Positions 1-64,000 of a DNA stretch of 64,000 bases are shown here, in pieces. This DNA is from Bacteroides sp. (GTDB taxonomy: Bacteria; Bacteroidota; Bacteroidia; Bacteroidales; Bacteroidaceae), in NCBI RefSeq assembly GCF_019416685.1, contig NZ_DXWV01000071.1; one strand, written 5' to 3'. The translations under genes were made by a program, and so were the position numbers. The stretch's first letter is position 1. The number at the start of each line of letters is the position of its first letter. The notes under the pieces were generated by a model. The model was not told where the DNA came from. It saw nothing but the letters and a program-made list of their open reading frames with translations, and ran no database searches.

Positions 1-495
1 GCACTTTCTGCAGGTGATTTGCAAAAAGCACAGGAAATTTGTGACAAACAACGTGGTTCTGTTGCTAATGTAGTTACTGCTACTCTGAAAAAGTATGATG
101 AAATGGAAAAAGACAATACATTGTCTAAAGACCAGAAATTGCTGGCTATTCAGAAAGAACTGGAGGAAGCTACTGCTCTCGAATTGCCAATGATGGAACA
201 AAATCTTCCGATTATCGGTACTATTACAACCTTAGGTACTTTGATGGGACTACTTGGTACAGTTATCGGTATGATCCGTTCATTTGCTGCTTTGGCTGCC
301 GGTGGTAGTGCTGACTCCATGGCTTTGTCACAAGGTATTTCTGAGGCTTTGATCAATACAGCTTTTGGTATTCTTACTGGTGCACTGGCTGTTATTTCTT
401 ACAACTACTACACCAATAAGATTGATAAATTGACTTATAGCCTTGATGAGGTCGGATTCTCTATTGTGCAGACATTTGCTGCAACTCATAAATAA
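1..495 (+). CDS. exbB: MotA/TolQ/ExbB proton-channel protein, C-terminal part (5' end lies upstream of the window)
   Basis: The reading frame is open from base 1. C-terminal TM helices carry ExbB-type motifs (LGLLGTVIGMIRSF, GISEALINTAFGILTGALAVISYNYY). Two exbD genes and tonB follow. Confidence 0.9.
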   Translation, partial: ALSAGDLQKAQEICDKQRGSVANVVTATLKKYDEMEKDNTLSKDQKLLAIQKELEEATALELPMMEQNLPIIGTITTLGTLMGLLGTVIGMIRSFAALAAGGSADSMALSQGISEALINTAFGILTGALAVISYNYYTNKIDKLTYSLDEVGFSIVQTFAATHK

Positions 496-524
496 GTGTG
501 CGAACCCTTTAAAAAATAAAAATC

Positions 525-1130
525 ATGGGTAGAGCAAAAATTAAAAAGAAAAGTACGTTCATCGATATGACGGCGATGAGTGACGTTACTGTGTTGCTGC
601 TTACCTTTTTTATGTTGACTTCTACATTCGTAAAAAAGGAACCGGTACAAGTAACAACTCCAGCCTCAGTTTCTGAAATTAAAATTCCGGAAAGCAATAT
701 CCTTTCGATATTGGTCGATCCGGACGGAAAGATATTTATGAGTCTGGACAAACAATCGGATATGCGAGAAGTCTTGGAAAACATGGGGAAGGAATATGGA
801 GTAACATTTACGCCCGAGCAGGAAAAGAAGTTTGCTATCTCTTCTACATTTGGCGTACCAATGAAAAACATGAAGACTTTCCTGGATTTGCCAACGGATA
901 AGCAAGATGCTGTATTGAAGAATGAAGGTATTCCTTGTGATAGTATCGACAATCAGTTTAAGGCATGGGTACGAAATGCACGTGCCGTGAATTCTGATTT
1001 GCGTATTGCTATTAAGGCTGACCAGAATACTCCATATGCTGTGATTAAGAATGTTATGAACTCGCTTCAGGATCTCAGAGAAAACAGATATAATCTGATA
1101 ACTTCTCTGAAAACTACTTCTGAAAACTAA
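525..1130 (+). CDS. exbD: Biopolymer transporter ExbD/TolR
   Basis: Basic N-terminus followed by a single TM helix (IDMTAMSDVTVLLLTFFMLTSTF). Periplasmic domain motif IAIKADQNTPYAVIKNVMNSL. Located directly after exbB. Confidence 0.9.
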   Translation: MGRAKIKKKSTFIDMTAMSDVTVLLLTFFMLTSTFVKKEPVQVTTPASVSEIKIPESNILSILVDPDGKIFMSLDKQSDMREVLENMGKEYGVTFTPEQEKKFAISSTFGVPMKNMKTFLDLPTDKQDAVLKNEGIPCDSIDNQFKAWVRNARAVNSDLRIAIKADQNTPYAVIKNVMNSLQDLRENRYNLITSLKTTSEN

Positions 1131-1144
1131 AAACGAATAAAACT

Positions 1145-1795
1145 ATGAGTGCTGAAGTACAAGAAAGCGGTAAAAAGAAAAAAGGCAGTAAACAGAAAAA
1201 GATGACCGTACGCGTAGATTTTACGCCGATGGTAGATATGAACATGCTGCTGATTACGTTCTTTATGCTTTGTACCTCTCTGAGCAAACCTCAGACGATG
1301 GAGATAAGCATGCCGAGTAATGATAAAAATATCACAGAAGAACAACAGAGTAAAGTGAAGGCTTCACAGGCTATTACATTGTTGCTGGGAAGTGATAATA
1401 AATTATACTATTATGAAGGTGAACCTAACTATAAGGACTATACATCGTTGAAAGAGACGAGTTATAAGCCGGATGGACTGAGGGCTATACTTCTGAAAAA
1501 GAATGCGGCTGCTGTACGTAAAGTGAATGAACTGAAACAACAGAAGCTTGAACTAAAGATATCAGAGGACGAATTTACAAAGCAACTTTCTGAGATAAAA
1601 GGCGGAAAGGATACTCCGACAGTGATTATTAAAGCTACGGATGATGCTTCGTATATGAATCTGATTGATGCTCTCGATGAAATGCAAATTTGCAATATTG
1701 GTAAGTATGTGATAACGAACATTGCCGAAGCGGACGAATTCCTGATTAAGAATTACGACTCTAAAGGTGAGCTTTCACAAAATATTGCCGAATAA
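1145..1795 (+). CDS. exbD: Biopolymer transporter ExbD/TolR (second paralog)
   Basis: Motifs VDFTPMVDMNMLLITFFML and VIIKATDDASYMNLIDALDEM. Tandem with the first exbD. Confidence 0.85.
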   Translation: MSAEVQESGKKKKGSKQKKMTVRVDFTPMVDMNMLLITFFMLCTSLSKPQTMEISMPSNDKNITEEQQSKVKASQAITLLLGSDNKLYYYEGEPNYKDYTSLKETSYKPDGLRAILLKKNAAAVRKVNELKQQKLELKISEDEFTKQLSEIKGGKDTPTVIIKATDDASYMNLIDALDEMQICNIGKYVITNIAEADEFLIKNYDSKGELSQNIAE

Positions 1796-1824
1796 TTAAG
1801 TAACACCTAAAAAGAAAAAGAACA

Positions 1825-2640
1825 ATGGCAAAAATAGATTTGACCTCTTCAGCATGGTGTGATCTGATATTCAATGGCAAGAATAAGGCATATGGTGCCT
1901 ATAAGATGCGTGAAGATTCACCCAAAAGACATAATATAGCGATGCTGTTTGTAGTAGTCGTTGCATTGATCGGATTTAGTATCCCGGCACTTATCAAGCT
2001 TGCTACGCCTAAACAAAAAGAGGTAATGACTGAAGTTACTACCCTGTCGCAACTGGAAGAACCGGAAGTGAAACAGGAAGAAATGAAAAGAGTGGAGCCG
2101 GTAGCTCCTCCGCCTCCTGCCTTAAAGAGCTCTATCAAATTTACGGCACCTGTCATCAAGAAAGATGAAGAGGTACACGAAGATGATGAAATCAAGAGCC
2201 AGCAGGAATTGACGGAAACGAAAGTAGCTATCTCCATTGCCGATGTAAAGGGTAACGATGAAGCAAATGGTAAAGATATTGCTGACTTGAAGCAGGTGGT
2301 AACACAAGCTGAGCCAGAACCCGAAAAAATCTTTGATATGGTAGAACAGATGCCTACATTCCCCGGAGGAAATGCAGAGCTGATGTCTTTCCTTGCAAAG
2401 AATATTAAATATCCTACCATTGCACAGGAGAATGGAACACAGGGACGTGTAATAGTACAGTTTGTTGTGGAGAAAGATGGTTCTATTGCAGATGCACGCG
2501 TGGCACGTGGAGTAGACCCTTATCTGGACAAAGAGGCACTCCGTGTGATAAAATCCATGCCTCATTGGATTCCCGGAAAGCAGAATGGTAAGCCGGTGAG
2601 GGTGAAATATACTGTTCCGGTTATGTTTAAATTACAATAA
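1825..2640 (+). CDS. tonB: Energy transducer TonB
   Basis: N-terminal TM anchor, Pro/Glu-rich linker (EPVAPPPPALK), and a C-terminal TonB domain (MPTFPGGNAELMSFLAKNIKYPTIAQENGTQGRVIVQFVVEKDGSI ... GKPVRVKYTVPVMF). Confidence 0.92.
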   Translation: MAKIDLTSSAWCDLIFNGKNKAYGAYKMREDSPKRHNIAMLFVVVVALIGFSIPALIKLATPKQKEVMTEVTTLSQLEEPEVKQEEMKRVEPVAPPPPALKSSIKFTAPVIKKDEEVHEDDEIKSQQELTETKVAISIADVKGNDEANGKDIADLKQVVTQAEPEPEKIFDMVEQMPTFPGGNAELMSFLAKNIKYPTIAQENGTQGRVIVQFVVEKDGSIADARVARGVDPYLDKEALRVIKSMPHWIPGKQNGKPVRVKYTVPVMFKLQ

Positions 2641-2644
2641 TGTG

Positions 2645-3592
2645 ATGATGAAGAGACAATTCTGGTTAATTAGTTTTTGTGTTTTGGTTGCATTGACTTC
2701 ATGTAACCGTAAACCTAAAGACGGATTTACAGATACATATACGTCAGGTGTTATCTCTATTGCTGCGGATGAAAGTTTTCAGCCTATTGTGCAGGAAGAG
2801 ATAGATGTGTTTGAGGGAATATATCCTTTGGCCGGAATTGTCCCTCGTTATACTACTGAGGTTGATGCTGTCAATCTTCTTCTGAAAGACAGTGTGCGTC
2901 TGGCGATAACCACCCGTACATTGACCAAAGAAGAGATGAACTCATTTCATAGCCGTAAGTTTTTCCCTCGGGAGATTAAACTGGCTACGGATGGACTGGC
3001 TCTGATTGTAAATCGTCAAAATCGGGATTCACTGATTAGTGTACGGGATATTCGTCGGATACTAACCGGTGAGGTAACAAGTTGGAAGGATATTTATCCG
3101 GATTCACGTTTGAAGGATATCAGTGTGGTATTTGATAATCCTAATTCAAGTACAGTGCGTTTCGCGACTGATTCTATTTGTGGTGGAAAATCGCTTTCTA
3201 CGACGAATGTAAAAGCTTTGCGAACCAATCAGCAAGTTATCAATTATGTGGCTCAGACACCGGATGCTATTGGAGTAATTGGTGTGAACTGGTTAGGTAA
3301 CCGAAGCGATACAACTAATCTTTCTTTCCGTGATGAAGTTAGGGTGATGTCTGTCAGTGCTGAGGATATAGCTACACCGGAAAATAGTTACAAGCCTTAT
3401 CAGGCCTATTTATATTATGGAGACTATCCATTGGCACGACCGATTTATATTTTATTGAACGATCCTCGTAGTACTTTGCCCTGGGGATTTGCTTCATTTT
3501 TGACTTCCGACAGAGGGCAGCGGATTATATTAAAGTCCGGATTAGTTCCGGCCACTCAACCAGTACGTATAGTGAGTGTAAAAGACGAATAA
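2645..3592 (+). CDS. PstS-family / PBP-like periplasmic substrate-binding lipoprotein
   Basis: Lipoprotein-type signal (LVALTSCN). Type-2 periplasmic-binding-fold motifs (GVISIAADESF, DGLALIVNRQN, FDNPNSSTVRF, IGVIGVNW). The ORF-track start at 2642 is GTG; in-frame ATGs occur at 2645 and 2648. Confidence 0.65.
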   Translation: MMKRQFWLISFCVLVALTSCNRKPKDGFTDTYTSGVISIAADESFQPIVQEEIDVFEGIYPLAGIVPRYTTEVDAVNLLLKDSVRLAITTRTLTKEEMNSFHSRKFFPREIKLATDGLALIVNRQNRDSLISVRDIRRILTGEVTSWKDIYPDSRLKDISVVFDNPNSSTVRFATDSICGGKSLSTTNVKALRTNQQVINYVAQTPDAIGVIGVNWLGNRSDTTNLSFRDEVRVMSVSAEDIATPENSYKPYQAYLYYGDYPLARPIYILLNDPRSTLPWGFASFLTSDRGQRIILKSGLVPATQPVRIVSVKDE

Positions 3593-3610
3593 TAACTAAA
3601 ATTGATTACA

Positions 3611-5044
3611 ATGAAACGATTTCAATTATTTTTAGCAGGGGCATTTATAGCAACCGGTTCTCTTTTTGCACAATCGGGAGATGCCGAATGGCAAGCTGGA
3701 TTTGCCAAAATGAAAACTCTTATTCAGACCGATCTGAACCAGGCTTCGGAACAGGCTGATCAATTATTGAAAGGAAAAAATAAAAAGAATCCGGAATTAG
3801 TGATAGCTGTGGCGCATGCATTTCTGGATGCTGGAAAACTGTCTGAAGCAGAAGAATATCTGACTTTGGCAAAGAAAATAGATAGAAAATCTGCTGATGT
3901 TTCTATTCTGGAGGGAGACATTGCTTTTGCCCGGAAAGATGCAGGTACTGCCTGTCAGATGTATGAACAAGCTATTTATTTTAATCCGAAGAGTGAACAG
4001 GCCTATTTAAAACTGGCCGATATATACAAAGGAGCTAATCCACAACAGGCTATTGAGAAACTGGAACAGCTGAAAGCGGTTGATCCTTCAAGTGTACAGG
4101 CTGACAAAAAACTGGCTGAGGTATACTATATGAACAATCGCTTCGATAAGGCTGCTGAAGCATATGCCCGTTTTATAGATACTCCTGAAGCTACGGAGAA
4201 TGATTTAGTGAAATATGCATTTGCTCTTTTCCTGAATCATAAATTTGATAAATCTTTGGAGATAGCCAATAAGGGGTTGCAACGAAATGCCCGTCATGCT
4301 GCTTTCAATCGCTTGGCGATGTATAACTATACGGATATGAAACGTTATGACGAAGCTAAGAAAGCAGCCGATGCCTTCTTCGGTGCTTCTGATAATGCTG
4401 ATTATTCTTATTTGGACTATATGTATTACGGACATCTGCTCAATGCTATAAAAATGTATGATGAAGCTGTCATACAATATCAGAAAGCTATTGAACTGGA
4501 TGCAACGAAAACTGATTTATGGCGTGAGATTTCTAACGCTTATGAGCAGAAGAACGATTATACGAAGGCTATTGATGCCTACCAGAAGTACTATAAGTCA
4601 TTGTCTGCTGATAAACAGACCTCTGACTTGCAGTTCCAGATAGGAAAACTTTATTACGGAAAAGGTACACAAGGTGATACCCTGACCGTTAGTCTTGATG
4701 AACGTAAGGCTGCTCTTGCTTCAGCTGATTCTGTTTTTGCAGTGATAGCTCAGGCTGCTCCGGATAGTTATTTGGGTAACTTCTGGCGTGCACGTGCTAA
4801 TTCTGCGTTAGACCCGGAAACAACGCAAGGTCTGGCTAAACCTTATTATGAAGAGGTGGCTACATTGCTGGAAAGCAAAAATGACCCGCATTACAATTCC
4901 GCGCTTATCGAGTGTTACAGTTATCTGGGATATTATTATCTGGTGGCTAATAAGCTGCCTGAATCCAAAGATTACTGGAACAAAATTCTGGCTATAGACC
5001 CCGCTAATGCTACTGCAAAAAGGGCATTGGATGGCATCAAATAG
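3611..5044 (+). CDS. Tetratricopeptide-repeat (TPR) protein with signal peptide
   Basis: Repeated TPR-like A..Y..A...P / Y..LG..Y units run throughout (AYLKLADIYKG, AAEAYARFI, AIDAYQKYY, YSYLGYYYL). The first ATG is at 3611, in frame with the TTG at 3602. Confidence 0.8.
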   Translation: MKRFQLFLAGAFIATGSLFAQSGDAEWQAGFAKMKTLIQTDLNQASEQADQLLKGKNKKNPELVIAVAHAFLDAGKLSEAEEYLTLAKKIDRKSADVSILEGDIAFARKDAGTACQMYEQAIYFNPKSEQAYLKLADIYKGANPQQAIEKLEQLKAVDPSSVQADKKLAEVYYMNNRFDKAAEAYARFIDTPEATENDLVKYAFALFLNHKFDKSLEIANKGLQRNARHAAFNRLAMYNYTDMKRYDEAKKAADAFFGASDNADYSYLDYMYYGHLLNAIKMYDEAVIQYQKAIELDATKTDLWREISNAYEQKNDYTKAIDAYQKYYKSLSADKQTSDLQFQIGKLYYGKGTQGDTLTVSLDERKAALASADSVFAVIAQAAPDSYLGNFWRARANSALDPETTQGLAKPYYEEVATLLESKNDPHYNSALIECYSYLGYYYLVANKLPESKDYWNKILAIDPANATAKRALDGIK

Positions 5045-5069
5045 TAATAATTTTAGTTGTTTGTCGTGT

Positions 5070-5107
5070 GGGAGGAGTGGAGAGTGATCTTAGCTCCTCT
5101 CTTTTTT
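5070..5107 (+). terminator. Intrinsic terminator after the TPR gene
   Basis: GAGGAG / CTCCTC stem (5072-5077 pairs with 5094-5099, extendable) followed by TTTTTT at 5102-5107. Confidence 0.55.
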
Positions 5108-5332
5108 GTTTTTAACTTTAATGAACTTATGACCGGGTATATCTTATCATAAATGTATATATAAATTTTAGCTTAACCGCCCATGCTGAAAAGATAATTA
5201 ATTGTCATACAAGAAAGTAGCGAGGATTTGTTTGGTCGGTATTCTACTATGAAATTCTGGTAAAAAGACACAAAAGAATTATGGATAAATAAAAACACTT
5301 CTAAAGTTGCTTGATTTTCCATTTAGTTTTTA

Positions 5333-5340
5333 TAGTTTTG
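5333..5340 (+). promoter_or_regulatory. Bacteroidota -7 promoter motif (TAnnTTTG) upstream of the ECF sigma gene
   Basis: TAGTTTTG lies 45 nt upstream of the ATG at 5385. Confidence 0.3.
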
Positions 5341-5384
5341 TGTGATTGAACTTTGGAAACATTATATTTGAACTGTAATATAAT

Positions 5385-5981
5385 ATGCAAATAACTGATG
5401 AGAGTAGTGCGGTAAAGTGGCAAGAATTCTTGCAAGGAGATGAGGATGCGTACTCATGGCTTTATAAAACGTATATACAATTATTATATAGTTATGGCCT
5501 GCATTTTACAATGGATGGTGAACTTATCAAAGATTGTATCCAAGAGGTTTTTACAAAAATATATAAGAACAGAAAAACACTTATACTGCCGGACAATGTG
5601 AGGCTTTATTTACTCATCGCATTAAAAAACTGTTTATTGAATGCGTTAAATAAACAATACAGATATACTGATCTGGAATCTATTCCTTTTATTCTGAGTG
5701 AAACAGTGGAAGATGAATTTTTATCTACTGAAGCCAGCAAATTACAAAAAGAAGAAGTAGAAAATATTCTTTCTATTTTAACTCCGAGACAGAGAGAAAT
5801 TATGTATTATCGTTTTGTTGAGGAGATGGATTTTGATCAGATTTGCAAGATCATGGATTTAAATTATAATTCTGCGCACAATCTGATTCAACGTGCATTG
5901 AAAAAGGTAAGAGATAATTATGATTCTATATTATTCTATCTATTCATTTTAAATTATTTCTCCAAGAATCCAGGGCTTTAA
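5385..5981 (+). CDS. ECF-type RNA polymerase sigma-70 factor
   Basis: Region 2 (YKTYIQLLYSYGLHF ... DCIQEVFTKIY) and a region 4 HTH (LTPRQREIMYYRFVEEMDFDQICKIMDLNYNSAHNLIQRALKKV). Confidence 0.88.
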   Translation: MQITDESSAVKWQEFLQGDEDAYSWLYKTYIQLLYSYGLHFTMDGELIKDCIQEVFTKIYKNRKTLILPDNVRLYLLIALKNCLLNALNKQYRYTDLESIPFILSETVEDEFLSTEASKLQKEEVENILSILTPRQREIMYYRFVEEMDFDQICKIMDLNYNSAHNLIQRALKKVRDNYDSILFYLFILNYFSKNPGL

Positions 5982-6072
5982 TTTATTTCTTTTTTGATTT
6001 GTACAGGTTGACTAAATAAGAGGTATATAGTGTTATTCCTTGCTTATTGGTCTCTACTTCTTTATTAAAAAC

Positions 6073-6184
6073 AATCTATTTACGATTAGACGATTTACGA
6101 TTGGGATTACTCTGTCTCTAACAGCACTGAAACAGGCTTTTAAAGAGTAACTTCAATCGTACATCGTCTAATCGTAAATAGATT
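6073..6184. repeat. Palindromic (hairpin) repeat element, copy 1
   Basis: AATCTATTTACGATTAGACGAT...ATCGTCTAATCGTAAATAGATT. The arms pair over about 40 bp around a roughly 30-nt centre. A near-identical copy lies at 23958-24084 in the same orientation. Confidence 0.9.
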
Positions 6185-6316
6185 CATCCCTTCCCTCTTT
6201 TTTTATGTCATTGTGAAGCTGTTTTTTTAAGTGCGAACATTTTATTTCATATTTTTTTTCTAAAAAGTGAGTAATTAATGAGTTTACGTTTGTCTCTATA
6301 GTATAAATAAGTCAAA

Positions 6317-7507
6317 ATGGATAAAAATTACAATACATATAAGGCTGACCAACTTTTGGATGATGACTACTTTTTAATGTCAGAACAACATCCTACGCCA
6401 GAAACCAGGAAATTTTGGAAGGCGCAACAAAAACGTTTCCCGGAATTGACTCATGAGATAGAATTGGCACGAAAAGTAATGAGTGCTTTCAAAAAAGAAA
6501 CTATTGAAGTTCTTTCGGAAGAGGATGTAGATATACTTTGGAACCGCATACAGAAAGTAAACAGACAGCAGGATAAGAGAAAGACGTTCTCTATGATTGC
6601 CAGATGGTCTGTAGCAGCTTGTTTTGCTATTGTAATAGCAGGAGGGTGGCTGGTGGTTAAGCATCATACAGAATCGGATAAATTTATGTCTGTTGTTGCT
6701 GCTTTGCCAAAACCGGATAAGACAGCTACTGATGTGCAGTTGATATTGTCGGAAGATAAAGAGATTGTCATTGATACGAAAAAATCTCATATTGTGTATG
6801 ATAAAGATGGACAGATACGTGTCGAGACAGAAAAAACGACAGAGGTAATGGAGGATAATGATGATGTGAGTTATAATCAGCTGGTAGTTCCACTTGGTAA
6901 AAGCTCATCTATTACTTTCACTGATGGAACTAAAATTTGGGTCAATGCCGGAACAAGAGTTGTGTATCCTGCTGCTTTTGCACAGCGACAGCGTGAGATT
7001 TATGTAGAGGGAGAAGCTTATTTGGAAGTTGCACCGGATAAAACAAGACCTTTTATAGTGAAAACGGATGGTATGCAAGTAAGGGTTTTAGGAACTAAAT
7101 TTAATGTAAATGCTTATACCGATGACGTTGTAAAAGAAGTGGCGCTTGTGAGTGGTAAGGTAGAAGTTCTGACTGATAAAAAAGAGGGAGTATTGCTTAA
7201 ACCGAATCAATTGCTTTCTTACAATAATGATCAGATAAAGGTGAAAAATGTTGATGCTACACAGTATACGTTGTGGAAAGATGGACTCTATCAGTATTAT
7301 CATGAATATCTTAATAAGGTTTTCAAGAGTTTATCCAGATACTATGGTAGAGAGATAATATGCGGAGAGGGAGTGGCCACTCTTACTTGCTCCGGAAAAC
7401 TGGATCTGAAAAATGAGCTTTCTGACGTGCTTGATGTTTTAAAAAGGGCAGCACCGATTGAAGTGTACGAAACAGATGAGAAAATATATATTAATGTTAA
7501 ACCCTAA
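6317..7507 (+). CDS. FecR-family anti-sigma factor / transmembrane sensor
   Basis: Central TM helix (WSVAACFAIVIAGGWLVV). FecR domain motifs (DGTKIWVNAGTRVVYP, EIYVEGEAYLEVA, PFIVKTDGMQVRVLGTKFNVNAY). Positioned between the sigma gene and an STN-SusC. Confidence 0.88.
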   Translation: MDKNYNTYKADQLLDDDYFLMSEQHPTPETRKFWKAQQKRFPELTHEIELARKVMSAFKKETIEVLSEEDVDILWNRIQKVNRQQDKRKTFSMIARWSVAACFAIVIAGGWLVVKHHTESDKFMSVVAALPKPDKTATDVQLILSEDKEIVIDTKKSHIVYDKDGQIRVETEKTTEVMEDNDDVSYNQLVVPLGKSSSITFTDGTKIWVNAGTRVVYPAAFAQRQREIYVEGEAYLEVAPDKTRPFIVKTDGMQVRVLGTKFNVNAYTDDVVKEVALVSGKVEVLTDKKEGVLLKPNQLLSYNNDQIKVKNVDATQYTLWKDGLYQYYHEYLNKVFKSLSRYYGREIICGEGVATLTCSGKLDLKNELSDVLDVLKRAAPIEVYETDEKIYINVKP

Positions 7508-7560
7508 AAAACAAATGGATAGAATGAAAGACGACTCGTAAAACATGATCACAAAAAAAA

Positions 7561-7598
7561 GCCAGATAATATGGCGAATTATCCGGCCCTGTTTTTTT
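7561..7598 (+). terminator. Hairpin plus T-run between the anti-sigma and susC-like genes (terminator or attenuator)
   Basis: GCCAGATAAT / ATTATCCGGC stem with one mismatch, a 7-nt loop, then CCTGTTTTTTT. Confidence 0.5.
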
Positions 7599-7647
7599 AT
7601 TAAATTTACACACACACAAATGTGTTAACTTAAAATCATTCAAATGT

Positions 7648-10600
7648 ATGAAAAATATAGATACGTTTGACCTTTCTAAGGTCGAACAGGTACGATTTTT
7701 ACAAATATTGAAGGTTTCAATACTCTTTTTAATACTTAGTTGGAACCCAGTTTTCGCTTCTACTTTCCCGGCTCAGACGCTTATTACTATCGAAGCAAAA
7801 AGTAAAGCTGTCAAAGAAGTCTTTAACGACATAGAAAAACAGAGTGAGTTTATTGTTTTCTTCTTAGATCAAAATATAGACGTTGACAGAAAGGTGAGTC
7901 TCTCTGCAAAGAAGCAAACGGTTAATAAGATTCTGGATCAGATGTTTAAAGGGACAGATGTTTCTTATTCTATTGTGGGAAGGCAAATCGTAATTTCTAA
8001 AGTTGCCAATAAGGCATCTACAACTCAACAGAGTAAAAAGTGGACATTAAAAGGACTGTTGACTGATGTTGATGGTAATCCGATTGTAGGAGCTTCTGTA
8101 ATGTTGAAAGGAACTTCGACCGGAGTTTTATCTGATGTAAATGGTTATTATGCTATTGAAGTAGAAAACGGACAGACATTGGAATACCGGTTTATTGGAT
8201 TTGATACGGAAGAGAAAGTCGTGAAGGCTGGTATGAATGGTAATCTACGCATGCGGGAATCCAGTGTAAATCTGGATGATGTGGTTGTGATAGGCTACGG
8301 TCAACAAAAAAAAGAGAGTGTAGTTGCTTCTATTAATTCCATAGGTCCGGCTGAACTTTCTATGCCACAACGCAATCTTAGAAATAATATTGCGGGTCAG
8401 GTAGCTGGTATCATAGCTATTCAGCGGAGTGGAGAACCAGGAAATGATAGTGCTGAATTCTGGATCCGCGGTCAAAGTTCGTATGCAGGAGGTACTTCTC
8501 CATTGGTTCTGGTAGATGGAGTTCCCCGTTCGATGGATGATATCGATGTGGATGAAATAGAAACATTTTCAGTATTAAAGGATGCGGCTGCTACGGCCGT
8601 ATACGGTTCGGAAGGAGCCAATGGTGTCGTATTGATAACATCTAAACGAGGAAAAGCACAAAAAACAAATATTAGTTTCAGGGCACAATACAGTGTAGTT
8701 ACACCTACGAGAATGCCTGAATTATTACCTTCATATGACTACCTGTCACTCTATAATGAAGGACAATGGAATGAAGCCGGTAATCCGGATTGGGATACAT
8801 TTAATAGGACTTACTCGGATGAGTTATTAGAGAAATATCGTACAGGGGCAGATCCTGACTTATATCCCAATGTGAATTGGATGGATCTGCTGTCTAACAA
8901 CACACACAATCAACGCTATACATTGAATTTCAGAGGTGGATCTGAAAAAGCTAAGTTTTTTATATCAGGAGCTTACTACAATGAAACCGGTATATTCAAA
9001 TCCAACCCGATTGAAAAATATGATGCCAATATTGGTCTTGACCGCTATAATTTGCGAACTAATGTGGATATGGATATTACATCGACTACTAAAATATCGG
9101 TAGATCTTAGCGGGCAGTATAAGACAAAAAACAATCCGGGAAATACTTCGGATGCTATTTTTGATATGATTACCCAGTTCCCGACACATTACATTCCAAT
9201 GTATTATTCTGACGGTAGTATTTCAGAACACTATACATTTGACCCGAGTACTCGTTCTAATCCGTATAACATGTTGAATCACTACGGATATACCAAAAGT
9301 TGGAGTATGAATGTGCAGTCTAAAGTCACTTTAGATCAAAAGCTGGATATAATTACAAAAGGGCTTTCCTGGAAAGGAAGTGTTAGTTTTGATGCATCGG
9401 CTTATTCTATTATTAAGCGTGAAAAGTCTCCGAATTCATATTATGCAACCGGACGCGACGAAGAAGGGAATCTGATAAAAACAGAGATTAAGCAAGGTAG
9501 TGCACTGGGCAATCCGGCCTATTCAAGCTCGGGTGGTGAGAAGAAAATCTATATTGAAACTTCTTTGAATTATAAAAGACTTTTTAAGGAAAAACATGAT
9601 GTTTCGGGTATTTTACTGTATATGCAGAAAGAAAGTCAGAACCAGAATGTTTCGGGTATACAGTTACTTCCGTACAGAAAGCAGAGTGTGGTAGCCAGAG
9701 TTGCTTATGGTTATGACAATCGTTATATGCTGGAAGGTAGCTTCGGTGCAACCGGTAGTGAAAACTTTGCATCAGGACACCGCTGGGGAATTTTTCCGGC
9801 AGTTGGGGCAGCTTGGTACGTTAGCCATGAAAAGTTTATGGAACCTTTGGAAAATACCTTAAGTAAACTAAAGCTGAGAGCTTCCTTCGGTATTACCGGT
9901 AATGATGAGATTGGTTCGAGTTCTCGCTTTCCTTATAGGGAATCACTTTCAACAGGAGGTACCGGATACAATATGGGACTTACTCCGGGTGTGAATGGTG
10001 ATGTAACCGGAGCTAGCGGTGGCGGAATTATCGAACAGGATTTTGCAACTCCTAATCTGACCTGGGAACGTGAGCGCAAAATAAATATTGGTGCCGATCT
10101 GGGATTCTTCAAAGGTAGTGTTGACTTGATTGTGGACTGGTTTGCCAATCGTCGTAATAATATTCTGTTACGTCGTAAAACAATTCCTTCGGCTGCCGGA
10201 TTTCGTAATAGTCCCTGGCAAAATTTTGGAGTTACCACCAATAAAGGTATTGATGCAAGTTTAGTCTTTAAACAGCAGATTGGGAAGGTCTTTATGTCAG
10301 TGAGAGGAAATCTTACTTATGCTAAAAACAAAGTAGAAGAGTATGATGAAGTGCCTCAGGTTTATCAGTATCAGGCTTATACAGGTCAGTCTATCGGACA
10401 ACCGTTGGTATACGTAGCCGAAGGTTTATATACTCCTGACGATTTTGATATTGTAGAAAATACAAATGGAAGTAAGACTTATACATTGAAAGATGGTATG
10501 CCCAATCCGGGTACTCAGGTTGCTCCGGGCGATATCAAATATAAAGATTTGAATGGAGATAAGAAGATTGATTCTTTGGATAAGACATACGAGAATGGTT

Positions 10601-11112
10601 TGTATCCTGAAGATCCCAGATTGGTTTATGGATTCGGATTGAATCTGGAGTGGAAAGGCTTCTTCGCCGGAGTATTCTTCCAGGGGGTAGGGCAAACTTC
10701 TGTTAACCTTTTGGCTTCGGCCGGTAACTTTATGCCGTTCCATAATGGAGTGGACGCTTCTTCTGCCCGTATGGAGTCTTTGAACCGTTGGCAGAATGAT
10801 GATCCTTACAATCAGAATGTTTTATTCCCACGTGTACATGCTACTAAATTTGACAATAATACTTATGGAAGTACATGGTGGTATCGTAATGGTAGCTTCT
10901 TGCGATTGAAAAATGTAGAGTTCGGCTATCAGTTCAATAAGCAGATGTTGCGTAAAATCAGTATGCAGAATCTGAGAATTTATGTTCAGGGAACTAATCT
11001 GGCAGTTTGGGACAATATAAAGTACTGGGATCCTGAACTGGGTGGTTCTAACTCCGGATCAAAATATCCGATATGCGGAACATGGACAATGGGACTTGAA
11101 GTTACATTTTAA
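7648..11112 (+). CDS. SusC/RagA-family TonB-dependent outer-membrane transporter with N-terminal STN signalling domain
   Basis: STN-like N-terminus ([20 protein letters not shown] ... [13 protein letters not shown]). CarboxypepD_reg domain ([39 protein letters not shown]). TonB box and plug ([16 protein letters not shown] ... [32 protein letters not shown]). The C-terminal barrel ends in F. Length is 1154 aa. Confidence 0.95.
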   Translation: [1154 protein letters not shown]

Positions 11113-11124
11113 AAATTGAATATT

Positions 11125-13110
11125 ATGAAAAAAGTTAAGAAATTCGTATATACTGCACTTATTGCCAGTGGAATGCTGGGAAGCTTTGTTTCATGTGATT
11201 ATTTGGACGTATCCAAGGAATTGGCTGAGAATCTGACATTGGATCAGGTTTTCGATAATCCCGGTTATACAAAACGTTGGCAGGCTAATATCTATAACTG
11301 TATCCCTAATTATTCAGAATTGGGAAAGGGAGCTACTACTGGTTTCACAGGTATCTGGAGCTTGATGTCGGGGCAGGTTGTAGCGAATACAACAGCTGTA
11401 GGGACTCAGATGATTACGGGTTTTAACTCGTCGAATGCTTCGTTCCACCGCTGGGCGACGCTATATAGATATATACGGCAAGGATTTATCTTTCTGGATA
11501 ATGCCAAAGATTATATGGGATCGGAGCAGGATGCATCATATGTTAGTGAAAAGGATATGAACCGCTTGAAAGCAGAAACTAAATTTCTGATTGCATACAG
11601 CTATTTCTCTCTTTTTGAGCTCTATGGTCCTGTTCCTTTGATCTCAGAAACAGAAGATCCTGAAAATAAATCAATAGATTATCCGAGAGCATCTGTGGAT
11701 GAAATTGTAAATTACATCGATAATCTGCTGAAAGAGGTAATAGACTCAAATGCATTGCCCGAAACATTATTTAAAGGTGACCCTTCCGGCGGTTTCGACT
11801 ATGATCATAATAACGATAGATACAATTTGAAGGAAATAATCCGTCCGACCAAAGTTGCCGCATTGGCATTACGTGCTAAGTTATGGGTTTATGCAGCTTC
11901 TCCTCTTTTCAACGGTGGATACAAGGAAGCATTGCAAGTGACCAATAAAGATGGCAAACGTCTGTTCCCGGATGAAGATCGGTCAAAATGGAATACTGCA
12001 AAGGCACGTTTGGAGGATTTGTTCACATTTGCTGAAGGCAAAGGACACAAATTGTATTATGCCAAACCCGGAAGTAATGGTCTGCCCGATCCTAATCTGT
12101 CAGTATATGAACTGTTCCAATATTATAACGATGAAATTCTTTGGGCTAACGGTAATAATAACTATCGAATCGTAGGAAACGATATGGAACGGCGTACTTG
12201 CCCTCGCGGAGCGAATGGTTTTTGTAATATTGGTCTGTACCAGGAGGGAGTAGATGCATTCTTTACTAAAAACGGTTTGACTATCAATGAAGATCCCGAA
12301 TATAAAGAAGATGGTTTTGCCGATTTGGTAAATAGATGTAGCTCAACTTCGCATAAAGATAAGCATATCTTTAAGATGTATCACAACCGTGAACCTCGTT
12401 TCTATAATACGGTCACTTATGAAGGAAGAAGCTGGCATTTGCCTATTTCCGGAAAAGCTGAATATGGTTCGTATTTCAGTAAGGGTGGTGATTCGGACAA
12501 TAGTTCACAAGATCATCCGAAAGCGGGATATTTACTTTATAAGTTTAAAAATCGCTTATTGTTGGATACCGGTGATAATGTAAAGACATGGGCCCGCCCC
12601 TGGATCTTATTCCGTTTGGCTGATTTCTATCTCTATTATGCAGAAGTTTGTAATGAGATCAATCCTTCCGATTCTAAGGTGATAGAATATTTGGATAAAA
12701 TCAGAGATAGAGCCGGCATACCCGGATATCAGGAACTTAAGGAGAATGGAATTAAAAATATTGTTGGGGATTATGAAGCTCAGAAACTGGCTATCCGTCG
12801 CGAACGTATGGTAGAGCTTTTTGCCGAAGGGAATCACTACTTTGACACACACCGTTGGATGAGTTGCCTGGATGATAATGGAGAAGATCAGCCACATATT
12901 CGTACAGGAATGGATCTGAACTCGCCTGCTGCCAAATTTAATTCCAGCAAAATACCAACTACATTCTATGATGCAATTGGTGAAGGATCTTACTACAATA
13001 GAGTGGTTGTGGAAAAACGTGTATGGAATAAGGAGATGTTATTGTATCCGGTACCTTATGATGAAATACAAAAGAGTAAATTGCTTGTACAAAATCCATT
13101 GTGGAACTAA
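11125..13110 (+). CDS. SusD/RagB-family nutrient-binding outer-membrane lipoprotein
   Basis: Lipoprotein signal (MLGSFVSCDY). Immediately follows the SusC gene. SusD-type motif IRRERMVELFAEGNHYFDTHRW. The first ATG is at 11125; the ORF-track start at 11116 is TTG. Confidence 0.88.
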   Translation: MKKVKKFVYTALIASGMLGSFVSCDYLDVSKELAENLTLDQVFDNPGYTKRWQANIYNCIPNYSELGKGATTGFTGIWSLMSGQVVANTTAVGTQMITGFNSSNASFHRWATLYRYIRQGFIFLDNAKDYMGSEQDASYVSEKDMNRLKAETKFLIAYSYFSLFELYGPVPLISETEDPENKSIDYPRASVDEIVNYIDNLLKEVIDSNALPETLFKGDPSGGFDYDHNNDRYNLKEIIRPTKVAALALRAKLWVYAASPLFNGGYKEALQVTNKDGKRLFPDEDRSKWNTAKARLEDLFTFAEGKGHKLYYAKPGSNGLPDPNLSVYELFQYYNDEILWANGNNNYRIVGNDMERRTCPRGANGFCNIGLYQEGVDAFFTKNGLTINEDPEYKEDGFADLVNRCSSTSHKDKHIFKMYHNREPRFYNTVTYEGRSWHLPISGKAEYGSYFSKGGDSDNSSQDHPKAGYLLYKFKNRLLLDTGDNVKTWARPWILFRLADFYLYYAEVCNEINPSDSKVIEYLDKIRDRAGIPGYQELKENGIKNIVGDYEAQKLAIRRERMVELFAEGNHYFDTHRWMSCLDDNGEDQPHIRTGMDLNSPAAKFNSSKIPTTFYDAIGEGSYYNRVVVEKRVWNKEMLLYPVPYDEIQKSKLLVQNPLWN

Positions 13111-13127
13111 TAAAATGATATTATAAA

Positions 13128-14246
13128 ATGAAGAAATATATAATTGTTATCCTATCGTTACTGGTCTTTTTGAATGTTTCCGTTTTTGCAGCCGGTGATG
13201 TGCCTTATACTAAAACTGAGATTAAATCACTGATGAAAAAAGTGGCAGACTGGCAGTTGGCTCATCAGAAAGAGGTGAAACACCATCCTATGGACTGGAC
13301 AAACGCCACTTTATATATCGGAATGGTGAAATGGGCAGAACTGGCTGATAAGGTTGATAAAGACGAAACATACTACAAATGGCTGGTAGATATTGGTAAC
13401 CGGTATTCATGGAAAGCCAATAAACGGATGTACCATGCGGACGATTTGGCTGTTTGCCAGATGTTCATAGATGTCTATAAAAGATACAAGGACAAGTCGA
13501 TATTGCAGCCTACCATTGAACGTATTGATTGGATACTTGAACATCCCTCTAAAGGCTCTTTGATAATAGACTATTCCAATCAGACCACTTTGGAACGTTG
13601 GAGTTGGTGTGATGCTTTGTTTATGGCTCCTCCTATCTTCACCCGGTTATATAAAGAGACGGGTAATAAGAAATACCTGGAATTTGTAGATAAGGAATAT
13701 AAAGCTTCTACTATTTTCTTGTATGATTTGGAAGAGAGAATGTTCTTCCGTGACAGTCGTTATTTCTATCAGCGTGAAGCAAATGGCAAGAAAGTTTTTT
13801 GGGGACGCGGAAATGGTTGGGTACTTGGAGGACTGACCGAAATGTTACAAGATCTGCCTAAAAAGAATAGTTATCGTCAATTTTATGAAGATCTCTTTGT
13901 TGAGATGTGCAACCGTATGGTAGAAATTCAGCAACCGGACGGATTATGGCATGCCAGCTTGCTGGATCCGGAGACTTATGCTGTACCTGAAACCAGTTGT
14001 TCCAGTTTCATTATATATGCGCTGGCATACGGCATTAATGAAGGGTTATTGGATAAAGCTACTTATTTGCCTGCATTGTTGAAAGCTTGGAAAACTACAT
14101 TGGGTACAATTGATAATGATGGTAAGCTGGGATATGTACAGCCGATTGGTGCCGACCCGAAGAAAGTTACAAAAGATATGACCGAAGTATATGGTGTTGG
14201 TGCTTTCCTGATGGCGGGAACCGAATTGTATAAAATGGCTAAGTAA
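13128..14246 (+). CDS. GH105 / PF07470-family unsaturated rhamnogalacturonyl (uronyl) hydrolase
   Basis: Motifs WSWCDALFMAPPIF, FWGRGNGWVLGGLTEML and DGLWHASLLDP. The 372-aa size is typical of YteR-like enzymes. Confidence 0.8.
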   Translation: MKKYIIVILSLLVFLNVSVFAAGDVPYTKTEIKSLMKKVADWQLAHQKEVKHHPMDWTNATLYIGMVKWAELADKVDKDETYYKWLVDIGNRYSWKANKRMYHADDLAVCQMFIDVYKRYKDKSILQPTIERIDWILEHPSKGSLIIDYSNQTTLERWSWCDALFMAPPIFTRLYKETGNKKYLEFVDKEYKASTIFLYDLEERMFFRDSRYFYQREANGKKVFWGRGNGWVLGGLTEMLQDLPKKNSYRQFYEDLFVEMCNRMVEIQQPDGLWHASLLDPETYAVPETSCSSFIIYALAYGINEGLLDKATYLPALLKAWKTTLGTIDNDGKLGYVQPIGADPKKVTKDMTEVYGVGAFLMAGTELYKMAK

Positions 14247-14259
14247 TTTGTCGGTTATT

Positions 14260-14310
14260 AGGGTTGCTCTGAAATTGGTATTACTTGTTTAAGGCAACCC
14301 TTTAATTTTT
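14260..14310 (+). terminator. Possible terminator hairpin after the first GH105 gene
   Basis: AGGGTTGC / GCAACCCT 8-bp stem with a 26-nt loop, followed by TTTAATTTTT. The long loop makes this a weak call. Confidence 0.3.
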
Positions 14311-14582
14311 AGATCCTTATGAAAAAATAAATAACTCTTATCGGACTTATTTTCTTATTATTCTCAAATCAATTTTTGCATTGGAAGCCTGGGATATTTT
14401 AGATAAATCAATGGTTTCCTGGAAAACGAACGGAGGGATTTTATAATAAAGCATGATCATTCCTCTAACAAAGAGTTACTATTGAGATTTCTGCTATTGT
14501 GGGTGTATATATTGGATATATAAAAGCAGATAGCAGGATACTAAAACGTTTCAAGATCATTTTAAAGTAACAGAAATTAATA

Positions 14583-16211
14583 ATGAGTAAAAGCATGAGA
14601 AAAATTTTAATTATAATCTTACTTTTTGCAATTGGATTTCCTTCCTATGCCCAGAATGAAAAAACATTCCGGCAGTGGGGTGAAGAGTCTCTGAAGGTGA
14701 TCGATCTTTATTTGAAGTCGAATAGAGGGACCTTCCTGTATGCTGAAAAATCAACGAGTCCGACAGCTGCATTTGTATGGCCTACCAGTATTCAACTGAA
14801 AGCGTTGATTTATGCCGACCGGATAGATGATGCTAAGAAGTTGCTTGATAATGTGAACAAGTATTATTACGTAGCCTATAATGGTTATTATGCTTATGAT
14901 GCCAGTTACAATGGTAAAGGTGGGAGCCGCTATTATGATGATAATGCATGGATGATTAAAGACTTACTGGATATGTACGCTGTTACAAGTAATGAAGACT
15001 ATCTGACAAGAGCTAAAACGGTCTTAAAATTCTGTATGAGTGGTGAATTACCTACAGGAGGCATTCTGTTCAATGAAAATCCGAATCATGAAAAAGCGGG
15101 AAAATGGTCGGTTTGTGCAACGGCTCCGACTATTGTTTGCTGTCTGCGGCTTTATCAGATTACAAATCTACAAAAATACTTGAATGATGCTCTGCGACTG
15201 TATCAATTCTTGAAAAATGATGCGGGCTGGGGCATTGGAGCAGGGTATCGGGGATATGAAAATGCCGTTGTTATGCAGGCTTCCATGCTTTTGTATACCA
15301 TAACAAAAGAGGAACAATATCTGGAAGATGCTTATCGGTTGGCTTACGGTATGGAATCTCACTACATTGACTGGGCCACACATCGTTTGAATGAAACCGG
15401 ACAATGGGGAGCTCACGATATGGCAGATGCTTATGTAGAACTTTATAAGATAGATCATAATCCAAGATGGCTTAATCTTGTTGCAGGTTATGCAATCTAT
15501 TTGCATGATAATTGTAAAGACGAACTCGGGTTTTATCCGGAATACTGGAATGATCTGACTCCTTCGCAGGAAAGCAGGCAACAGCTATTATATCAGTCTT
15601 CGGCAGCATCTACCTTCCTCAAATTAGCATCTGTATCTTTTGAGGCAGAACCTGTTACTACGCCTGTTGCTCTATTCCAGAATGTGAATTATAATCAGGG
15701 AAAACTCAATAACCAGTATAGTGTAGGATTGGAGGTTGGGGAATATGCGAAAGATGATTTATGCCGTTTAGGGTTGACCGATAATAAGATGAATTTTAAA
15801 GCTCAGATCTCTTCCATTGAGATAGCTGATGGCTATAAAGTGACTATATATAAAGAAGGAGATTTTACGGGCGACTCTCGATTGCTGTATAAGTCTTCAC
15901 CTGATTTACAAGGTTGGAGCAATGTGAAGTCTTTAGTGGTTGCTCGTGTCAATGATACTGGCATTCATTCTAATAATTCGTCTTCGTCATTAAAGGTACA
16001 TCCGCAACAAACTTCAGATTTTGTCTGTATAGAGAATCTTTCGGAAGATACGTGTATTAAAGTTCTGGATATGAATGGAAACACAGTTTTTCGGACCAAT
16101 GTATTGGATGAACAGTATGTGTTGAATATGACCCCATTTTCTCAGGGGATGTATTTGGTAGTGATAAGTTCACAAGGCCAAAGTCAATCGGTAAAAGTTT
16201 TGAAATATTAG
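14583..16211 (+). CDS. GH76-like (alpha/alpha)6-barrel glycoside hydrolase with a beta-rich middle module and a T9SS C-terminal sorting domain
   Basis: SpI-type signal (FAIGFPSYAQ). GH76-like motifs RYYDDNAWMIKDLLDMYAVTSNEDYLTRAK and GGILFNEN...KWSVCATAPTIV. The C-terminus VKVLDMNGNTVFRTNV...GMYLVVISSQGQSQSVKVLKY resembles the Por_Secre_tail domain. Confidence 0.55.
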   Translation: MSKSMRKILIIILLFAIGFPSYAQNEKTFRQWGEESLKVIDLYLKSNRGTFLYAEKSTSPTAAFVWPTSIQLKALIYADRIDDAKKLLDNVNKYYYVAYNGYYAYDASYNGKGGSRYYDDNAWMIKDLLDMYAVTSNEDYLTRAKTVLKFCMSGELPTGGILFNENPNHEKAGKWSVCATAPTIVCCLRLYQITNLQKYLNDALRLYQFLKNDAGWGIGAGYRGYENAVVMQASMLLYTITKEEQYLEDAYRLAYGMESHYIDWATHRLNETGQWGAHDMADAYVELYKIDHNPRWLNLVAGYAIYLHDNCKDELGFYPEYWNDLTPSQESRQQLLYQSSAASTFLKLASVSFEAEPVTTPVALFQNVNYNQGKLNNQYSVGLEVGEYAKDDLCRLGLTDNKMNFKAQISSIEIADGYKVTIYKEGDFTGDSRLLYKSSPDLQGWSNVKSLVVARVNDTGIHSNNSSSSLKVHPQQTSDFVCIENLSEDTCIKVLDMNGNTVFRTNVLDEQYVLNMTPFSQGMYLVVISSQGQSQSVKVLKY

Positions 16212-16254
16212 TTGAGTTAATCTTACATATTATGAACATTAAAAATTAAAAGTT

Positions 16255-17286
16255 ATGAAAACAAAATTATCTTTTTTTCTTGTAGCAATTAGTCTTTGTA
16301 TGAGTGCATTGGCAGCGGATGTTCCCGCCCAGTTATTTATGCGTGGCACAGCATTGGCAGAGTCGTCCACACCTTTAGTCATGAAGAGAATTAATAAGGA
16401 TTTTCCTGATTTCTATAATGGTGCGGGTGAGATCAGCAATACTTTTGAACTGTTTACAGCATTAAAAAGCGGTAATTATGAATTTGCTGCATCGGAAAGT
16501 GGAGCAGCTATTATTTCTTCTGCAACAATAACGGTTGATAAAGAGGGATTGGTACCTTATAGAATTCGGGTGAATTTTGATGAAAGTACTCCGGAAGTAA
16601 CTGTTTCCGAGGTGGAAGAGATGATTATATGGGCACCTTCCAAAAAATTTGTTGTTGCCAACCTTGACTACATGGGTAATTCTTCATTTATAATCAGAGG
16701 GCTTGAATATAGCAAGGATACCTGGGGAGATCCAAGATATCGTTTCAGAGTTTATACCGCTGATGGTGATATAAAAACTTATGCATATAAAAAAGGAAAC
16801 TTAACCGGGCCGGATGACGATAGTAATGAAACAGGATATTTTGATTTGTATCAAACAACGGCTGAAGGCCAGTGGGATGAAACAATAGATGGAGTAAAGT
16901 ATCAGGGTGCCGAATTCAAATTATCAAAGAAACGCAGAGGAGAAGGATTTACATTGGCTCCATTTGATGTGAAGGTGGTTTTTGATCCGGTAAATAACTA
17001 TACACACGTTATCAGTGATTATGATCCGACAGGCATTGTTAGTACAAATGCTGTGTCCAAAGGGGAAGTATATCCGACTGCTATCAATGATCAGGTTACT
17101 ATAGCTGTCGAAAAAGGAGCTTTGGCTGTTGATTTCATTTCAGCAACAGGGATAACAGTGTTGCAGGCTAAATCAGCTGACAGCACTTTGACACTTAATA
17201 ATATTAGTCTGCCTAAAGGTGTTTATCTGGTGAAGATTGTTCAGGATAACAATGTTCTATCAGTGAAACGTGTAATTAAATTGTAA
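16255..17286 (+). CDS. Secreted protein of unknown function (putative glycan-binding module) with T9SS C-terminal domain; paralog of the C-terminal half of the next gene
   Basis: Signal peptide. Aligns by eye along its full length with residues encoded at 18207-19181 (shared PYRIRVNFD, VVANLDY.GNS, WGDPRYR.R, FKLS.KRRGEGF.LAPFD.KV.F, HVISDY). C-terminal tail: VYPTAINDQVTI...GVYLVKIVQDNNVLSVKRVIKL. Confidence 0.7.
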   Translation: MKTKLSFFLVAISLCMSALAADVPAQLFMRGTALAESSTPLVMKRINKDFPDFYNGAGEISNTFELFTALKSGNYEFAASESGAAIISSATITVDKEGLVPYRIRVNFDESTPEVTVSEVEEMIIWAPSKKFVVANLDYMGNSSFIIRGLEYSKDTWGDPRYRFRVYTADGDIKTYAYKKGNLTGPDDDSNETGYFDLYQTTAEGQWDETIDGVKYQGAEFKLSKKRRGEGFTLAPFDVKVVFDPVNNYTHVISDYDPTGIVSTNAVSKGEVYPTAINDQVTIAVEKGALAVDFISATGITVLQAKSADSTLTLNNISLPKGVYLVKIVQDNNVLSVKRVIKL

Positions 17287-17293
17287 AGGAAGA

Positions 17294-17340
17294 AAAGGGG
17301 AGAGGTATGTCTATTCATAGGCTTTCCCCTTTTTGTTTTT
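17294..17340 (+). terminator. Intrinsic terminator
   Basis: AAAGGGGA / TCCCCTTT stem followed by a T-rich run (TTTTGTTTTTT). Confidence 0.55.
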
Positions 17341-17375
17341 TCGCTTTGTTAGCAATATACTCAACTATAATTCAT

Positions 17376-19181
17376 ATGAAACAATCTATTAAAACGAATT
17401 TAATATTTCTATATGCTTTTATAGGAATATTTCAGGTGGCATTTTCACAAAACGGTACATATTCAAAGAGATACTATAAACAGCAGAAAGTGACTTTCAA
17501 TAGGCCCAATGGAGCATATACCAATGCACTGCTTGTCGAGGATTTTGGAAACGGAAGTTACTATACGGATCGTGATCATGCCGCAATTGTAGACGGAACT
17601 TATCAAATTAAGTTTAAGAAAGGATGTAAAGTCGGTGGTACAGGTACAGCTGTTATTGTCAGTACTCCAAAGTTGACGCAATACACTATGGAATACCTTA
17701 TTAAATATGATGAAAATTTTGAATCCGGTCTTCATGGCAAACAGTTTGGCTTTAATTTAGGGGTAGGATATTCAGGAGGAGCTTCTGATAAAGCAATACA
17801 AAATGGTGATGGTGGGAGTGTCCGTCTCCAATTTGATGCACTCGATGATTGTATATCCAATCAATTGTATGTTTATTATTCTGATATGACAACAGAATAC
17901 GGTTGTAACCCCGGAGATCAGAAGTATACGATGAAACGGGGAGTATGGAATAAAATAAAACTGACTGTTACGATGGAAACCTCTTATGAAGCTAAAGATG
18001 CTCGTATCGAGGTGTGGTGTAATGATGAAAAGAAGATAGATGTGACCGGTCTTTCTCTTGTTCGTAAAGACGATCACCGTTTGATAACAGGTATCTGTTT
18101 TGAGTCATTCCCCGGTGGAGGTGGTATCTATCCTACACATGATAACTATCTTTATCTGGATGATATGACCTGGTATCCGGGTAGTGATAATGACGCATTC
18201 AAGAGTGTGCCGGATGAGTTGTACATGAAAGGAACTGCATTGGCAGAATCTGCTTCTCCATTGAAAATGAAGAGAATTGTAGAAGGTTTTCCGGAAAGTT
18301 ATAATGGAAATCTGGTTACCGGTAATACTTATGAGCTGATAACTGCTCTGAAAACCGGAAGTTATTCGTTCTCTGTTTCTGAGAGTGGAGAAGGTTTGAT
18401 TCAATCGCAGGACATTACAGTGGAGAATACGGAAAAAAATCCGGTACCTTATCGTATCCGGGTAAATTTCGATAATGATATTCCGCAGGTTACAGTGGAA
18501 AAAATTACGGGGGCTATATTATTTGCCCCCTTCAAAAAGAAAGTGGTAGCCAATCTGGACTATACCGGAAACTCTGTTTTTGAAGTGAAAAATATTCAAT
18601 ATGATGCATCTTCATGGGGAGATCCGAGGTATCGGATAAGGCTCTGCCTGGAAGATGGCTCTGTGGTTACTTACGGATATCTGAAAGGCAGTATATCGGC
18701 TCCGAATGATGACAGTAATGCGTCGGGGTATTTTGAACTTTATCCAACGACCAATATTGATGACTGGCACGAAACGATTGATGGAACAAGATACACAGGA
18801 AATGAATTCAAACTATCTTTCAAAAGAAGAGGAGAGGGTTTTGATCTGGCACCCTTTGATATGAAAGTGATTTTTAATTCTATCGGAAGTTATTATCATG
18901 TTATAAGTGATTATGTAGAGCCTCCTGTGGGAATTACCGAAAACCAGAAAGGGGGAATCGGCATTTATCCTACATTTTTCAATCAATATATTATGATTGA
19001 GGGGACCGAGCGTGGTATGCTGGTTGAAATGTATACCATAGATGGCAGTAAAGTGCTTCAGACGAAGACCGATGCTCCTGTTTGTAAATTAGAGAATCTG
19101 AACATACCCGATGGTGTTTATATTTTGAAGGTTTCAACCCGGGATAACATAACGGAAACCCGGCGTGTGATTAAGTATTAA
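17376..19181 (+). CDS. Putative polysaccharide lyase (PF14099-like jelly-roll) fused to the paralogous binding module and a T9SS C-terminal domain
   Basis: A signal peptide starts at the ATG at 17376 (MKQSIKTNLIFLYAFIGIFQVAFSQ); the ORF-track start at 17307 overlaps the upstream terminator. The N-terminal half has GKQFGFNLGVGYSGGA, GGSVRLQF, VWNKIKLTVTM, IEVWCNDEKKIDV and ITGICFESFPGGGG. C-terminal tail: IYPTFFNQYIMI...GVYILKVSTRDNITETRRVIKY. The lyase family assignment is tentative. Confidence 0.5.
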   Translation: MKQSIKTNLIFLYAFIGIFQVAFSQNGTYSKRYYKQQKVTFNRPNGAYTNALLVEDFGNGSYYTDRDHAAIVDGTYQIKFKKGCKVGGTGTAVIVSTPKLTQYTMEYLIKYDENFESGLHGKQFGFNLGVGYSGGASDKAIQNGDGGSVRLQFDALDDCISNQLYVYYSDMTTEYGCNPGDQKYTMKRGVWNKIKLTVTMETSYEAKDARIEVWCNDEKKIDVTGLSLVRKDDHRLITGICFESFPGGGGIYPTHDNYLYLDDMTWYPGSDNDAFKSVPDELYMKGTALAESASPLKMKRIVEGFPESYNGNLVTGNTYELITALKTGSYSFSVSESGEGLIQSQDITVENTEKNPVPYRIRVNFDNDIPQVTVEKITGAILFAPFKKKVVANLDYTGNSVFEVKNIQYDASSWGDPRYRIRLCLEDGSVVTYGYLKGSISAPNDDSNASGYFELYPTTNIDDWHETIDGTRYTGNEFKLSFKRRGEGFDLAPFDMKVIFNSIGSYYHVISDYVEPPVGITENQKGGIGIYPTFFNQYIMIEGTERGMLVEMYTIDGSKVLQTKTDAPVCKLENLNIPDGVYILKVSTRDNITETRRVIKY

Positions 19182-19233
19182 ACTTGATTCTTGAAATTAG
19201 TCCTATTCAGAAATTATCTAAAATTGATTATTT

Positions 19234-21288
19234 ATGCAGTCTTTCTTCTCAAAAGGTAACAACAATAGTAGCATTTCTTCACTCCTGATAAAAACAAGAA
19301 TATGCTGGTTCCTTTCTTTTATCATAATAACTCATACGGCATTATGCCGGAATTCCGATCACCCGGTTAACGTTTTTATAGTAGATTCGCCCGATTATAC
19401 GCATAGCCCTTACACCGGAATGACGCGGAAGCATTGGATAGATGCTGCAAAATATATGCTTGAAGGAGCTTTCAGCTATATTCATAGTATGGACGATGCC
19501 ATGAAGTTTCCAAAACAGGAAGGTAAGAGTTATCCCAATAGAGAAGAACAGATACCGACAGAAAAGCTGGAAGGGCTTTGCCGTACATTGTACATTGCTG
19601 CTCCTTTGTTGAAAGAGAACCCGGATTTAGCCTTGAACAATATAAAGGTGGCTGACTATTACAGACAACAACTTATTAACATTATAACTCCGGGACATCC
19701 GGGTTTTATTTCTCCCCGTATAAAGAACGGTATCTCTCAAAATCTTGTAGAGTTCGGAGCTTTGTCTATTTCTTTGTTCTCGATTCCCGAAATTTTATGG
19801 GATCCTTTAACTAAACAGCAAAAAGATGCATTGGCACATACTATGCTGAGCTATGCCGATGGTCCTACAGTTCCTTCCAACTGGCGCTTTTTCAATTTGT
19901 TTGTATTTAGTTTCTTTAAAAGCGTGGGATATGAAGTGAATGAGCCGCTGATGAAGAAGTTTCTGGACCTCTCTTTTGCCGATTATAGAGGCGAGGGATG
20001 GTATATTGACAATTCATCTTATGATTATTATAGTATGTGGGCTTATCAAATGTATGGTATTCTTTGGAGTGAATACTTTGGGAAAAAGTATTATCCGGAG
20101 TACGCAGAACGTTTTAAAGCCAATTTTAAGGAGATGCTAAACAATTATCCGTTAATGTTTGGTCGTGACGGACAGATGATAATGTGGGGACGCAGTATTA
20201 CTTATCGGTTTGCAGCTATTTCCCCATTTCCATTGGCGGGTTATTTGAATGATACTTCCGTTAATTATGGATTCTTGCGGAGAATTGCATCCGGAACTTT
20301 ATTGCAATTCCTTCAAAATCCGGATCTATTGAAAGATAGAGTGCCCACATTGGGTTTCTATGGTGCTTTTGAACCGGCTGTTCAAGGGTATAGTTGCCGG
20401 GGCAGTGTATATTGGATGGGTAAAGCTTTTCTGAGTTTGTTATTGCCGGAGTCTAATATCTTTTGGTCAGCAAAAGAAAATGAAGGTATCTGGAAAATGG
20501 AATATAAGAAAGGAACTGTTAAAAATACGTTCCAGAATGGATCTAAGATTCTTATAACTAACTATTTTGAAAGTGGGATTACTGAGATTCGTACTTCAAC
20601 CAGAATGCCCGCCAATGCAAGGGAAGATTGGCGTTTCTCAGAAAACTATAACCGCTTAGCCTATAACAGCGCATTTCCCTGGATGGCAGATGGTAAACAG
20701 GGGGAAGTTGCTATGAATTATACAATCAAGAAAGGAGACGGAGTTTGGAAAGCGTTGTCTATGTATACTTTCGATCATTTCGACCAGGATATCTATTATC
20801 GGAATGCGACGCTGAGGGATGATGTTGATGTGAAATTTCAACTGGCCGATATTATGCTGCCCAATGGTGTTTTACGTGTTGATAAAGCTATATCAGCGAC
20901 TCCGGTCGAAGTACACTTGGGACATTACTCGCTTCCTTGTCTTGATTCTAAAATAAAAGAGAGAACAATTAAAAAACAGGGGCATACAGCTTATGCGATA
21001 GATAATGGGAAGTTTCAATTGACAATGGTACCTTTGAACGGATGGGAAGATGTAAGAGTAGAAAATACCAGTGGATTGCATCCCGAAACGAAACAAAGTG
21101 CCGTACTTAATGCAGAAGACCACTTTACCGGTGAAAAGATTTTTATTACGCTTCTATTATGGAATAAAACGGGGAACAAACTGACAGATAAACAACTTTT
21201 CCCTGTGAAGGATATTCTTGTCTCAAAAGATAAAAAGAGTGTCACGGTTTGGTTGAACGATGGGACTCAAAAGAAGGTTAAGTGGTAA
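19234..21288 (+). CDS. DUF2264-like protein (family often found beside GH88/GH105 genes)
   Basis: 684-aa ORF with a hydrophobic N-terminus. The resemblance to DUF2264 rests on memory (MTRKHWIDAAKYMLEGAF..., YSMWAYQMYG) and is unverified. Confidence 0.45.
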   Translation: MQSFFSKGNNNSSISSLLIKTRICWFLSFIIITHTALCRNSDHPVNVFIVDSPDYTHSPYTGMTRKHWIDAAKYMLEGAFSYIHSMDDAMKFPKQEGKSYPNREEQIPTEKLEGLCRTLYIAAPLLKENPDLALNNIKVADYYRQQLINIITPGHPGFISPRIKNGISQNLVEFGALSISLFSIPEILWDPLTKQQKDALAHTMLSYADGPTVPSNWRFFNLFVFSFFKSVGYEVNEPLMKKFLDLSFADYRGEGWYIDNSSYDYYSMWAYQMYGILWSEYFGKKYYPEYAERFKANFKEMLNNYPLMFGRDGQMIMWGRSITYRFAAISPFPLAGYLNDTSVNYGFLRRIASGTLLQFLQNPDLLKDRVPTLGFYGAFEPAVQGYSCRGSVYWMGKAFLSLLLPESNIFWSAKENEGIWKMEYKKGTVKNTFQNGSKILITNYFESGITEIRTSTRMPANAREDWRFSENYNRLAYNSAFPWMADGKQGEVAMNYTIKKGDGVWKALSMYTFDHFDQDIYYRNATLRDDVDVKFQLADIMLPNGVLRVDKAISATPVEVHLGHYSLPCLDSKIKERTIKKQGHTAYAIDNGKFQLTMVPLNGWEDVRVENTSGLHPETKQSAVLNAEDHFTGEKIFITLLLWNKTGNKLTDKQLFPVKDILVSKDKKSVTVWLNDGTQKKVKW

Positions 21289-21321
21289 TGGAGTATTAAT
21301 GATAAAGAGAGAGAGAAAAAG

Positions 21322-23352
21322 ATGTTTAAAAAATGCACATTAATAGCAATAGTTACTCTGTTATTTCTTAGTCAAATGGCTGTTTCACAGTCTTCCTTGC
21401 CTGAGAAAGCTGAAATCGTAAAAACAGGAAAACTGGTTAATGATTGTTGGATAAAAAATCATTCGCAATGGGGAAATAATGACTGGGCAAGAGCTGTTTA
21501 CTATGTAGGGAATACTTATTTCTATAAAATGTTTCCGAAAAATAAATATTTAGATTATTCAACGGCATGGGCTGAGAGTCATAAATGGAAGTTGAGGAGT
21601 TCAGGGCCTGACCATGCTGATGCCCAGGTCTGTGGACAGGTTTATTTAGACCTGTATCAGATGGATGAAGAGAAACAGATAGCTAAGATCGCCGCCATAA
21701 AAGAGGGGATTGATAAGATGTTGGCAAGGCCGGATGTGGACGATTGGTGGTGGGTGGATGCTTTGTTTATGTCGATGCCTGTTTTTGCCCGGTTAGGTGT
21801 TTTATATGATGATGATAGATATTTCGATAAGATGCACCAATTATACTCTTTCACGAAAGCAAATTTATACAATACCAAAGATCATTTGTGGTATCGGGAT
21901 GAGACGGTCAGCCATGTAACTCCCAATGGGAAAGCATCCTATTGGTCAAGAGGAAATGGCTGGGCCTTTGCTGCTCTGGCTCTCGTATTGGATAAGTTGC
22001 CGGTGAATAGTGAATACAGAGCCGAATATTTAAAAATATTCAAAGAAATGGCTGCCTCGTTGAAAGCTTGTCAGCGGGAAGATGGCTTCTGGAATCCGAG
22101 TCTGATTGATCCGAAAGATTATGGCGGACCGGAGACAAGCGGAACGTCTTTATTTCTTTTTGGGATGGCCTGGGGCATTAATCAGGGAGTACTGGATCGG
22201 GACACCTATTATTCTGTTATTACTAAAGCATGGGAGGGATTGACTACTTTGGCCGTCAGCCCCCGAGGAGTACTTACCTATGTACAAGGTGTTGGTTTTA
22301 AGCCTTCATCGAATCCGGCCACTTCTACTTCTACGGCAGACTTTGGGGTGGGTGCTTTCTTGTTGGCTTGTGCAGAGACTGCGAAATTAGCATCCGGAGA
22401 TATGCCGGCTGTATCAAACTTCGATATTGTGAGTTTAAAGGCAACTGATAAAAATAGCCTTCTTCTTGAATTTAATAAAGAGATGAATGACTTATCGGCT
22501 CTTTCATGTTTTAACTATACGATAGATAATAATGTGAGATTAGAGCGGGTGGAAAAGAAAGACTCAAAATCGGTACTGTTAGTAACCAGCAGTATGCTCC
22601 CCGGAGATTATCAATTGAAGTCATGTAATGTTGAGAGTAAAGATGGTGAAACATTGGATGTGGGAGCGTGGGCTTTTTTTGAGTATACAGGCATTTGCTC
22701 AGTAAAGGCCAGTGATTTTCAGAGTGGGACCACCAATACACCGGATAAAGTAATCGACGCTGATATGTCTACCCGGTGGTCTTCGGAAGGGACCGGAAAG
22801 TGGCTCTTACTCGATCTGGGAGAAGAAAGAACGCTTCATTCTGTTCGTATTGCCTTCTATGAAGGTAATACGCGGAAAAATTATTTTAATATAGAATTGT
22901 CTCTTGACAATATAAATTTTGAAACGGTTTACCAAGGAGAATCAAGTGGTAAGTCAGACCAATTGGAAAACTATGATTTTAGTGTGAAGAAAGCACGTTA
23001 TGTGCGGCTGGAATTTAATGGAAACAGTAAAAGCAAATGGAATAGTGTACTGGAGGTTAGGATAAAAACGGTTGATACTGTTTCTGGAATTTCTATTGAA
23101 AAAAAATCGCAATTTAGTGTTGTCACGGATCTATTGCAATATGGGCAGTTAACGGTTCTAACAGGAGGTGAAAGGTATCGATATTTGGATTTATCCGTTG
23201 TTGATATGGGAGGAAGTTGTATTTATAACCGGGCTTTTACCAACATAGCAGATCGTCTTGTGATAAATGATTTGTGGCTTCTTAAGGGTACCTATATTTG
23301 TACTGTTACCTCTGATAAAGGAAGTACTTCTCAGCTGTTTGTTGTCATATAG
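21322..23352 (+). CDS. GH105/PF07470-family unsaturated uronyl hydrolase fused to an F5/8-type-C (CBM32-like) domain and a T9SS C-terminal domain
   Basis: Catalytic-domain motifs WWWVDALFMSMPVFARLG, YWSRGNGWAFAALALVL and DGFWNPSLIDP. Discoidin-like segment DADMSTRWSSEGTGKWLLLDLGEERTLHSVRIAFYEGNTRKNYF. C-terminal tail LSVVDMGGSCIYNRAF...GTYICTVTSDKGSTSQLFVVI. Confidence 0.75.
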   Translation: MFKKCTLIAIVTLLFLSQMAVSQSSLPEKAEIVKTGKLVNDCWIKNHSQWGNNDWARAVYYVGNTYFYKMFPKNKYLDYSTAWAESHKWKLRSSGPDHADAQVCGQVYLDLYQMDEEKQIAKIAAIKEGIDKMLARPDVDDWWWVDALFMSMPVFARLGVLYDDDRYFDKMHQLYSFTKANLYNTKDHLWYRDETVSHVTPNGKASYWSRGNGWAFAALALVLDKLPVNSEYRAEYLKIFKEMAASLKACQREDGFWNPSLIDPKDYGGPETSGTSLFLFGMAWGINQGVLDRDTYYSVITKAWEGLTTLAVSPRGVLTYVQGVGFKPSSNPATSTSTADFGVGAFLLACAETAKLASGDMPAVSNFDIVSLKATDKNSLLLEFNKEMNDLSALSCFNYTIDNNVRLERVEKKDSKSVLLVTSSMLPGDYQLKSCNVESKDGETLDVGAWAFFEYTGICSVKASDFQSGTTNTPDKVIDADMSTRWSSEGTGKWLLLDLGEERTLHSVRIAFYEGNTRKNYFNIELSLDNINFETVYQGESSGKSDQLENYDFSVKKARYVRLEFNGNSKSKWNSVLEVRIKTVDTVSGISIEKKSQFSVVTDLLQYGQLTVLTGGERYRYLDLSVVDMGGSCIYNRAFTNIADRLVINDLWLLKGTYICTVTSDKGSTSQLFVVI

Positions 23353-23465
23353 GCTGCTTTACTTCCGGTCCCGATATTAAAATTGTAGAAAACATTTTGT
23401 TGACTCACTTTGTTGAATAAAGAGTAAATTATCAATAAATTCATATCGTTATAACTCAATTTGAT

Positions 23466-23873
23466 ATGGTTAATAAAATAGACTATTTCTCTTTATTCGC
23501 ACGTATAGCTATTGCTATGAGTTTCCTGTCCGCTGTTGCAGATCGTATTGGTTTGTGGACTCCTTTATTGGGAAGCGAAAATGTGACCTGGGGTAATATG
23601 GAGAGCTTTATCGCTTACACAGGAATTTTAGTTCCATGGATTCCGAAGCTATTTTTGCCATCATTAGCTTGGCTGGTGACAATAATAGAAGTGATTCTTG
23701 GAGTATTGTTAATAATTGGTTTTCAAAAACGTTATGTAGCCCTTTGCAGTGGGATTCTGTTATTGATTTTTGCTTTCTCAATGGTGTTCTTCTCGAATCT
23801 GAAAGCTCCATTGGATTATAGTGTATTTACAGCAGCTGCCTGTTCTTTTCTACTTTATAAAAATAGTAGGTAA
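23466..23873 (+). CDS. DoxX-like small integral membrane protein
   Basis: 135 aa with four hydrophobic helices. The DoxX family call rests on general resemblance only. Confidence 0.5.
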   Translation: MVNKIDYFSLFARIAIAMSFLSAVADRIGLWTPLLGSENVTWGNMESFIAYTGILVPWIPKLFLPSLAWLVTIIEVILGVLLIIGFQKRYVALCSGILLLIFAFSMVFFSNLKAPLDYSVFTAAACSFLLYKNSR

Positions 23874-23957
23874 AAAATAAGATGATTCGGGAATAGCTAT
23901 TACTTGTATCCACCAGTAAGAACCTGTTTAAGTTTTATTCCTTTCCATACAGATATG

Positions 23958-24084
23958 AATCTATTTACGATTAGACGATTTACGATGTACGATTGGGATT
24001 ACTCCGTTTCTGACAGCGCTGAAACAAGCTTTTAAAAGAGTAACTTCAATCGTACATCATACATCGTCTAATCGTAAATAGATT
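23958..24084. repeat. Palindromic (hairpin) repeat element, copy 2
   Basis: Same termini as 6073-6184. It carries an extra 7-nt unit in both arms (left ...GATTTACGATGTACGATTGGG, right ...CAATCGTACATCATACATCGTC), so hairpin pairing is preserved. Confidence 0.9.
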
Positions 24085-24196
24085 CTGTTTTGAACTTAAT
24101 GGTGTTTGTCATTGCCATCCGTCTCTTTCTCCGGTATTGATAAAGCTCTATCTCGTAGAGTAACGTATGAAGCCTCGGTATGTAACGTTGTTTAAG

Positions 24197-24288
24197 ATGT
24201 ACATGTAAAGCAGTAAAACATGTACATGTAAGACAGTGAAACATGTACATGTAAAGCAGTGAAACATGTACATGTAAAACAAGACTGC
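24197..24288. repeat. Tandem repeat, 23-bp unit x about 3.6 (ATGTACATGTAAAGCAGTGAAAC)
   Basis: Units at 24197, 24220, 24243 and 24266 (the last is degenerate). Each contains ACATGTACATGT. Confidence 0.9.
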
Positions 24289-24296
24289 TCACCGGG

Positions 24297-24314
24297 GAAA
24301 GGAACGTTCCTTTC
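24297..24314. promoter_or_regulatory. Perfect 18-bp palindrome GAAAGGAACGTTCCTTTC (candidate dimeric-regulator site)
   Basis: Perfect 9+9 dyad. It overlaps a second dyad, CTTTCTGAGAAAG, at 24310-24322. Confidence 0.3.
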
Positions 24315-24418
24315 TGAGAAAGACAAAGTACAACACCGGGCAAGGGTAACAATGCCGTCTATGGATACTTCCTCCATCGAAAAGATAGGATCATAATCTT
24401 CGTTACCATACAGATATG

Positions 24419-24494
24419 AATAATTAGCCAATGTGCCAATATACCAATGCCATGCGGTATACAGCGCAGCCAATTGGCACATTAGCTAATTATT
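24419..24494. repeat. Second hairpin element (about 22-bp arms, 32-nt loop)
   Basis: TAATTAGCCAATGTGCCAAT pairs with ATTGGCACATTAGCTAATTA (19/20). It is preceded by the same 16-nt CCATACAGATATGAAT that precedes the element at 23958. Confidence 0.85.
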
Positions 24495-24554
24495 AATCAG
24501 GTATTATATTTTAATTTTTTTCTCTCTATCTATTGCAATATTAAAAAGAATATC

Positions 24555-24562
24555 TACTTTTG
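24555..24562 (+). promoter_or_regulatory. TAnnTTTG -7 promoter motif upstream of the ABC operon
   Basis: TACTTTTG lies 53 nt upstream of the ATG at 24615. Confidence 0.3.
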
Positions 24563-24614
24563 CAGTGTACTATTATACTAATACACTTATACATTATATT
24601 AAAAGACAAAAAGT

Positions 24615-25469
24615 ATGATTGCAGTAGAACATCTTTCATTCGTTTACCGTAAGTCAAAGCGTGCCGTGTTACACGATTTCTCTCTTTCGCTGAAGCAGGG
24701 GAGAGTTTACGGATTGCTTGGCAAAAATGGTGCGGGTAAATCCACACTTCTCTATTTGATGACTGGTCTGCTTACTCCTAAAAGCGGACGGGTTTTATAT
24801 CATGATACAGACGTTCGTCGCCGTCTGCCGGTGACTTTACAAGATATGTTTCTTGTTCCCGAAGAGTTTGAATTGCCGGCAGTCTCTTTGGTTAGTTATG
24901 TTGAACTGAACAGTCCGTTTTACCCTCGTTTCAGTAAGGAGGATATGGTGAAATACCTCCATTACTTTGACATGGATATGGATATCAATTTAGGGGCTCT
25001 TTCTATGGGGCAGAAAAAGAAAGTGTTCATGAGCTTTGCTCTTGCTACAAATACCTCTTTATTGTTGATGGATGAACCGACCAATGGACTCGATATTCCA
25101 GGGAAGAGCCAGTTCCGAAAATTTATAGCTTCAGGTATGACGGATGATAAAACAATTATTATTTCCACACATCAGGTACGCGACATTGATAAAATTCTCG
25201 ATCATGTTTTGATTATGGATAATAGCCGTGTATTGCTTGATGAGTCTACGGCAAACATCTGCGAGAAATTGTTATTTCTGGAGAGCGATAATCGCGAGTT
25301 GGCAGAAATGGCCCTATTTGCTTCACCCTCCATACAGGGCAATGTGATGATATTGCCTAACACAGAGGGAGAAGAGTCTGATATAAATCTCGAGTTACTT
25401 TTTAATGCTACTTTATCTGTGCCACAGGAAATTGCAAAATTGTTTCATACAAAAACAAATGAGTTATGA
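24615..25469 (+). CDS. ABC transporter ATP-binding protein
   Basis: Walker A GLLGKNGAGKSTLL, signature LSMGQKKKV, Walker B LLLMDEPTNGLD, H-loop STHQ. Confidence 0.93.
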   Translation: MIAVEHLSFVYRKSKRAVLHDFSLSLKQGRVYGLLGKNGAGKSTLLYLMTGLLTPKSGRVLYHDTDVRRRLPVTLQDMFLVPEEFELPAVSLVSYVELNSPFYPRFSKEDMVKYLHYFDMDMDINLGALSMGQKKKVFMSFALATNTSLLLMDEPTNGLDIPGKSQFRKFIASGMTDDKTIIISTHQVRDIDKILDHVLIMDNSRVLLDESTANICEKLLFLESDNRELAEMALFASPSIQGNVMILPNTEGEESDINLELLFNATLSVPQEIAKLFHTKTNEL

Positions 25470-26287
25470 TAAAAGATACTTTTTTCAGTATGCCCCGCTT
25501 TATGAATCTTTGCCGTAAAGATATGGTAGAGAATTGGAGATCAAATGTGCTTCGTATTGTGTTGATGTACGGAGTGATGGCGCTTATTATGATTTGGAAT
25601 GGTTACTTTCAGTATCGGGGTGGAGGCTATGGAGACACTGATCCTGCCTGGAGATTTCTTTTGCCTCTTCTGATGTGGGGACTTTGGACGTTTGGCTGCC
25701 TGAGCGCTTCCTTTACCATGGAAAAGATGAAAACAAAGACAAGCCGCCTTTCTGTATTAATGACTCCTGCCACTCCTTTTGAAAAGTATATTTCACGTTG
25801 GCTGGTTTCTACTGTTGTTTTTTTAATTGTTTTTCTTATAGCTTATAAATTGGCCGATTATACCAGAGTATTGGTTTATACACTGAAATATCCGGATATA
25901 GATACTATTGCACCGGTTCCGTTGTCACATTGTGTCGGAGGAAACGTTCCCTATTATACATTGACCCGTACGTTGAAAGATTTTATGTTGATTATTGGAG
26001 GATATTTCTTTTTCCAGTCTTGTTTTGTGCTGGGTAGTTCTATCTGGCCCAAGAATGCTTTCTTAAAAACCTTTGTAGCCGGAGTGATAATAACGATTTT
26101 CTATGTATCAGTCACTATGGGAGTGGCTAATCTGGTTCTTGAAAAGAATGGCGATTACTCTGGTATTTATAAAACGGAACGTACAGAGTATTTTATATTA
26201 TCAGCTATAATAGTCTTCTTTACACTGATGAACTGGATACTTGCCTATTTCCGTTTTAAAGAGGCTGAAATTATTAATAGAATGTAA
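25466..26287 (+). CDS. Multi-pass membrane protein (putative ABC-2-like permease partner)
   Basis: ATGA overlap with the upstream ATPase gene. About six hydrophobic helices. Confidence 0.65.
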   Translation: MIKDTFFSMPRFMNLCRKDMVENWRSNVLRIVLMYGVMALIMIWNGYFQYRGGGYGDTDPAWRFLLPLLMWGLWTFGCLSASFTMEKMKTKTSRLSVLMTPATPFEKYISRWLVSTVVFLIVFLIAYKLADYTRVLVYTLKYPDIDTIAPVPLSHCVGGNVPYYTLTRTLKDFMLIIGGYFFFQSCFVLGSSIWPKNAFLKTFVAGVIITIFYVSVTMGVANLVLEKNGDYSGIYKTERTEYFILSAIIVFFTLMNWILAYFRFKEAEIINRM

Positions 26288-26301
26288 CAAACTCCTGACT
26301 T

Positions 26302-26670
26302 ATGAATTTTAAAGAAGCTAAAGCAATTTATCTACAGATAGCAGATAGAATCTGTGACGAGATACTTCTCGGACAGTACAAAGAGGAGGAACGTATTCCT
26401 TCCGTCAGAGAATATGCGGCTATTGTGGAGGTAAATGCCAATACGGCCATGCGTTCATTTGATTATCTCCAGTCACAGGAGGTGATTTACAATAAACGTG
26501 GTATTGGCTATTTTGTCTCTGTAGGTGCAAAGAAGAAGATTCTCTCTCTTCGGCGAAAGACATTTTTGAAAGAGGAGCTGGATTATTTCTTCAAACAACT
26601 TTATACACTTGGCATTTCGGCAGATGAGATAGCAGAAATGTACCGGGAGTACAGTAAACAACAACACTAA
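26302..26670 (+). CDS. GntR-family (YtrA-like, short) transcriptional regulator
   Basis: Winged HTH ERIPSVREYAAIVEVNANTAMRSFDYLQSQEVIYNKRGIGYFV. Its 122-aa size and linkage to an ABC ATPase are typical of the YtrA subfamily. Confidence 0.85.
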   Translation: MNFKEAKAIYLQIADRICDEILLGQYKEEERIPSVREYAAIVEVNANTAMRSFDYLQSQEVIYNKRGIGYFVSVGAKKKILSLRRKTFLKEELDYFFKQLYTLGISADEIAEMYREYSKQQH

Positions 26671-26686
26671 AAACAAAATCTGATTT

Positions 26687-27475
26687 ATGAAACGTACAAC
26701 TTATATACTTATAGGAATATTAGTATTGGGACTGCTGGTATTATTAGCCTTTGTCTTTTATGCCTCAGTAGCCGGCAACAAGCCAAAGGAGGACAAAGAA
26801 CTCTTCCCGGAATCCGTGTCGATGGATGCGACAGGCATTCACACCGTAAAGTTTAGACTCGATAAGGAGAATGTGTACATCCCATTGTTGGGCAGATTGT
26901 GGGTAAAACCTGGACAGGGGGAGACTAAGACGTTCTCTTATCCCAAAGGAGCTTCCAAATACTTTACGGTTGAACGTGAAAAGGACACCTTGTTCGTCTC
27001 TTTCCGTTACGATGAAAAACTGTTCTCAGATAAAAAGGGCGAATATGAATTGCCCACCCGTGGATTGAAATTTAATCTGGAAGCAGATTCAACCTTGAAC
27101 CTCATTTACAATCATGTGGGCGGATTGGGTGTTGCCCTCTCCAATTTAACATTGGACAGCCTTTCTGTCCGGACCATGTTTCAGTCATTTTTAGTTGATT
27201 CCTGTAGATTTCGTGCATTGAATACGGAGGTCTTTTCAGGATCTTTCGATGTATACCGGAGTACAATTCGAGATCTGCACATTAATCTGAATGGGATAGA
27301 AAACTGGAGAGTGGAGAAATGTGATATCGATACGGAATACCTGAGCGGCGACTATAAACATCAGTGTGAACTTCCCCGGGGAGAATGTCGCCAGATGTTT
27401 TGGATTCCCCGGAATAAAGATGCAGAATTGAGAGTCACTTTAAAAACTGAGGCCCGTGTCTTGCTTCAGGAGTAA
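26687..27475 (+). CDS. Hypothetical membrane-anchored protein
   Basis: N-terminal TM helix (YILIGILVLGLLVLLAFVFYA). The remainder looks beta-rich. No family is recognised with confidence. Confidence 0.6.
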   Translation: MKRTTYILIGILVLGLLVLLAFVFYASVAGNKPKEDKELFPESVSMDATGIHTVKFRLDKENVYIPLLGRLWVKPGQGETKTFSYPKGASKYFTVEREKDTLFVSFRYDEKLFSDKKGEYELPTRGLKFNLEADSTLNLIYNHVGGLGVALSNLTLDSLSVRTMFQSFLVDSCRFRALNTEVFSGSFDVYRSTIRDLHINLNGIENWRVEKCDIDTEYLSGDYKHQCELPRGECRQMFWIPRNKDAELRVTLKTEARVLLQE

Positions 27476-27505
27476 TTTAAGATAATATTGTATTTATTTT
27501 CTGAA

Positions 27506-27545
27506 AAGATGAGGCTGGTCCGAAAAAACGGATCAGCCTCATCTT
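27506..27545 (+). terminator. Intrinsic terminator after the ABC/GntR operon
   Basis: AAGATGAGGCTG / CAGCCTCATCTT 12-bp stem with a 16-nt loop, followed by TATAT. Confidence 0.6.
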
Positions 27546-27594
27546 TATATCGATTCCAAGATAGAACTGGATAGTGATTCTCGGATATAAAAAA

Positions 27595-27614
27595 AGAGAA
27601 GCAATTGCTTCTCT
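27595..27614. terminator. Perfect 20-bp palindrome AGAGAAGCAATTGCTTCTCT flanked by an A-run and TT (bidirectional terminator-like)
   Basis: On the minus strand it is followed by TTTTT. It lies just downstream (minus sense) of the tRNA 3' fragment. Confidence 0.5.
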
Positions 27615-27623
27615 TTCTGTAAG

Positions 27624-27644
27624 TTGCGGAGATCCGATTTGAAC
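27624..27644 (-). other. 21-nt tRNA 3'-end fragment (putative displaced att core at the prophage left junction)
   Basis: The minus strand reads GTTCAAATCGGATCTCCGCAA, which parses as G53, T-loop TTCAAAT, T-stem 3' half CGGAT, acceptor 3' strand CTCCGCA and a discriminator A. No matching 5' half is present upstream of it. Confidence 0.4.
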
Positions 27645-27827
27645 ACTCTTATTCCCGTTTCTGTAAGATGCAGATTACCAGCTTTTTACATTATTCGTAA
27701 TATGGTTATTTTATATTATATTGTCCCAATTTAGTCCCGGTAAACGTCTTAAAACATAATCATAATTTACTGATATTCATGTTTGTATGTGTTTACCGAT
27801 CTTTCCATTTGCCGCCTTTTATAATCG

Positions 27828-28205
27828 TCATCCGGCAGCTTCGGCACTGTTGCCGTGGTATAACTCCAATCTAGCCGATAGAGTCGCATTTTCTTGTATA
27901 AGACGCTTAACCTCTTCTTTCAATTCTTTATTTTCCTCCTTTAAATAATTTGTTAAATTGTTATCGTTTGATCCTGAATTGTCAGGTGAAAGAAATTTTT
28001 CCCCTTCCCCGGTTATTATCCACATGATATTAATAGTAGGATATATGCGGATAATATTCCTCAATGCGTCACTTCCAATCTCTCCTGTTATTTTTCTAAT
28101 AAATTCCCTACTTTTCCCAATTTGTAGTGAAAACTGGTTAGGAGTTACATTTAATGCATCACAGAGTTGAACTAGTCTTTCTTTAATTGGAGTATCTGTT
28201 TCCAT
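27828..28205 (-). CDS. CI-like phage repressor (HTH N-terminal domain plus coiled-coil C-terminus)
   Basis: Phage_CI_repr-like N-terminus (KERLVQLCDALNVTPNQFSLQIGKSREFIRKI ... NIMWIITGEGEKFL). C-terminal heptad region LKEENKELKEEVKRLIQENATLSARLEL. It is the only minus-strand gene and is divergent from the early operon. Confidence 0.75.
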   Translation of the reverse strand: METDTPIKERLVQLCDALNVTPNQFSLQIGKSREFIRKITGEIGSDALRNIIRIYPTINIMWIITGEGEKFLSPDNSGSNDNNLTNYLKEENKELKEEVKRLIQENATLSARLELYHGNSAEAAG

Positions 28206-28221
28206 ATTATTTTTGTTAAAA

Positions 28222-28267
28222 GCGAAAAATATTCCCCTGTATATTTTATTATGCGAAAAATATTCCT
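28222..28267. promoter_or_regulatory. Two direct repeats GCGAAAAATATTCC(C/T) spaced 31 bp apart in the divergent repressor/early intergenic region (candidate operators)
   Basis: Copies at 28222-28236 and 28253-28267. Further dyads (TACTGCA..TGCAGTA, TAGGGAAAATACCCTA) lie downstream. Confidence 0.35.
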
Positions 28268-28377
28268 CATATTTGCACTGTCAATTACAAATTACTGCAT
28301 CAAATATAACAAAAAGTTGCAGTACACACAATAGGGAAAATACCCTATGTCTATGTAAAATCTAAATATAAAATATT

Positions 28378-28614
28378 ATGGCTGTAACTAAAAAGCATTA
28401 CTCATTTACGCCTGGTACATTAAAAGTATCCAGAGAAGACTATCCGAAATTGAAAGATCAGCTTTATAACTTCCTTGGTTGTTCGTCGGATCCTGAATAT
28501 TATAGGAAAAAGAAAGACTATCTGAATATACCGGCCCATATCAAAGAAGGAATAGAAAAGATCTTCTCTGAATTTGGGGTAGATGTTTCTGATATCTGGG
28601 ATATAAAAGGATAA
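28378..28614 (+). CDS. Hypothetical early protein (78 aa)
   Basis: First plus-strand ORF after the divergent region. No motif recognised. Confidence 0.6.
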   Translation: MAVTKKHYSFTPGTLKVSREDYPKLKDQLYNFLGCSSDPEYYRKKKDYLNIPAHIKEGIEKIFSEFGVDVSDIWDIKG

Positions 28615-28617
28615 GCT

Positions 28618-28989
28618 ATGAATATACAGGCAGAATTAACCGAACGGGAAGAGGAAATCGCGGAAGTTATGGGGCTAGGCGCTATTTCCCAGAAAGAAGC
28701 TGCTAACATTTTGGGTATTTCAATTAAGACGGTAGACAATACCTTGCAGAAGATCAAAGAAAAGGCCGGTATTAGCAAAGCTGCTGAATTGACAAAGTTC
28801 TGTTTTTGCCGGAAATTTAATATTCCCTTGTCTATGTGTGAACCGGTAAAACGGTTTGTGGCCGCTTGTTTTCTTTCCGTATTCATATTTGGCGAATATG
28901 TACATGCTAGTGATTTGTATCGAAGAGCCACTGGGACACGCCGGGCGCAAACGGAAGAAGTGGTAAGATTAAGACGAACTGAAACTTAA
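28618..28989 (+). CDS. LuxR/GerE-type HTH protein with hydrophobic C-terminal segment
   Basis: LTEREEEIAEVMGLGAISQKEAANILGISIKTVDNTLQKIKEKAGI, followed by a hydrophobic stretch FVAACFLSVFIFGEYV. Confidence 0.7.
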   Translation: MNIQAELTEREEEIAEVMGLGAISQKEAANILGISIKTVDNTLQKIKEKAGISKAAELTKFCFCRKFNIPLSMCEPVKRFVAACFLSVFIFGEYVHASDLYRRATGTRRAQTEEVVRLRRTET

Positions 28990-29001
28990 TACTCTGCCTA
29001 G

Positions 29002-29059
29002 TAGAGCGCCAACGGACAATAATAAGGCTTTAAACCGGTGACAGCCGAGAACAGATCGG
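29002..29059 (+). repeat. 58-nt direct repeat, copy A (flanks the tRNA-like gene)
   Basis: TAGAGCGCCAACGGACAATAATAAGGCTTTAAACCGGTGACAGCCGAGAACAGATCGG. 52/58 identical to 29161-29218. Confidence 0.85.
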
Positions 29060-29064
29060 CATTT

Positions 29065-29145
29065 CCTGGAATAGTTCAGCGGAAGAACAAAAAATACAGA
29101 TGATATCGAGTATTTATGTCGGTGGTTCGATTCCACCTTCCAGGG
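29065..29145 (+). ncRNA. tRNA-like element with a non-canonical anticodon arm (possible pseudo-tRNA or tRNA mimic)
   Basis: Acceptor CCTGGAA/TTCCAGG. D arm GTTC-AGCGGAA-GAAC. T arm GGTGG-TTCGATT-CCACC. 5-nt variable loop. The anticodon region is a 6-bp AAATAC/GTATTT stem closing a 12-nt loop, with 3 nt between the D and anticodon stems. No CCA is encoded. Confidence 0.55.
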
Positions 29146-29160
29146 CGTTACATAAAAGTT

Positions 29161-29218
29161 TAGAAAGCCAACGGACAATAATAAGGCATTAAACCGGTGA
29201 CAGCCGGGAATAGACCGG
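29161..29218 (+). repeat. 58-nt direct repeat, copy B
   Basis: TAGAAAGCCAACGGACAATAATAAGGCATTAAACCGGTGACAGCCGGGAATAGACCGG. Contains an AACCGGT...ACCGGTT 7-bp stem. Confidence 0.85.
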
Positions 29219-29246
29219 TTATGTTTAACATTAAAAAAATTCTATT

Positions 29247-29546
29247 ATGGCAGGAAAAGCAAGTATTACAGCAAAAAAAGCGGAACTAGAAGTCTATAAA
29301 GATGGAAGTTTCCACAGAATCGACACTCTTAATTTTAGACCGGGTGAGTACCCGGAGTTTACAAAGTTCCTGGAACAAAATTTTTCCTTAGAGCAAGTAC
29401 ATAGTAACACTAAAAAGAAATCAGGTTTTTATCTAGTAAAAGTTGATCCAGATAAAAGAGAAGATCTTCTTAATATTCTTAGTAACGGTCTGGGAAGTAC
29501 AGTTGATCTTAATTCGCCATGTATTTATACTGGCACAAAAGATTAG
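29247..29546 (+). CDS. Hypothetical early protein (99 aa)
   Basis: Same-strand packed ORF. No motif recognised. Confidence 0.6.
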   Translation: MAGKASITAKKAELEVYKDGSFHRIDTLNFRPGEYPEFTKFLEQNFSLEQVHSNTKKKSGFYLVKVDPDKREDLLNILSNGLGSTVDLNSPCIYTGTKD

Positions 29547-29548
29547 CT

Positions 29549-29728
29549 ATGGCACGGCATAGATGGACTTTATTACAGCCGACACCAGACCGAATACCGG
29601 GAGTCTATAAGGCTGAAATTTGTGTCAAATGTGGATGCGTTAAGCTCCACTTGTACTTAGGCCGGATCTACACTTCTTCTTATCTCCTTAATGGAGAAGA
29701 ATTTTCAAAACTACCTGAATGTAAATAG
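29549..29728 (+). CDS. Small Cys-motif protein (59 aa; CVKCGC)
   Basis: The ATG at 29549 follows the previous stop codon. Motif ICVKCGCVKLH plus a C-terminal PECK. Confidence 0.5.
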   Translation: MARHRWTLLQPTPDRIPGVYKAEICVKCGCVKLHLYLGRIYTSSYLLNGEEFSKLPECK

Positions 29729-29735
29729 TGAAATT

Positions 29736-29990
29736 ATGGAAACAAAAAAATGTACAGCATGTGGCAGCATATTGCCTATAAGTGAGTTTTCACACCATCC
29801 TAAGACGGCAGACGGACTATGTAACGTTTGCATGAGTTGCCGTTCTGCGAAGATCTCTAAAGGGAAAAAGAAACAGCAACCAGGAAGTAATCCCCAATTA
29901 GCGCAATTTAAACCGCGTGAATTGATGGATGAACTTAGAGCCAGGGGCTACAAGGGGACATTAACCTACGTGCAAGAGATCAAACTTTAA
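29736..29990 (+). CDS. Zn-ribbon protein (84 aa)
   Basis: CTACGSILPISEF...CNVCMSC (CxxC...CxxC) with a basic linker and the C-terminal motif PRELMDELRARGYKGTL. Confidence 0.6.
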   Translation: METKKCTACGSILPISEFSHHPKTADGLCNVCMSCRSAKISKGKKKQQPGSNPQLAQFKPRELMDELRARGYKGTLTYVQEIKL

Positions 29991-30001
29991 AAACTGGTTT
30001 T

Positions 30002-30511
30002 ATGGGAAATGAAATAGTAAAAAATAAGCTGGAAAAGCTTAAAAGGCTGAATAGCTCTTTTCTTGAGAAAAAAGAACTACATAATAAAAAGATGATGCGG
30101 GCCCGAAAATTTGAAACGGAAGAATTTCACTCGGAAAAATACAAGCTGTATTATTCATTAAGTAGTAGAGCGTCCGATCTTGCTTATAATATTCGTAGGA
30201 ATTTTCTATATGAAAAAAGAATTATTGATTGGGGAGATGCCGAAAGTATTAAGATAGATTATCGTATTCGGTTGAGTAAAAAAGCCGAAGGGCGAGAGAA
30301 CTATCTAAATAAGCATAAATACGGGCTTTGGTTTCTGGGTAGTTCTTTAGGTGCGGATTATGGTGAATTTACTTGTGATAAATGCGGATGCACGTTTTAT
30401 CATTCACCTTCTGAAATAACACTGGCCGGTAAGGTTGTGTACAAATGTTGTTGCGGGCACTGCACCAATAGTATAATAAACAGAGATTGGGGGGAAGAAC
30501 CCTATTTTTAA
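30002..30511 (+). CDS. Hypothetical protein with Cys-rich C-terminus (169 aa)
   Basis: C-terminal CDKCGCTFYH...YKCCCGHC. Confidence 0.6.
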   Translation: MGNEIVKNKLEKLKRLNSSFLEKKELHNKKMMRARKFETEEFHSEKYKLYYSLSSRASDLAYNIRRNFLYEKRIIDWGDAESIKIDYRIRLSKKAEGRENYLNKHKYGLWFLGSSLGADYGEFTCDKCGCTFYHSPSEITLAGKVVYKCCCGHCTNSIINRDWGEEPYF

Positions 30512-30525
30512 TCAATCATTGAGCC

Positions 30526-30798
30526 ATGGACGTACAATTAAAAGGATCAATAAATACGGAAGGGAAGGCTAGTTCATATATGAAGCTAGTAGTTACAACC
30601 GAGTCAAAGAATAGGTTAAAGTACTATCTTGATTTATTAGGCTATCATCATATTGCCTACAAGGTCGAGAAAATAAAACTTATGGGTGATACTTTTTCGG
30701 AAGTATATGTATTGCCACATCATTATAAAGTTGCTAGAAATATGTGGAAACAGACGACCGAATCAGTACTAGATGAAACTGAAATATTTACAGATTAA
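30526..30798 (+). CDS. Hypothetical early protein (90 aa)
   Basis: Packed same-strand ORF. Confidence 0.55.
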   Translation: MDVQLKGSINTEGKASSYMKLVVTTESKNRLKYYLDLLGYHHIAYKVEKIKLMGDTFSEVYVLPHHYKVARNMWKQTTESVLDETEIFTD

Positions 30799-30810
30799 TA
30801 ATCAAATAGA

Positions 30811-31311
30811 ATGAAGCAATATAGAAAGAAAGTCTGCCCGGTTTGTGAGCGTAAACTTTGGTTACATAGCTTTTATAAATGTGCTTCTGGGTATAGTTCA
30901 CACTGTAAGGAATGTGTTAGGGAAGAAAAGAGGCAAGAGTATGCAAGGAATCGTAAAGTTCCTGACGGTTGCTTTTTCCATGAAGCTAAAGGCCGGCTAG
31001 TAGAACATAAGGGATGTAGTACCCGAATTTTATGGTCGGGGAATATGCTTAGTTTATTGAAACGATACTATCCGACTACCCGTAATGAGGAACTGGCTGA
31101 ATTAGTAGGGGTATCTCCTAGAACACTTACGCGTAAGGCTCGCGAATTGGGATTAGTTAAGGATCCCGACTGGCTGAAAGGGGTATATAATTATAATCGG
31201 AGGGATGCCCAAGCAGCAAGTAAACGTAAAGGTTATCCGGGATCGTTTAAGTCAGGGTGTAGGGTTGGAGAAAAATTTTGGTTCAAAAAGAAAAAAAAGG
31301 AAATATTATGA
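30811..31311 (+). CDS. Zn-ribbon plus HTH protein (166 aa)
   Basis: N-terminal CPVCERKL...CKECV and a C-terminal HTH-like segment ELAELVGVSPRTLTRKARELGL. Confidence 0.6.
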   Translation: MKQYRKKVCPVCERKLWLHSFYKCASGYSSHCKECVREEKRQEYARNRKVPDGCFFHEAKGRLVEHKGCSTRILWSGNMLSLLKRYYPTTRNEELAELVGVSPRTLTRKARELGLVKDPDWLKGVYNYNRRDAQAASKRKGYPGSFKSGCRVGEKFWFKKKKKEIL

Positions 31312-31712
31312 GAATAATTAAATTTAGAGGCAAATCAATATCGGGTAAACGATTGGGAGAATGGGTTCATGGGGCTTATCTCCCAGACTTCGATGGATAT
31401 ACTCACCGTACATTAATTGTTGATTGTATTACTGGATTTTCAGAAGAAGTTGATCCTATAACTATAGGGCAGTTCACAGGGCTTCTCGATAGGAACGGTA
31501 AGGAGATTTATGAGGGTGATATTGTACAACTTGACTATATTACAACTATTGGAAAACATCGCATAGGACTTTTATTTGAAGTTAGATGGTGTACCCAAGA
31601 AGGATGTTGGGTTGGATGGGATGGCTTTACAGGAAACACTCTTCAACAGACAAACAAGATGTTTGTAGTTAAAGGTAATATCTATGACAACCCCGAATTA
31701 ATTAACGAATAA
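31308..31712 (+). CDS. YopX-family phage protein
   Basis: MRIIKFRGKSI...GEWVHGAYL...IGQFTGLLDRNGKEIYEGDIV...VKGNIYDNPELI. ATGA overlap with the upstream gene. Confidence 0.8.
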   Translation: MRIIKFRGKSISGKRLGEWVHGAYLPDFDGYTHRTLIVDCITGFSEEVDPITIGQFTGLLDRNGKEIYEGDIVQLDYITTIGKHRIGLLFEVRWCTQEGCWVGWDGFTGNTLQQTNKMFVVKGNIYDNPELINE

Positions 31713-31722
31713 CAAGATAAAT

Positions 31723-31893
31723 ATGAAAATAATAAAGCAAGGTAAAAAGCCGATAAAAAGCAAACAGCAAAAATGCCCAGATTGTGATTGCATATTTGAA
31801 TATGAAAGGTCTGATATAAAATCAGATCAGAGTAAAGGCTCTTGGGTTGTATGTCCCTGTTGCAAGAGATGTATTAGCGTAGAATGGTTTTAA
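31723..31893 (+). CDS. Small Zn-ribbon protein (56 aa, below the ORF-track cutoff)
   Basis: My translation is MKIIKQGKKPIKSKQQKCPDCDCIFEYERSDIKSDQSKGSWVVCPCCKRCISVEWF. It fills an otherwise empty gap in the packed operon. Confidence 0.5.
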   Translation: MKIIKQGKKPIKSKQQKCPDCDCIFEYERSDIKSDQSKGSWVVCPCCKRCISVEWF

Positions 31894-31944
31894 ACAAATT
31901 AGATATGAAAATAATAAAAAAAGGAAAATTATAAAAAGAATATT

Positions 31945-32223
31945 ATGGCAAAGAAAAAAAGTATAACTGTATCAGTTGTGGAACATAGCAAAAAAGTATG
32001 TGATCCATTACCTGAATTTGTAGACCGCATGGAAGTTAGACGTTTAGTTATGAACGCTTACAGAAAAGGCTATAATAAAGCCCACTCCGAGCATATTAAA
32101 TGTATGGCTAATATTGTAGATCTGAATTTGTCAGATATAGATTCCCCTATATTTACTCATACAAAGGAATTTAGGGAACACTTCGACTACATTATGTCGA
32201 AAGTCAAGAATCTTTTATTTTAA
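31945..32223 (+). CDS. Hypothetical early protein (92 aa)
   Basis: Packed same-strand ORF. Confidence 0.55.
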   Translation: MAKKKSITVSVVEHSKKVCDPLPEFVDRMEVRRLVMNAYRKGYNKAHSEHIKCMANIVDLNLSDIDSPIFTHTKEFREHFDYIMSKVKNLLF

Positions 32224-32240
32224 TTCAAAATCAATCAGAA

Positions 32241-32522
32241 ATGAATATATCTAAGTTACTGAAAGCTGCGGATGATGCCTACATAAATTATAGGTATAGA
32301 TGTGAAGCTCTCGCAAAGGAAGCACAAAAGTACATTAATTGGGATGATAAAGTCAGTTGTGAGCATCTGCCAGCAGATGGTTTGTGCATCTTGGCAACCG
32401 TTCCCGACGATTGTAATATGAGTGGAATGCCCGAATGTGTTTGCCCGGCAGATTCATTCTTCTCTTCGGTGAAAGCAAAAGAAACGATTACTCCACAAGA
32501 ATTTAAAGCGATTAGTATTTAA
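32241..32522 (+). CDS. Hypothetical Cys-containing early protein (93 aa)
   Basis: Packed same-strand ORF. Confidence 0.55.
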   Translation: MNISKLLKAADDAYINYRYRCEALAKEAQKYINWDDKVSCEHLPADGLCILATVPDDCNMSGMPECVCPADSFFSSVKAKETITPQEFKAISI

Positions 32523-32539
32523 CGTATAACAAGAAAATT

Positions 32540-32821
32540 ATGAGTAAAAATAAGAAATACGAACTTACAGATAAACAGATAGTTGCCTGTAAGAAAATTG
32601 AAAAAGCATTAAAGGAGGCCCGGAAAGCTGGGGTGTCGATTTTGGCAAAAAGTGATAGGTTATACGGCTATAGATCGACCGCTTTAGATAAGGCGTGCCC
32701 GCTGCATGAACACTGGAATTTTGATTATGGGAATCCGGTTCCATGTTTTCCGGCTGGCCCTATTCGTGGTGCGGGTGCAGATGATACAGAGTATTTTCCA
32801 AAAGGATTCTTAGAGGATTAA
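32540..32821 (+). CDS. Hypothetical early protein (93 aa)
   Basis: Packed same-strand ORF. Confidence 0.55.
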   Translation: MSKNKKYELTDKQIVACKKIEKALKEARKAGVSILAKSDRLYGYRSTALDKACPLHEHWNFDYGNPVPCFPAGPIRGAGADDTEYFPKGFLED

Positions 32822-32837
32822 CATAAAACTAACCGAA

Positions 32838-33143
32838 ATGAGTATATCTAAACTTAATGAAGAGATTTCCAACATAAATAAAGTGTTGGGAGATCTCGCA
32901 AAAGATATAGAACAGCATTATAATTTAATCCCGAATAATCCCTACCAAGTGCATACACTCGTAGGGGACGTTTATAATGTTTATTACGTGGGATGGATTC
33001 CGCGCGCAACTAAATGGGATAAAGAGGCACGCGTAGATATTTTGTTTCGTTTCCATAAGATGAAAAAGAACGGAACAGTTTCTAGGCTATGGGAATCATT
33101 TTATGCTAAAGAAGTCAAAAATATAGTAACTCTTCCTTTTTGA
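32838..33143 (+). CDS. Hypothetical early protein (101 aa)
   Basis: Packed same-strand ORF. Confidence 0.55.
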   Translation: MSISKLNEEISNINKVLGDLAKDIEQHYNLIPNNPYQVHTLVGDVYNVYYVGWIPRATKWDKEARVDILFRFHKMKKNGTVSRLWESFYAKEVKNIVTLPF

Positions 33144-33150
33144 TTTAATT

Positions 33151-34038
33151 ATGAAGATCGGACTTATAGATGTGGACGGGCATAATTACCCGAATCTGGC
33201 TTTAATGAAGATATCGGCCTGGCATAAATCAATAGGTGATAATGTGTCCTGGTATTCTGGTATAGAACACTATGATAAGGTATATATGAGTAAGGTTTTC
33301 TCTTTTACCCAGGACGAAGGAAGAATCATACAAGCCGATGAAGTCATTAGAGGCGGCACCGGGTATAAATTATACAGACAACAATTATCGGAAGAAATAG
33401 AGCATATTTGCCCTGATTATAAGCTATACCCGATGTTCGATAGTGCTTACGGCTTTCTTACTCGTGGCTGCATTAATAAATGTAGTTTTTGTATTGTCCC
33501 CAGAAAGGAAGGTTTAATCCGCGAAAATGCGGATATAATGGAATTTCTGGACGGACGGAAAAAGGCTATTCTTATGGATAATAACGTTATTGCTTCTGAT
33601 TGGGGACTGTCTCAAATAGAAAAAATTATCTCTTTACGGATAAAGGTTGATTTTAACCAGGGGATAGACTGTCGAATTATTGCTCGTAATAGAGAAGTAG
33701 CAGCATTGTTAGCGCGTGTTCCATGGATAAGATATATTCGTATGGCTTACGATAGTTCGGTAATAACGGACGAGGTGGAAACGGCTATTTCTTATTTGAA
33801 AGAAGCTGGTTTGCCATCTTATAAAATGTTCTTTTATATGTTGGTTAAAGACGGGCAAATAGAGGACGCTGAAAAAAGAGCTTTACGGCTTGATTACCTA
33901 GGATGTATGCCCTTTGCGATGCCTTATCGTGATTTGGACTCTAATAAACCACTATCCGAAGAGCAAAGAAGGTTTGCCCGGTGGGTAAATAAGCGATCTG
34001 TTTTTAAAAGTTGTACTTATCAAGAATATAAGGAGTAG
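33151..34038 (+). CDS. Radical SAM enzyme (phage-encoded, substrate unknown)
   Basis: Canonical CX3CX2C at C107/C111/C114 (LTRGCINKCSFCIVPRKEG). The N-terminal roughly 100 aa (MKIGLIDVDGHNYPNLALMKISAWHKSIGDNV) resemble the Rossmann/B12-binding-like lead-in of class-B-type radical SAM proteins. Confidence 0.75.
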   Translation: MKIGLIDVDGHNYPNLALMKISAWHKSIGDNVSWYSGIEHYDKVYMSKVFSFTQDEGRIIQADEVIRGGTGYKLYRQQLSEEIEHICPDYKLYPMFDSAYGFLTRGCINKCSFCIVPRKEGLIRENADIMEFLDGRKKAILMDNNVIASDWGLSQIEKIISLRIKVDFNQGIDCRIIARNREVAALLARVPWIRYIRMAYDSSVITDEVETAISYLKEAGLPSYKMFFYMLVKDGQIEDAEKRALRLDYLGCMPFAMPYRDLDSNKPLSEEQRRFARWVNKRSVFKSCTYQEYKE

Positions 34039-34043
34039 GAAGT

Positions 34044-34256
34044 ATGAAAGAAAGTATTTTGCCTGGAAGTAAGGGGGAAGAGCCTGTAAAGGAAGATCGC
34101 CGATTAAGAAACCTAAAGTATCAAATGAGAAAGAAAGGTTATGTTATCAACGACAAAGACCGTGTATGCGTCCTTGCTGATGAAGATAAACGATCCCCAT
34201 TACAAGAAAAGAGAATTAAGACATTTTCTTTTCGCCTACAATATAAAATGCTCTAG
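34044..34256 (+). CDS. Hypothetical basic protein (70 aa)
   Basis: Packed same-strand ORF. Confidence 0.5.
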   Translation: MKESILPGSKGEEPVKEDRRLRNLKYQMRKKGYVINDKDRVCVLADEDKRSPLQEKRIKTFSFRLQYKML

Positions 34257-34315
34257 TTAGCGCATGTACCCCAAAAAGATAGAAAAAAGTTTGTAACCGT
34301 GTAACTTTAGAAGTT

Positions 34316-37249
34316 ATGATTAAAGTTAGTGACATTTATAGCAAAACGCATGATGGACTAGATATAATCTTAGATTATTATCCACAGGCCGAAGGATGCG
34401 TCGATAACAAAAAGAAATTTAAACGCCGCCCAGAAGAAGACGACGCTTCGGCATGTATCAAGAAATTCAAAGTAAATAACGATTATGAAGTCTATAAGGT
34501 AACGGACTTCGGGGATCAGTCTACGGCAATGTCCCCGATTGATATTTGCATGTATGAAGAGGGTATATCTTTTTCAGAAGCTATTTTTAAGTTGGCAAGT
34601 CGTTATAATGTGACTAACGAACTTAATAAATCAGTCAATAAGCCGGATATTAGAAAGCGACCGGCCAAAGCTGACGAAAAGGAAGGATCCCGTTTCTTTG
34701 AACTTGAAAAAACATTCACGGCGGATCAACTTAAAATAATGGGGCCGCGCGTAAAGCAGGAACATGTTGATCGGTTAAATTGGTATGTGGCAAAATCGAT
34801 ATCTTATGTTAAGAATCGGGAAGTTACCACTAAATACACAACGCCTACCTATCCTATATTTATGCGTGAATGTATTGTACAGTCCAGTAATGATCCTGAA
34901 AAGGTTGTTAAGTTCTACAAGATATATGAGCCGTTGAACCCGGATAAGCAATGGCGTTTTAGCTATACCCCGGATGGGGTGAAGCCTAAGGAGTTTATTA
35001 ACGGATTGGAAGAACTAAAGAAATTGTACCGGGAATATAATACACAGGAAGAAGCCCTATTCAGGAATGATCCTAAAAATAACGAGGATAAGCCCTACAA
35101 AGAAAAGAAACTCGAAGAAGCTTTCATTTGTTCAGGTGAACGCGATTCGCTTTGTGTTGCTTCTCTTGGCTATTCTCCTTTGTGGTTCAACTCTGAAAGC
35201 TACAAAGTAAGCCCGGAAGAGATTAAGGAAATATATAAGTATGTAGAAAAACTATATAATATACCAGATATCGATTCGACCGGTATAAGGAAGGCTACGG
35301 AATTAGCGCTTAAGTACATGGATATTTTAACGGTTTGGCTACCTTCTTGGCTGACTACCTATAAAGATTGGCGAGGAAAACCACGAAAAGATTTCCGGGA
35401 CTTCATGGAGTTAAGGCAGAGAAATGAAGATTTTAGGAACCTTCTTAAAATGGCTATGCCAGCCCGATTTTGGGAGATAACGCAAAACGAGAAAACCGGG
35501 AAGAAACAGTACGAAATAGATGCGGATTGCCTACATTATTTTTTGAAACTAAACGGATTTCATGCCTTACGGGATGAAAATTCGGCTAATACTCAATATG
35601 TGCGCGTAGTAGGACGGATTGTTTCGTCTATAAAGGGGAAGGATATAAGAACTTTCCTTCGCCAATTTGCGAGGGAACGTTACTTGGATCGGAACATTCG
35701 TAATTTGATTCTAAATTCGCCCAGAATGAGCGATGGAGCATTAGAAAATCTGGACGAAATAACGCTAGACTTTACAAGTTATACCAGAAAGAGCCAGTAT
35801 TTTTTCTTCCCTAATGCAGTATGGGAAGTTACAGGGGATAAGATAGAAACCCAATTGGCGAACATGGGCATTACAGACCGCTATGTTTGGGAAGAAAATG
35901 TAATACCACACAATGTTAAGGTATTACCGGATATGTTTACTATAAAAAGGAATAAACTTTCGGATGGGACGGATGCTTGGGATATCGACATACACGAACA
36001 TGCTAGTAATATTTTTCGATACTTAATTAATACGAGTAGAACGCACTGGCGGAAAGAACTTGAATATGCTTTAGATCACTTGGATAATGAGGAAGCGGAT
36101 CGATATCGGCTAGAACATATTTTTGATATTGCAGGGACTAACCTAGAATTGGCAGAAATAGCGGAGCAAAAACAGAACTTAATAAATAAGATTTTTGCGA
36201 TCGGCTATATTCTTCACCGGTATAAATCACCGTCCCGCGCCTGGTCGCCTTATGCGATGGACAATAAACTAGGAGAAGACGGGGACAGTAACGGAAGATC
36301 CGGGAAATCTTTTCTTTTTAAAACTTTCGATCACTTTATGAAGACTGTTAAGTTATCCGGTCGTAATCCTAAGTTGATGGATAATCCGCATGTATTCGAT
36401 CAGATCACCCAACACACCGACTTTTTATTAATTGATGATTGTGATAGATATACTTCTACCGGTTTGTTTTACGACGTTATTTCATCCGACATGACTGTAA
36501 ACCCGAAGAACAATCAATCATTCAACATACCTTATAAGGATAGCCCGAAAATTGGATTTACAACGAACTTTGTGCCAGTGGATTTTGATCCATCAACAGA
36601 AGGCAGATTGCTTTATATGGTATTTTCAGACTATTATCACCAGCGTACACCGGATAACGATTATTTGGAAACAAGATCTATTCGGGATGATTTCGGGAAG
36701 AATTTACTAACAGACTATAACGAGGAAGAATGGAACCAGGATATTAACTTCATGTTGCAATGTTGCAAGTTCTATCTTTCATTAATTGATGATTCAGTTA
36801 AGATACTCCCCCCAATGGACAACATCATGCGTCGAAAATATAAAGCTGATATGGGAGCTGGTTTTGAGGATTGGGCTAAAGGATATTTTGCCGAAGATGG
36901 GGATAAGGTTAATGTGTTAGTTGATAGGCAATCCGCTTTTCAGGACTTCATAAACTTTTCTGGTATGCGTAAATGTACGATGCAGAGGTTTACGAAAGCT
37001 CTAAAAGGATTTGCGAATCTCACGCCTTATGTGAAATGTCTTAATCCAGAAGTTATGCGAAATAGTTCTGGGCGTATCACCAGAAAGATAGACGGTAAAT
37101 CCTGTGATATGATCTATATTCAGACTGTTAGCGCCACTGGAATTAATGATATGGAGATGGGGGAGAGTGAAGCAAACCGGACGCCTGCGCAAACAGTGAT
37201 TAAAGGTTTTACCGATACAAAAACTGATTCTGGGAATGTGCCTTTCTAA
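34316..37249 (+). CDS. Phage primase-helicase (Toprim-like domain plus SF3/D5-like P-loop NTPase)
   Basis: Toprim-like EAFICSGERDSLCVASLGY...IPDIDSTG. Walker A GEDGDSNGRSGKSFLFKT. Walker B DFLLIDDCD. Length 977 aa. Confidence 0.75.
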   Translation: MIKVSDIYSKTHDGLDIILDYYPQAEGCVDNKKKFKRRPEEDDASACIKKFKVNNDYEVYKVTDFGDQSTAMSPIDICMYEEGISFSEAIFKLASRYNVTNELNKSVNKPDIRKRPAKADEKEGSRFFELEKTFTADQLKIMGPRVKQEHVDRLNWYVAKSISYVKNREVTTKYTTPTYPIFMRECIVQSSNDPEKVVKFYKIYEPLNPDKQWRFSYTPDGVKPKEFINGLEELKKLYREYNTQEEALFRNDPKNNEDKPYKEKKLEEAFICSGERDSLCVASLGYSPLWFNSESYKVSPEEIKEIYKYVEKLYNIPDIDSTGIRKATELALKYMDILTVWLPSWLTTYKDWRGKPRKDFRDFMELRQRNEDFRNLLKMAMPARFWEITQNEKTGKKQYEIDADCLHYFLKLNGFHALRDENSANTQYVRVVGRIVSSIKGKDIRTFLRQFARERYLDRNIRNLILNSPRMSDGALENLDEITLDFTSYTRKSQYFFFPNAVWEVTGDKIETQLANMGITDRYVWEENVIPHNVKVLPDMFTIKRNKLSDGTDAWDIDIHEHASNIFRYLINTSRTHWRKELEYALDHLDNEEADRYRLEHIFDIAGTNLELAEIAEQKQNLINKIFAIGYILHRYKSPSRAWSPYAMDNKLGEDGDSNGRSGKSFLFKTFDHFMKTVKLSGRNPKLMDNPHVFDQITQHTDFLLIDDCDRYTSTGLFYDVISSDMTVNPKNNQSFNIPYKDSPKIGFTTNFVPVDFDPSTEGRLLYMVFSDYYHQRTPDNDYLETRSIRDDFGKNLLTDYNEEEWNQDINFMLQCCKFYLSLIDDSVKILPPMDNIMRRKYKADMGAGFEDWAKGYFAEDGDKVNVLVDRQSAFQDFINFSGMRKCTMQRFTKALKGFANLTPYVKCLNPEVMRNSSGRITRKIDGKSCDMIYIQTVSATGINDMEMGESEANRTPAQTVIKGFTDTKTDSGNVPF

Positions 37250-37553
37250 ATATAAACTAAAAAGCTACCAGGAATTTAGGGATCTGATGCAGGTGCCGGG
37301 GTTCTATGAATTTGCTAAGCCGGTATACGACTTTTTGGAAGTGATGGAAGAAGGGACTATCTTCAATTTCGCTACAAAATGCCAGGATGAACAAAAACTG
37401 GAATGGTTTATTAAGGTAGCATGTTTGTTTATATGGTGCGGGCATTTTGAGTATGAGTTTAACGATGATTTTACAAAGATAAGGCGTAAACGTCTTATGG
37501 AGATTGAAAAAAAATGGAAAGAAGAGTATTACGAAAGGTTGCGAAACAGCTAA
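37236..37553 (+). CDS. Hypothetical protein (105 aa)
   Basis: Overlaps the end of the primase gene by 14 nt. No motif recognised. Confidence 0.5.
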   Translation: MCLSKYKLKSYQEFRDLMQVPGFYEFAKPVYDFLEVMEEGTIFNFATKCQDEQKLEWFIKVACLFIWCGHFEYEFNDDFTKIRRKRLMEIEKKWKEEYYERLRNS

Positions 37554-37603
37554 TTATATGCCTACATTGCGTCCAGGACTGCAACGAAAGGTACAAAGTA
37601 AAG

Positions 37604-37633
37604 AGGTCAGATACGAAAGTGTCTGGCCTTTTT
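37604..37633 (+). terminator. Intrinsic terminator ending the early/replication operon
   Basis: 11-bp stem AGGTCAGATAC / GTGTCTGGCCT (2 G-U pairs in RNA), GAAA tetraloop, then TTTTT. Confidence 0.7.
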
Positions 37634-37794
37634 ACTTGAAAAGCGCCCGGCGCCAGCCGCCCTACCTTTCGGTTTCCCCTTACCCCTTCCCTTTTTACTA
37701 CTAAAATTTTGTAACTCTGTATCCTATGTTTGAAAAAGAAGATAAGTAACTAATAATAAGAAAGATAATCGGTTTCAAATTAGGTCGCAAACTT

Positions 37795-37966
37795 GGTTAC
37801 AAACTTGGTTACAAAAAAACAGTGTTTGTAACCTTGCGTTTTGTGACGGTGAGAAATAGCCTGGTTACAAACTGTTTTTTCTCTTATTTTTTTGTATCAT
37901 GGTTTTGTAGCAAAAATAAAATATTGATATATAATGAGTTAAGATAAGAAAGTTACAGGTTACAAA
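37795..37966. repeat. Iteron cluster: GGTTACAAA x4 direct plus 1 inverted (candidate replication origin or regulatory array)
   Basis: Direct copies at 37795, 37807 (12-bp tandem GGTTACAAACTT), 37863 and 37958. The inverted TTTGTAACC lies at 37825. The cluster sits in a 570-bp non-coding, partly AT-rich region just after the primase-helicase operon. Confidence 0.55.
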
Positions 37967-38135
37967 ATTACAAAGATTTAGAGCAAAATTTGAAAAAACA
38001 GACGATTGAAGAGTATGTTTAGTAAGCGGTAAATTTGCCGCTTATTTCTTATTGTAAATATATTTGTGTTCTTTGCTGTGGAATCGATAGTTTGATTTAT
38101 GGTATATATAATGCTGTTAATCAGTGTTTTATTTG

Positions 38136-38143
38136 TATCTTTG
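38136..38143 (+). promoter_or_regulatory. TAnnTTTG -7 promoter motif in front of the first gene of the structural region
   Basis: TATCTTTG lies 17 nt upstream of the ATG at 38160. The context TTTGTAGCAAAATTCA resembles 56187-56204. Confidence 0.4.
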
Positions 38144-38159
38144 TAGCAAAATTCAAATC

Positions 38160-38648
38160 ATGGTAACAACGAGAATAACAATCGAAGCACATTTGGCGGA
38201 ATATTGCTGGTCTAAATTTTCCGCAGATCCAGACGGGGCACCAGTGAAGTTCCCCGATAATTTGGATATCTATCATCTTATTTATGATTTGCTAGAAAAA
38301 CGACCGATAAACAGTTCTAGGGATCAGGGTAATTTAGAAATAATATTGCCGGATCGTAGGGAAGGGGATCTAGCCGGAGGGAAATCCCCAGAACGTTTCA
38401 ATTATCTAGGAATACGCAGTCAAAAGATACTTAATAAGAAAATAAAACTAATGATGCGTGCAGAGCTTCACGATCTGATAGATGAAAATAAACACAAATT
38501 CGGAATCGATCAGATCCAGTCTGTACACTACTTTATGAAGAAATATTGTATTGAATCAATAACCGAAGAAGCATTGCAGAAAGATTACCAGCGTTGGAGA
38601 GACAATATAAGACGTTCAAGTAAAAAACGCCCATACAAGAAAAAGTAG
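38160..38648 (+). CDS. Hypothetical protein (162 aa), basic C-terminus
   Basis: The ATG at 38160 (MVTTRITIEAHL) lies downstream of the promoter motif, whereas the ORF-track start at 38124 overlaps that promoter. The protein ends RRSSKKRPYKKK. Confidence 0.6.
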   Translation: MVTTRITIEAHLAEYCWSKFSADPDGAPVKFPDNLDIYHLIYDLLEKRPINSSRDQGNLEIILPDRREGDLAGGKSPERFNYLGIRSQKILNKKIKLMMRAELHDLIDENKHKFGIDQIQSVHYFMKKYCIESITEEALQKDYQRWRDNIRRSSKKRPYKKK

Positions 38649-38757
38649 ACGTTTTTTTCACCTACGAAGTGTATCTTAATGTCCTTTTTTTGCAGGAATC
38701 TTGCCGGAAAAGTGCCGGAAAAATGCGGAGTAATTGAATATCAAATAGTTATATAGT

Positions 38758-39186
38758 ATGAGAACAAAGAAAATACCTTATTCAGCAGCTAATTCGCTTC
38801 GACTGATACCGATAGACAAAATTAATCGTTTTGCCCTAATTATGTCACGTGCTTTTGTTTCCTTCCAAAATGGAGATTATGAGATTCCAATCGTGCCAGG
38901 ATCATTTACACCTGACATCCAACCGGAAGAAGTGGAAGGAGGCCTTATATATAATGTAGGGCATACGTTTAATGTTGCCCTGATCGATATAGCTAATGAA
39001 CACTTACTGGCTGCATTGAGCAAACAAGAGTTAATCGCCATTTATACCAATGAAGCCGGTTGCGAAATTGTATCTGGAACACAACAAACACCATTGGCGT
39101 TTACTTATGCAAAGGTAGCCGGGCAATATCAATGTAAACTAACCGGGATAATGTCACATTCAGAAGCCTTTTACAGTCCTTTCTAG
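38758..39186 (+). CDS. Hypothetical protein (142 aa)
   Basis: Same-strand ORF upstream of the protease gene. Confidence 0.6.
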   Translation: MRTKKIPYSAANSLRLIPIDKINRFALIMSRAFVSFQNGDYEIPIVPGSFTPDIQPEEVEGGLIYNVGHTFNVALIDIANEHLLAALSKQELIAIYTNEAGCEIVSGTQQTPLAFTYAKVAGQYQCKLTGIMSHSEAFYSPF

Positions 39187-39207
39187 CCCGCTTTTAAACG
39201 GTTTCTT

Positions 39208-40086
39208 TTGCAGAAAAAAGAAACCGTGGATAAAATTCAGCAGATTTTTAATGAGAAATGGGCGATCGAGGCAAAGGATTATCACCACCTTTTATCACTT
39301 ATCTTACCTTCTATAAATAACGGTAACTTAGCAGCTATTGAACAGCATCTTTCGCAAAATAAGGTTACGGCTTATGCCGCTATGCCTTATGTGGCGGATC
39401 GATGGGAACTGGAGGATGCTTCGTTACCGGAAAATTCAGTCGTTATACTTACCTGTGATGGCGTTTTATATTCTTGGGAAACTTACCGCTTAGAACAATT
39501 TATTGCGAAAGCCCTAGCAAATCCGAAGATAGCCGGTATTGTCTTATTTGTAAATGGCCCTGGTGGAATGATTACCCGTGTAGATCTTTTGGAGAGAATG
39601 ATTCGGGAATCTTCTAAACCAATAGCAGCATATATTACTAGTGTATGTGCTTCCGCGCATTTCTGGTTTGTATCTGCATGTGGACGAAAATTCGTTTCTT
39701 CCCCAATGGATGAAATAGGATCCTGCGGGATTATCTACACTTACCAAAGCTTTAAAAAGTATTATGCAGAACTAGGCGTTGAGCTTAAGGATATTTATCC
39801 TGATAGTGCGGATCTGAAAAATAAAATGATTCGTGATATGGAAGAAAAACAGGATGATAGCCTTATTAAAGAGAAACTTTCTTTTTATCACAATCTTTTT
39901 GCGCAGACAGTTGCTCGGAATCTCGCTATAAAATACGATCGAAATGATCCTCTTTTTCGCGGGCAAACCTATTTTGCTGACGTAGCCCTGGCAAATGGTT
40001 ATGTAGATGCTTATGGTACGTTGGAGGATGCTATCGTATGGGTATTATCACAAGCGACACTAAAAAGGGCTAATGAGATAATTTAA
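39208..40086 (+). CDS. S49 (SppA/ClpP-fold) peptidase, probable prohead maturation protease
   Basis: GIVLFVNGPGGMITRV ... AAYITSVCASAHFWFVSAC (Ser nucleophile context). The start is uncertain: TTG at 39208 or the in-frame GTG at 39226. Confidence 0.75.
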   Translation: MQKKETVDKIQQIFNEKWAIEAKDYHHLLSLILPSINNGNLAAIEQHLSQNKVTAYAAMPYVADRWELEDASLPENSVVILTCDGVLYSWETYRLEQFIAKALANPKIAGIVLFVNGPGGMITRVDLLERMIRESSKPIAAYITSVCASAHFWFVSACGRKFVSSPMDEIGSCGIIYTYQSFKKYYAELGVELKDIYPDSADLKNKMIRDMEEKQDDSLIKEKLSFYHNLFAQTVARNLAIKYDRNDPLFRGQTYFADVALANGYVDAYGTLEDAIVWVLSQATLKRANEII

Positions 40087-40112
40087 TATTCACTTTTTAA
40101 TCAATTTGTTTT

Positions 40113-42323
40113 ATGAAAAATCGTTTTTCACAATTTGTTCCGGCTGTAATGGCTATTCTGGGGATTAAGGACTGGAATAAGGATGCGGACAAAAAAAACG
40201 CTTTACTGGCAGAAGAGAAAGAAAAGCTTAAAAACATGGGCTTTAATGAAACTTTTCTCACTGGTTTTTGTGAAGCGTTAAGTAATGACTTCCCGGATGA
40301 TAAATCGCAAGGAAGTACGGAAAATGGAACTGTTATCCCGGAAGATAGTGCTTCCAATGCAGTAATAAAAGGTTTGCTGGCTGACATTACAGCCAAATTA
40401 GCTACCGCCCAGGTAGAAATCGAAACTCTGACAAAAGAAAAAGGAGAACTTTCTACGGAAGTAGCAGCTAAGAGAACGGAGATTACCGGTCTTAATCAAA
40501 AAATTAAAACGCTCTCTGATATGGCAGAACTGGACAAGGGAACCGGGGCACAAAACGGGACTATTATACCGGATGCTAAAAACATTGTTTTGAATTGGGA
40601 TGATGATAAGCAGCTAGGCGGTATTACCGGTGAAATGTACGGTATGGATAGAGCTTATAACCAGCGCTTACGTGCTGAAATGCTTTATCGTAAAGGTATT
40701 GCAGTTCAGGTACCTACGGCAAGCTCTATCGATTATTCAAGACTGAAGGAAGACTTAGGCGCTTTCTATCGTGTGCCGTGGCAGGATCGTTTGCAATCTT
40801 TCTTGATGGTTTTGCCATCTATCGAGAGTATTTTCCCTTTGGAGAGTGGTTATCAAGATCTAGCAGTATTAACTAATATCTGGTTAGGTGAGTTTTCACA
40901 AGCAGATAATACCGCTAGTGACTTCGATAATGTCACTAAGGGAAATTATGAGTTTGACAATGAAACGCTGCGTATGTTTAGTGTTATGTTTGCTCATAAG
41001 TTCAAAGATTTAAAAGCGCTGGAAAAATCTTGGATCGGAAGTTACAACAAGGAAGGATCTCAGGTTATTAAGTGGTCTTTCATTGAATACATTCTCGCAA
41101 AGACAGCGAAGAAGCTGCATAACGAACGTGAACAGCGCCGTGTTAATGGTGTGCGTAAAGAACCGGATCTGAATAAGCCGGGCCGCGCCATGGGGGCCGC
41201 CGATGGTATCTACGAATTTCTAAATAAGAAAGTGGTAGGCCATATTGATATCAATAATGGTAAGCTGGTTTATCAGGTGAAACCGTTTGAACTTGGCACT
41301 TTGTCACCAGAGAATATCGGGGAGAAAGTTTATCAGGCTACATCAATGATACCAGCCGTTCTTCGCGATTCTGGTACATTAGCTTTGTATATGCCTTCTC
41401 ACATGATTGTGTGGTATCATAAGTACAATGAACTGCATTATGCGCAGAATCAGGACTATAAGGCAAATATTATGTACGTGAAAGAATATCCGTCGGTGAA
41501 ACTTATAGCAGTGCCGAACGCTGATAATCACCATCGTATTTTTTGGACGCTGGAAGGCAATATCCATACATTCGAAGATCAGCCGGGAGAAATGACGAAG
41601 TTCAATATCGAACAGCAAGACTGGACTTTGAAAGTATGGAGTAACTGGAAAGAATCTACCTGGGCTTATGCAGTGGGATTCAAATACACAAAGAAAGAAG
41701 ACATGGACTATTCACGCCAGATGATCTTCTGTAATGAATACGACCGTCCGGCATCTTATTTTATCGAAGCCGATAAGGATGCGCAACCGTCTGCAAAGTA
41801 TCATACTTCTATTGTAACTGTTGCTAATACTAACCTATTGGCTATTACCGATATTGAAGATGCAGAAGTCGGGAAGATTGTTACGCTGAAATGTGGTAAT
41901 ACGAATAAGGGCGTTAAGATTGATAAGTCTGGTAATTTCTCCCTTATTTCGGAAGCTTGGAACCCTAAAAAGGGTGATATGATCCGTTTAATGAAACGTG
42001 ATGACGGGAAATTTATTGAGATAGGCCGCGAGACTGGCGCCGCCGATGCTTTGCAATTTGCCCCTGATGAAATAACACCTTCTTTACAGGGTGGATCTGT
42101 TTTCGTAACAGGTGAAAATACGAAAGCTACGGCAATCACCAACTTTACAGATGCAATCGCCGGAAAAACGTACACGATCCACGGAAGTGGTAAAGAAAAT
42201 GCTAGTACAATTGCTACCGGCGGAAGTTTTGTATTGACATCCGCTTTAATGTTAAGTACCGGTAAGTTTATCAAACTGGTTAAAACTGACGATGGCAAGT
42301 TCTACGAAGTTGCACGCGGCTAA
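40113..42323 (+). CDS. Putative major capsid protein with N-terminal coiled-coil (scaffold-like) region and two C-terminal roughly 55-aa repeat modules
   Basis: Lies directly after the protease gene. Coiled coil at about aa 95-135 (QVEIETLTKEKGELSTEVAAKRTEITGLNQKIKTL). C-terminal repeats GKIVTLKCGN...GDMIRLMKRDDGKFIEIGR and GKTYTIHGSG...GKFIKLVKTDDGKFYEVAR. The capsid call is positional only. Confidence 0.45.
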   Translation: MKNRFSQFVPAVMAILGIKDWNKDADKKNALLAEEKEKLKNMGFNETFLTGFCEALSNDFPDDKSQGSTENGTVIPEDSASNAVIKGLLADITAKLATAQVEIETLTKEKGELSTEVAAKRTEITGLNQKIKTLSDMAELDKGTGAQNGTIIPDAKNIVLNWDDDKQLGGITGEMYGMDRAYNQRLRAEMLYRKGIAVQVPTASSIDYSRLKEDLGAFYRVPWQDRLQSFLMVLPSIESIFPLESGYQDLAVLTNIWLGEFSQADNTASDFDNVTKGNYEFDNETLRMFSVMFAHKFKDLKALEKSWIGSYNKEGSQVIKWSFIEYILAKTAKKLHNEREQRRVNGVRKEPDLNKPGRAMGAADGIYEFLNKKVVGHIDINNGKLVYQVKPFELGTLSPENIGEKVYQATSMIPAVLRDSGTLALYMPSHMIVWYHKYNELHYAQNQDYKANIMYVKEYPSVKLIAVPNADNHHRIFWTLEGNIHTFEDQPGEMTKFNIEQQDWTLKVWSNWKESTWAYAVGFKYTKKEDMDYSRQMIFCNEYDRPASYFIEADKDAQPSAKYHTSIVTVANTNLLAITDIEDAEVGKIVTLKCGNTNKGVKIDKSGNFSLISEAWNPKKGDMIRLMKRDDGKFIEIGRETGAADALQFAPDEITPSLQGGSVFVTGENTKATAITNFTDAIAGKTYTIHGSGKENASTIATGGSFVLTSALMLSTGKFIKLVKTDDGKFYEVARG

Positions 42324-42379
42324 TTATTGGTGGGGGAATATTTTCCCCTACCTATTATTAATCTCAAAAAAATAGCTAT

Positions 42380-43198
42380 ATGAAAACTTACATTAAAACA
42401 TCCGTACCCAGACCGGCAGGAAGTCCGGGTAAGGGAATAACGCCTAAAGACGTTCTTACGTTGATCGACGTTGAAGACATTGTTTCTTTTCCGCCGCGTG
42501 ATGGTGCCGGTGTGGTCTTGGTTGGTGATATTGTAGTAAAACCGTCGGCGTACTCTGTTGATCTTTATATTACGCCTGGTACGGTTGAACTGGCTTCTAA
42601 CGGTGAAGGTGAAACCGACGCGAAAGGTTTTACCCCTTCGGTTAAAGGGAAGCATCCAGGGAATAAAAGAGAAGTGCGCGAATTTAAGACGAACTGGCTA
42701 GGTCGTCATTGCATTGCTATTTTGCAGTATTGTAATGGGGAGCCAGCAGATATTATCGGATCACCATGTAATCCGATTGAAATGTCTGTGAACTATACAG
42801 GCAATAAAGATGCAAATTCTTCTGAATTTACTTTTACGCAAATTAGTAAGGGGGACGATATCGGAATTTATGAAGGCACGATCCCGCACGAAGAACCCCT
42901 AGCAGTAGTTCCGGCGGCTGCAACGGAAATTACCTTCAAAGGTACAGGGCAATATCAGCTAAGTGCCGGAGCTGCGAAAATAGCAACTGTTACAGGTGCT
43001 CAACATGGCGACGTCTTAACGTTGATTGGTATTACGGCTGGTGTTGCACCAACAGTAGAAACCGGCGCTTCGTCTGTCTTTTTATTGCAAGCTGGTAAGG
43101 TGTTCACTGCGTCACCTGGAAGCCAGATCACATTTAAGGCTTTTGATACCGGAGGTGGGGCAATGAAATTTATTGAGCAATCAAGATACGAGGCTTAA
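42380..43198 (+). CDS. Putative head decoration or accessory protein sharing the C-terminal repeat module
   Basis: The C-terminus HGDVLTLIGITAG...GKVFTASPGSQITFKAFDTGGGAMKFIEQSR resembles the two modules at the end of the preceding protein. Confidence 0.45.
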   Translation: MKTYIKTSVPRPAGSPGKGITPKDVLTLIDVEDIVSFPPRDGAGVVLVGDIVVKPSAYSVDLYITPGTVELASNGEGETDAKGFTPSVKGKHPGNKREVREFKTNWLGRHCIAILQYCNGEPADIIGSPCNPIEMSVNYTGNKDANSSEFTFTQISKGDDIGIYEGTIPHEEPLAVVPAAATEITFKGTGQYQLSAGAAKIATVTGAQHGDVLTLIGITAGVAPTVETGASSVFLLQAGKVFTASPGSQITFKAFDTGGGAMKFIEQSRYEA

Positions 43199-43222
43199 TT
43201 TTTTTACTTGTAACTACTTGTA

Positions 43223-43253
43223 AGCCCTGGGCAGTGATGTTCGGGGCTTTTTT
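43223..43253 (+). terminator. Intrinsic terminator
   Basis: AGCCCTG / CGGGGCT stem (one G-U pair) followed by TTTTTT. Confidence 0.6.
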
Positions 43254-43313
43254 AGTCCTTTGCCTGGCAATTGCCTTTTTTAATCTTTGTGTCTCACTTA
43301 ATAAATTAATCAA

Positions 43314-44249
43314 ATGAAAGAACAAATTATTTCCTATTTACAAGGGCCTAGAAACTTCGCGGAAGGCGTGGCGCTTTATGAAATATTCGGAGTAAATCGC
43401 ATGTTGAAAGCTAAATTTCGGCAGATTGGAGAATGTGAAATGACTAAAGGAGCGCTTTTCGAAGAATTACGTAAGCTGGCCGGATTATCTGAAATGGATT
43501 TTTCTTCAATGCGCAGAACTGCATACAAGAAGCCGGAACCGATACCAGAAACCGTTAAATCTGTTTTGCCTAAAACGTATGTAGATGATTCACTTATCGC
43601 ATTGGCTGACCGCTTCGGTGTTACTGTTGATGAACTTGTTAGCGATGAATTTATCGAGAAAGTGTTATCAGCAGACGAAAGCCAAGATAAAGTAGACGAA
43701 CTGGAAGAGGAACTGGAAGAAGCAAAATCAAAGTATTGTGAAGTCCCTGAAACTGTACGTAAAACAATTCGTTTCCGGGAAGAATTTCCCTTCTTAAATG
43801 AAAAGGATTGTCCGAATGAGTTTAAAATATTAGTATCAGATATGTTTTCAGCTTATGACCTGTACCGGGAAAGTCACGAGATGTTAGCCAATACACCGGA
43901 TGATGTTGCAAGCGAGGAAACGTTCAGATGGGCTAAGACAGCAGTAGAAAACTATCTGGATAACCGGGAAATGTGGGAAGAACTGGAATATTACCGGGAA
44001 AATCATAAGATATTAGGGAAAGCAAAAATTATGCAGGAACTAGCTGAAAGAAATGAAATTTCAGCTTTGCCGGATCTGGATCTCGTGAAGCAACTGAATA
44101 ATGCAAAGTCGAATATATCCAAAGGTAAGAATGACCTTGAAAAATCCGACAACGAAGAAAAAAAAGCAAAGGCCCAAGCGAAAATCGAAAAATGGACTAA
44201 CAAAAAAGATATCCTGGAAAAAGAAATCGAAGCTAGAAAAAAAAACTAG
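43314..44249 (+). CDS. Hypothetical acidic / coiled-coil protein (311 aa)
   Basis: Acidic centre (DESQDKVDELEEELEEAK) and a Lys/Glu-rich C-terminus. Confidence 0.6.
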   Translation: MKEQIISYLQGPRNFAEGVALYEIFGVNRMLKAKFRQIGECEMTKGALFEELRKLAGLSEMDFSSMRRTAYKKPEPIPETVKSVLPKTYVDDSLIALADRFGVTVDELVSDEFIEKVLSADESQDKVDELEEELEEAKSKYCEVPETVRKTIRFREEFPFLNEKDCPNEFKILVSDMFSAYDLYRESHEMLANTPDDVASEETFRWAKTAVENYLDNREMWEELEYYRENHKILGKAKIMQELAERNEISALPDLDLVKQLNNAKSNISKGKNDLEKSDNEEKKAKAQAKIEKWTNKKDILEKEIEARKKN

Positions 44250-44275
44250 GTTTCCATCTTTGCAAACTGGAAATA

Positions 44276-44312
44276 AAGCGGGCTACATGGCGAGCTATGA
44301 AAACCCGCTTTT
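44276..44312 (+). terminator. Intrinsic terminator
   Basis: AAGCGGG / CCCGCTT stem with a 21-nt loop, followed by TTTT. Confidence 0.45.
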
Positions 44313-44405
44313 CTCACCCGTGCGATCGAGCCGAAGTCGGGATCCAGAGTCAGAAAATAGGTGCTGAAATTCAGTCTGATTATGAACGTCTTAATATTTT
44401 AAATA

Positions 44406-44738
44406 ATGAATAACTTACCGGTAGACTCTTTCTTTTTTGATATAGAGCAAAAGGAAGATATACAGCGAATGGCAGCGTTAGGATACAGCCCTAAAGAGAT
44501 AGCAATTTATCTAGGCGTAGATGTTGATTCTTTTGTAAAGGATGCTTATATAGAGGGTACAACAATTAACGGAATAATCCGGCAGGGAATATTAGTTTCT
44601 AGGGCTAACCCGGAAATGAAACTGCATGAGCAGGCCGAAGGGGGGAATATAATTGCTATTCAACAACTGGAAAAGGTGAATAGGAGACGAACATTTGAAA
44701 TAATTGTAGAGCAAATCGATGAAGATGAATGTAACTAA
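44406..44738 (+). CDS. Small HTH protein, candidate small terminase subunit
   Basis: HTH-like MAALGYSPKEIAIYLGVDVDSF. Located two genes upstream of the large terminase. The call is positional. Confidence 0.35.
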   Translation: MNNLPVDSFFFDIEQKEDIQRMAALGYSPKEIAIYLGVDVDSFVKDAYIEGTTINGIIRQGILVSRANPEMKLHEQAEGGNIIAIQQLEKVNRRRTFEIIVEQIDEDECN

Positions 44739-45399
44739 GCCGACACGGCTAGATCTTGAAAATATAGATATTAACCAGATCACACAGATTTTATCTACTG
44801 GTGATTTAGATACCTTACCACCAGAGGAACGCGCCTACTACGAGCTTATGGAAATGGTTAGAGGGCTAAGGGCTAGAATGAGGTATAACGGTAAGGTAAT
44901 AACAAAAGCCGGTATTATTAAGTTACTTAAGTCAGAAATTTACGGTTTGTCTGACTGGATGGCCCGACAGGTTTATTCTGATTCTATAAATTTCTTCTAC
45001 GCACAAGAAAATATAAGGCCGGAAGCATTTGCGAACCTATACGCCGAGAAGCTGGAAAAGTGGGCAGATTCTATGTTCCTGATGGGGAAAGGTGAAGAAG
45101 CTTCGCGTATTTTGGAACGTGCCGCTAAATTAAGGCTACGCTTTGCTTCGACTGAAACAGAAATCCCGGAAGAACTTCTAAATAAAAAACAGATAGTCAT
45201 TTATACGACAAAACGATCTGATCTAGGTGTACCAGAAACGGATCGAAAAGAGCTGGAAGAGTTTATCGATGAAATTCCAGATATACCAATGATTGTACGG
45301 GATAGGCTAAAAGAAGATGCACAGATAAAGAAATTTAATCTTAAAAAACGAATGATCGAAGATGCCGAAGAGTTCAGAGAAGACGATACAGAGGATTAA
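44719..45399 (+). CDS. Hypothetical protein (226 aa)
   Basis: Overlaps both neighbouring genes. No motif recognised. Confidence 0.55.
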   Translation: MKMNVTKPTRLDLENIDINQITQILSTGDLDTLPPEERAYYELMEMVRGLRARMRYNGKVITKAGIIKLLKSEIYGLSDWMARQVYSDSINFFYAQENIRPEAFANLYAEKLEKWADSMFLMGKGEEASRILERAAKLRLRFASTETEIPEELLNKKQIVIYTTKRSDLGVPETDRKELEEFIDEIPDIPMIVRDRLKEDAQIKKFNLKKRMIEDAEEFREDDTED

Positions 45400-47077
45400 T
45401 ACCGATGATGTTGAAGTAAGATATTCACATATTATAAAGGTACTGACGGACTGGATAGATACTACTAATCTAATCACAAGTGCCGGTCGTGGAATGGCTA
45501 AAAGTACTGTTATACAGGCCAGACGCTCTGCCGATTGTGTTTATGATATGCCAGGTGCGGCGCTTGCTTTTGCAGCTAATACCTACACGAATTTAACAGA
45601 TAATATAATGCCAGCGGTAAAAACAGGCTGGGAGTTAATGGGGCTTTATGAAGGTGTACACTACATTTCTAACAAACGCCCGCTTGAATCTTGGCGAAAA
45701 AGGTGCAGTATAATAGTAGATGATTATAAAAATACTATTTCATTTTGGAATGGATCTATAATTTTTCTAGGATCCCTAGATCATCCGTCTTTGTTGGCTG
45801 GTAAGTCAGTAGTTCATTTATTCTTTGACGAAGCTAAATACGATCAAGATAAGAAGGTTAATAGAGCTATGCCGATTTTGCGTGGTGATGCCATTCGTTA
45901 CGGGCATAGTCATTACTTTTTAGGGGTAACCATTACTACGGACATGCCGGATGTTTTGGAGGGAGAATATGACTGGTATTTTCGTTATGTAAAGCTGATG
46001 AAGCCAGAACGTATTTTAAAAATAGTCCAAGCGGCAGGGGAACTAAATGAACTGCGTATTAAGCTAGTACGGGAAGAAAATAAAGAATCTCCTTCTCCTG
46101 ATAAACTAAGACGGATTAAAAAAAAGATAATCTATTATGAAGCTGCCTTACTTAAGATGCGGAAGGGGGAAAGTTATTTTATTAATGCTTCTAGCTTTAC
46201 GAACATTGATATTCTAACAATTGGGTATATAAAGCAACTTTTTAACGGAACACTGGAATTACACGAATTTAAAAAATCGGTGGTAGGTATGCGCCCTGGG
46301 CTTCGCCGAGATATCCGTTTTTATGTGGCTTTTTCTGAAAAGCATAAATATACAGATGGTGTGTATCATGGGGAACCGGCAGTAAATTCTAGGGATCTGC
46401 GCTTTTTACACCATGATAACCCGATAGATGCAGGCGTCGATTTTGGTAATCAACTATCCCTAATCATAGGGCAGGAAGACGGTGCATATTACCGATTACA
46501 TAAGAATTTTTTTGAGTTACCGCCTAATTGGTTTAGAGAATTGGCAGATCAATTTCTAGGCTTTTTCCTGAATCACGAGGAAAAGGAATTAAACTTGTAT
46601 TATGATCGTGCCGGAAATAATTTTGAAAAGCAGAAAGAAGACTATGCGCGAAAATTGAAAGAAGCTATCGAGATAGACGGGGGAGGCAACCGGACAGGAT
46701 GGATCGTTAATCTTATGAGTCGCAAACAAGCTAATATCCGGCAAGATGAAGAATACGACTTTATGTTGGAGCTAATGAAGGGGGAAAACAGAGCATTACC
46801 AATTCTTTTAATTGATGCAGTTAATTGCAAAGAAGCCGTGTCTAGTATTGAGAAGGCACCAGCCGGGATCCGATACAAGGGGCAGCAAAAGATAGTTTAT
46901 AAGATTAAGAAGTCGGAGAAACTGGCACCTAAGAAATTGCCTATGCTTTCTACAAACTTCTCTGATGCCTTTAAATACTTAATGATGCGTAAGCTCTGGC
47001 GGCGGGCTATCAGGGGCAAAGGCAAGGCTAGTAATGCCAGCCCTTACGTGCCGGGATTCGATGACATGGAAGGGTGA
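45362..47077 (+). CDS. Terminase large subunit
   Basis: Walker A-like SAGRGMAKSTV and Walker B VVHLFFDEAKYD. The 571-aa size and C-terminal nuclease-sized region fit TerL. Confidence 0.75.
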   Translation: MPKSSEKTIQRINTDDVEVRYSHIIKVLTDWIDTTNLITSAGRGMAKSTVIQARRSADCVYDMPGAALAFAANTYTNLTDNIMPAVKTGWELMGLYEGVHYISNKRPLESWRKRCSIIVDDYKNTISFWNGSIIFLGSLDHPSLLAGKSVVHLFFDEAKYDQDKKVNRAMPILRGDAIRYGHSHYFLGVTITTDMPDVLEGEYDWYFRYVKLMKPERILKIVQAAGELNELRIKLVREENKESPSPDKLRRIKKKIIYYEAALLKMRKGESYFINASSFTNIDILTIGYIKQLFNGTLELHEFKKSVVGMRPGLRRDIRFYVAFSEKHKYTDGVYHGEPAVNSRDLRFLHHDNPIDAGVDFGNQLSLIIGQEDGAYYRLHKNFFELPPNWFRELADQFLGFFLNHEEKELNLYYDRAGNNFEKQKEDYARKLKEAIEIDGGGNRTGWIVNLMSRKQANIRQDEEYDFMLELMKGENRALPILLIDAVNCKEAVSSIEKAPAGIRYKGQQKIVYKIKKSEKLAPKKLPMLSTNFSDAFKYLMMRKLWRRAIRGKGKASNASPYVPGFDDMEG

Positions 47078-47096
47078 TGAAGGCAATTGCCCCAGT

Positions 47097-47128
47097 AGGC
47101 CGACCTTATACCGGGGTCGGCCTTTTTT
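47097..47128 (+). terminator. Intrinsic terminator after the terminase gene
   Basis: AGGCCGACC / GGTCGGCCT 9-bp stem followed by TTTTTT. Confidence 0.8.
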
Positions 47129-47292
47129 GTCGCCAAAGTTGCGAAACGTTAATAATATTAACGTAATTAATCATATTTCACATTTCGAAAAACGAGGCAA
47201 TCGCCTTTCGACTTCTGAGCGGCTCGGTCTTCGGTGTGTGATTGAAAAAAATAATTCACTGACGTATATGCTTATTAGTATGTTTATCAGTG

Positions 47293-47332
47293 CTTTGTAA
47301 TGGGGAATACCAAAATTTTCCCCATTACAAAG
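47293..47332 (+). terminator. Strong hairpin (14-bp perfect stem) upstream of higB
   Basis: CTTTGTAATGGGGA / TCCCCATTACAAAG with a 12-nt loop, followed by GGTGTTTT. Confidence 0.5.
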
Positions 47333-47479
47333 GGTGTTTTCTGTTGTTCTAGTGGAAAAATAGAAAGAAAAAACATAAAATCATGCGAAAACCATATTTC
47401 AACAAGTCTTTTTTATAGGCTTATGATTAAAAATAAAAAATATATCTCTTGAAAAGTTCCACATTTGGGAATTTTTTAG

Positions 47480-47487
47480 TATCTTTG
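47480..47487 (+). promoter_or_regulatory. TAnnTTTG -7 promoter motif for higBA
   Basis: TATCTTTG lies 20 nt upstream of the ATG at 47507. Confidence 0.45.
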
Positions 47488-47506
47488 TTTCAAATAAAAA
47501 GAAGTT

Positions 47507-47800
47507 ATGAAAATAATCGATTCTGAAAAGCTGGAAGAGTTTATTAAAAAACATGCGGACGCTAGTAATGCTATCGAAAAATGGGTAGAAAAGATAGAGG
47601 CCGCAAATTGGAAAAATCATAATGAACTGAAAAATGATTTTCTTTCAGCCGATTATGTGGGAAATAACCGTTATGTATTTAATATCCGTGGGAATAATTA
47701 TCGAATTGTTGCAGTAGTTGTTTTTTTCGCTGGTAGAATGGTTATCCGTTTTGTAGGTACTCACAAAGATTATGATAGAATCGACGCAAAGAATTATTAA
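47507..47800 (+). CDS. higB: Type II toxin HigB-family (RelE/ParE-fold mRNA interferase)
   Basis: 97 aa. Motifs WVEKIEAANWKNHNELKNDFLSADYVGNNRYVFNIRGNNYRIVAVV...FVGTHKDYDRI are characteristic of the HigB_toxin family. The toxin-first gene order is the HigBA arrangement. Confidence 0.8.
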   Translation: MKIIDSEKLEEFIKKHADASNAIEKWVEKIEAANWKNHNELKNDFLSADYVGNNRYVFNIRGNNYRIVAVVVFFAGRMVIRFVGTHKDYDRIDAKNY

Positions 47801-47813
47801 AAAGGAGGGTATT

Positions 47814-48197
47814 ATGAAAATTAGTAATGATTCCCAATACAGGGAGTATAAAAAGAAAATGGAAGCTTTAATCCAAAAGGGTACAAAGCTTGGGGATCTG
47901 GAATTGCTTTCAGAATTTGATAAAGAAGAGTTTATACGCTTGACTGATGCTATTTCTGAATGGGAAGCGGCTTATCATCCTTTGCCGGGGAAAGTTTCTA
48001 CGATAATCACTGACGCTATAAAAGAACGTATGGTTGCAGGGAATATAAAACAAAAGGAAGCTGCAAAAAAACTAGGCGTTTCTGAATCACGTATAAGTGA
48101 ATTACTATCCGGCAAACGATCACTTAATTTAAATCTAGTAAAGCGCCTTCGGGATAATTTCGGGATCCCAGCGGATTTTATCTTGGATAATATGTAA
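47814..48197 (+). CDS. higA: HigA-like antitoxin (XRE-type HTH at the C-terminus)
   Basis: HTH IKQKEAAKKLGVSESRISELLSGKRSLNLNLVKRL. The ATG at 47814 is preceded by AAGGAGGG. Confidence 0.8.
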   Translation: MKISNDSQYREYKKKMEALIQKGTKLGDLELLSEFDKEEFIRLTDAISEWEAAYHPLPGKVSTIITDAIKERMVAGNIKQKEAAKKLGVSESRISELLSGKRSLNLNLVKRLRDNFGIPADFILDNM

Positions 48198-48220
48198 AAA
48201 ATGGAATAAAAATAAGACGG

Positions 48221-48252
48221 AAAAGCTTTATCTAATTGGATAAAGCTTTTTT
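48221..48252 (+). terminator. Intrinsic terminator after higA
   Basis: AAAAGCTTTATC / GATAAAGCTTTT 12-bp stem with a 6-nt loop and a T-run. Confidence 0.8.
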
Positions 48253-48302
48253 ATTTGTGGCTTTTTCCCTACATTTACCAGATAATCATAATATAATGCA
48301 GT

Positions 48303-48560
48303 ATGAACACACTAAAGCCGAATTTTGCCAAAAAAGAAGATAACGGCGTGGATCTTTTGCGTAAATCTTCAAAGATATTTTTAATAGTCTCACAAATAGC
48401 CGGAATTATAGGGGCTTTTGCCGGGATAATGGATTTTGATAGTTCAGGGATAACGGTTATAGCAGTAGCCGTTTTAATCTTTGTTGCAGGGTATCTAGTA
48501 CGTGGTTTTGCTTTATGTATTGCTACGATTGCGGAAAATTCCGAAAAGCATAAAGAATAG
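48303..48560 (+). CDS. Small two-TM membrane protein (holin-like topology)
   Basis: Hydrophobic helices IFLIVSQIAGIIGAFAGI and ITVIAVAVLIFVAGYLVRGFALCIA. 85 aa. Confidence 0.5.
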   Translation: MNTLKPNFAKKEDNGVDLLRKSSKIFLIVSQIAGIIGAFAGIMDFDSSGITVIAVAVLIFVAGYLVRGFALCIATIAENSEKHKE

Positions 48561-48591
48561 CCAGTTAATCAGAATATATCTTTTTATTTAT

Positions 48592-48624
48592 AGGGTGCAT
48601 CGGGAACGGTGTGCCCTTTCTTTT
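48592..48624 (+). terminator. Terminator-like hairpin
   Basis: AGGGTGCA / TGTGCCCT stem (two G-U pairs) followed by TTCTTTT. Confidence 0.4.
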
Positions 48625-48676
48625 GTCCTTTACCTACACATCTTAAAAGCTCATATTTGCCTAAAAATAGAGCAAT

Positions 48677-48964
48677 ATGAATGAAATATTAATTACTACA
48701 GTAATCAGTTCTATTTGTACTGGTGGTATTACTTGGCTTTTTACTCTTAAATATACTAGGAAACAGGCCGAAGCTGATGCGATGCTATCTGTGCAAAACG
48801 TATATCAGCAAATAATTGAGGATCTTAAAACGGATCGGGTGGAGTTGAAAGAAAATATCAAGGAACTGGCGCTAAAGGTGAGTGAGAACGAACGGGAAAT
48901 TAAAGCAATGAAGCCGAATCTTTGCGGGCGGAAGGCATGTACACAAAGAATACCAATCAATTAA
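48677..48964 (+). CDS. N-terminally anchored coiled-coil protein (i-spanin-like topology)
   Basis: TM helix ILITTVISSICTGGITWLF, then a heptad-rich segment IIEDLKTDRVELKENIKELALKVSENEREIKAM. Confidence 0.5.
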   Translation: MNEILITTVISSICTGGITWLFTLKYTRKQAEADAMLSVQNVYQQIIEDLKTDRVELKENIKELALKVSENEREIKAMKPNLCGRKACTQRIPIN

Positions 48965-48968
48965 TTAT

Positions 48969-49514
48969 ATGAAAAAATATGCTTTGTATATTGTACTATC
49001 GGGAGTCTTCCTTGCTAGTTGTAGCCGCGCAACGATCGATCACCGGAAAACAAATGAAACGGTATTGTCAGACAGCGTTAAAGCTCGCACAGATACGCGA
49101 GAGGAACAGGATAAGCGGCAGGGACATAGTACAGAACGTAATACTAGAACTGACGAGGAAAACCGCGTCGTTATTAAATTTGATACGGAAAAGCCAGTTA
49201 CGAAAGAAACAGGTTTACCACCAATCAAAGAAATCTCTTTTACCGGTTCCACCACTAATCAAGAAAAAGAACTTTATACGGAGATCGACACGGAGAAAAA
49301 TATAAAATCAGTAATAAACGATTCAACAGCAGTAAATCGTAAGACTGATAAGAAAGAAGATATTAAGACGAGCAAAGAAATTAAGCCTTCGACTAGTTTA
49401 TGGAAGGCTTTGTTATATATCTGCCTTATTGTTTTCTCCTATTATTTATTTGATGTATTGCGGGCACACTGGCCGAAAATAAAACAGTTATGGCGAAGGG
49501 TATTCAAACTATAA
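48969..49514 (+). CDS. Lipoprotein with C-terminal TM helix (u-spanin-like architecture)
   Basis: Lipobox LSGVFLASCS, a polar Thr/Glu/Lys-rich middle, and a C-terminal helix LWKALLYICLIVFSYYLFDVL. Confidence 0.5.
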   Translation: MKKYALYIVLSGVFLASCSRATIDHRKTNETVLSDSVKARTDTREEQDKRQGHSTERNTRTDEENRVVIKFDTEKPVTKETGLPPIKEISFTGSTTNQEKELYTEIDTEKNIKSVINDSTAVNRKTDKKEDIKTSKEIKPSTSLWKALLYICLIVFSYYLFDVLRAHWPKIKQLWRRVFKL

Positions 49515-49780
49515 ACCTATATACCGCTATCGAGCAGATGAAGCAAATTTCCGCAGATGGTGACACTTTTTCTATAACATTTAGAAAGTACGATCGTCAG
49601 CGGAGATCTGGCGGGGATTCGGTTAGGTTGAAATATGCTAGATTACGGCCTAAAACATCGGATGCAGAGATCGAAAATTCTAGCTATAAATTATTTCTAA
49701 CTGATACAGAAACAGGCAAACCGCTAAATTGTTGGCAAATACTTGTTACAGAGTTCAACGGGATCAAAATTTATGTTTAA
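49490..49780 (+). CDS. Hypothetical protein (96 aa)
   Basis: Same-strand ORF that overlaps its neighbours. Confidence 0.5.
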   Translation: MAKGIQTINLYTAIEQMKQISADGDTFSITFRKYDRQRRSGGDSVRLKYARLRPKTSDAEIENSSYKLFLTDTETGKPLNCWQILVTEFNGIKIYV

Positions 49781-51134
49781 TATGGAAATCAGAAGAACAG
49801 GCAATTTCGGATTTATAGATACAGGGGAAGGACAATTAATTTCCTTTGCCATGGGGAAGGGCTGGGCGCCTTCTTCTATTAATTTTAGTAGGCCGGATAG
49901 TTGGCAGACTAAGAAAATAAGAGTTAATGGAATTGATATCGTGCCGATGGGCGCTAATAACGACTTACCAGGAGACGTACAGCGTTTACTAGATAATTTC
50001 TATGGTGGGGAAGGTATCATGGGGAAAATACAGGGCCTACAATGGGGAGAAGGCCCGCGTTTTTTTGAAGATGCCATCGACGAAGGGAATAATAAGTTTT
50101 ATCGGAAATGGATACTAGATGATAAGATCCAGGAAGATTTAGAGCGCTGGGATCATCGCGAGTTTATGTTACGATCCTTAGTTGATCTTATCCACATGCA
50201 GGGGTTTTGGACTAAGTTTATTAGAAACCGGGGGCCGCGTATTGGTGCGGCAGGTAAATTTCTAAAGTTGGAACATATACCTTATAAAAAATGCCGTTTT
50301 GAGTATCCAGACGATAACCACGACTTCCCGCAAAATGTATATGTAGGTGATTGGCCGTTTCCGGATCCTACTAAATTGGCTAAATATCCGGTTTTTAATC
50401 CGGCAGATCCCTTTAAGCATCCGGTATCAGTTGGATATTTCAATATCTATTCTTTCTGTAAAGATTTCGTAAGCACACCTCGTTTTCTTGGTGCTTTCCC
50501 ATGGCTGGAACTGGCCGGTACGATTGCGCCATTACTGGCCGCTTATAATGCTAATTCGTCGGCCTTAAGCTTGCACATTGAGAGTCCGCAGGGATATTGG
50601 GATGCAGCGGAAGAACGAATAAAAGACATTTGCAAGCGTAAAGGTATTGCTTATTCCGCAAAAATGCTGGAAGACTTTAAAGATGAAGCAATGGAAAAGT
50701 ATGCGGCAGGTGTTACCGGACGGCAGAATGTTGGTAAATATATGCACACGACTAAATTTTGGAACGCAGAAGCCAATAACTTTGAAGGATGGACGATCAC
50801 ACCTATCGATAAAAAGATAAAAGATTATATCGAGAGCCAGATAAAAATAGCTAATAAGGCGGACGCTGCGGCTACTTCTGGTTTCGGGTTGGATCCGGTT
50901 TTATCAAACCTTATCATGGAAAATAAGTTATCCAGCGGATCAGAGAAACTTTATTCTATAAAGGTTTATAATGCCAGCGAAACAGCCATACCCGATATGA
51001 TACTATGTAAACCACTGATGCACTACATACGTGCGAACTTTCCGGGAAGTAAGACTCAAATAGGACTTTATCGAAGTATTGTCAATGCGGAAGAAAACGT
51101 TTCACCAAGTGGTAGAGTAAAAGAAAATGCGTAA
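49773..51134 (+). CDS. Hypothetical structural protein, portal candidate
   Basis: About 453 aa. It is the first large ORF after the terminase and its morons. The call rests on size and position only. In-frame ATGs occur at 49773 and 49782. Confidence 0.3.
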   Translation: MFNMEIRRTGNFGFIDTGEGQLISFAMGKGWAPSSINFSRPDSWQTKKIRVNGIDIVPMGANNDLPGDVQRLLDNFYGGEGIMGKIQGLQWGEGPRFFEDAIDEGNNKFYRKWILDDKIQEDLERWDHREFMLRSLVDLIHMQGFWTKFIRNRGPRIGAAGKFLKLEHIPYKKCRFEYPDDNHDFPQNVYVGDWPFPDPTKLAKYPVFNPADPFKHPVSVGYFNIYSFCKDFVSTPRFLGAFPWLELAGTIAPLLAAYNANSSALSLHIESPQGYWDAAEERIKDICKRKGIAYSAKMLEDFKDEAMEKYAAGVTGRQNVGKYMHTTKFWNAEANNFEGWTITPIDKKIKDYIESQIKIANKADAAATSGFGLDPVLSNLIMENKLSSGSEKLYSIKVYNASETAIPDMILCKPLMHYIRANFPGSKTQIGLYRSIVNAEENVSPSGRVKENA

Positions 51135-51164
51135 ACTAAACTTTTTACACCAGAATAAGAAGTG

Positions 51165-52112
51165 ATGAAAACAATCTTTGATAAAAACAACAATGGTACG
51201 TCGGAACTCGTTGAAGCGCTAGGGATGATTGATGCTGCAACCGATTTCTCTAAGTGGAAACCTTACATACCATTAAGTGTAAGACGTTTAACGGCTATCG
51301 TAGGGCCGGAAGTTTACGACAAAGTAGTAGAATTTTATCATTCTACGGAACCAGATCCAAAAGCAGAAGAAAAATATAAAACTCTTCTTCTGATGATGCA
51401 ACAGTCCATAGCTTTATTTACCTGGATCAAGATTATACCTACACTGGACGCGCAACACGGGAACACTGGTCGGCAAAAGCGATTAGGTGAACATGAAAAG
51501 GGACTTACTGCCATACAGGAATATAAAGACGAAACAAACATCCTTAATCTGGCTTATGAATCGATAGACGCTTTGATCGCTTATTTAGATAAAGAGAACT
51601 TCGATTTCTGGTTGAAGTCAGAGAAGAAAAGAGCTATAAATCAGCTTTTAATAAGAAGTAAAGAAAAATTCGATATTTATTATATGATTGGAAGTCATCG
51701 TCTTTTCTTAACTCTTACGCCGATTATCCGGGAAATGCAGGATCGTTATATTATTCCAATCATCACGCGGAAGCGGTACGAACAGTTACTTTTAGAGAAT
51801 GAACTAGGAGAAGACTTTAACGATGCGGTGTGCAGGCCTTTAGCACTTCTAACGATGCAAAAGGCAGTTGAACGTTTGCCTGTTGAAGTTCTTCCAGATG
51901 GGGTAGTCCAGGTACAACAGGCCGGAACTGTTAAAGAAAAGATTAAGGCCGAAGCCGAAGCCAGAAAAGCAGTATCTAAAAGCTTGGGGGATGATGCGGA
52001 AAAAGATCTTATAGCATTACAAGACTTTATCGCTACTATTGAAGCCGAACCGGATGAACCGGATTTATATTTACCTAAAGCGACCATACAATCTAAAGGC
52101 ATAACGTTTTGA
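51165..52112 (+). CDS. Hypothetical structural-region protein (315 aa)
   Basis: Packed same-strand ORF in the late region. Confidence 0.6.
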   Translation: MKTIFDKNNNGTSELVEALGMIDAATDFSKWKPYIPLSVRRLTAIVGPEVYDKVVEFYHSTEPDPKAEEKYKTLLLMMQQSIALFTWIKIIPTLDAQHGNTGRQKRLGEHEKGLTAIQEYKDETNILNLAYESIDALIAYLDKENFDFWLKSEKKRAINQLLIRSKEKFDIYYMIGSHRLFLTLTPIIREMQDRYIIPIITRKRYEQLLLENELGEDFNDAVCRPLALLTMQKAVERLPVEVLPDGVVQVQQAGTVKEKIKAEAEARKAVSKSLGDDAEKDLIALQDFIATIEAEPDEPDLYLPKATIQSKGITF

Positions 52113-52113
52113 T

Positions 52114-52914
52114 ATGAAAGAAATTACATACGATAATAAATCAAAGAAAATACCGGAGTGTTTGGAAGAACTGACACCGGAACAGTACTACCGTTATCTG
52201 GAACTTGTCATGATGATGAATTCCGGTAAGATATCCCCTTTTGAAATGAGATGCAAGCTTGTTTCTTTGCTTCTTGGTATGAGATATAACTTTGTAATAT
52301 GCAAAGAAGCAATAGTTAAGGAAATAAGCGCTCAATTGCATAAAATAGATGCCTTCTTTGACATAACAGAGGAAGGGGATAAAATTATCTATGATCCTCA
52401 TATTAAGACGGGAAAGAATCTTTTGCCCTCATACAAAGATTGGAAAGGGCCGGATGATATGCTTAATAATATCACCTTCGGACAGTTTGTTCAATGTCTG
52501 AATCTGGCAAAAGCAATGAGTACCGCACAAAAGGAAGAAGACAACAAACTGGCAGATAGCTTGATATTCGAATTTGGCGAGATACTTTATAAAAATGATG
52601 ATTCCGAAGCAAATAAGAAATTACCGGCTTTAGTATGCCTTCATTCTTATATTTTCTTTTGTGCGGTATGGGAACTGATTTATAGTGTACCAATCCCAAT
52701 AAATGGAGAAGAGATTAATTTCTCAATATTATTTCAGGAACCCCATGGGGAAAAACGTACGGACGATAAAACCGGATGGGTAGGGGTTGCATATGAAGTT
52801 GCGTCTTCCGGTGTTTTTGGCAATGTGAAGCAAATAAACGAAACTCCCTTTTGGGATATTCTGCTTTATCTATATAAATGTCGATTTGAATCTTTGCACA
52901 ATAAAAATCAGTAG
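52114..52914 (+). CDS. Hypothetical structural-region protein (266 aa)
   Basis: Packed same-strand ORF in the late region. Confidence 0.6.
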   Translation: MKEITYDNKSKKIPECLEELTPEQYYRYLELVMMMNSGKISPFEMRCKLVSLLLGMRYNFVICKEAIVKEISAQLHKIDAFFDITEEGDKIIYDPHIKTGKNLLPSYKDWKGPDDMLNNITFGQFVQCLNLAKAMSTAQKEEDNKLADSLIFEFGEILYKNDDSEANKKLPALVCLHSYIFFCAVWELIYSVPIPINGEEINFSILFQEPHGEKRTDDKTGWVGVAYEVASSGVFGNVKQINETPFWDILLYLYKCRFESLHNKNQ

Positions 52915-52917
52915 ATT

Positions 52918-53343
52918 ATGAAAACAAGCGAATCAGCGAAACAAGCTATTGGTACTTTTGAAGGTCTGAAATTAGAAGCGTATAAATGCCCATCGGGTAT
53001 TTGGACTATTGGATACGGTCATACTAAAGGTGTATATGGTGGGATGCGGATTACTAAGGAACAGGCGTTAACCTTTCTTTCTTTGGATTTGGCAGACGTT
53101 GAAAGAAATCTCAATGTACAATTTCCTTCTATCAGCCAAAATAAATTTGATGCTTTGATAAGCTTTTCCTTTAATATCGGGATTCGGGCATTCAATACTT
53201 CTACCCTATATAGAAAGGCTAAGGCTAACATAGATGATCCTTCTATCCGTACGGAGTTTATGAAGTGGGTACACAGCAAAGGGCGGGTATTGCCAGGACT
53301 GGTTAGTCGTCGAACTTGGGAAGCAAACCTTTATTTTTCTTAG
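52918..53343 (+). CDS. GH24 phage lysozyme (endolysin)
   Basis: FEGLKLEAYKCPSGIWTIGYGHT (catalytic Glu context) ... FDALISFSFNIG ... RRTWEANLY. 141 aa. Confidence 0.88.
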   Translation: MKTSESAKQAIGTFEGLKLEAYKCPSGIWTIGYGHTKGVYGGMRITKEQALTFLSLDLADVERNLNVQFPSISQNKFDALISFSFNIGIRAFNTSTLYRKAKANIDDPSIRTEFMKWVHSKGRVLPGLVSRRTWEANLYFS

Positions 53344-53345
53344 TC

Positions 53346-53789
53346 ATGGTAGATTTACAAGAATATGAGGACTATTGGAACGGCATTTGTGAGCGGATTC
53401 CAGAAATAAAGAAGGTTGTTCCGGCCACATTCGATCCGGATATGGGGAATCTTGTACAGGGGCTTAAGCCGGATGAACTTCCGGCCTTGTTTTTTATCAT
53501 CCCCAATGCACAAGGGAAAAGTAGGGACGTGGATAATCTTTCGGAATCCAACCTTTGTGTTATCTTGATAATGGATAAGACAGATCCACAGCGAAAGAAA
53601 GCATATCAGGTGCAGAAGGAAACGCAACCAGTAGTGGAGAAGATAAAGGCACAGTTGCAGAAGGATAAGGCGGCTGGATGCCATTTATTTAGAGATTTGG
53701 ATTTATCCAGTCTGTCAACAATCCCGGAAGCCGGGTTTTATTCTGTCTTTGCCGGTTGGAGTGTAGGTTTTCAATTTGATACGGAATGA
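53346..53789 (+). CDS. Hypothetical protein (147 aa), head-tail region
   Basis: The ATG at 53346 lies directly after the lysozyme stop codon. Confidence 0.55.
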   Translation: MVDLQEYEDYWNGICERIPEIKKVVPATFDPDMGNLVQGLKPDELPALFFIIPNAQGKSRDVDNLSESNLCVILIMDKTDPQRKKAYQVQKETQPVVEKIKAQLQKDKAAGCHLFRDLDLSSLSTIPEAGFYSVFAGWSVGFQFDTE

Positions 53790-54232
53790 ATGAGGATATC
53801 ATAAAGCAGGAGTTTATACGGGAGAAAGTCGAAAAGGATATACGGGCAATATTTGAAGCACAACTTCTGATTGCTCGTGAACGTGTATATACTCGTACCA
53901 GATATTCCAAAGAAGGAAGAAGTTTCTATCAGGAACAGGGTTTTGGTACAACACTTGATCGCGATAGCCTTCTTCTGAAAGCGCTGGAATCCCCGCAATA
54001 TAAAATTGAAGCATCCGGCAATGGCATAATTTCCACTTCTAATATTCCTTTGTATATGCGTTTTATGGATATGAAGCGAGTAGGGAACTGGCAGATATAT
54101 AATAGGCAGGTTTGGGGGATACTTTATAATAATACGATAAATGCCGTTCGTTATGAGTATGGAAAGCAGGTACGGGATCAGATTTATGAAAGGCTGAATG
54201 AAGCTTTTTCCGGTACAACAACGCAAATCTAA
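53786..54232 (+). CDS. Hypothetical protein (148 aa), head-tail region
   Basis: ATGA overlap with the upstream gene. Confidence 0.55.
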   Translation: MNEDIIKQEFIREKVEKDIRAIFEAQLLIARERVYTRTRYSKEGRSFYQEQGFGTTLDRDSLLLKALESPQYKIEASGNGIISTSNIPLYMRFMDMKRVGNWQIYNRQVWGILYNNTINAVRYEYGKQVRDQIYERLNEAFSGTTTQI

Positions 54233-54651
54233 AAATGATGAATATTTGTGCTCAACTACGGTGCTGAGCACCGCAGTTGGCATTGAATTAAAATTCAACC
54301 GCGGTTATGATAAACCTCAGTTGCCGTCAATTGGAAATAGAGGGAAATATTCTAGTGTAACTAACCGTTAATAAATCTTTAAATAATGGTGATTTTCGTT
54401 TTTAAAACCTTTAGTAATAAAAAACATACTGCGTCATTTCTCATAAATGCTTCTACTTTCGTCTGAAAGCTGGCGACCATAATTTCTTAGAAATATACTC
54501 TGTTATTCTATAATATTAGTATGTTTTTTCTGATTTGTTACTATGTGTATATTAAAACTTAGTTAAATAGTTAATTAAATAATTGATAATCAGGTATTTG
54601 TAATGCATTTGTGCTGTATTTATATTAAGTATTAATTTAACAACTAAGAAA

Positions 54652-55200
54652 ATGGAAACAAAAATTTGTATTTTTAAGGAGAATCCAATCACTTTTGCAT
54701 TGGATAAAAACAATGGAATGATGGTTAATGCTACTGAAATGGCAAAAGCATTTGAAAAGGATTTGTATCAATTTACCAAAAGCGAGGACACTAAAAGATT
54801 TATTGAAGCTTGTCAAAAACCTGCAAATGCAGGTTTATTAGGAATCGTTAACGAATCCGATTTAATCGTTTCACGTCAGAAGTCAGGTACGTATATGCAT
54901 CGTGTCCTAGCATTAAAATTTGCCTCTTGGTTAAATCCTGATTTTGAACTATGGGTATATTCCACCATCGAACGAATTCTGTTCGGGAAGCACGCGCAGC
55001 GCGAGGAATCTTTGGAGCGTTCTTTGAATTACCAAACTGAGTCTAAAAAGTTACGGGATAAACCCAATAAGACTGGGGTGGACTTCGAACGCTATCTTGA
55101 ATTGGATAAGGAATTGAAGCGCGAAAAGGCTATACGTAAATCATTGACAGCAGAAGCCGTTACAGAGATGAAAAGTCTTTTTGAAGAGGATGAAGAGTAA
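54652..55200 (+). CDS. KilA-N domain protein
   Basis: FALDKNNGMMVNATEMAKAF ... GTYMHRVLALKFASWLNPDFELWVYSTIERIL, followed by a charged coiled-coil tail. Confidence 0.75.
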   Translation: METKICIFKENPITFALDKNNGMMVNATEMAKAFEKDLYQFTKSEDTKRFIEACQKPANAGLLGIVNESDLIVSRQKSGTYMHRVLALKFASWLNPDFELWVYSTIERILFGKHAQREESLERSLNYQTESKKLRDKPNKTGVDFERYLELDKELKREKAIRKSLTAEAVTEMKSLFEEDEE

Positions 55201-55212
55201 TTAAAAGAAAAA

Positions 55213-55242
55213 CAGCCGTGAGAATACAGACTCACGGCTGGA
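55213..55242 (+). terminator. Hairpin after the KilA-N gene
   Basis: CAGCCGTGAG / CTCACGGCTG 10-bp stem with an 8-nt loop. There is an A-run upstream and no clear T-run downstream. Confidence 0.4.
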
Positions 55243-55369
55243 TATGATATATTGTTTCCATAATTTCAATATCTATTCCTATTTATAGGGATGGAACTAA
55301 AAGTCTTATTCTTTATTGAGTAAGACTTTTTTTTCTTTACCTTTGTTGAAACTTTAAAATTAAGACGCA

Positions 55370-55699
55370 ATGAAAAAATTATTGCTTGCATTTCTTGCTA
55401 TTATAATGTTGGGATGTAGTAAAGATGATAATAGTACAAATTGTTGGGTATTTGAAACTAAACAAAAAACTTCGATTTCTCCTTCGATGAAAGGGTATCC
55501 TAAATATGTGACATCTAGGACTACTCAGTGCGACTTGACGGAAGAGCAAGCGAAAGAAGTAGTCACTAAACTTACAACAACTACTAAATCGAAATCTAAT
55601 GGATATACAATAACAGTAAGTACTACAGTGAGATATTGGAGAGAAGGAAATGAACCTGATATTCCGCAAGGGGAAATAGTTGTAAACCCGGTAGATTAA
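55370..55699 (+). CDS. Small lipoprotein (109 aa)
   Basis: Lipobox AIIMLGCSKDD. Thr/Lys-rich mature part. Confidence 0.65.
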   Translation: MKKLLLAFLAIIMLGCSKDDNSTNCWVFETKQKTSISPSMKGYPKYVTSRTTQCDLTEEQAKEVVTKLTTTTKSKSNGYTITVSTTVRYWREGNEPDIPQGEIVVNPVD

Positions 55700-55748
55700 T
55701 AATCTTTTGATGATTTGATTTACTATGTTTCTTTAATGTGAATTAGAT

Positions 55749-56159
55749 ATGGAAAACAAAGTCTGGATTAATAAATATTTAGGAATAACATCTATAGATG
55801 TCGAAAATGAAACTGATTCAAGCAAAATACTTGAATGGTATGAATCTTTGTTAGAGAAAAACAGACAATTGAAAGGTAGAAAGAAAATTCGATATAAGGA
55901 GTTCCTAGAAACAAAGTCAGAAGAGTCTGAAAGAGCCTATATACATATTTCAGACCTAATAAATGATAATAAGTCTTTTTTGTCTATTCTATATAAAAAA
56001 AGAAACAACTTTAAGATAGAAAGGTCATTAACTCATTCTATGCATTTTGAGGAATTAAAATGTTTTAGGCAAATTGCGAAACGAGCGCTTTCGGAGGAAT
56101 TGTATGAGCATATAAAAATGAAGGCTAGGCGCATGGCAGAAGAAAATTTATCGGAATAA
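55749..56159 (+). CDS. Hypothetical protein (136 aa)
   Basis: AT-rich ORF. No motif recognised. Confidence 0.55.
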   Translation: MENKVWINKYLGITSIDVENETDSSKILEWYESLLEKNRQLKGRKKIRYKEFLETKSEESERAYIHISDLINDNKSFLSILYKKRNNFKIERSLTHSMHFEELKCFRQIAKRALSEELYEHIKMKARRMAEENLSE

Positions 56160-56183
56160 GTTGTTCGTATAAAATATTATCCA

Positions 56184-56191
56184 TATATTTG
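56184..56191 (+). promoter_or_regulatory. TAnnTTTG -7 promoter motif upstream of the tail operon leader
   Basis: TATATTTG, with the context TTTGTAGTGCGAAATTCA similar to 38140-38155. Confidence 0.35.
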
Positions 56192-56232
56192 TAGTGCGAA
56201 ATTCATTTTGATTATGGAGTAATAGTAATATT

Positions 56233-56256
56233 GCCCATTTACATAGGGCTTTTTTT
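56233..56256 (+). terminator. Short terminator-like hairpin plus T7 run within the leader
   Basis: GCCC...GGGC stem followed by TTTTTTT, about 45 nt downstream of the promoter motif. Confidence 0.35.
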
Positions 56257-56327
56257 ATGTCCTATTATTAACTTATTTATATAGGCGGTTGCCTTTCCCT
56301 GTTTCTTTGTGGAGTTACTCCATTCAA

Positions 56328-56401
56328 GATGAGTTTCGCAGCTTAGGGAAATGGCAGCCGTTCTTGCTACAAAGAAAACTAGCCTTAATGCGAAACTCAT
56401 C
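56328..56401 (+). ncRNA. 74-nt stem-loop leader ending 5 nt before the ATG at 56407
   Basis: Perfect 13-bp stem GATGAGTTTCGCA / TGCGAAACTCATC, extended by about 6 more pairs after a 2-nt bulge. Confidence 0.4.
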
Positions 56402-56406
56402 AGTAT

Positions 56407-56640
56407 ATGAAAAAACAACTCACCGGCACAAACTACGTGCCTTCGTTCCGTACACAATCGGATACCAATACGCTCATGGAGCGTTATTTCCGTAGTCTTT
56501 CAGACTGCGAAGTGAAAACATCCTCGGATGCCTACTACGTCTCGGCAATTGCTTGCTTCTGTCTTACCTTCATCTTTCCGCCATGTATCATCATGGCTGG
56601 GTATTGCGTACATAAAGCCAGGAAAGGAGGAAAGAAGTAA
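56407..56640 (+). CDS. Small protein with C-terminal TM helix (77 aa)
   Basis: AIACFCLTFIFPPCIIMAGYCV followed by a basic tail. TAATG coupling to the next gene. Confidence 0.5.
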   Translation: MKKQLTGTNYVPSFRTQSDTNTLMERYFRSLSDCEVKTSSDAYYVSAIACFCLTFIFPPCIIMAGYCVHKARKGGKK

Positions 56641-56999
56641 TGAAAACTTTCCAATTTACCAAAGAACAATCCTTGTTGATTGATGAAATGAATAAGGATA
56701 TGAATGAGATGACGACTATCCGGAAACGTATCAGTCAGACTCATAGTAAGTTGCTTGATATCCTTCATGCTCATGAGGGTGATATCGTGGAAGTGAGATA
56801 CAGTGATCCTAAAACAAAGGAAGAATTTACGGATATCTTCGTTGTCGGGTGGATTTCGGTATACGCTAAAACAAAAGAAGTTTCCGGTCTTTTTTATCCA
56901 TTAAACAAAAGTGGTAAACCTTCTAAGAAGCTTAAAAGTTTAAATGGTATTACATCCATTAAAGTAATCCAGAAAGGGGGACAGAATGGAAACGCTTAA
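56640..56999 (+). CDS. Hypothetical protein, tail assembly chaperone candidate (119 aa)
   Basis: Located upstream of the tape measure gene. The call is positional only. Confidence 0.4.
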   Translation: MKTFQFTKEQSLLIDEMNKDMNEMTTIRKRISQTHSKLLDILHAHEGDIVEVRYSDPKTKEEFTDIFVVGWISVYAKTKEVSGLFYPLNKSGKPSKKLKSLNGITSIKVIQKGGQNGNA

Positions 57000-57231
57000 T
57001 ATCAATACCGTAATAATAGACCAACAGGTTCTGGATGCCCTGAAAGATTATCAGGAAGACGGAGCTAAATTAGACTGTCAAACACTGGAAAAGACTATTG
57101 ATTATCTCTTTAGTGTTTCCGAAATGAATGGCTATACCGGTGATATGGATGGAAGTGGTATGTTAAAACTCATATACAGCCTTCGACAGATGAAGGGTAA
57201 CTTAATGAAATTATTGCCGGAAGATAAATAG
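56986..57231 (+). CDS. Hypothetical acidic protein, second chaperone candidate (81 aa)
   Basis: Overlaps the upstream ORF by 14 nt in the +1 frame. Positional call only. Confidence 0.4.
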   Translation: METLNINTVIIDQQVLDALKDYQEDGAKLDCQTLEKTIDYLFSVSEMNGYTGDMDGSGMLKLIYSLRQMKGNLMKLLPEDK

Positions 57232-57271
57232 TTGAAATAATTTCACTATTTTTGTTTCAAATGAAAATGCC

Positions 57272-57454
57272 ATGGACGCTGGATTCTTCTATATTATCGG
57301 TGCTATTTATTCATTGGTTCTTATCGCTTATGTATTCATATACCCGCCTAAGAACTTCGAAGAATGGTTTGTCTTTATCGGGATGTGTTGCATAATGACT
57401 CCATTCATAGGAATACCGGTTTGGATCAACATGAAAAAGCATCCTAGGATATAG
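57272..57454 (+). CDS. Small two-TM membrane protein (60 aa)
   Basis: Two hydrophobic helices (FFYIIGAIYSLVLIAYVFIY and FVFIGMCCIMTPFIGIPVWI). Confidence 0.45.
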   Translation: MDAGFFYIIGAIYSLVLIAYVFIYPPKNFEEWFVFIGMCCIMTPFIGIPVWINMKKHPRI

Positions 57455-57517
57455 ATTTGTGTCCTTTACTACCTTATTATCCGGTTGTAGTTTTGTCTAT
57501 CATTATTTTAAGACGAT

Positions 57518-60500
57518 ATGGCAAAGTTACAACCGGATTATATTACATGGGTGTTATCTCTTAACGCCAATGATTTACAGAAAGAAATTCATAGTCTCCA
57601 TGAATCAACCAAGAAGCTAAAGGATGATAATAAGGGACTTCGTAAGGAGATGGCCGATCTTGTTATGCAAGGGAAAGCCGGTGGCGAGGAATGGAAGAAT
57701 CTGAATAAACAGATACTGGAAAATTCTAAGACGATTCGTGAGAATAATACCAAAATTGCGGAATGTGAAAAGAGACTGGATAAAACAACTATGTCCGCCA
57801 GTCAGTTGAGCAAAAAAGCTAAAGAATTGTCTCGTGAACTAAGCAATACGGTAAAATCTCTGGAACCGGAAAAATATGCCGCTTTAGAAAAGGAATTGAA
57901 AGCGGTAACTGAACAGATGGATAGGAATCGGGCAAGTGCCGGAGGGCTATTTCAGACTTTTTCTTCTTTCAGTAAATTAAAATCGGCGATTGCAGGTATC
58001 TTTGTCGGATTCGGGCAAATGATTGGGCAGACCTTTTTGGGAGCTATACGCCAATTCCAAAACACAATTAAAGACTTTGAATTTGCTAATGCCAATTTAG
58101 CCGCTATTCTAGGAACTACTAGGGATAAAATCACTGACTTGACAGAAGATGCCAAGCGTTTGGGAGCAGCAACCAAGTATACAGCGTCAGAAGTAACGAA
58201 TCTGCAAACTGAACTGGCTAAACTAGGCTTTAACAAGCAGGAAATTTTGGAAGCCACTCAATACGTCTTAAGGTTTGCCGGTGCCACTGGTGCCGAGTTA
58301 CCGGAAGCGGCTAAATTAGCCGGAGCCGCAATCAGAGCTTTCGGATTGGAAACAACAGACACCGAACGCGTTGTTTCTGCTATGGCAATTGCTACAACAC
58401 GTAGCGCTATGGATTTTGGCTATTTACAGACGGCTTTATCTACAGTAGCTCCGGTTGCACAAGCTTTTGGCTTTACGATTGAGGATACGATGTCATTGCT
58501 AGGGACATTGGCGAATGCGGGATTTGATGCTTCTTCGGCGGCTACTGCTACTAGAAACATTCTGTTAAACCTTGCTGACTCGTCAGGCAAACTGGCGGTT
58601 GCTTTAGGGCGTCCGATAACATCACTTGAAGAGTTGGCACCTGCATTAAAGGAACTGGATGAAGAAGGGATTGATCTGGCAAAAACGTTGGAACTAACGG
58701 ATAAACGAAGTGTGGCTGCATTTAACGCTTTTCTTACCGGTGCCAATAAACTTATTCCTTTACGAGATGCTGTAACAGATGTTGGGGATGAACTGAAAGC
58801 CATGAGCGACGAAAAAATGAATACAGTTCAGGGAAGCATCAAGATCATGGAGAGTGCCATAGAAGGGCTTATCTTGAAGTTCTACGAATCTAGGGGGGTA
58901 ATGAAACTTGTTATTGATGCTTTTACCGGACTAATAAATGGGATTAGTTGGTGTATTGATAAATTTGCTCAATATCGGGCGATATTGCTTCCAGTGATAA
59001 CAGCTTTAAGTACTTATTGGGCTACAACAAAATTAGTTGTAGCTTGGAATACAAAGGCTGTTGCCGGTACTGCGGCTAATATAGCGATTGAGAAGTTACA
59101 CGCTATACAATTGGCTTTTTCCCGCAAAGCTTTGTTAGCAAAGTTGATAGCTTTAGACTTGTATAAGGGGCGTTGTAGTATTGCAACGGCTGTAACGGAA
59201 ATGTTTAATCTTGTATTGAAGGCTTCTCCAATAGGAGTTGTTGCTGCTTTGATAACTGTGGCTGCCACGGCTATGTATCTGTTTGGAAACAAGACATCTG
59301 TAGCTGATAAGTCAATATCCGAGTTAAATAAAAAACTTGAAACAGAACGTGCTTCTCTCAATGAAATTTTTAAAGAATTAAAAAAGACAAACCCTGGGAC
59401 ATCGGAACGTAGTCGATTGGTGAAAGAATTGAATGATAAGTATGGCTATTTAATTGGAAACTACGATTTGGAAACTGCCAAACTGCAAGAAATAACCCGT
59501 GCACAGAATGATGCTAATACTGCTTTGACCAATCGAATTGCTAATGAGATGAGATCACAGTCTGTTTCTGAATATGTCAAAAATAGAGTTTCCGCCCAAA
59601 TTGACACGGAGGAGCGGCTCTTGAAAATGATGCGTTCTTCGATGTCAGTTGATGTCTTTGATAAATTAAAACCGGCAATGACTACTTTTTTGCAGGACTC
59701 TACAAAAACATTAGAAGATTTTACTCACCAATTTGGAAAATATGCGGATATGAGCATTAGCAAACAAGTGGAGTTTACTGCTTTTTTTAAAGCAATGCGT
59801 TCTGACCAAAAAAGCTATTCATTGGGTATTGATGAAATCAATAAGAAATATGAACCATATATTAAGTCGATAAAAGCTGCTACAACTTCCTCACAGGAGG
59901 AATTAAAAGTACAGGTAGAAGCGACTTCGAAAATAAAACAACTTGAAGATAGGAAAAAAGAAGTACAAGAAACCTGGAAGGAGGATACTAAAAAAAATAT
60001 CCGACTGAAAAATCAAGAGTTGGAGCGGATTGATACCGAGATTAGAAAACTTAGAGAACTAGGTACAGCAAAGGCTGCTTCTGATGCTGAAAATGCGAAT
60101 AACAAACAAAAGGAAAAAGAGAGAAAAGAGCTTCTTGAATCAGAAAAAAAACAAATTCAATCATTAGAAAACCTTCGCAAAGAAGATTTACAGAAACAAC
60201 AAAGAAGTTATAATTCTGCATTGAACGGCTATCGCCTTATGTTAAGTAATAAGACGATAAGCCAATCTCAATTTGACATTTATACAGCAACATTGGCTTT
60301 GAACAATGCAGAAACGCTACTTAGCATTGAAGAAAAGTATTATCAGCAATCTAATGAATTAGTAGTCACCAATGAAGAGCTTAAGGCTAAAGCCGTTGGA
60401 GAAGCTGACAAAAGAGTGGCGGATGCAGAGCAAAAGACGTTTGATGCCAGATTAAAAACTGAAAAAGATTATTATGATAACCTGCAAACGATGAGGGATA

Positions 60501-61669
60501 TGTTGCAGGAATCTACAGATAATCCGGAAGACCGATTGAAAGCTGAATATGACGCTCAATTAGCCTTGCTTAAAGGGCTCTATGAAACATCATTGAATTA
60601 CGCAAAAAAGAATGGGAAGGATGAAGTTGAAGTTGAACGAATTTACACTGATGCCAAAGAACTCTTATTAAAGAAGTATTATAAGGCCAAAGCTGATTTA
60701 GCTAAAAAGTCCAAAGGTGAACTAAAGGGAATTATAGGTAATGAACTATCAGAGGATGTTGCTGATATCTTTAATGCCATAAGTAAGTTGAAAGATATTT
60801 TCAAGAATTTTTCCGATCCTGAATTCTGGGAAAAATTTAAAGGGGATATTTTAGAGAATATGGGAGCTTTGGTTAATGCTGTAACATCTGGACTTAGTTC
60901 TGCTTTTAGTACTTTTAAGCAAATAGAGAAAGATAATGTTGAAGCTAAATACAACGCAGAAATAGCGGCTGCGGAAGGTAATTCAGAGGAAATAGAACGA
61001 CTGGAGCAGGAAAAGGCACAGAAGAAACTGGATATTGAGAAAAAATATGCAGATATACAATTTGCAATTAAAGCTTCCGAAATTATTGCTAATACAGCTT
61101 TGGCAATAGTAATGGCTTTAGGACAATTAGGGCCAATTGCCGGCCCTATTGCTGCCGGATTAATGGGGGCAATAGGTGCTGTCCAACTTGCCGCTGCCAA
61201 TGCGGAACGCCAAAAGGTTAAAAGTATGACATTAAATAATACTAGCAGTTCTTCTGCAAGTGGCGAAAGGGTCGTTAATTCTCCGGGAGGGTATGATGAA
61301 GGCGGATACACCGGTGATGGTGGGCGCTATGAAATAGCTGGTGCAGTTCATCGCGGGGAGTATGTTGTTCCAGTACCGGAAATGAAGAATAAAAGGGTGG
61401 TCAATATGGTTAAGGTGATTGAGAGCATACGCCGACAACGTACTACTGCAAATCCATTGCCCGGCTATTATGAAGGCGGTCATGTGGAAGACAGAATTGA
61501 TACGCAAGTAGAATCACCTTCAAAACTTGATAAAGCTGCTGAACGGTTGGAAGCGGCGGCAAACCGATTGTCTCAACCGCTTAAGTCTTATGTTCTTTTA
61601 TCCGATATCAATGATGCAGAGGAAATTAAATATAAGTCAGAAAAACCATTTACAAGGGGGGATAACTAA
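57518..61669 (+). CDS. Tail tape measure protein
   Basis: 1383 aa. Long coiled-coil stretches, a central Ala/Gly-rich hydrophobic TMP core (FAGATGAELPEAAKLAGAAIRAFGL..., hydrophobic helices around aa 480-590), and a Gly-rich C-terminus (GGYDEGGYTGDGGRYEIAGAVHRGEYVVP). Confidence 0.88.
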   Translation: MAKLQPDYITWVLSLNANDLQKEIHSLHESTKKLKDDNKGLRKEMADLVMQGKAGGEEWKNLNKQILENSKTIRENNTKIAECEKRLDKTTMSASQLSKKAKELSRELSNTVKSLEPEKYAALEKELKAVTEQMDRNRASAGGLFQTFSSFSKLKSAIAGIFVGFGQMIGQTFLGAIRQFQNTIKDFEFANANLAAILGTTRDKITDLTEDAKRLGAATKYTASEVTNLQTELAKLGFNKQEILEATQYVLRFAGATGAELPEAAKLAGAAIRAFGLETTDTERVVSAMAIATTRSAMDFGYLQTALSTVAPVAQAFGFTIEDTMSLLGTLANAGFDASSAATATRNILLNLADSSGKLAVALGRPITSLEELAPALKELDEEGIDLAKTLELTDKRSVAAFNAFLTGANKLIPLRDAVTDVGDELKAMSDEKMNTVQGSIKIMESAIEGLILKFYESRGVMKLVIDAFTGLINGISWCIDKFAQYRAILLPVITALSTYWATTKLVVAWNTKAVAGTAANIAIEKLHAIQLAFSRKALLAKLIALDLYKGRCSIATAVTEMFNLVLKASPIGVVAALITVAATAMYLFGNKTSVADKSISELNKKLETERASLNEIFKELKKTNPGTSERSRLVKELNDKYGYLIGNYDLETAKLQEITRAQNDANTALTNRIANEMRSQSVSEYVKNRVSAQIDTEERLLKMMRSSMSVDVFDKLKPAMTTFLQDSTKTLEDFTHQFGKYADMSISKQVEFTAFFKAMRSDQKSYSLGIDEINKKYEPYIKSIKAATTSSQEELKVQVEATSKIKQLEDRKKEVQETWKEDTKKNIRLKNQELERIDTEIRKLRELGTAKAASDAENANNKQKEKERKELLESEKKQIQSLENLRKEDLQKQQRSYNSALNGYRLMLSNKTISQSQFDIYTATLALNNAETLLSIEEKYYQQSNELVVTNEELKAKAVGEADKRVADAEQKTFDARLKTEKDYYDNLQTMRDMLQESTDNPEDRLKAEYDAQLALLKGLYETSLNYAKKNGKDEVEVERIYTDAKELLLKKYYKAKADLAKKSKGELKGIIGNELSEDVADIFNAISKLKDIFKNFSDPEFWEKFKGDILENMGALVNAVTSGLSSAFSTFKQIEKDNVEAKYNAEIAAAEGNSEEIERLEQEKAQKKLDIEKKYADIQFAIKASEIIANTALAIVMALGQLGPIAGPIAAGLMGAIGAVQLAAANAERQKVKSMTLNNTSSSSASGERVVNSPGGYDEGGYTGDGGRYEIAGAVHRGEYVVPVPEMKNKRVVNMVKVIESIRRQRTTANPLPGYYEGGHVEDRIDTQVESPSKLDKAAERLEAAANRLSQPLKSYVLLSDINDAEEIKYKSEKPFTRGDN

Positions 61670-63813
61670 TGGCATTAACTATTAAGACGCAAAAGGGAAT
61701 ATACGATGTTCCAGGTGATTTCCAGATGGAAGTCGAAATTACTTCTCCTATTTACACGGATAAAGGAAGCCAAACGTTAGCATCCACATTGCCAGGGACT
61801 AAACGTAATCTTTATCTGGTTGATTACATACACCGGGAAGATATAGTAAATGCGCCGGGGAAAGACGTAATGGCTATTATTGCCGATGGTATTTATCGAA
61901 GGACGGGGAAGCAAAATATAACGTCAGCCAGTAGGGAAAGCGGTGTAGTAGCTAATTTTGGTTTTGATGAAAGTTTGATGTATGAAGCTTGGAATAATGT
62001 TTCATTGAAGAAATTACCCGAACTACCAATATATAAGCCAGAAGGAGGAATAACCGTATTAATGAATCACTTAAGCGATGTCATGCGCTATTATGTGACA
62101 GCAGATTATTATGTTTTCCCGATACAGGTGAAGGCTGAATCTTTGAATGATGTTGTTTATCCTGAATTTATTAATCCCATAGAGAAAGTTAATCACGATG
62201 TCTATGATTTAAAGAAAAATGCCCGTACTGAAAAAATGGTACTTTCCGGATCATTAGTAGATGTAAAATTACCCGCTGGGTATGGGATATCTCCTTTTAT
62301 AAAGGTGTCTAGGATACTGGAACTGATCTTTTCGGCTTATGGTTTCAAGCTGATAGAGAATCCTTTTGCCACTCATTATCAACTTAAGAAAATGGTAGTG
62401 CTTAATAATGTGGCGGATGCAATTGTTCAAGGGCAGATAGAATATAAAAATATGATGCCGGATTGTTCTGTAAATGATTTCTTAGACGCTTTGTTTTGTA
62501 GGACTGGTGCTAAAGTTTTTGTAGATGGTAATACCAGAACGGCAAAAGTCATTCTGATAAAAGATGCTATTACGACATCATCTTTTGCAGATTGGACGTT
62601 GTTTAAATCGTCGGATCTAGTTCCTAGTTATGGGGCGGCGAAACAGTTGAAACTATCCGCTGGGACTTCATTTGAAGGTGCAGACGTTGAATGTGATTCT
62701 TTTGAAGAGTTTTTGAATCAATATAAGGGTATTGTTACAGAGGTTAAAAATACAGTACCAGGATATATCCCGGATGATACATATATCTGTTATCAAGCTT
62801 CTACCGGTCGATTCTATAAGCGTAATATAATTACGAAAAGCGTGTCGATGGTATCGAGCGACTTTTTCCCCTGGGATAAAAAGACTACCAATATAGACTA
62901 TGAAGAAGTAACGGGGGCGGATGAATGTTTACCAATGGCTTTTACTAACAACCTTCTTGTACCTCAATACCTTGCAGGTACAGTTAATCTAAATACAACT
63001 TTGAGAGGGGCCAGAGTTGAAGAGCAGAAAGAAGATACACCTTTGTGTTTCTGTTTTGCAATGGGGATTGCAAACGATGAAAAGGGAAATTCTTCCGGCT
63101 ATTATTTTGGGAGTTCACTTTGTCGGGATCCAGTCGGGAATTACTTCTGTGATGAAAGTGGTAATACTTATAATTATTCGCTGGTGTTTCGTGGGAAAGA
63201 TGGGGCATTTAATTGCTTTTTTAAAGAATGGGACGCTATTCTAAGACATTCTAATCATACTTTAAGCGGAAAATTCAATTTGGATCGTATAAATTTGACT
63301 AAGATCGATACTGGACGTCCTCTTTCTATAGCCGGTCAAAAGGTAATGATTGAAAGCGTTAAGCATACTATGCCTTATCGTATAGATAAACCGGCTACGG
63401 TGAAATTAAGGACCATTAAGCTTTTAAAACCTTATGATCTTGAATTGGAACAAGGGATAACGGAAATGAAACCACAGACTACTAAATGGCTACTTATTTC
63501 ATATGCTGAGAATATTTTTAGGGCAGCTATCACACTATCTAGAGATAAATACGGAGTGAATGATAGAAATGTTCTTATGACTGATATTGTGAAAGAAGTA
63601 GTTACTAATCCAACTGACGAAGAGTTTGCAGCATATTTACCACCTTCGGAAGAGGATGTAACTAGCCAAAGAGAGATTCTGAATGTATATCAGGCTAAAT
63701 TAAAATATAGAGTCTCAATAATAATAGGAAATGCACCCAATACGCAAATTATAAGTACTGACTATGAGGATGATTTAACATACGAAGCGGGAATGCGAGC
63801 TGAAAGAAGATAG
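61669..63813 (+). CDS. Tail / baseplate protein (714 aa, function unassigned)
   Basis: TAATG coupling to the tape measure gene. This position is typical of distal-tail or tail-tip proteins. Confidence 0.55.
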   Translation: MALTIKTQKGIYDVPGDFQMEVEITSPIYTDKGSQTLASTLPGTKRNLYLVDYIHREDIVNAPGKDVMAIIADGIYRRTGKQNITSASRESGVVANFGFDESLMYEAWNNVSLKKLPELPIYKPEGGITVLMNHLSDVMRYYVTADYYVFPIQVKAESLNDVVYPEFINPIEKVNHDVYDLKKNARTEKMVLSGSLVDVKLPAGYGISPFIKVSRILELIFSAYGFKLIENPFATHYQLKKMVVLNNVADAIVQGQIEYKNMMPDCSVNDFLDALFCRTGAKVFVDGNTRTAKVILIKDAITTSSFADWTLFKSSDLVPSYGAAKQLKLSAGTSFEGADVECDSFEEFLNQYKGIVTEVKNTVPGYIPDDTYICYQASTGRFYKRNIITKSVSMVSSDFFPWDKKTTNIDYEEVTGADECLPMAFTNNLLVPQYLAGTVNLNTTLRGARVEEQKEDTPLCFCFAMGIANDEKGNSSGYYFGSSLCRDPVGNYFCDESGNTYNYSLVFRGKDGAFNCFFKEWDAILRHSNHTLSGKFNLDRINLTKIDTGRPLSIAGQKVMIESVKHTMPYRIDKPATVKLRTIKLLKPYDLELEQGITEMKPQTTKWLLISYAENIFRAAITLSRDKYGVNDRNVLMTDIVKEVVTNPTDEEFAAYLPPSEEDVTSQREILNVYQAKLKYRVSIIIGNAPNTQIISTDYEDDLTYEAGMRAERR

Positions 63814-63859
63814 TTTTTTTGTCCTTTGGCAAATATGGGAATTTCAACAAATTTGTAAT

Positions 63860-64000
63860 ATGAAAACTGAAACAATATTATCTGCACCGGAATTGACAAA
63901 CGTTTCTGATGCATTTTCTAAATTTAGAACGTTACCTGGAAATGAAATTAAAACGAGTAATGATTTTTATTCTTTTCTCGTGATGCCCAGTGTTGAAAGA
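63860..64000 (+). CDS. Hypothetical tail-region protein, 5' part only (runs off the window)
   Basis: ATG at 63860 and open to the end of the window (47 codons). Confidence 0.4.
   Translation, partial: MKTETILSAPELTNVSDAFSKFRTLPGNEIKTSNDFYSFLVMPSVER

What the first reader, a model, noticed from the sequence alone, without database searches (positions are those of the whole stretch)
29002..29218. tRNA-like gene with an aberrant anticodon arm, bracketed by two 58-nt direct repeats, in the phage early operon
Positions 29065-29145 fold as three-quarters of a textbook tRNA. There is a 7-bp acceptor (CCTGGAA/TTCCAGG), a D arm GTTC-AGCGGAA-GAAC, a T arm GGTGG-TTCGATT-CCACC, and a 5-nt variable loop. 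The anticodon region, however, is a 6-bp AAATAC/GTATTT stem closing a 12-nt loop (AGATGATATCGA) that can pair internally (GAT/ATC). Three nucleotides replace the usual single nucleotide 26, and no CCA is encoded. It therefore cannot decode in the canonical way. The element sits between two 58-nt direct repeats (29002-29059 and 29161-29218, 52/58 identical, 159 bp apart), each with its own stem potential. The whole 260-bp block is ORF-free inside an otherwise tightly packed operon. Possible roles are a tRNA mimic or decoy against tRNA-targeting host defences, an RNase P/Z processing cassette that releases the flanking repeat RNAs, or a landing pad for a tRNA-targeting integrase. None of these is established.
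Basis: partly seen in the sequence, partly recalled or inferred. Interest (0 to 1): 0.72.

Follow-up and report, generated by a model that had tools for sequence, protein, structure and literature searches.

The report
Non-decoding tRNA-shaped RNA in Bacteroides prophage
A Bacteroides prophage carries a conserved tRNA-shaped RNA gene whose over-long anticodon arm means it almost certainly cannot read codons, sitting between two copies of a second, previously undescribed structured RNA motif; both look functional, but what they do is unknown.

Summary
Window 29065-29145 (+) has a textbook acceptor stem, D arm, T arm and 5-nt variable loop, but a 6-bp "anticodon" stem closing 12 nt. It lies between 58-nt direct repeats (52/58 identical). 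Rfam's tRNA model scores 45.9 bits only by skipping the arm centre. ARAGORN's "tRNA-Ser(AGA)" is a forced parse, and orthologues are called Ile, Ser, Phe, "???" or nothing.

Twelve variants from related Bacteroides prophages keep every helix (299/300 cells paired; compensatory and wobble changes on the + strand only). The junction length (1-3 nt), arm length and "anticodon" triplet (GAU/GGU/GAA/GAC) vary. Diversity is 0.074, against 0.30 at third codon positions. It is therefore a selected, non-decoding tRNA-like RNA.

The repeat ("R") is a separate RNA motif. Its 3' hairpin covaries at three pairs. It occurs as a single copy in some relatives, and at the end of blocks of other aberrant tRNA-like RNAs in an unrelated prophage family. 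Four loci lack the 159-bp tRNA-like/R unit and have chimeric R copies, which points to loss by R1xR2 recombination.

My best mechanism is inferred, not shown: RNase P/Z excise a stable tRNA-scaffolded hairpin RNA that acts as a tRNA mimic.

The parts
27828..28205 (-). Repressor-like HTH gene, divergent from the early operon (context)
   Evidence: PHROG transcriptional-regulator hits. The same 125-aa gene sits at this position in all related loci.
28618..28989 (+). Early gene directly upstream: 123-aa LuxR/sigma-70 region-4-type HTH protein with a hydrophobic C-terminal segment
   Evidence: Pfam Sigma70_r4_2 and GerE, just below their cut-offs. PHROG sigma/regulator hits. Homologues P0010-P0025.
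28990..29001 (+). Nearly invariant 12 nt between the stop codon and R1. With R1's first bases it forms a small hairpin, CUCUGC-CUA-GUAGAG (28992-29006).
   Evidence: Mean pairwise difference 0.007. The hairpin appears in the MFE and centroid folds.
29002..29059 (+). R1, upstream copy of the R motif. The conserved core starts at GCCAACGG (29008). Candidate P1 is GCC 29008-29010 with GGC 29026-29028. The 3' hairpin is GCCGA 29044-29048, loop GAACAGA, then UCGGC 29056-29060.
   Evidence: Repeat confirmed. Covariance-model score 90 bits. Hairpin covariation. Diversity 0.076.
29060..29064 (+). 5-nt spacer (would-be RNase P leader), unconstrained
   Evidence: Diversity 0.37, about the level of third codon positions.
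29065..29145 (+). tRNA-like RNA gene: 7-bp acceptor stem, 4-bp D arm with a G18G19-type loop, 3-nt junction, long anticodon-type arm, 5-nt variable loop, 5-bp T arm with a TTCGATT loop, discriminator G; no CCA encoded
29092..29115 (+). Aberrant anticodon-type arm: 6 bp (AAAUAC/GUAUUU), a 1x2 internal loop (A / GA), 3 bp (GAU/AUC) and triloop GAU
   Evidence: MFE fold. All 9 pairs are kept in 12 variants apart from one cell, with A-U changing to G-U and G-C. The triplet and the internal loop vary.
29146..29160 (+). 15-nt conserved spacer between the tRNA-like 3' end and R2
   Evidence: Diversity 0.077.
29161..29218 (+). R2, downstream copy of the R motif. The 3' hairpin is GCCGG 29203-29207, loop GAAUAGA, then CCGGU 29215-29219.
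   Evidence: Covariance-model score 96.8 bits. The innermost pair is G-C here and A-U in R1.
29219..29246 (+). 28-nt A/U-rich leader of the next ORF, containing the palindrome ATGTTTAACAT (29221-29231)
   Evidence: The palindrome is not over-represented in the window.
29247..29546 (+). 99-aa ORF of unknown function. In this prophage family it always lies directly downstream of an R copy.
   Evidence: Homologues P0001-P0009 at 71-98% identity. No Pfam, PHROG or PADLOC hit. The AlphaFold model is unreliable, with pLDDT 49.

Best explanation
Positions 29065-29145 encode a genuine, selected small RNA with the body of a tRNA: acceptor/T-arm stack plus the D/T elbow. Its anticodon arm has been replaced by a longer, mostly double-stranded hairpin, so it is not an adaptor in translation.

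It is transcribed on the + strand as part of the prophage early operon.

Inferred mechanism:
- The host's tRNA-processing enzymes, which recognise only the acceptor/T/elbow half (RNase P at 29064/29065; RNase Z or exonucleases and possibly the CCA-adding enzyme near 29145), cut it out as a stable RNA of about 80 nt.
- The tRNA body thus acts as a natural 'tRNA scaffold' presenting the long-arm hairpin.
- That RNA then acts as a tRNA mimic that occupies or diverts a tRNA-binding factor. A tRNA-targeting defence nuclease or a modification enzyme is my leading guess.
- The same cuts sever the early mRNA into an upstream piece ending in the R1 hairpin and a downstream piece beginning with R2.

The flanking 58-nt repeats are two copies of an independent cis-acting RNA motif, R. 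R has a conserved 5' domain and a covarying 5-bp hairpin with loop GAAYAGR. It normally sits about 30-50 nt upstream of an early ORF, and in a second prophage family it ends a block of other aberrant tRNA-like RNAs.

Because the two R copies are direct repeats, the 159-bp unit (tRNA-like plus one R) is repeatedly lost by R1xR2 recombination. The tRNA-like RNA therefore behaves as an accessory, not an essential, early function.

Shown: the structure, its conservation, purifying selection on the + strand, lack of a stable anticodon, the independence and structure of R, and the presence/absence polymorphism.

Inferred: transcription, processing, and the mimic or decoy role.
For: 1. tRNA body. Rfam tRNA scores 45.9 bits, with the arm centre left as a 20-nt insert. 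The MFE equals the centroid cloverleaf. U8/A14, G18G19, G15/C48, G46 and T54-T55-C56...A58 are read directly from the sequence.

2. Not a decoder.
- The junction is 3, 2 or 1 nt in different variants.
- The stem is 6 bp plus an internal loop plus 3 bp, or 7 bp contiguous in L026.
- The central triplet is GAU, GGU, GAA or GAC among sequences that are 94% identical overall.
- The discriminator is G or A.
- ARAGORN calls orthologues Ser, Ile, Phe, '???' or nothing. With introns allowed it calls Ser(cga)+9 nt for the window but Thr(ggt)+5 nt for L026.
- Its parse of the window has 3/5 stem pairs and an unpaired 13-nt variable region.

3. Selection for structure.
- Across 12 distinct variants, 299/300 cells are paired.
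- Ten pairs vary and all but one cell stay paired.
- Double changes occur in the T stem (G-C to A-U) and the arm (A-U to G-C).
- Thirteen G-U cells would be A-C mismatches on the other strand.
- Slid-partner controls give 34-51% paired.

4. Purifying selection. Mean pairwise difference is 0.074 for the tRNA-like, 0.076 for R1 and 0.097 for R2. This compares with 0.30-0.31 at third codon positions of both flanking ORFs and 0.37 in the 5-nt spacer.

5. R is its own motif.
- In 28 copies, hairpin pairs 45:61, 46:60 and 49:57 show double changes, and 0/500 shuffles reach the observed score.
- P1 changes from G-C to A-U in L044 R2.
- Single R copies without a tRNA-like occur in L024, L029, L038 and L041.
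- R occurs in the unrelated prophage family L036/L051-L056 at 58-82 bits (22.9 bits in L051-L053), after 0.8-1.4 kb of non-coding DNA full of T-arm modules and aberrant tRNA-likes. There its hairpin is followed by a run of 4-6 U in L036, L054 and L055.

6. Accessory status.
- The flanks of L038 are 100% identical to L030, and those of L041 are 99.3-100% identical to L042. Both partners carry the tRNA-like.
- The single R copies in L038 and L041 are R1(5')/R2(3') chimeras.
- 21 of 25 distinct loci keep the element.

7. Early-operon, host-takeover neighbourhood. A repressor-like gene lies upstream. Lar-like/endonuclease-VII-like zinc-finger ORFs, YopX and a radical SAM gene lie downstream.
Against: - There are no expression data, so transcription, RNase P/Z cleavage and stability are all inferred.
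- Diversity is low (94% mean identity, about a dozen substitution events), so the covariation statistics for the tRNA-like are modest: 3/500 shuffles reach the score.
- If only processing mattered, the arm would not need to be conserved. If a mimic mattered greatly, recurrent loss would be surprising.
- No tRNA-targeting defence or tRNA enzyme was found in the neighbourhood, and none is known to me for Bacteroides.
- One variant (L030) breaks the inner helix (G to A).
- The two very recent 'losses' (L038 at 2 kb, L041 at 3.5 kb) could be assembly short-cuts through the repeats.
- For L024 and L029 a single R could be the ancestral state rather than a deletion.
- The function of R is unknown. 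Its 5' domain is almost invariant, so its proposed P1 and pseudoknot pairings are barely tested.
Confidence: 0.5

Rival explanations
1. Pure punctuation. The tRNA-like exists only as an RNase P/Z cleavage signal that separates the regulatory genes' mRNA (ending in the R1 hairpin) from the downstream early mRNA (starting with R2). The excised RNA is a by-product with no function of its own.
For: - It is intergenic within a single-strand operon, with no convincing promoter or terminator in 28900-29300.
- The parts that RNase P and RNase Z recognise are the best conserved.
- Structured R copies end up at the new 3' and 5' ends.
- tRNA-like processing signals of this sort are established elsewhere, such as the MHV68 TMERs cut by tRNase Z (PMC4838037), mascRNA and mitochondrial tRNA punctuation (my own knowledge).
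Against: - The long arm, which processing does not require, keeps all 9 pairs through substitutions and indels.
- R-only relatives with 99-100% identical flanks express the same genes without the element, so the cut is not needed.
- This reading gives no reason for a tRNA-like loop signature (U before and A after the variable triplet).
Confidence: 0.2
2. It is a working decoder tRNA, either Ser/Ile as ARAGORN says, a tRNA with a short intron, or one with an expanded loop.
For: - ARAGORN calls a tRNA in most loci.
- Rfam's tRNA score is above the gathering threshold.
- The apical 7 nt can be written AUGAUAU, with U33-like and A37-like positions.
Against: - The isotype calls disagree between near-identical orthologues: Ser, Ile, Phe, '???', none; or Ser+9 nt intron versus Thr+5 nt intron.
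- The triplet changes among GAU, GGU, GAA and GAC while the body stays the same, and the discriminator varies between G and A.
- The stem is 2-4 layers too long and the position-26 junction varies from 1 to 3 nt.
- ARAGORN's parse needs a 3/5-bp stem.
- Bacterial tRNA introns are group I introns of hundreds of nucleotides (established knowledge). The excess here is 4-9 nt.
- There is no G3:U70, no long variable arm and no G-1 that would allow anticodon-independent charging (read from the sequence).
Confidence: 0.04
3. It is a decaying tRNA pseudogene, and the repeats are a neutral by-product of the rearrangement that brought it in.
For: - The anticodon arm is disrupted, there is no CCA, and the element is dispensable in four loci.
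- The element has a narrow distribution. It was found in only 6 IMG/VR contigs, 2 of 185,579 species genomes and a few dozen metagenome contigs.
Against: - Diversity is four-fold lower than at third codon positions and in the adjacent 5-nt spacer.
- 299/300 stem cells stay paired despite ten variable pairs.
- The aberrant arm itself is maintained through compensatory changes and indels.
- R is conserved in an unrelated prophage family, with a covarying stem.
Confidence: 0.08
4. It is a mobile cassette or attachment site. R1 and R2 would be recombination sites (attL/attR, or attC-like) of a 159-bp cassette, or the tRNA-like would be a landing pad for integrases or satellites.
For: - Direct repeats flank a unit that is present or absent as a whole.
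- Integrase genes lie about 0.5 kb downstream in L025 and L029.
Against: - The crossover points inside R differ between the R-only loci. It is early in L038, near the hairpin in L041, and at or beyond the last diagnostic position in L024. That fits homologous rather than site-specific exchange.
- The integrase is present both in a locus with the element (L025) and in one without it (L029), and it is absent from the window's early region.
- No foreign DNA is inserted in any of the 21 distinct tRNA-like-bearing loci or in any of the 12 sequence variants.
- The prophage-host junctions lie elsewhere.
- R has G-U-tolerant, strand-specific covariation, which is typical of RNA.
Confidence: 0.03

Closest known systems
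Phage-encoded tRNAs with altered anticodon loops that escape or neutralise tRNA-targeting defences (van den Berg et al. 2023, PMC10264068; PARIS/T5 tRNA-Lys, PMC11464382; retron evasion, PMC11555353)
   Same: A phage-borne tRNA-type gene whose anticodon region departs from the host norm, while the rest of the molecule stays canonical. It is an accessory gene.
   Different: Those are still decoders, with a 5-bp stem, a 7-nt loop and a fixed anticodon, and they replace depleted host tRNAs. Here the arm is lengthened, the junction is variable and the triplet drifts, so replacement of a host tRNA is excluded. At most it could act as a decoy.
Viral and cellular tRNA-like processing modules: MHV68 TMER vtRNAs (PMC4838037), and MALAT1 mascRNA and mitochondrial tRNA punctuation (my own knowledge)
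   Same: A non-decoding tRNA-like fold embedded in a longer transcript, next to other structured RNA. The tRNA-processing enzymes define the ends of the neighbouring RNAs.
   Different: TMERs are eukaryotic Pol III units followed by pre-miRNA hairpins cut by tRNase Z and Dicer. Here the setting is a bacterial polycistronic operon, the neighbours are R motifs, and no processing has been shown.
Engineered 'tRNA scaffolds' for expressing RNA hairpins (Ponchon and Dardel 2007; my own knowledge)
   Same: A tRNA body with the anticodon arm replaced by a longer hairpin cargo. Its stability and defined ends come from tRNA processing.
   Different: That is a laboratory design. A natural bacterial or phage counterpart is not known to me. 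The cargo here is only a helix of about 9 bp with a triloop.
Bacterial Y-RNA-like YrlA RNAs and the tmRNA tRNA-like domain (my own knowledge; Rfam families)
   Same: They mimic the acceptor/T/D part of a tRNA, with a non-tRNA helix in place of the anticodon arm. Some are phage-borne.
   Different: No Rfam hit other than tRNA at E up to 10. ARAGORN finds no tmRNA. No Rsr/Ro gene, tag ORF or long Ro-binding stem is present.
For R: lambdoid nut/put sites and terminator-coupled 5' leader motifs (my own knowledge)
   Same: A short conserved linear segment followed about 8 nt later by a 5-bp hairpin with a conserved purine-rich loop. It lies early in a phage early operon, just after the first regulatory genes. 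In family 2 the hairpin is followed by a U run.
   Different: There is no sequence match to boxA/boxB. No N-, Q- or Nus-dependence is known. R has an extra, strongly conserved 5' domain (GCCAACGG...AAGGC). It is not in Rfam 15. The resemblance comes from memory and was not tested.
Type III toxin-antitoxin antitoxin repeats (ToxI/CptI; my own knowledge)
   Same: Direct RNA repeats upstream of a small ORF in a phage-related context.
   Different: ToxI-type repeats are tandem. Here the two copies are 101 nt apart, and a single copy is enough in relatives. The downstream 99-aa ORF has no ToxN/Abi-type hit.

Membership tests
Canonical tRNA (Rfam RF00005) | 7-bp acceptor stem, D arm with a G18G19-type loop, and a 5-bp T arm with a TPsiC-type loop | tested here: met
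   Read from the sequence, the fold, and 16 pairs kept in 12 variants. The Rfam score of 45.9 exceeds the gathering score of 29.
Canonical tRNA (Rfam RF00005) | 5-bp anticodon stem closing a 7-nt loop, with a single nucleotide 26 | tested here: not met
   20 nt instead of 11 in the arm centre. The stem is 6 bp, then an internal loop, 3 bp and a triloop, with a junction of 1-3 nt. ARAGORN's canonical parse has a 3/5-bp stem.
Canonical tRNA (Rfam RF00005) | Anticodon and identity elements stable among orthologues | tested here: not met
   The triplet is GAU, GGU, GAA or GAC and the discriminator is G or A among variants 94% identical. Isotype calls are inconsistent.
Canonical tRNA (Rfam RF00005) | Aminoacylation and use on the ribosome | not testable with these tools
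   Needs acid-gel or periodate assays and polysome profiling.
Intron-containing tRNA (bacterial group I intron or archaeal bulge-helix-bulge intron) | A removable insert in the anticodon loop that leaves a canonical arm after splicing | tested here: not met
   The excess is only 4-9 nt. ARAGORN's intron mode gives different introns and isotypes for orthologues. No group I hit in Rfam.
tmRNA, or YrlA/Y-RNA-like tRNA mimics | Match to the family model, plus a tag ORF (tmRNA) or a Ro-binding stem with a neighbouring rsr gene (YrlA) | tested here: not met
   No tmRNA by ARAGORN. Only RF00005 in Rfam at E up to 10. Neighbouring genes are unrelated.
tRNA-like processing module (TMER vtRNA / mascRNA type) | Cleavage by RNase P at the 5' end and RNase Z at the 3' end, and no aminoacylation | not testable with these tools
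   Only the substrate determinants (a 12-bp acceptor/T stack and an intact elbow) are seen.
Type III toxin-antitoxin (ToxIN-like) | Tandem antitoxin repeats directly upstream of an endoribonuclease toxin gene | tested here: not met
   There are two non-adjacent copies, and one copy in four relatives. The 99-aa ORF has no Pfam, PHROG or PADLOC hit.
Prophage att site in a tRNA gene | The tRNA(-like) lies at a prophage-host junction, with the repeat at the other end of the prophage | tested here: not met
   The element is about 1.3 kb inside the prophage, downstream of the repressor and two early genes. The host flanks differ between loci while the block stays internal. The repeat has only two copies, 159 nt apart.
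Known Rfam cis-regulatory or ribozyme families (for R) | Match to any of the 4227 covariance models | tested here: not met
   Nothing overlapping either R copy at E up to 10 in 28700-29500, and none in L036 or L054 around R.

The most novel reading that the evidence does not exclude
Bacteroidales temperate phages may carry a previously unrecognised early-operon RNA module: non-decoding, tRNA-scaffolded RNAs coupled to a dedicated cis-acting motif, R.

The tRNA-scaffolded part is one short-armed RNA in this window, and arrays with 50-90-nt inserts or double T arms in the L036/L054 family.

In this reading the tRNA-shaped RNAs are decoys or inhibitors of host tRNA-targeting immunity, or of tRNA enzymes. 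R would be an attenuator or processing element whose state depends on them, in the manner of a T-box. That would couple expression of the downstream early genes to the tRNA-mimic RNAs.
Probability: 0.12. Interest if true: 0.85.

Novelty: new variant of a known kind. Interest (0 to 1): 0.58.

Why it matters
Why phages carry tRNA genes is an old question. Current answers (codon supply, replacing tRNAs destroyed by host defences) assume that the tRNAs decode.

This RNA keeps everything a tRNA needs to be recognised by processing enzymes, and is under purifying selection, yet it has lost a fixed anticodon and the right arm length. It isolates a non-decoding role. It sits in a prophage of a culturable gut type strain (B. 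cellulosilyticus DSM 14838), and natural deletion variants already exist, so that role can be tested directly.

The work also turns up a candidate new structured RNA motif, R. Its stem covaries and it is shared by two unrelated Bacteroidales prophage families. It also gives a hint that aberrant tRNA-like RNAs are a recurrent feature of early operons in gut Bacteroides phages.

On the practical side, standard annotation will label these elements as tRNA-Ser, tRNA-Ile or tRNA-Phe, which is misleading.

Tried and rejected
- GenBank phages, DNA search with 28000-30500: no match.
- IMG/VR scans with five different patterns always returned the same six contigs. The anticodon-arm pattern returned none.
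- The species-genome scan found only two true hits; the other nine are single chance matches.
- The metagenome scan gave 13 loci, three of them chance hits (L037, L045, L047).
- A more distant relative of the HTH gene (L028, 55% identity) has neither R nor a tRNA-like. Phage BT-TP2 (primase 66% identical) has no R and only a weak tRNA-like hit.
- Sigma-70-type promoter and terminator scan of 27400-30000: no more hits than in shuffles, and no terminator in the block. By eye, the Bacteroides -7 motif TAnnTTTG has only a 7/8 match (TATGTTTA, 29220-29227), with no -33 TTTG at the right distance.
- The palindrome ATGTTTAACAT as an operator: it is not repeated in the window.
- Antisense targets of the arm in the window: only matches with 3 mismatches.
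- Structure of the 99-aa ORF: pLDDT 49, so no fold search was attempted.
- PADLOC, Pfam and PHROG searches on the early genes found no tRNA-related enzyme or defence system.
- Integron attC, DGR template/variable repeat and CRISPR-like readings of the repeats were considered from the sequence and dropped. There is no core-site match, no adenine-specific mismatches and no array.
- Pairing between R and the tRNA-like was checked by eye only. I found no complementarity that covaries. For example, R's GGUG stays unchanged where the T stem changes from GGUGG to GAUGG.
- The proposed pseudoknot in R (CGG 29013-29015 with CCG 29035-29037) is invariant in all 28 copies, so the data neither support nor contradict it.
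Full report
CONTEXT

The first ~27.5 kb of the window is Bacteroides-type chromosome. It holds a SusC/TonB-dependent receptor, PL14, DUF2264, GH88 and an ABC transporter.

A prophage lies from about 27.8 kb onward, with all genes on the + strand and a tape-measure gene at 57518-61669. Its left end has a divergent repressor-like gene (27828-28205, - strand). An early operon follows:
- a 78-aa ORF;
- a 123-aa LuxR/sigma-region-4-type HTH protein (28618-28989);
- the 257-bp non-coding block under study;
- small ORFs that include Lar-like/endonuclease-VII-like zinc-finger proteins, YopX, a radical SAM protein and a primase-like 977-aa protein.

So "phage early operon" is a fair description. The nearest deposited phage is Bacteroides phage BT-TP2, whose primase is 66% identical.

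THE OBSERVATION

RNAfold returns exactly the proposed cloverleaf as both MFE and centroid (-23.8 kcal/mol, z = -2.66). The 12-nt "loop" resolves into a 1x2 internal loop, a GAU/AUC helix and a triloop.

The 58-nt repeats are 52/58 identical and 159 nt apart. They are the only copies in 64 kb.

Rfam's tRNA model scores 45.9 bits in a local search, but only by leaving 20 nt (instead of 11) of the arm unaligned. The default whole-window search missed the hit.

ARAGORN calls tRNA-Ser(AGA). Its own drawing shows a 3-of-5-pair anticodon stem and an unpaired 13-nt "variable arm".

RELATIVES

The element is narrowly distributed. I found it in:
- six IMG/VR contigs;
- two of 185,579 species-representative genomes: B. 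cellulosilyticus DSM 14838 and a Bacteroides MAG;
- metagenome contigs reached by a DNA pattern and through homologues of the two flanking proteins.

These gave 25 distinct loci, 12 distinct tRNA-like sequences (77-81 nt) and 28 distinct aligned repeat copies.

THE tRNA-LIKE RNA IS SELECTED FOR ITS FOLD

On the 12 variants, the cloverleaf with the long arm has 299 of 300 cells paired. Ten of the 25 pairs vary.

Substitutions are compensatory or wobble-preserving:
- T-stem G-C to A-U;
- arm A-U to G-U to G-C;
- acceptor U-A to U-G;
- D-stem G-C to G-U.

Thirteen G-U cells would be mismatches on the opposite strand, so the + strand RNA is the object of selection. Sliding the partners drops pairing to 34-51%.

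Only a dozen or so events are involved, so the shuffle statistics are modest (3/500).

My own rough estimate is an inference. If transitions fell at random in stems, about half would preserve pairing, whereas here about 11 of 12 do.

Independently, mean pairwise difference is 0.074 in the tRNA-like. This compares with 0.30-0.31 at third codon positions of both flanking ORFs and 0.37 in the 5-nt spacer just upstream.

IT IS NOT A DECODER

Among sequences 94% identical overall:
- the junction after the D stem is 3, 2 or 1 nt;
- the arm is 6 bp + internal loop + 3 bp, or (L026) 7 contiguous bp with an 8-nt loop;
- the central triplet is GAU, GGU, GAA or GAC;
- the discriminator is G or A.

ARAGORN labels orthologues Ile, Ser, Phe, "???" or finds nothing. 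With introns allowed it proposes Ser(cga)+9 nt for the window and Thr(ggt)+5 nt for L026.

No anticodon-independent identity element is present (no G3:U70, long variable arm or G-1; read from the sequence).

A variable junction and a variable arm length are incompatible with the fixed anticodon-to-acceptor geometry that decoding needs (established tRNA knowledge).

THE REPEAT IS A SEPARATE RNA MOTIF ("R")

Aligned, the 28 copies share an almost invariant 5' domain (GCCAACGG-N-AAYAAGGC-NUUAAACCGGUG) and a 5-bp hairpin with loop GAAYAGR.

Three hairpin pairs show double compensatory changes (C-G/U-A/G-C; G-C/U-A/A-U; A-U/G-C). No shuffle out of 500 reaches the observed covariation. A short P1 shows one G-C to A-U change.

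No Rfam family matches R.

R occurs as a single copy, without any tRNA-like, between the same two genes in L024, L029, L038 and L041.

R also occurs in an otherwise unrelated, higher-GC prophage family (L036, L051-L056). There the first 35 nt are identical to L024's copy, while the outer stem has covaried to GGCGG/CCGCC followed by a U run.

In that family R closes a 0.8-1.4-kb non-coding block that follows two small early genes. The block is packed with T-arm modules and aberrant tRNA-like RNAs that ARAGORN does not call:
- a tRNA with a 57-nt insert in the anticodon loop;
- a conserved 108-nt RNA with two T-arm-like hairpins inside an acceptor stem;
- tRNA-likes of 86 nt (L036) and 126-127 nt (L054, L055).

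Phage BT-TP2 lacks R but has a weak hit to a D-armless tRNA-like just upstream of its gp1 (23 bits).

Non-canonical tRNA-shaped RNAs therefore seem to recur in Bacteroidales prophage early operons, and R is associated with them.

PRESENCE/ABSENCE

The R-only loci nest among loci that carry the tRNA-like. L038's flanks are 100% identical to L030, and L041's are 99.3-100% identical to L042.

Their single R copies are chimeras of the partner's R1 (5' part) and R2 (3' part), with different crossover points. That is the signature of homologous recombination between the direct repeats.

L024 and L029 are more diverged. They could be older deletions or an ancestral single-R state.

One caveat applies. 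The two very recent cases are short contigs, so assembler short-cuts through the repeats cannot be excluded.

Twenty-one of 25 distinct loci retain the element despite this built-in deletion route. I take that as weak evidence for selection to keep it, and the losses as evidence that it is accessory.

MECHANISM (INFERRED)

RNase P, RNase Z and the CCA-adding enzyme recognise the acceptor/T stack and the elbow, not the anticodon arm (established knowledge). Those are exactly the parts kept canonical here.

The most economical reading is that the early transcript is cut at both ends of the element. That releases a stable RNA of about 80 nt whose specific feature is the conserved long hairpin, in effect a natural tRNA scaffold.

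The cuts would also leave the upstream mRNA ending in the R1 hairpin and the downstream mRNA beginning with R2.

The arm is under selection, and the element is dispensable for expression of the flanking genes. I therefore favour a function for the RNA itself over pure punctuation: a tRNA mimic that engages a tRNA-binding factor.

The location among early host-takeover-type genes fits that reading. So does the current literature on phage tRNAs and tRNA-targeting defences (PMC10264068, PMC11464382, PMC11555353, PMC12445682). That makes an anti-defence decoy the leading guess, but nothing here tests it. No tRNA-directed enzyme or defence gene was found nearby.

The role of R is also open. Two things suggest a cis-acting leader, attenuator or antitermination-type element:
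- its position 30-50 nt upstream of an ORF;
- its hairpin plus U run in family 2.

The resemblance to nut sites comes from memory only.

COMPARISON AND NOVELTY

The element passes the tRNA tests for acceptor stem, D arm and T arm. It fails those for the anticodon arm and for a stable identity, so it should not be filed as a tRNA.

It works most like tRNA-like processing or mimic modules: MHV68 TMER vtRNAs (PMC4838037), mascRNA, YrlA and engineered tRNA scaffolds. It is not a member of any of those families.

I found no description of it, or of R, in the searchable literature.

I rate it a new variant of a known kind, with R as a candidate new RNA motif.

Interest is moderate to high: real, conserved, testable in a culturable strain, but without a demonstrated function.

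Noticed in passing
L054 1976-3359; L036 1081-1780; L051 2039-3359; L055 2529-3359: A second, unrelated Bacteroidales prophage family has a 0.8-1.4-kb non-coding block in its early operon. The gene order is integrase and HTH_3 repressor on the - strand, then 65-aa and 96-aa ORFs, then the block. L054's block holds about six T-arm modules and aberrant tRNA-like RNAs that ARAGORN does not call. Examples are L054 2929-3052 (Rfam tRNA 51 bits, with a 57-nt insert in the anticodon loop) and tRNA-likes of 86-127 nt, GGAGGGT...ACC[CT]TCCA. The block ends in an R copy.
   Followed up: partly
L036 1369-1475; L054 2548-2654; L051 2546-2652; L055 2942-3048: A conserved 108-nt RNA closed by a 7-bp acceptor-like stem (UGCCGUG/CACGGCA). 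It contains two T-arm-like hairpins (GCGGG-UUCGAAU-CCCGC and GCAGG-UUCGAUU-CCUGC) and a central hairpin. Rfam gives only weak hits to permuted tmRNA (12-19 bits). It may be a new tRNA- or tmRNA-like RNA.
   Followed up: partly
L049 (Bacteroides phage BT-TP2, PQ571279.1) 365-434: An unannotated D-armless tRNA-like candidate just upstream of gp1 and just after a terminator-like hairpin. It has a 7-bp acceptor stem, a long hairpin of about 10 bp and a T arm (GGUAG-UUCGAUG-CUAUC). It scores 23 bits against my tRNA-like model, and its fold z-score is only -1.1.
   Followed up: partly
window 28044-28063 and 28250-28269: Two 20-nt direct repeats (TATGCGGATAATATTCCTCA / TATGCGAAAAATATTCCTCA, 90% identical, 206 nt apart). 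One lies inside the 5' part of the repressor-like gene and one in the divergent intergenic region. They are candidate operator sites.
   Followed up: no
window 26687-27828; L030-L032, L034 (same flank); L024, L029, L033 (other flank): The prophage family is found at two or more host sites. One is downstream of an ABC-transporter/GntR/274-aa gene cluster, as in the window. The other is downstream of an IclR/SASA pair. An integrase gene lies inside the early operon in L025 and L029, but no integrase-sized ORF lies in the early region of the window.
   Followed up: no
window 29065-29145: The default Rfam gathering-threshold search of the whole 64-kb window returned nothing. A local search gave tRNA at 45.9 bits, above the gathering score of 29. 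The speed filters lose this atypical tRNA-like.
   Followed up: yes
window 29691-29990 and 30811-31311: Two small Cys-rich ORFs with PHROG hits to endonuclease VII, HNH and Lar-like restriction-alleviation families (E about 1e-6 to 1e-9). They lie a few hundred bases downstream of the RNA block and could be anti-restriction functions.
   Followed up: no
window 29221-29231: A perfect palindrome, ATGTT-T-AACAT, lies in the leader between R2 and the 99-aa ORF. It is conserved in most relatives (centre T to C in L026). It is unique in the window and not statistically unusual.
   Followed up: partly
window 1-27500: The host part of the window is a polysaccharide-utilisation-type locus, with a SusC-like TonB-dependent receptor (7648-11112), a PL14 lyase, DUF2264 and GH88 with an F5/8 type C domain. 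An ABC-transporter/GntR cluster follows.
   Followed up: no
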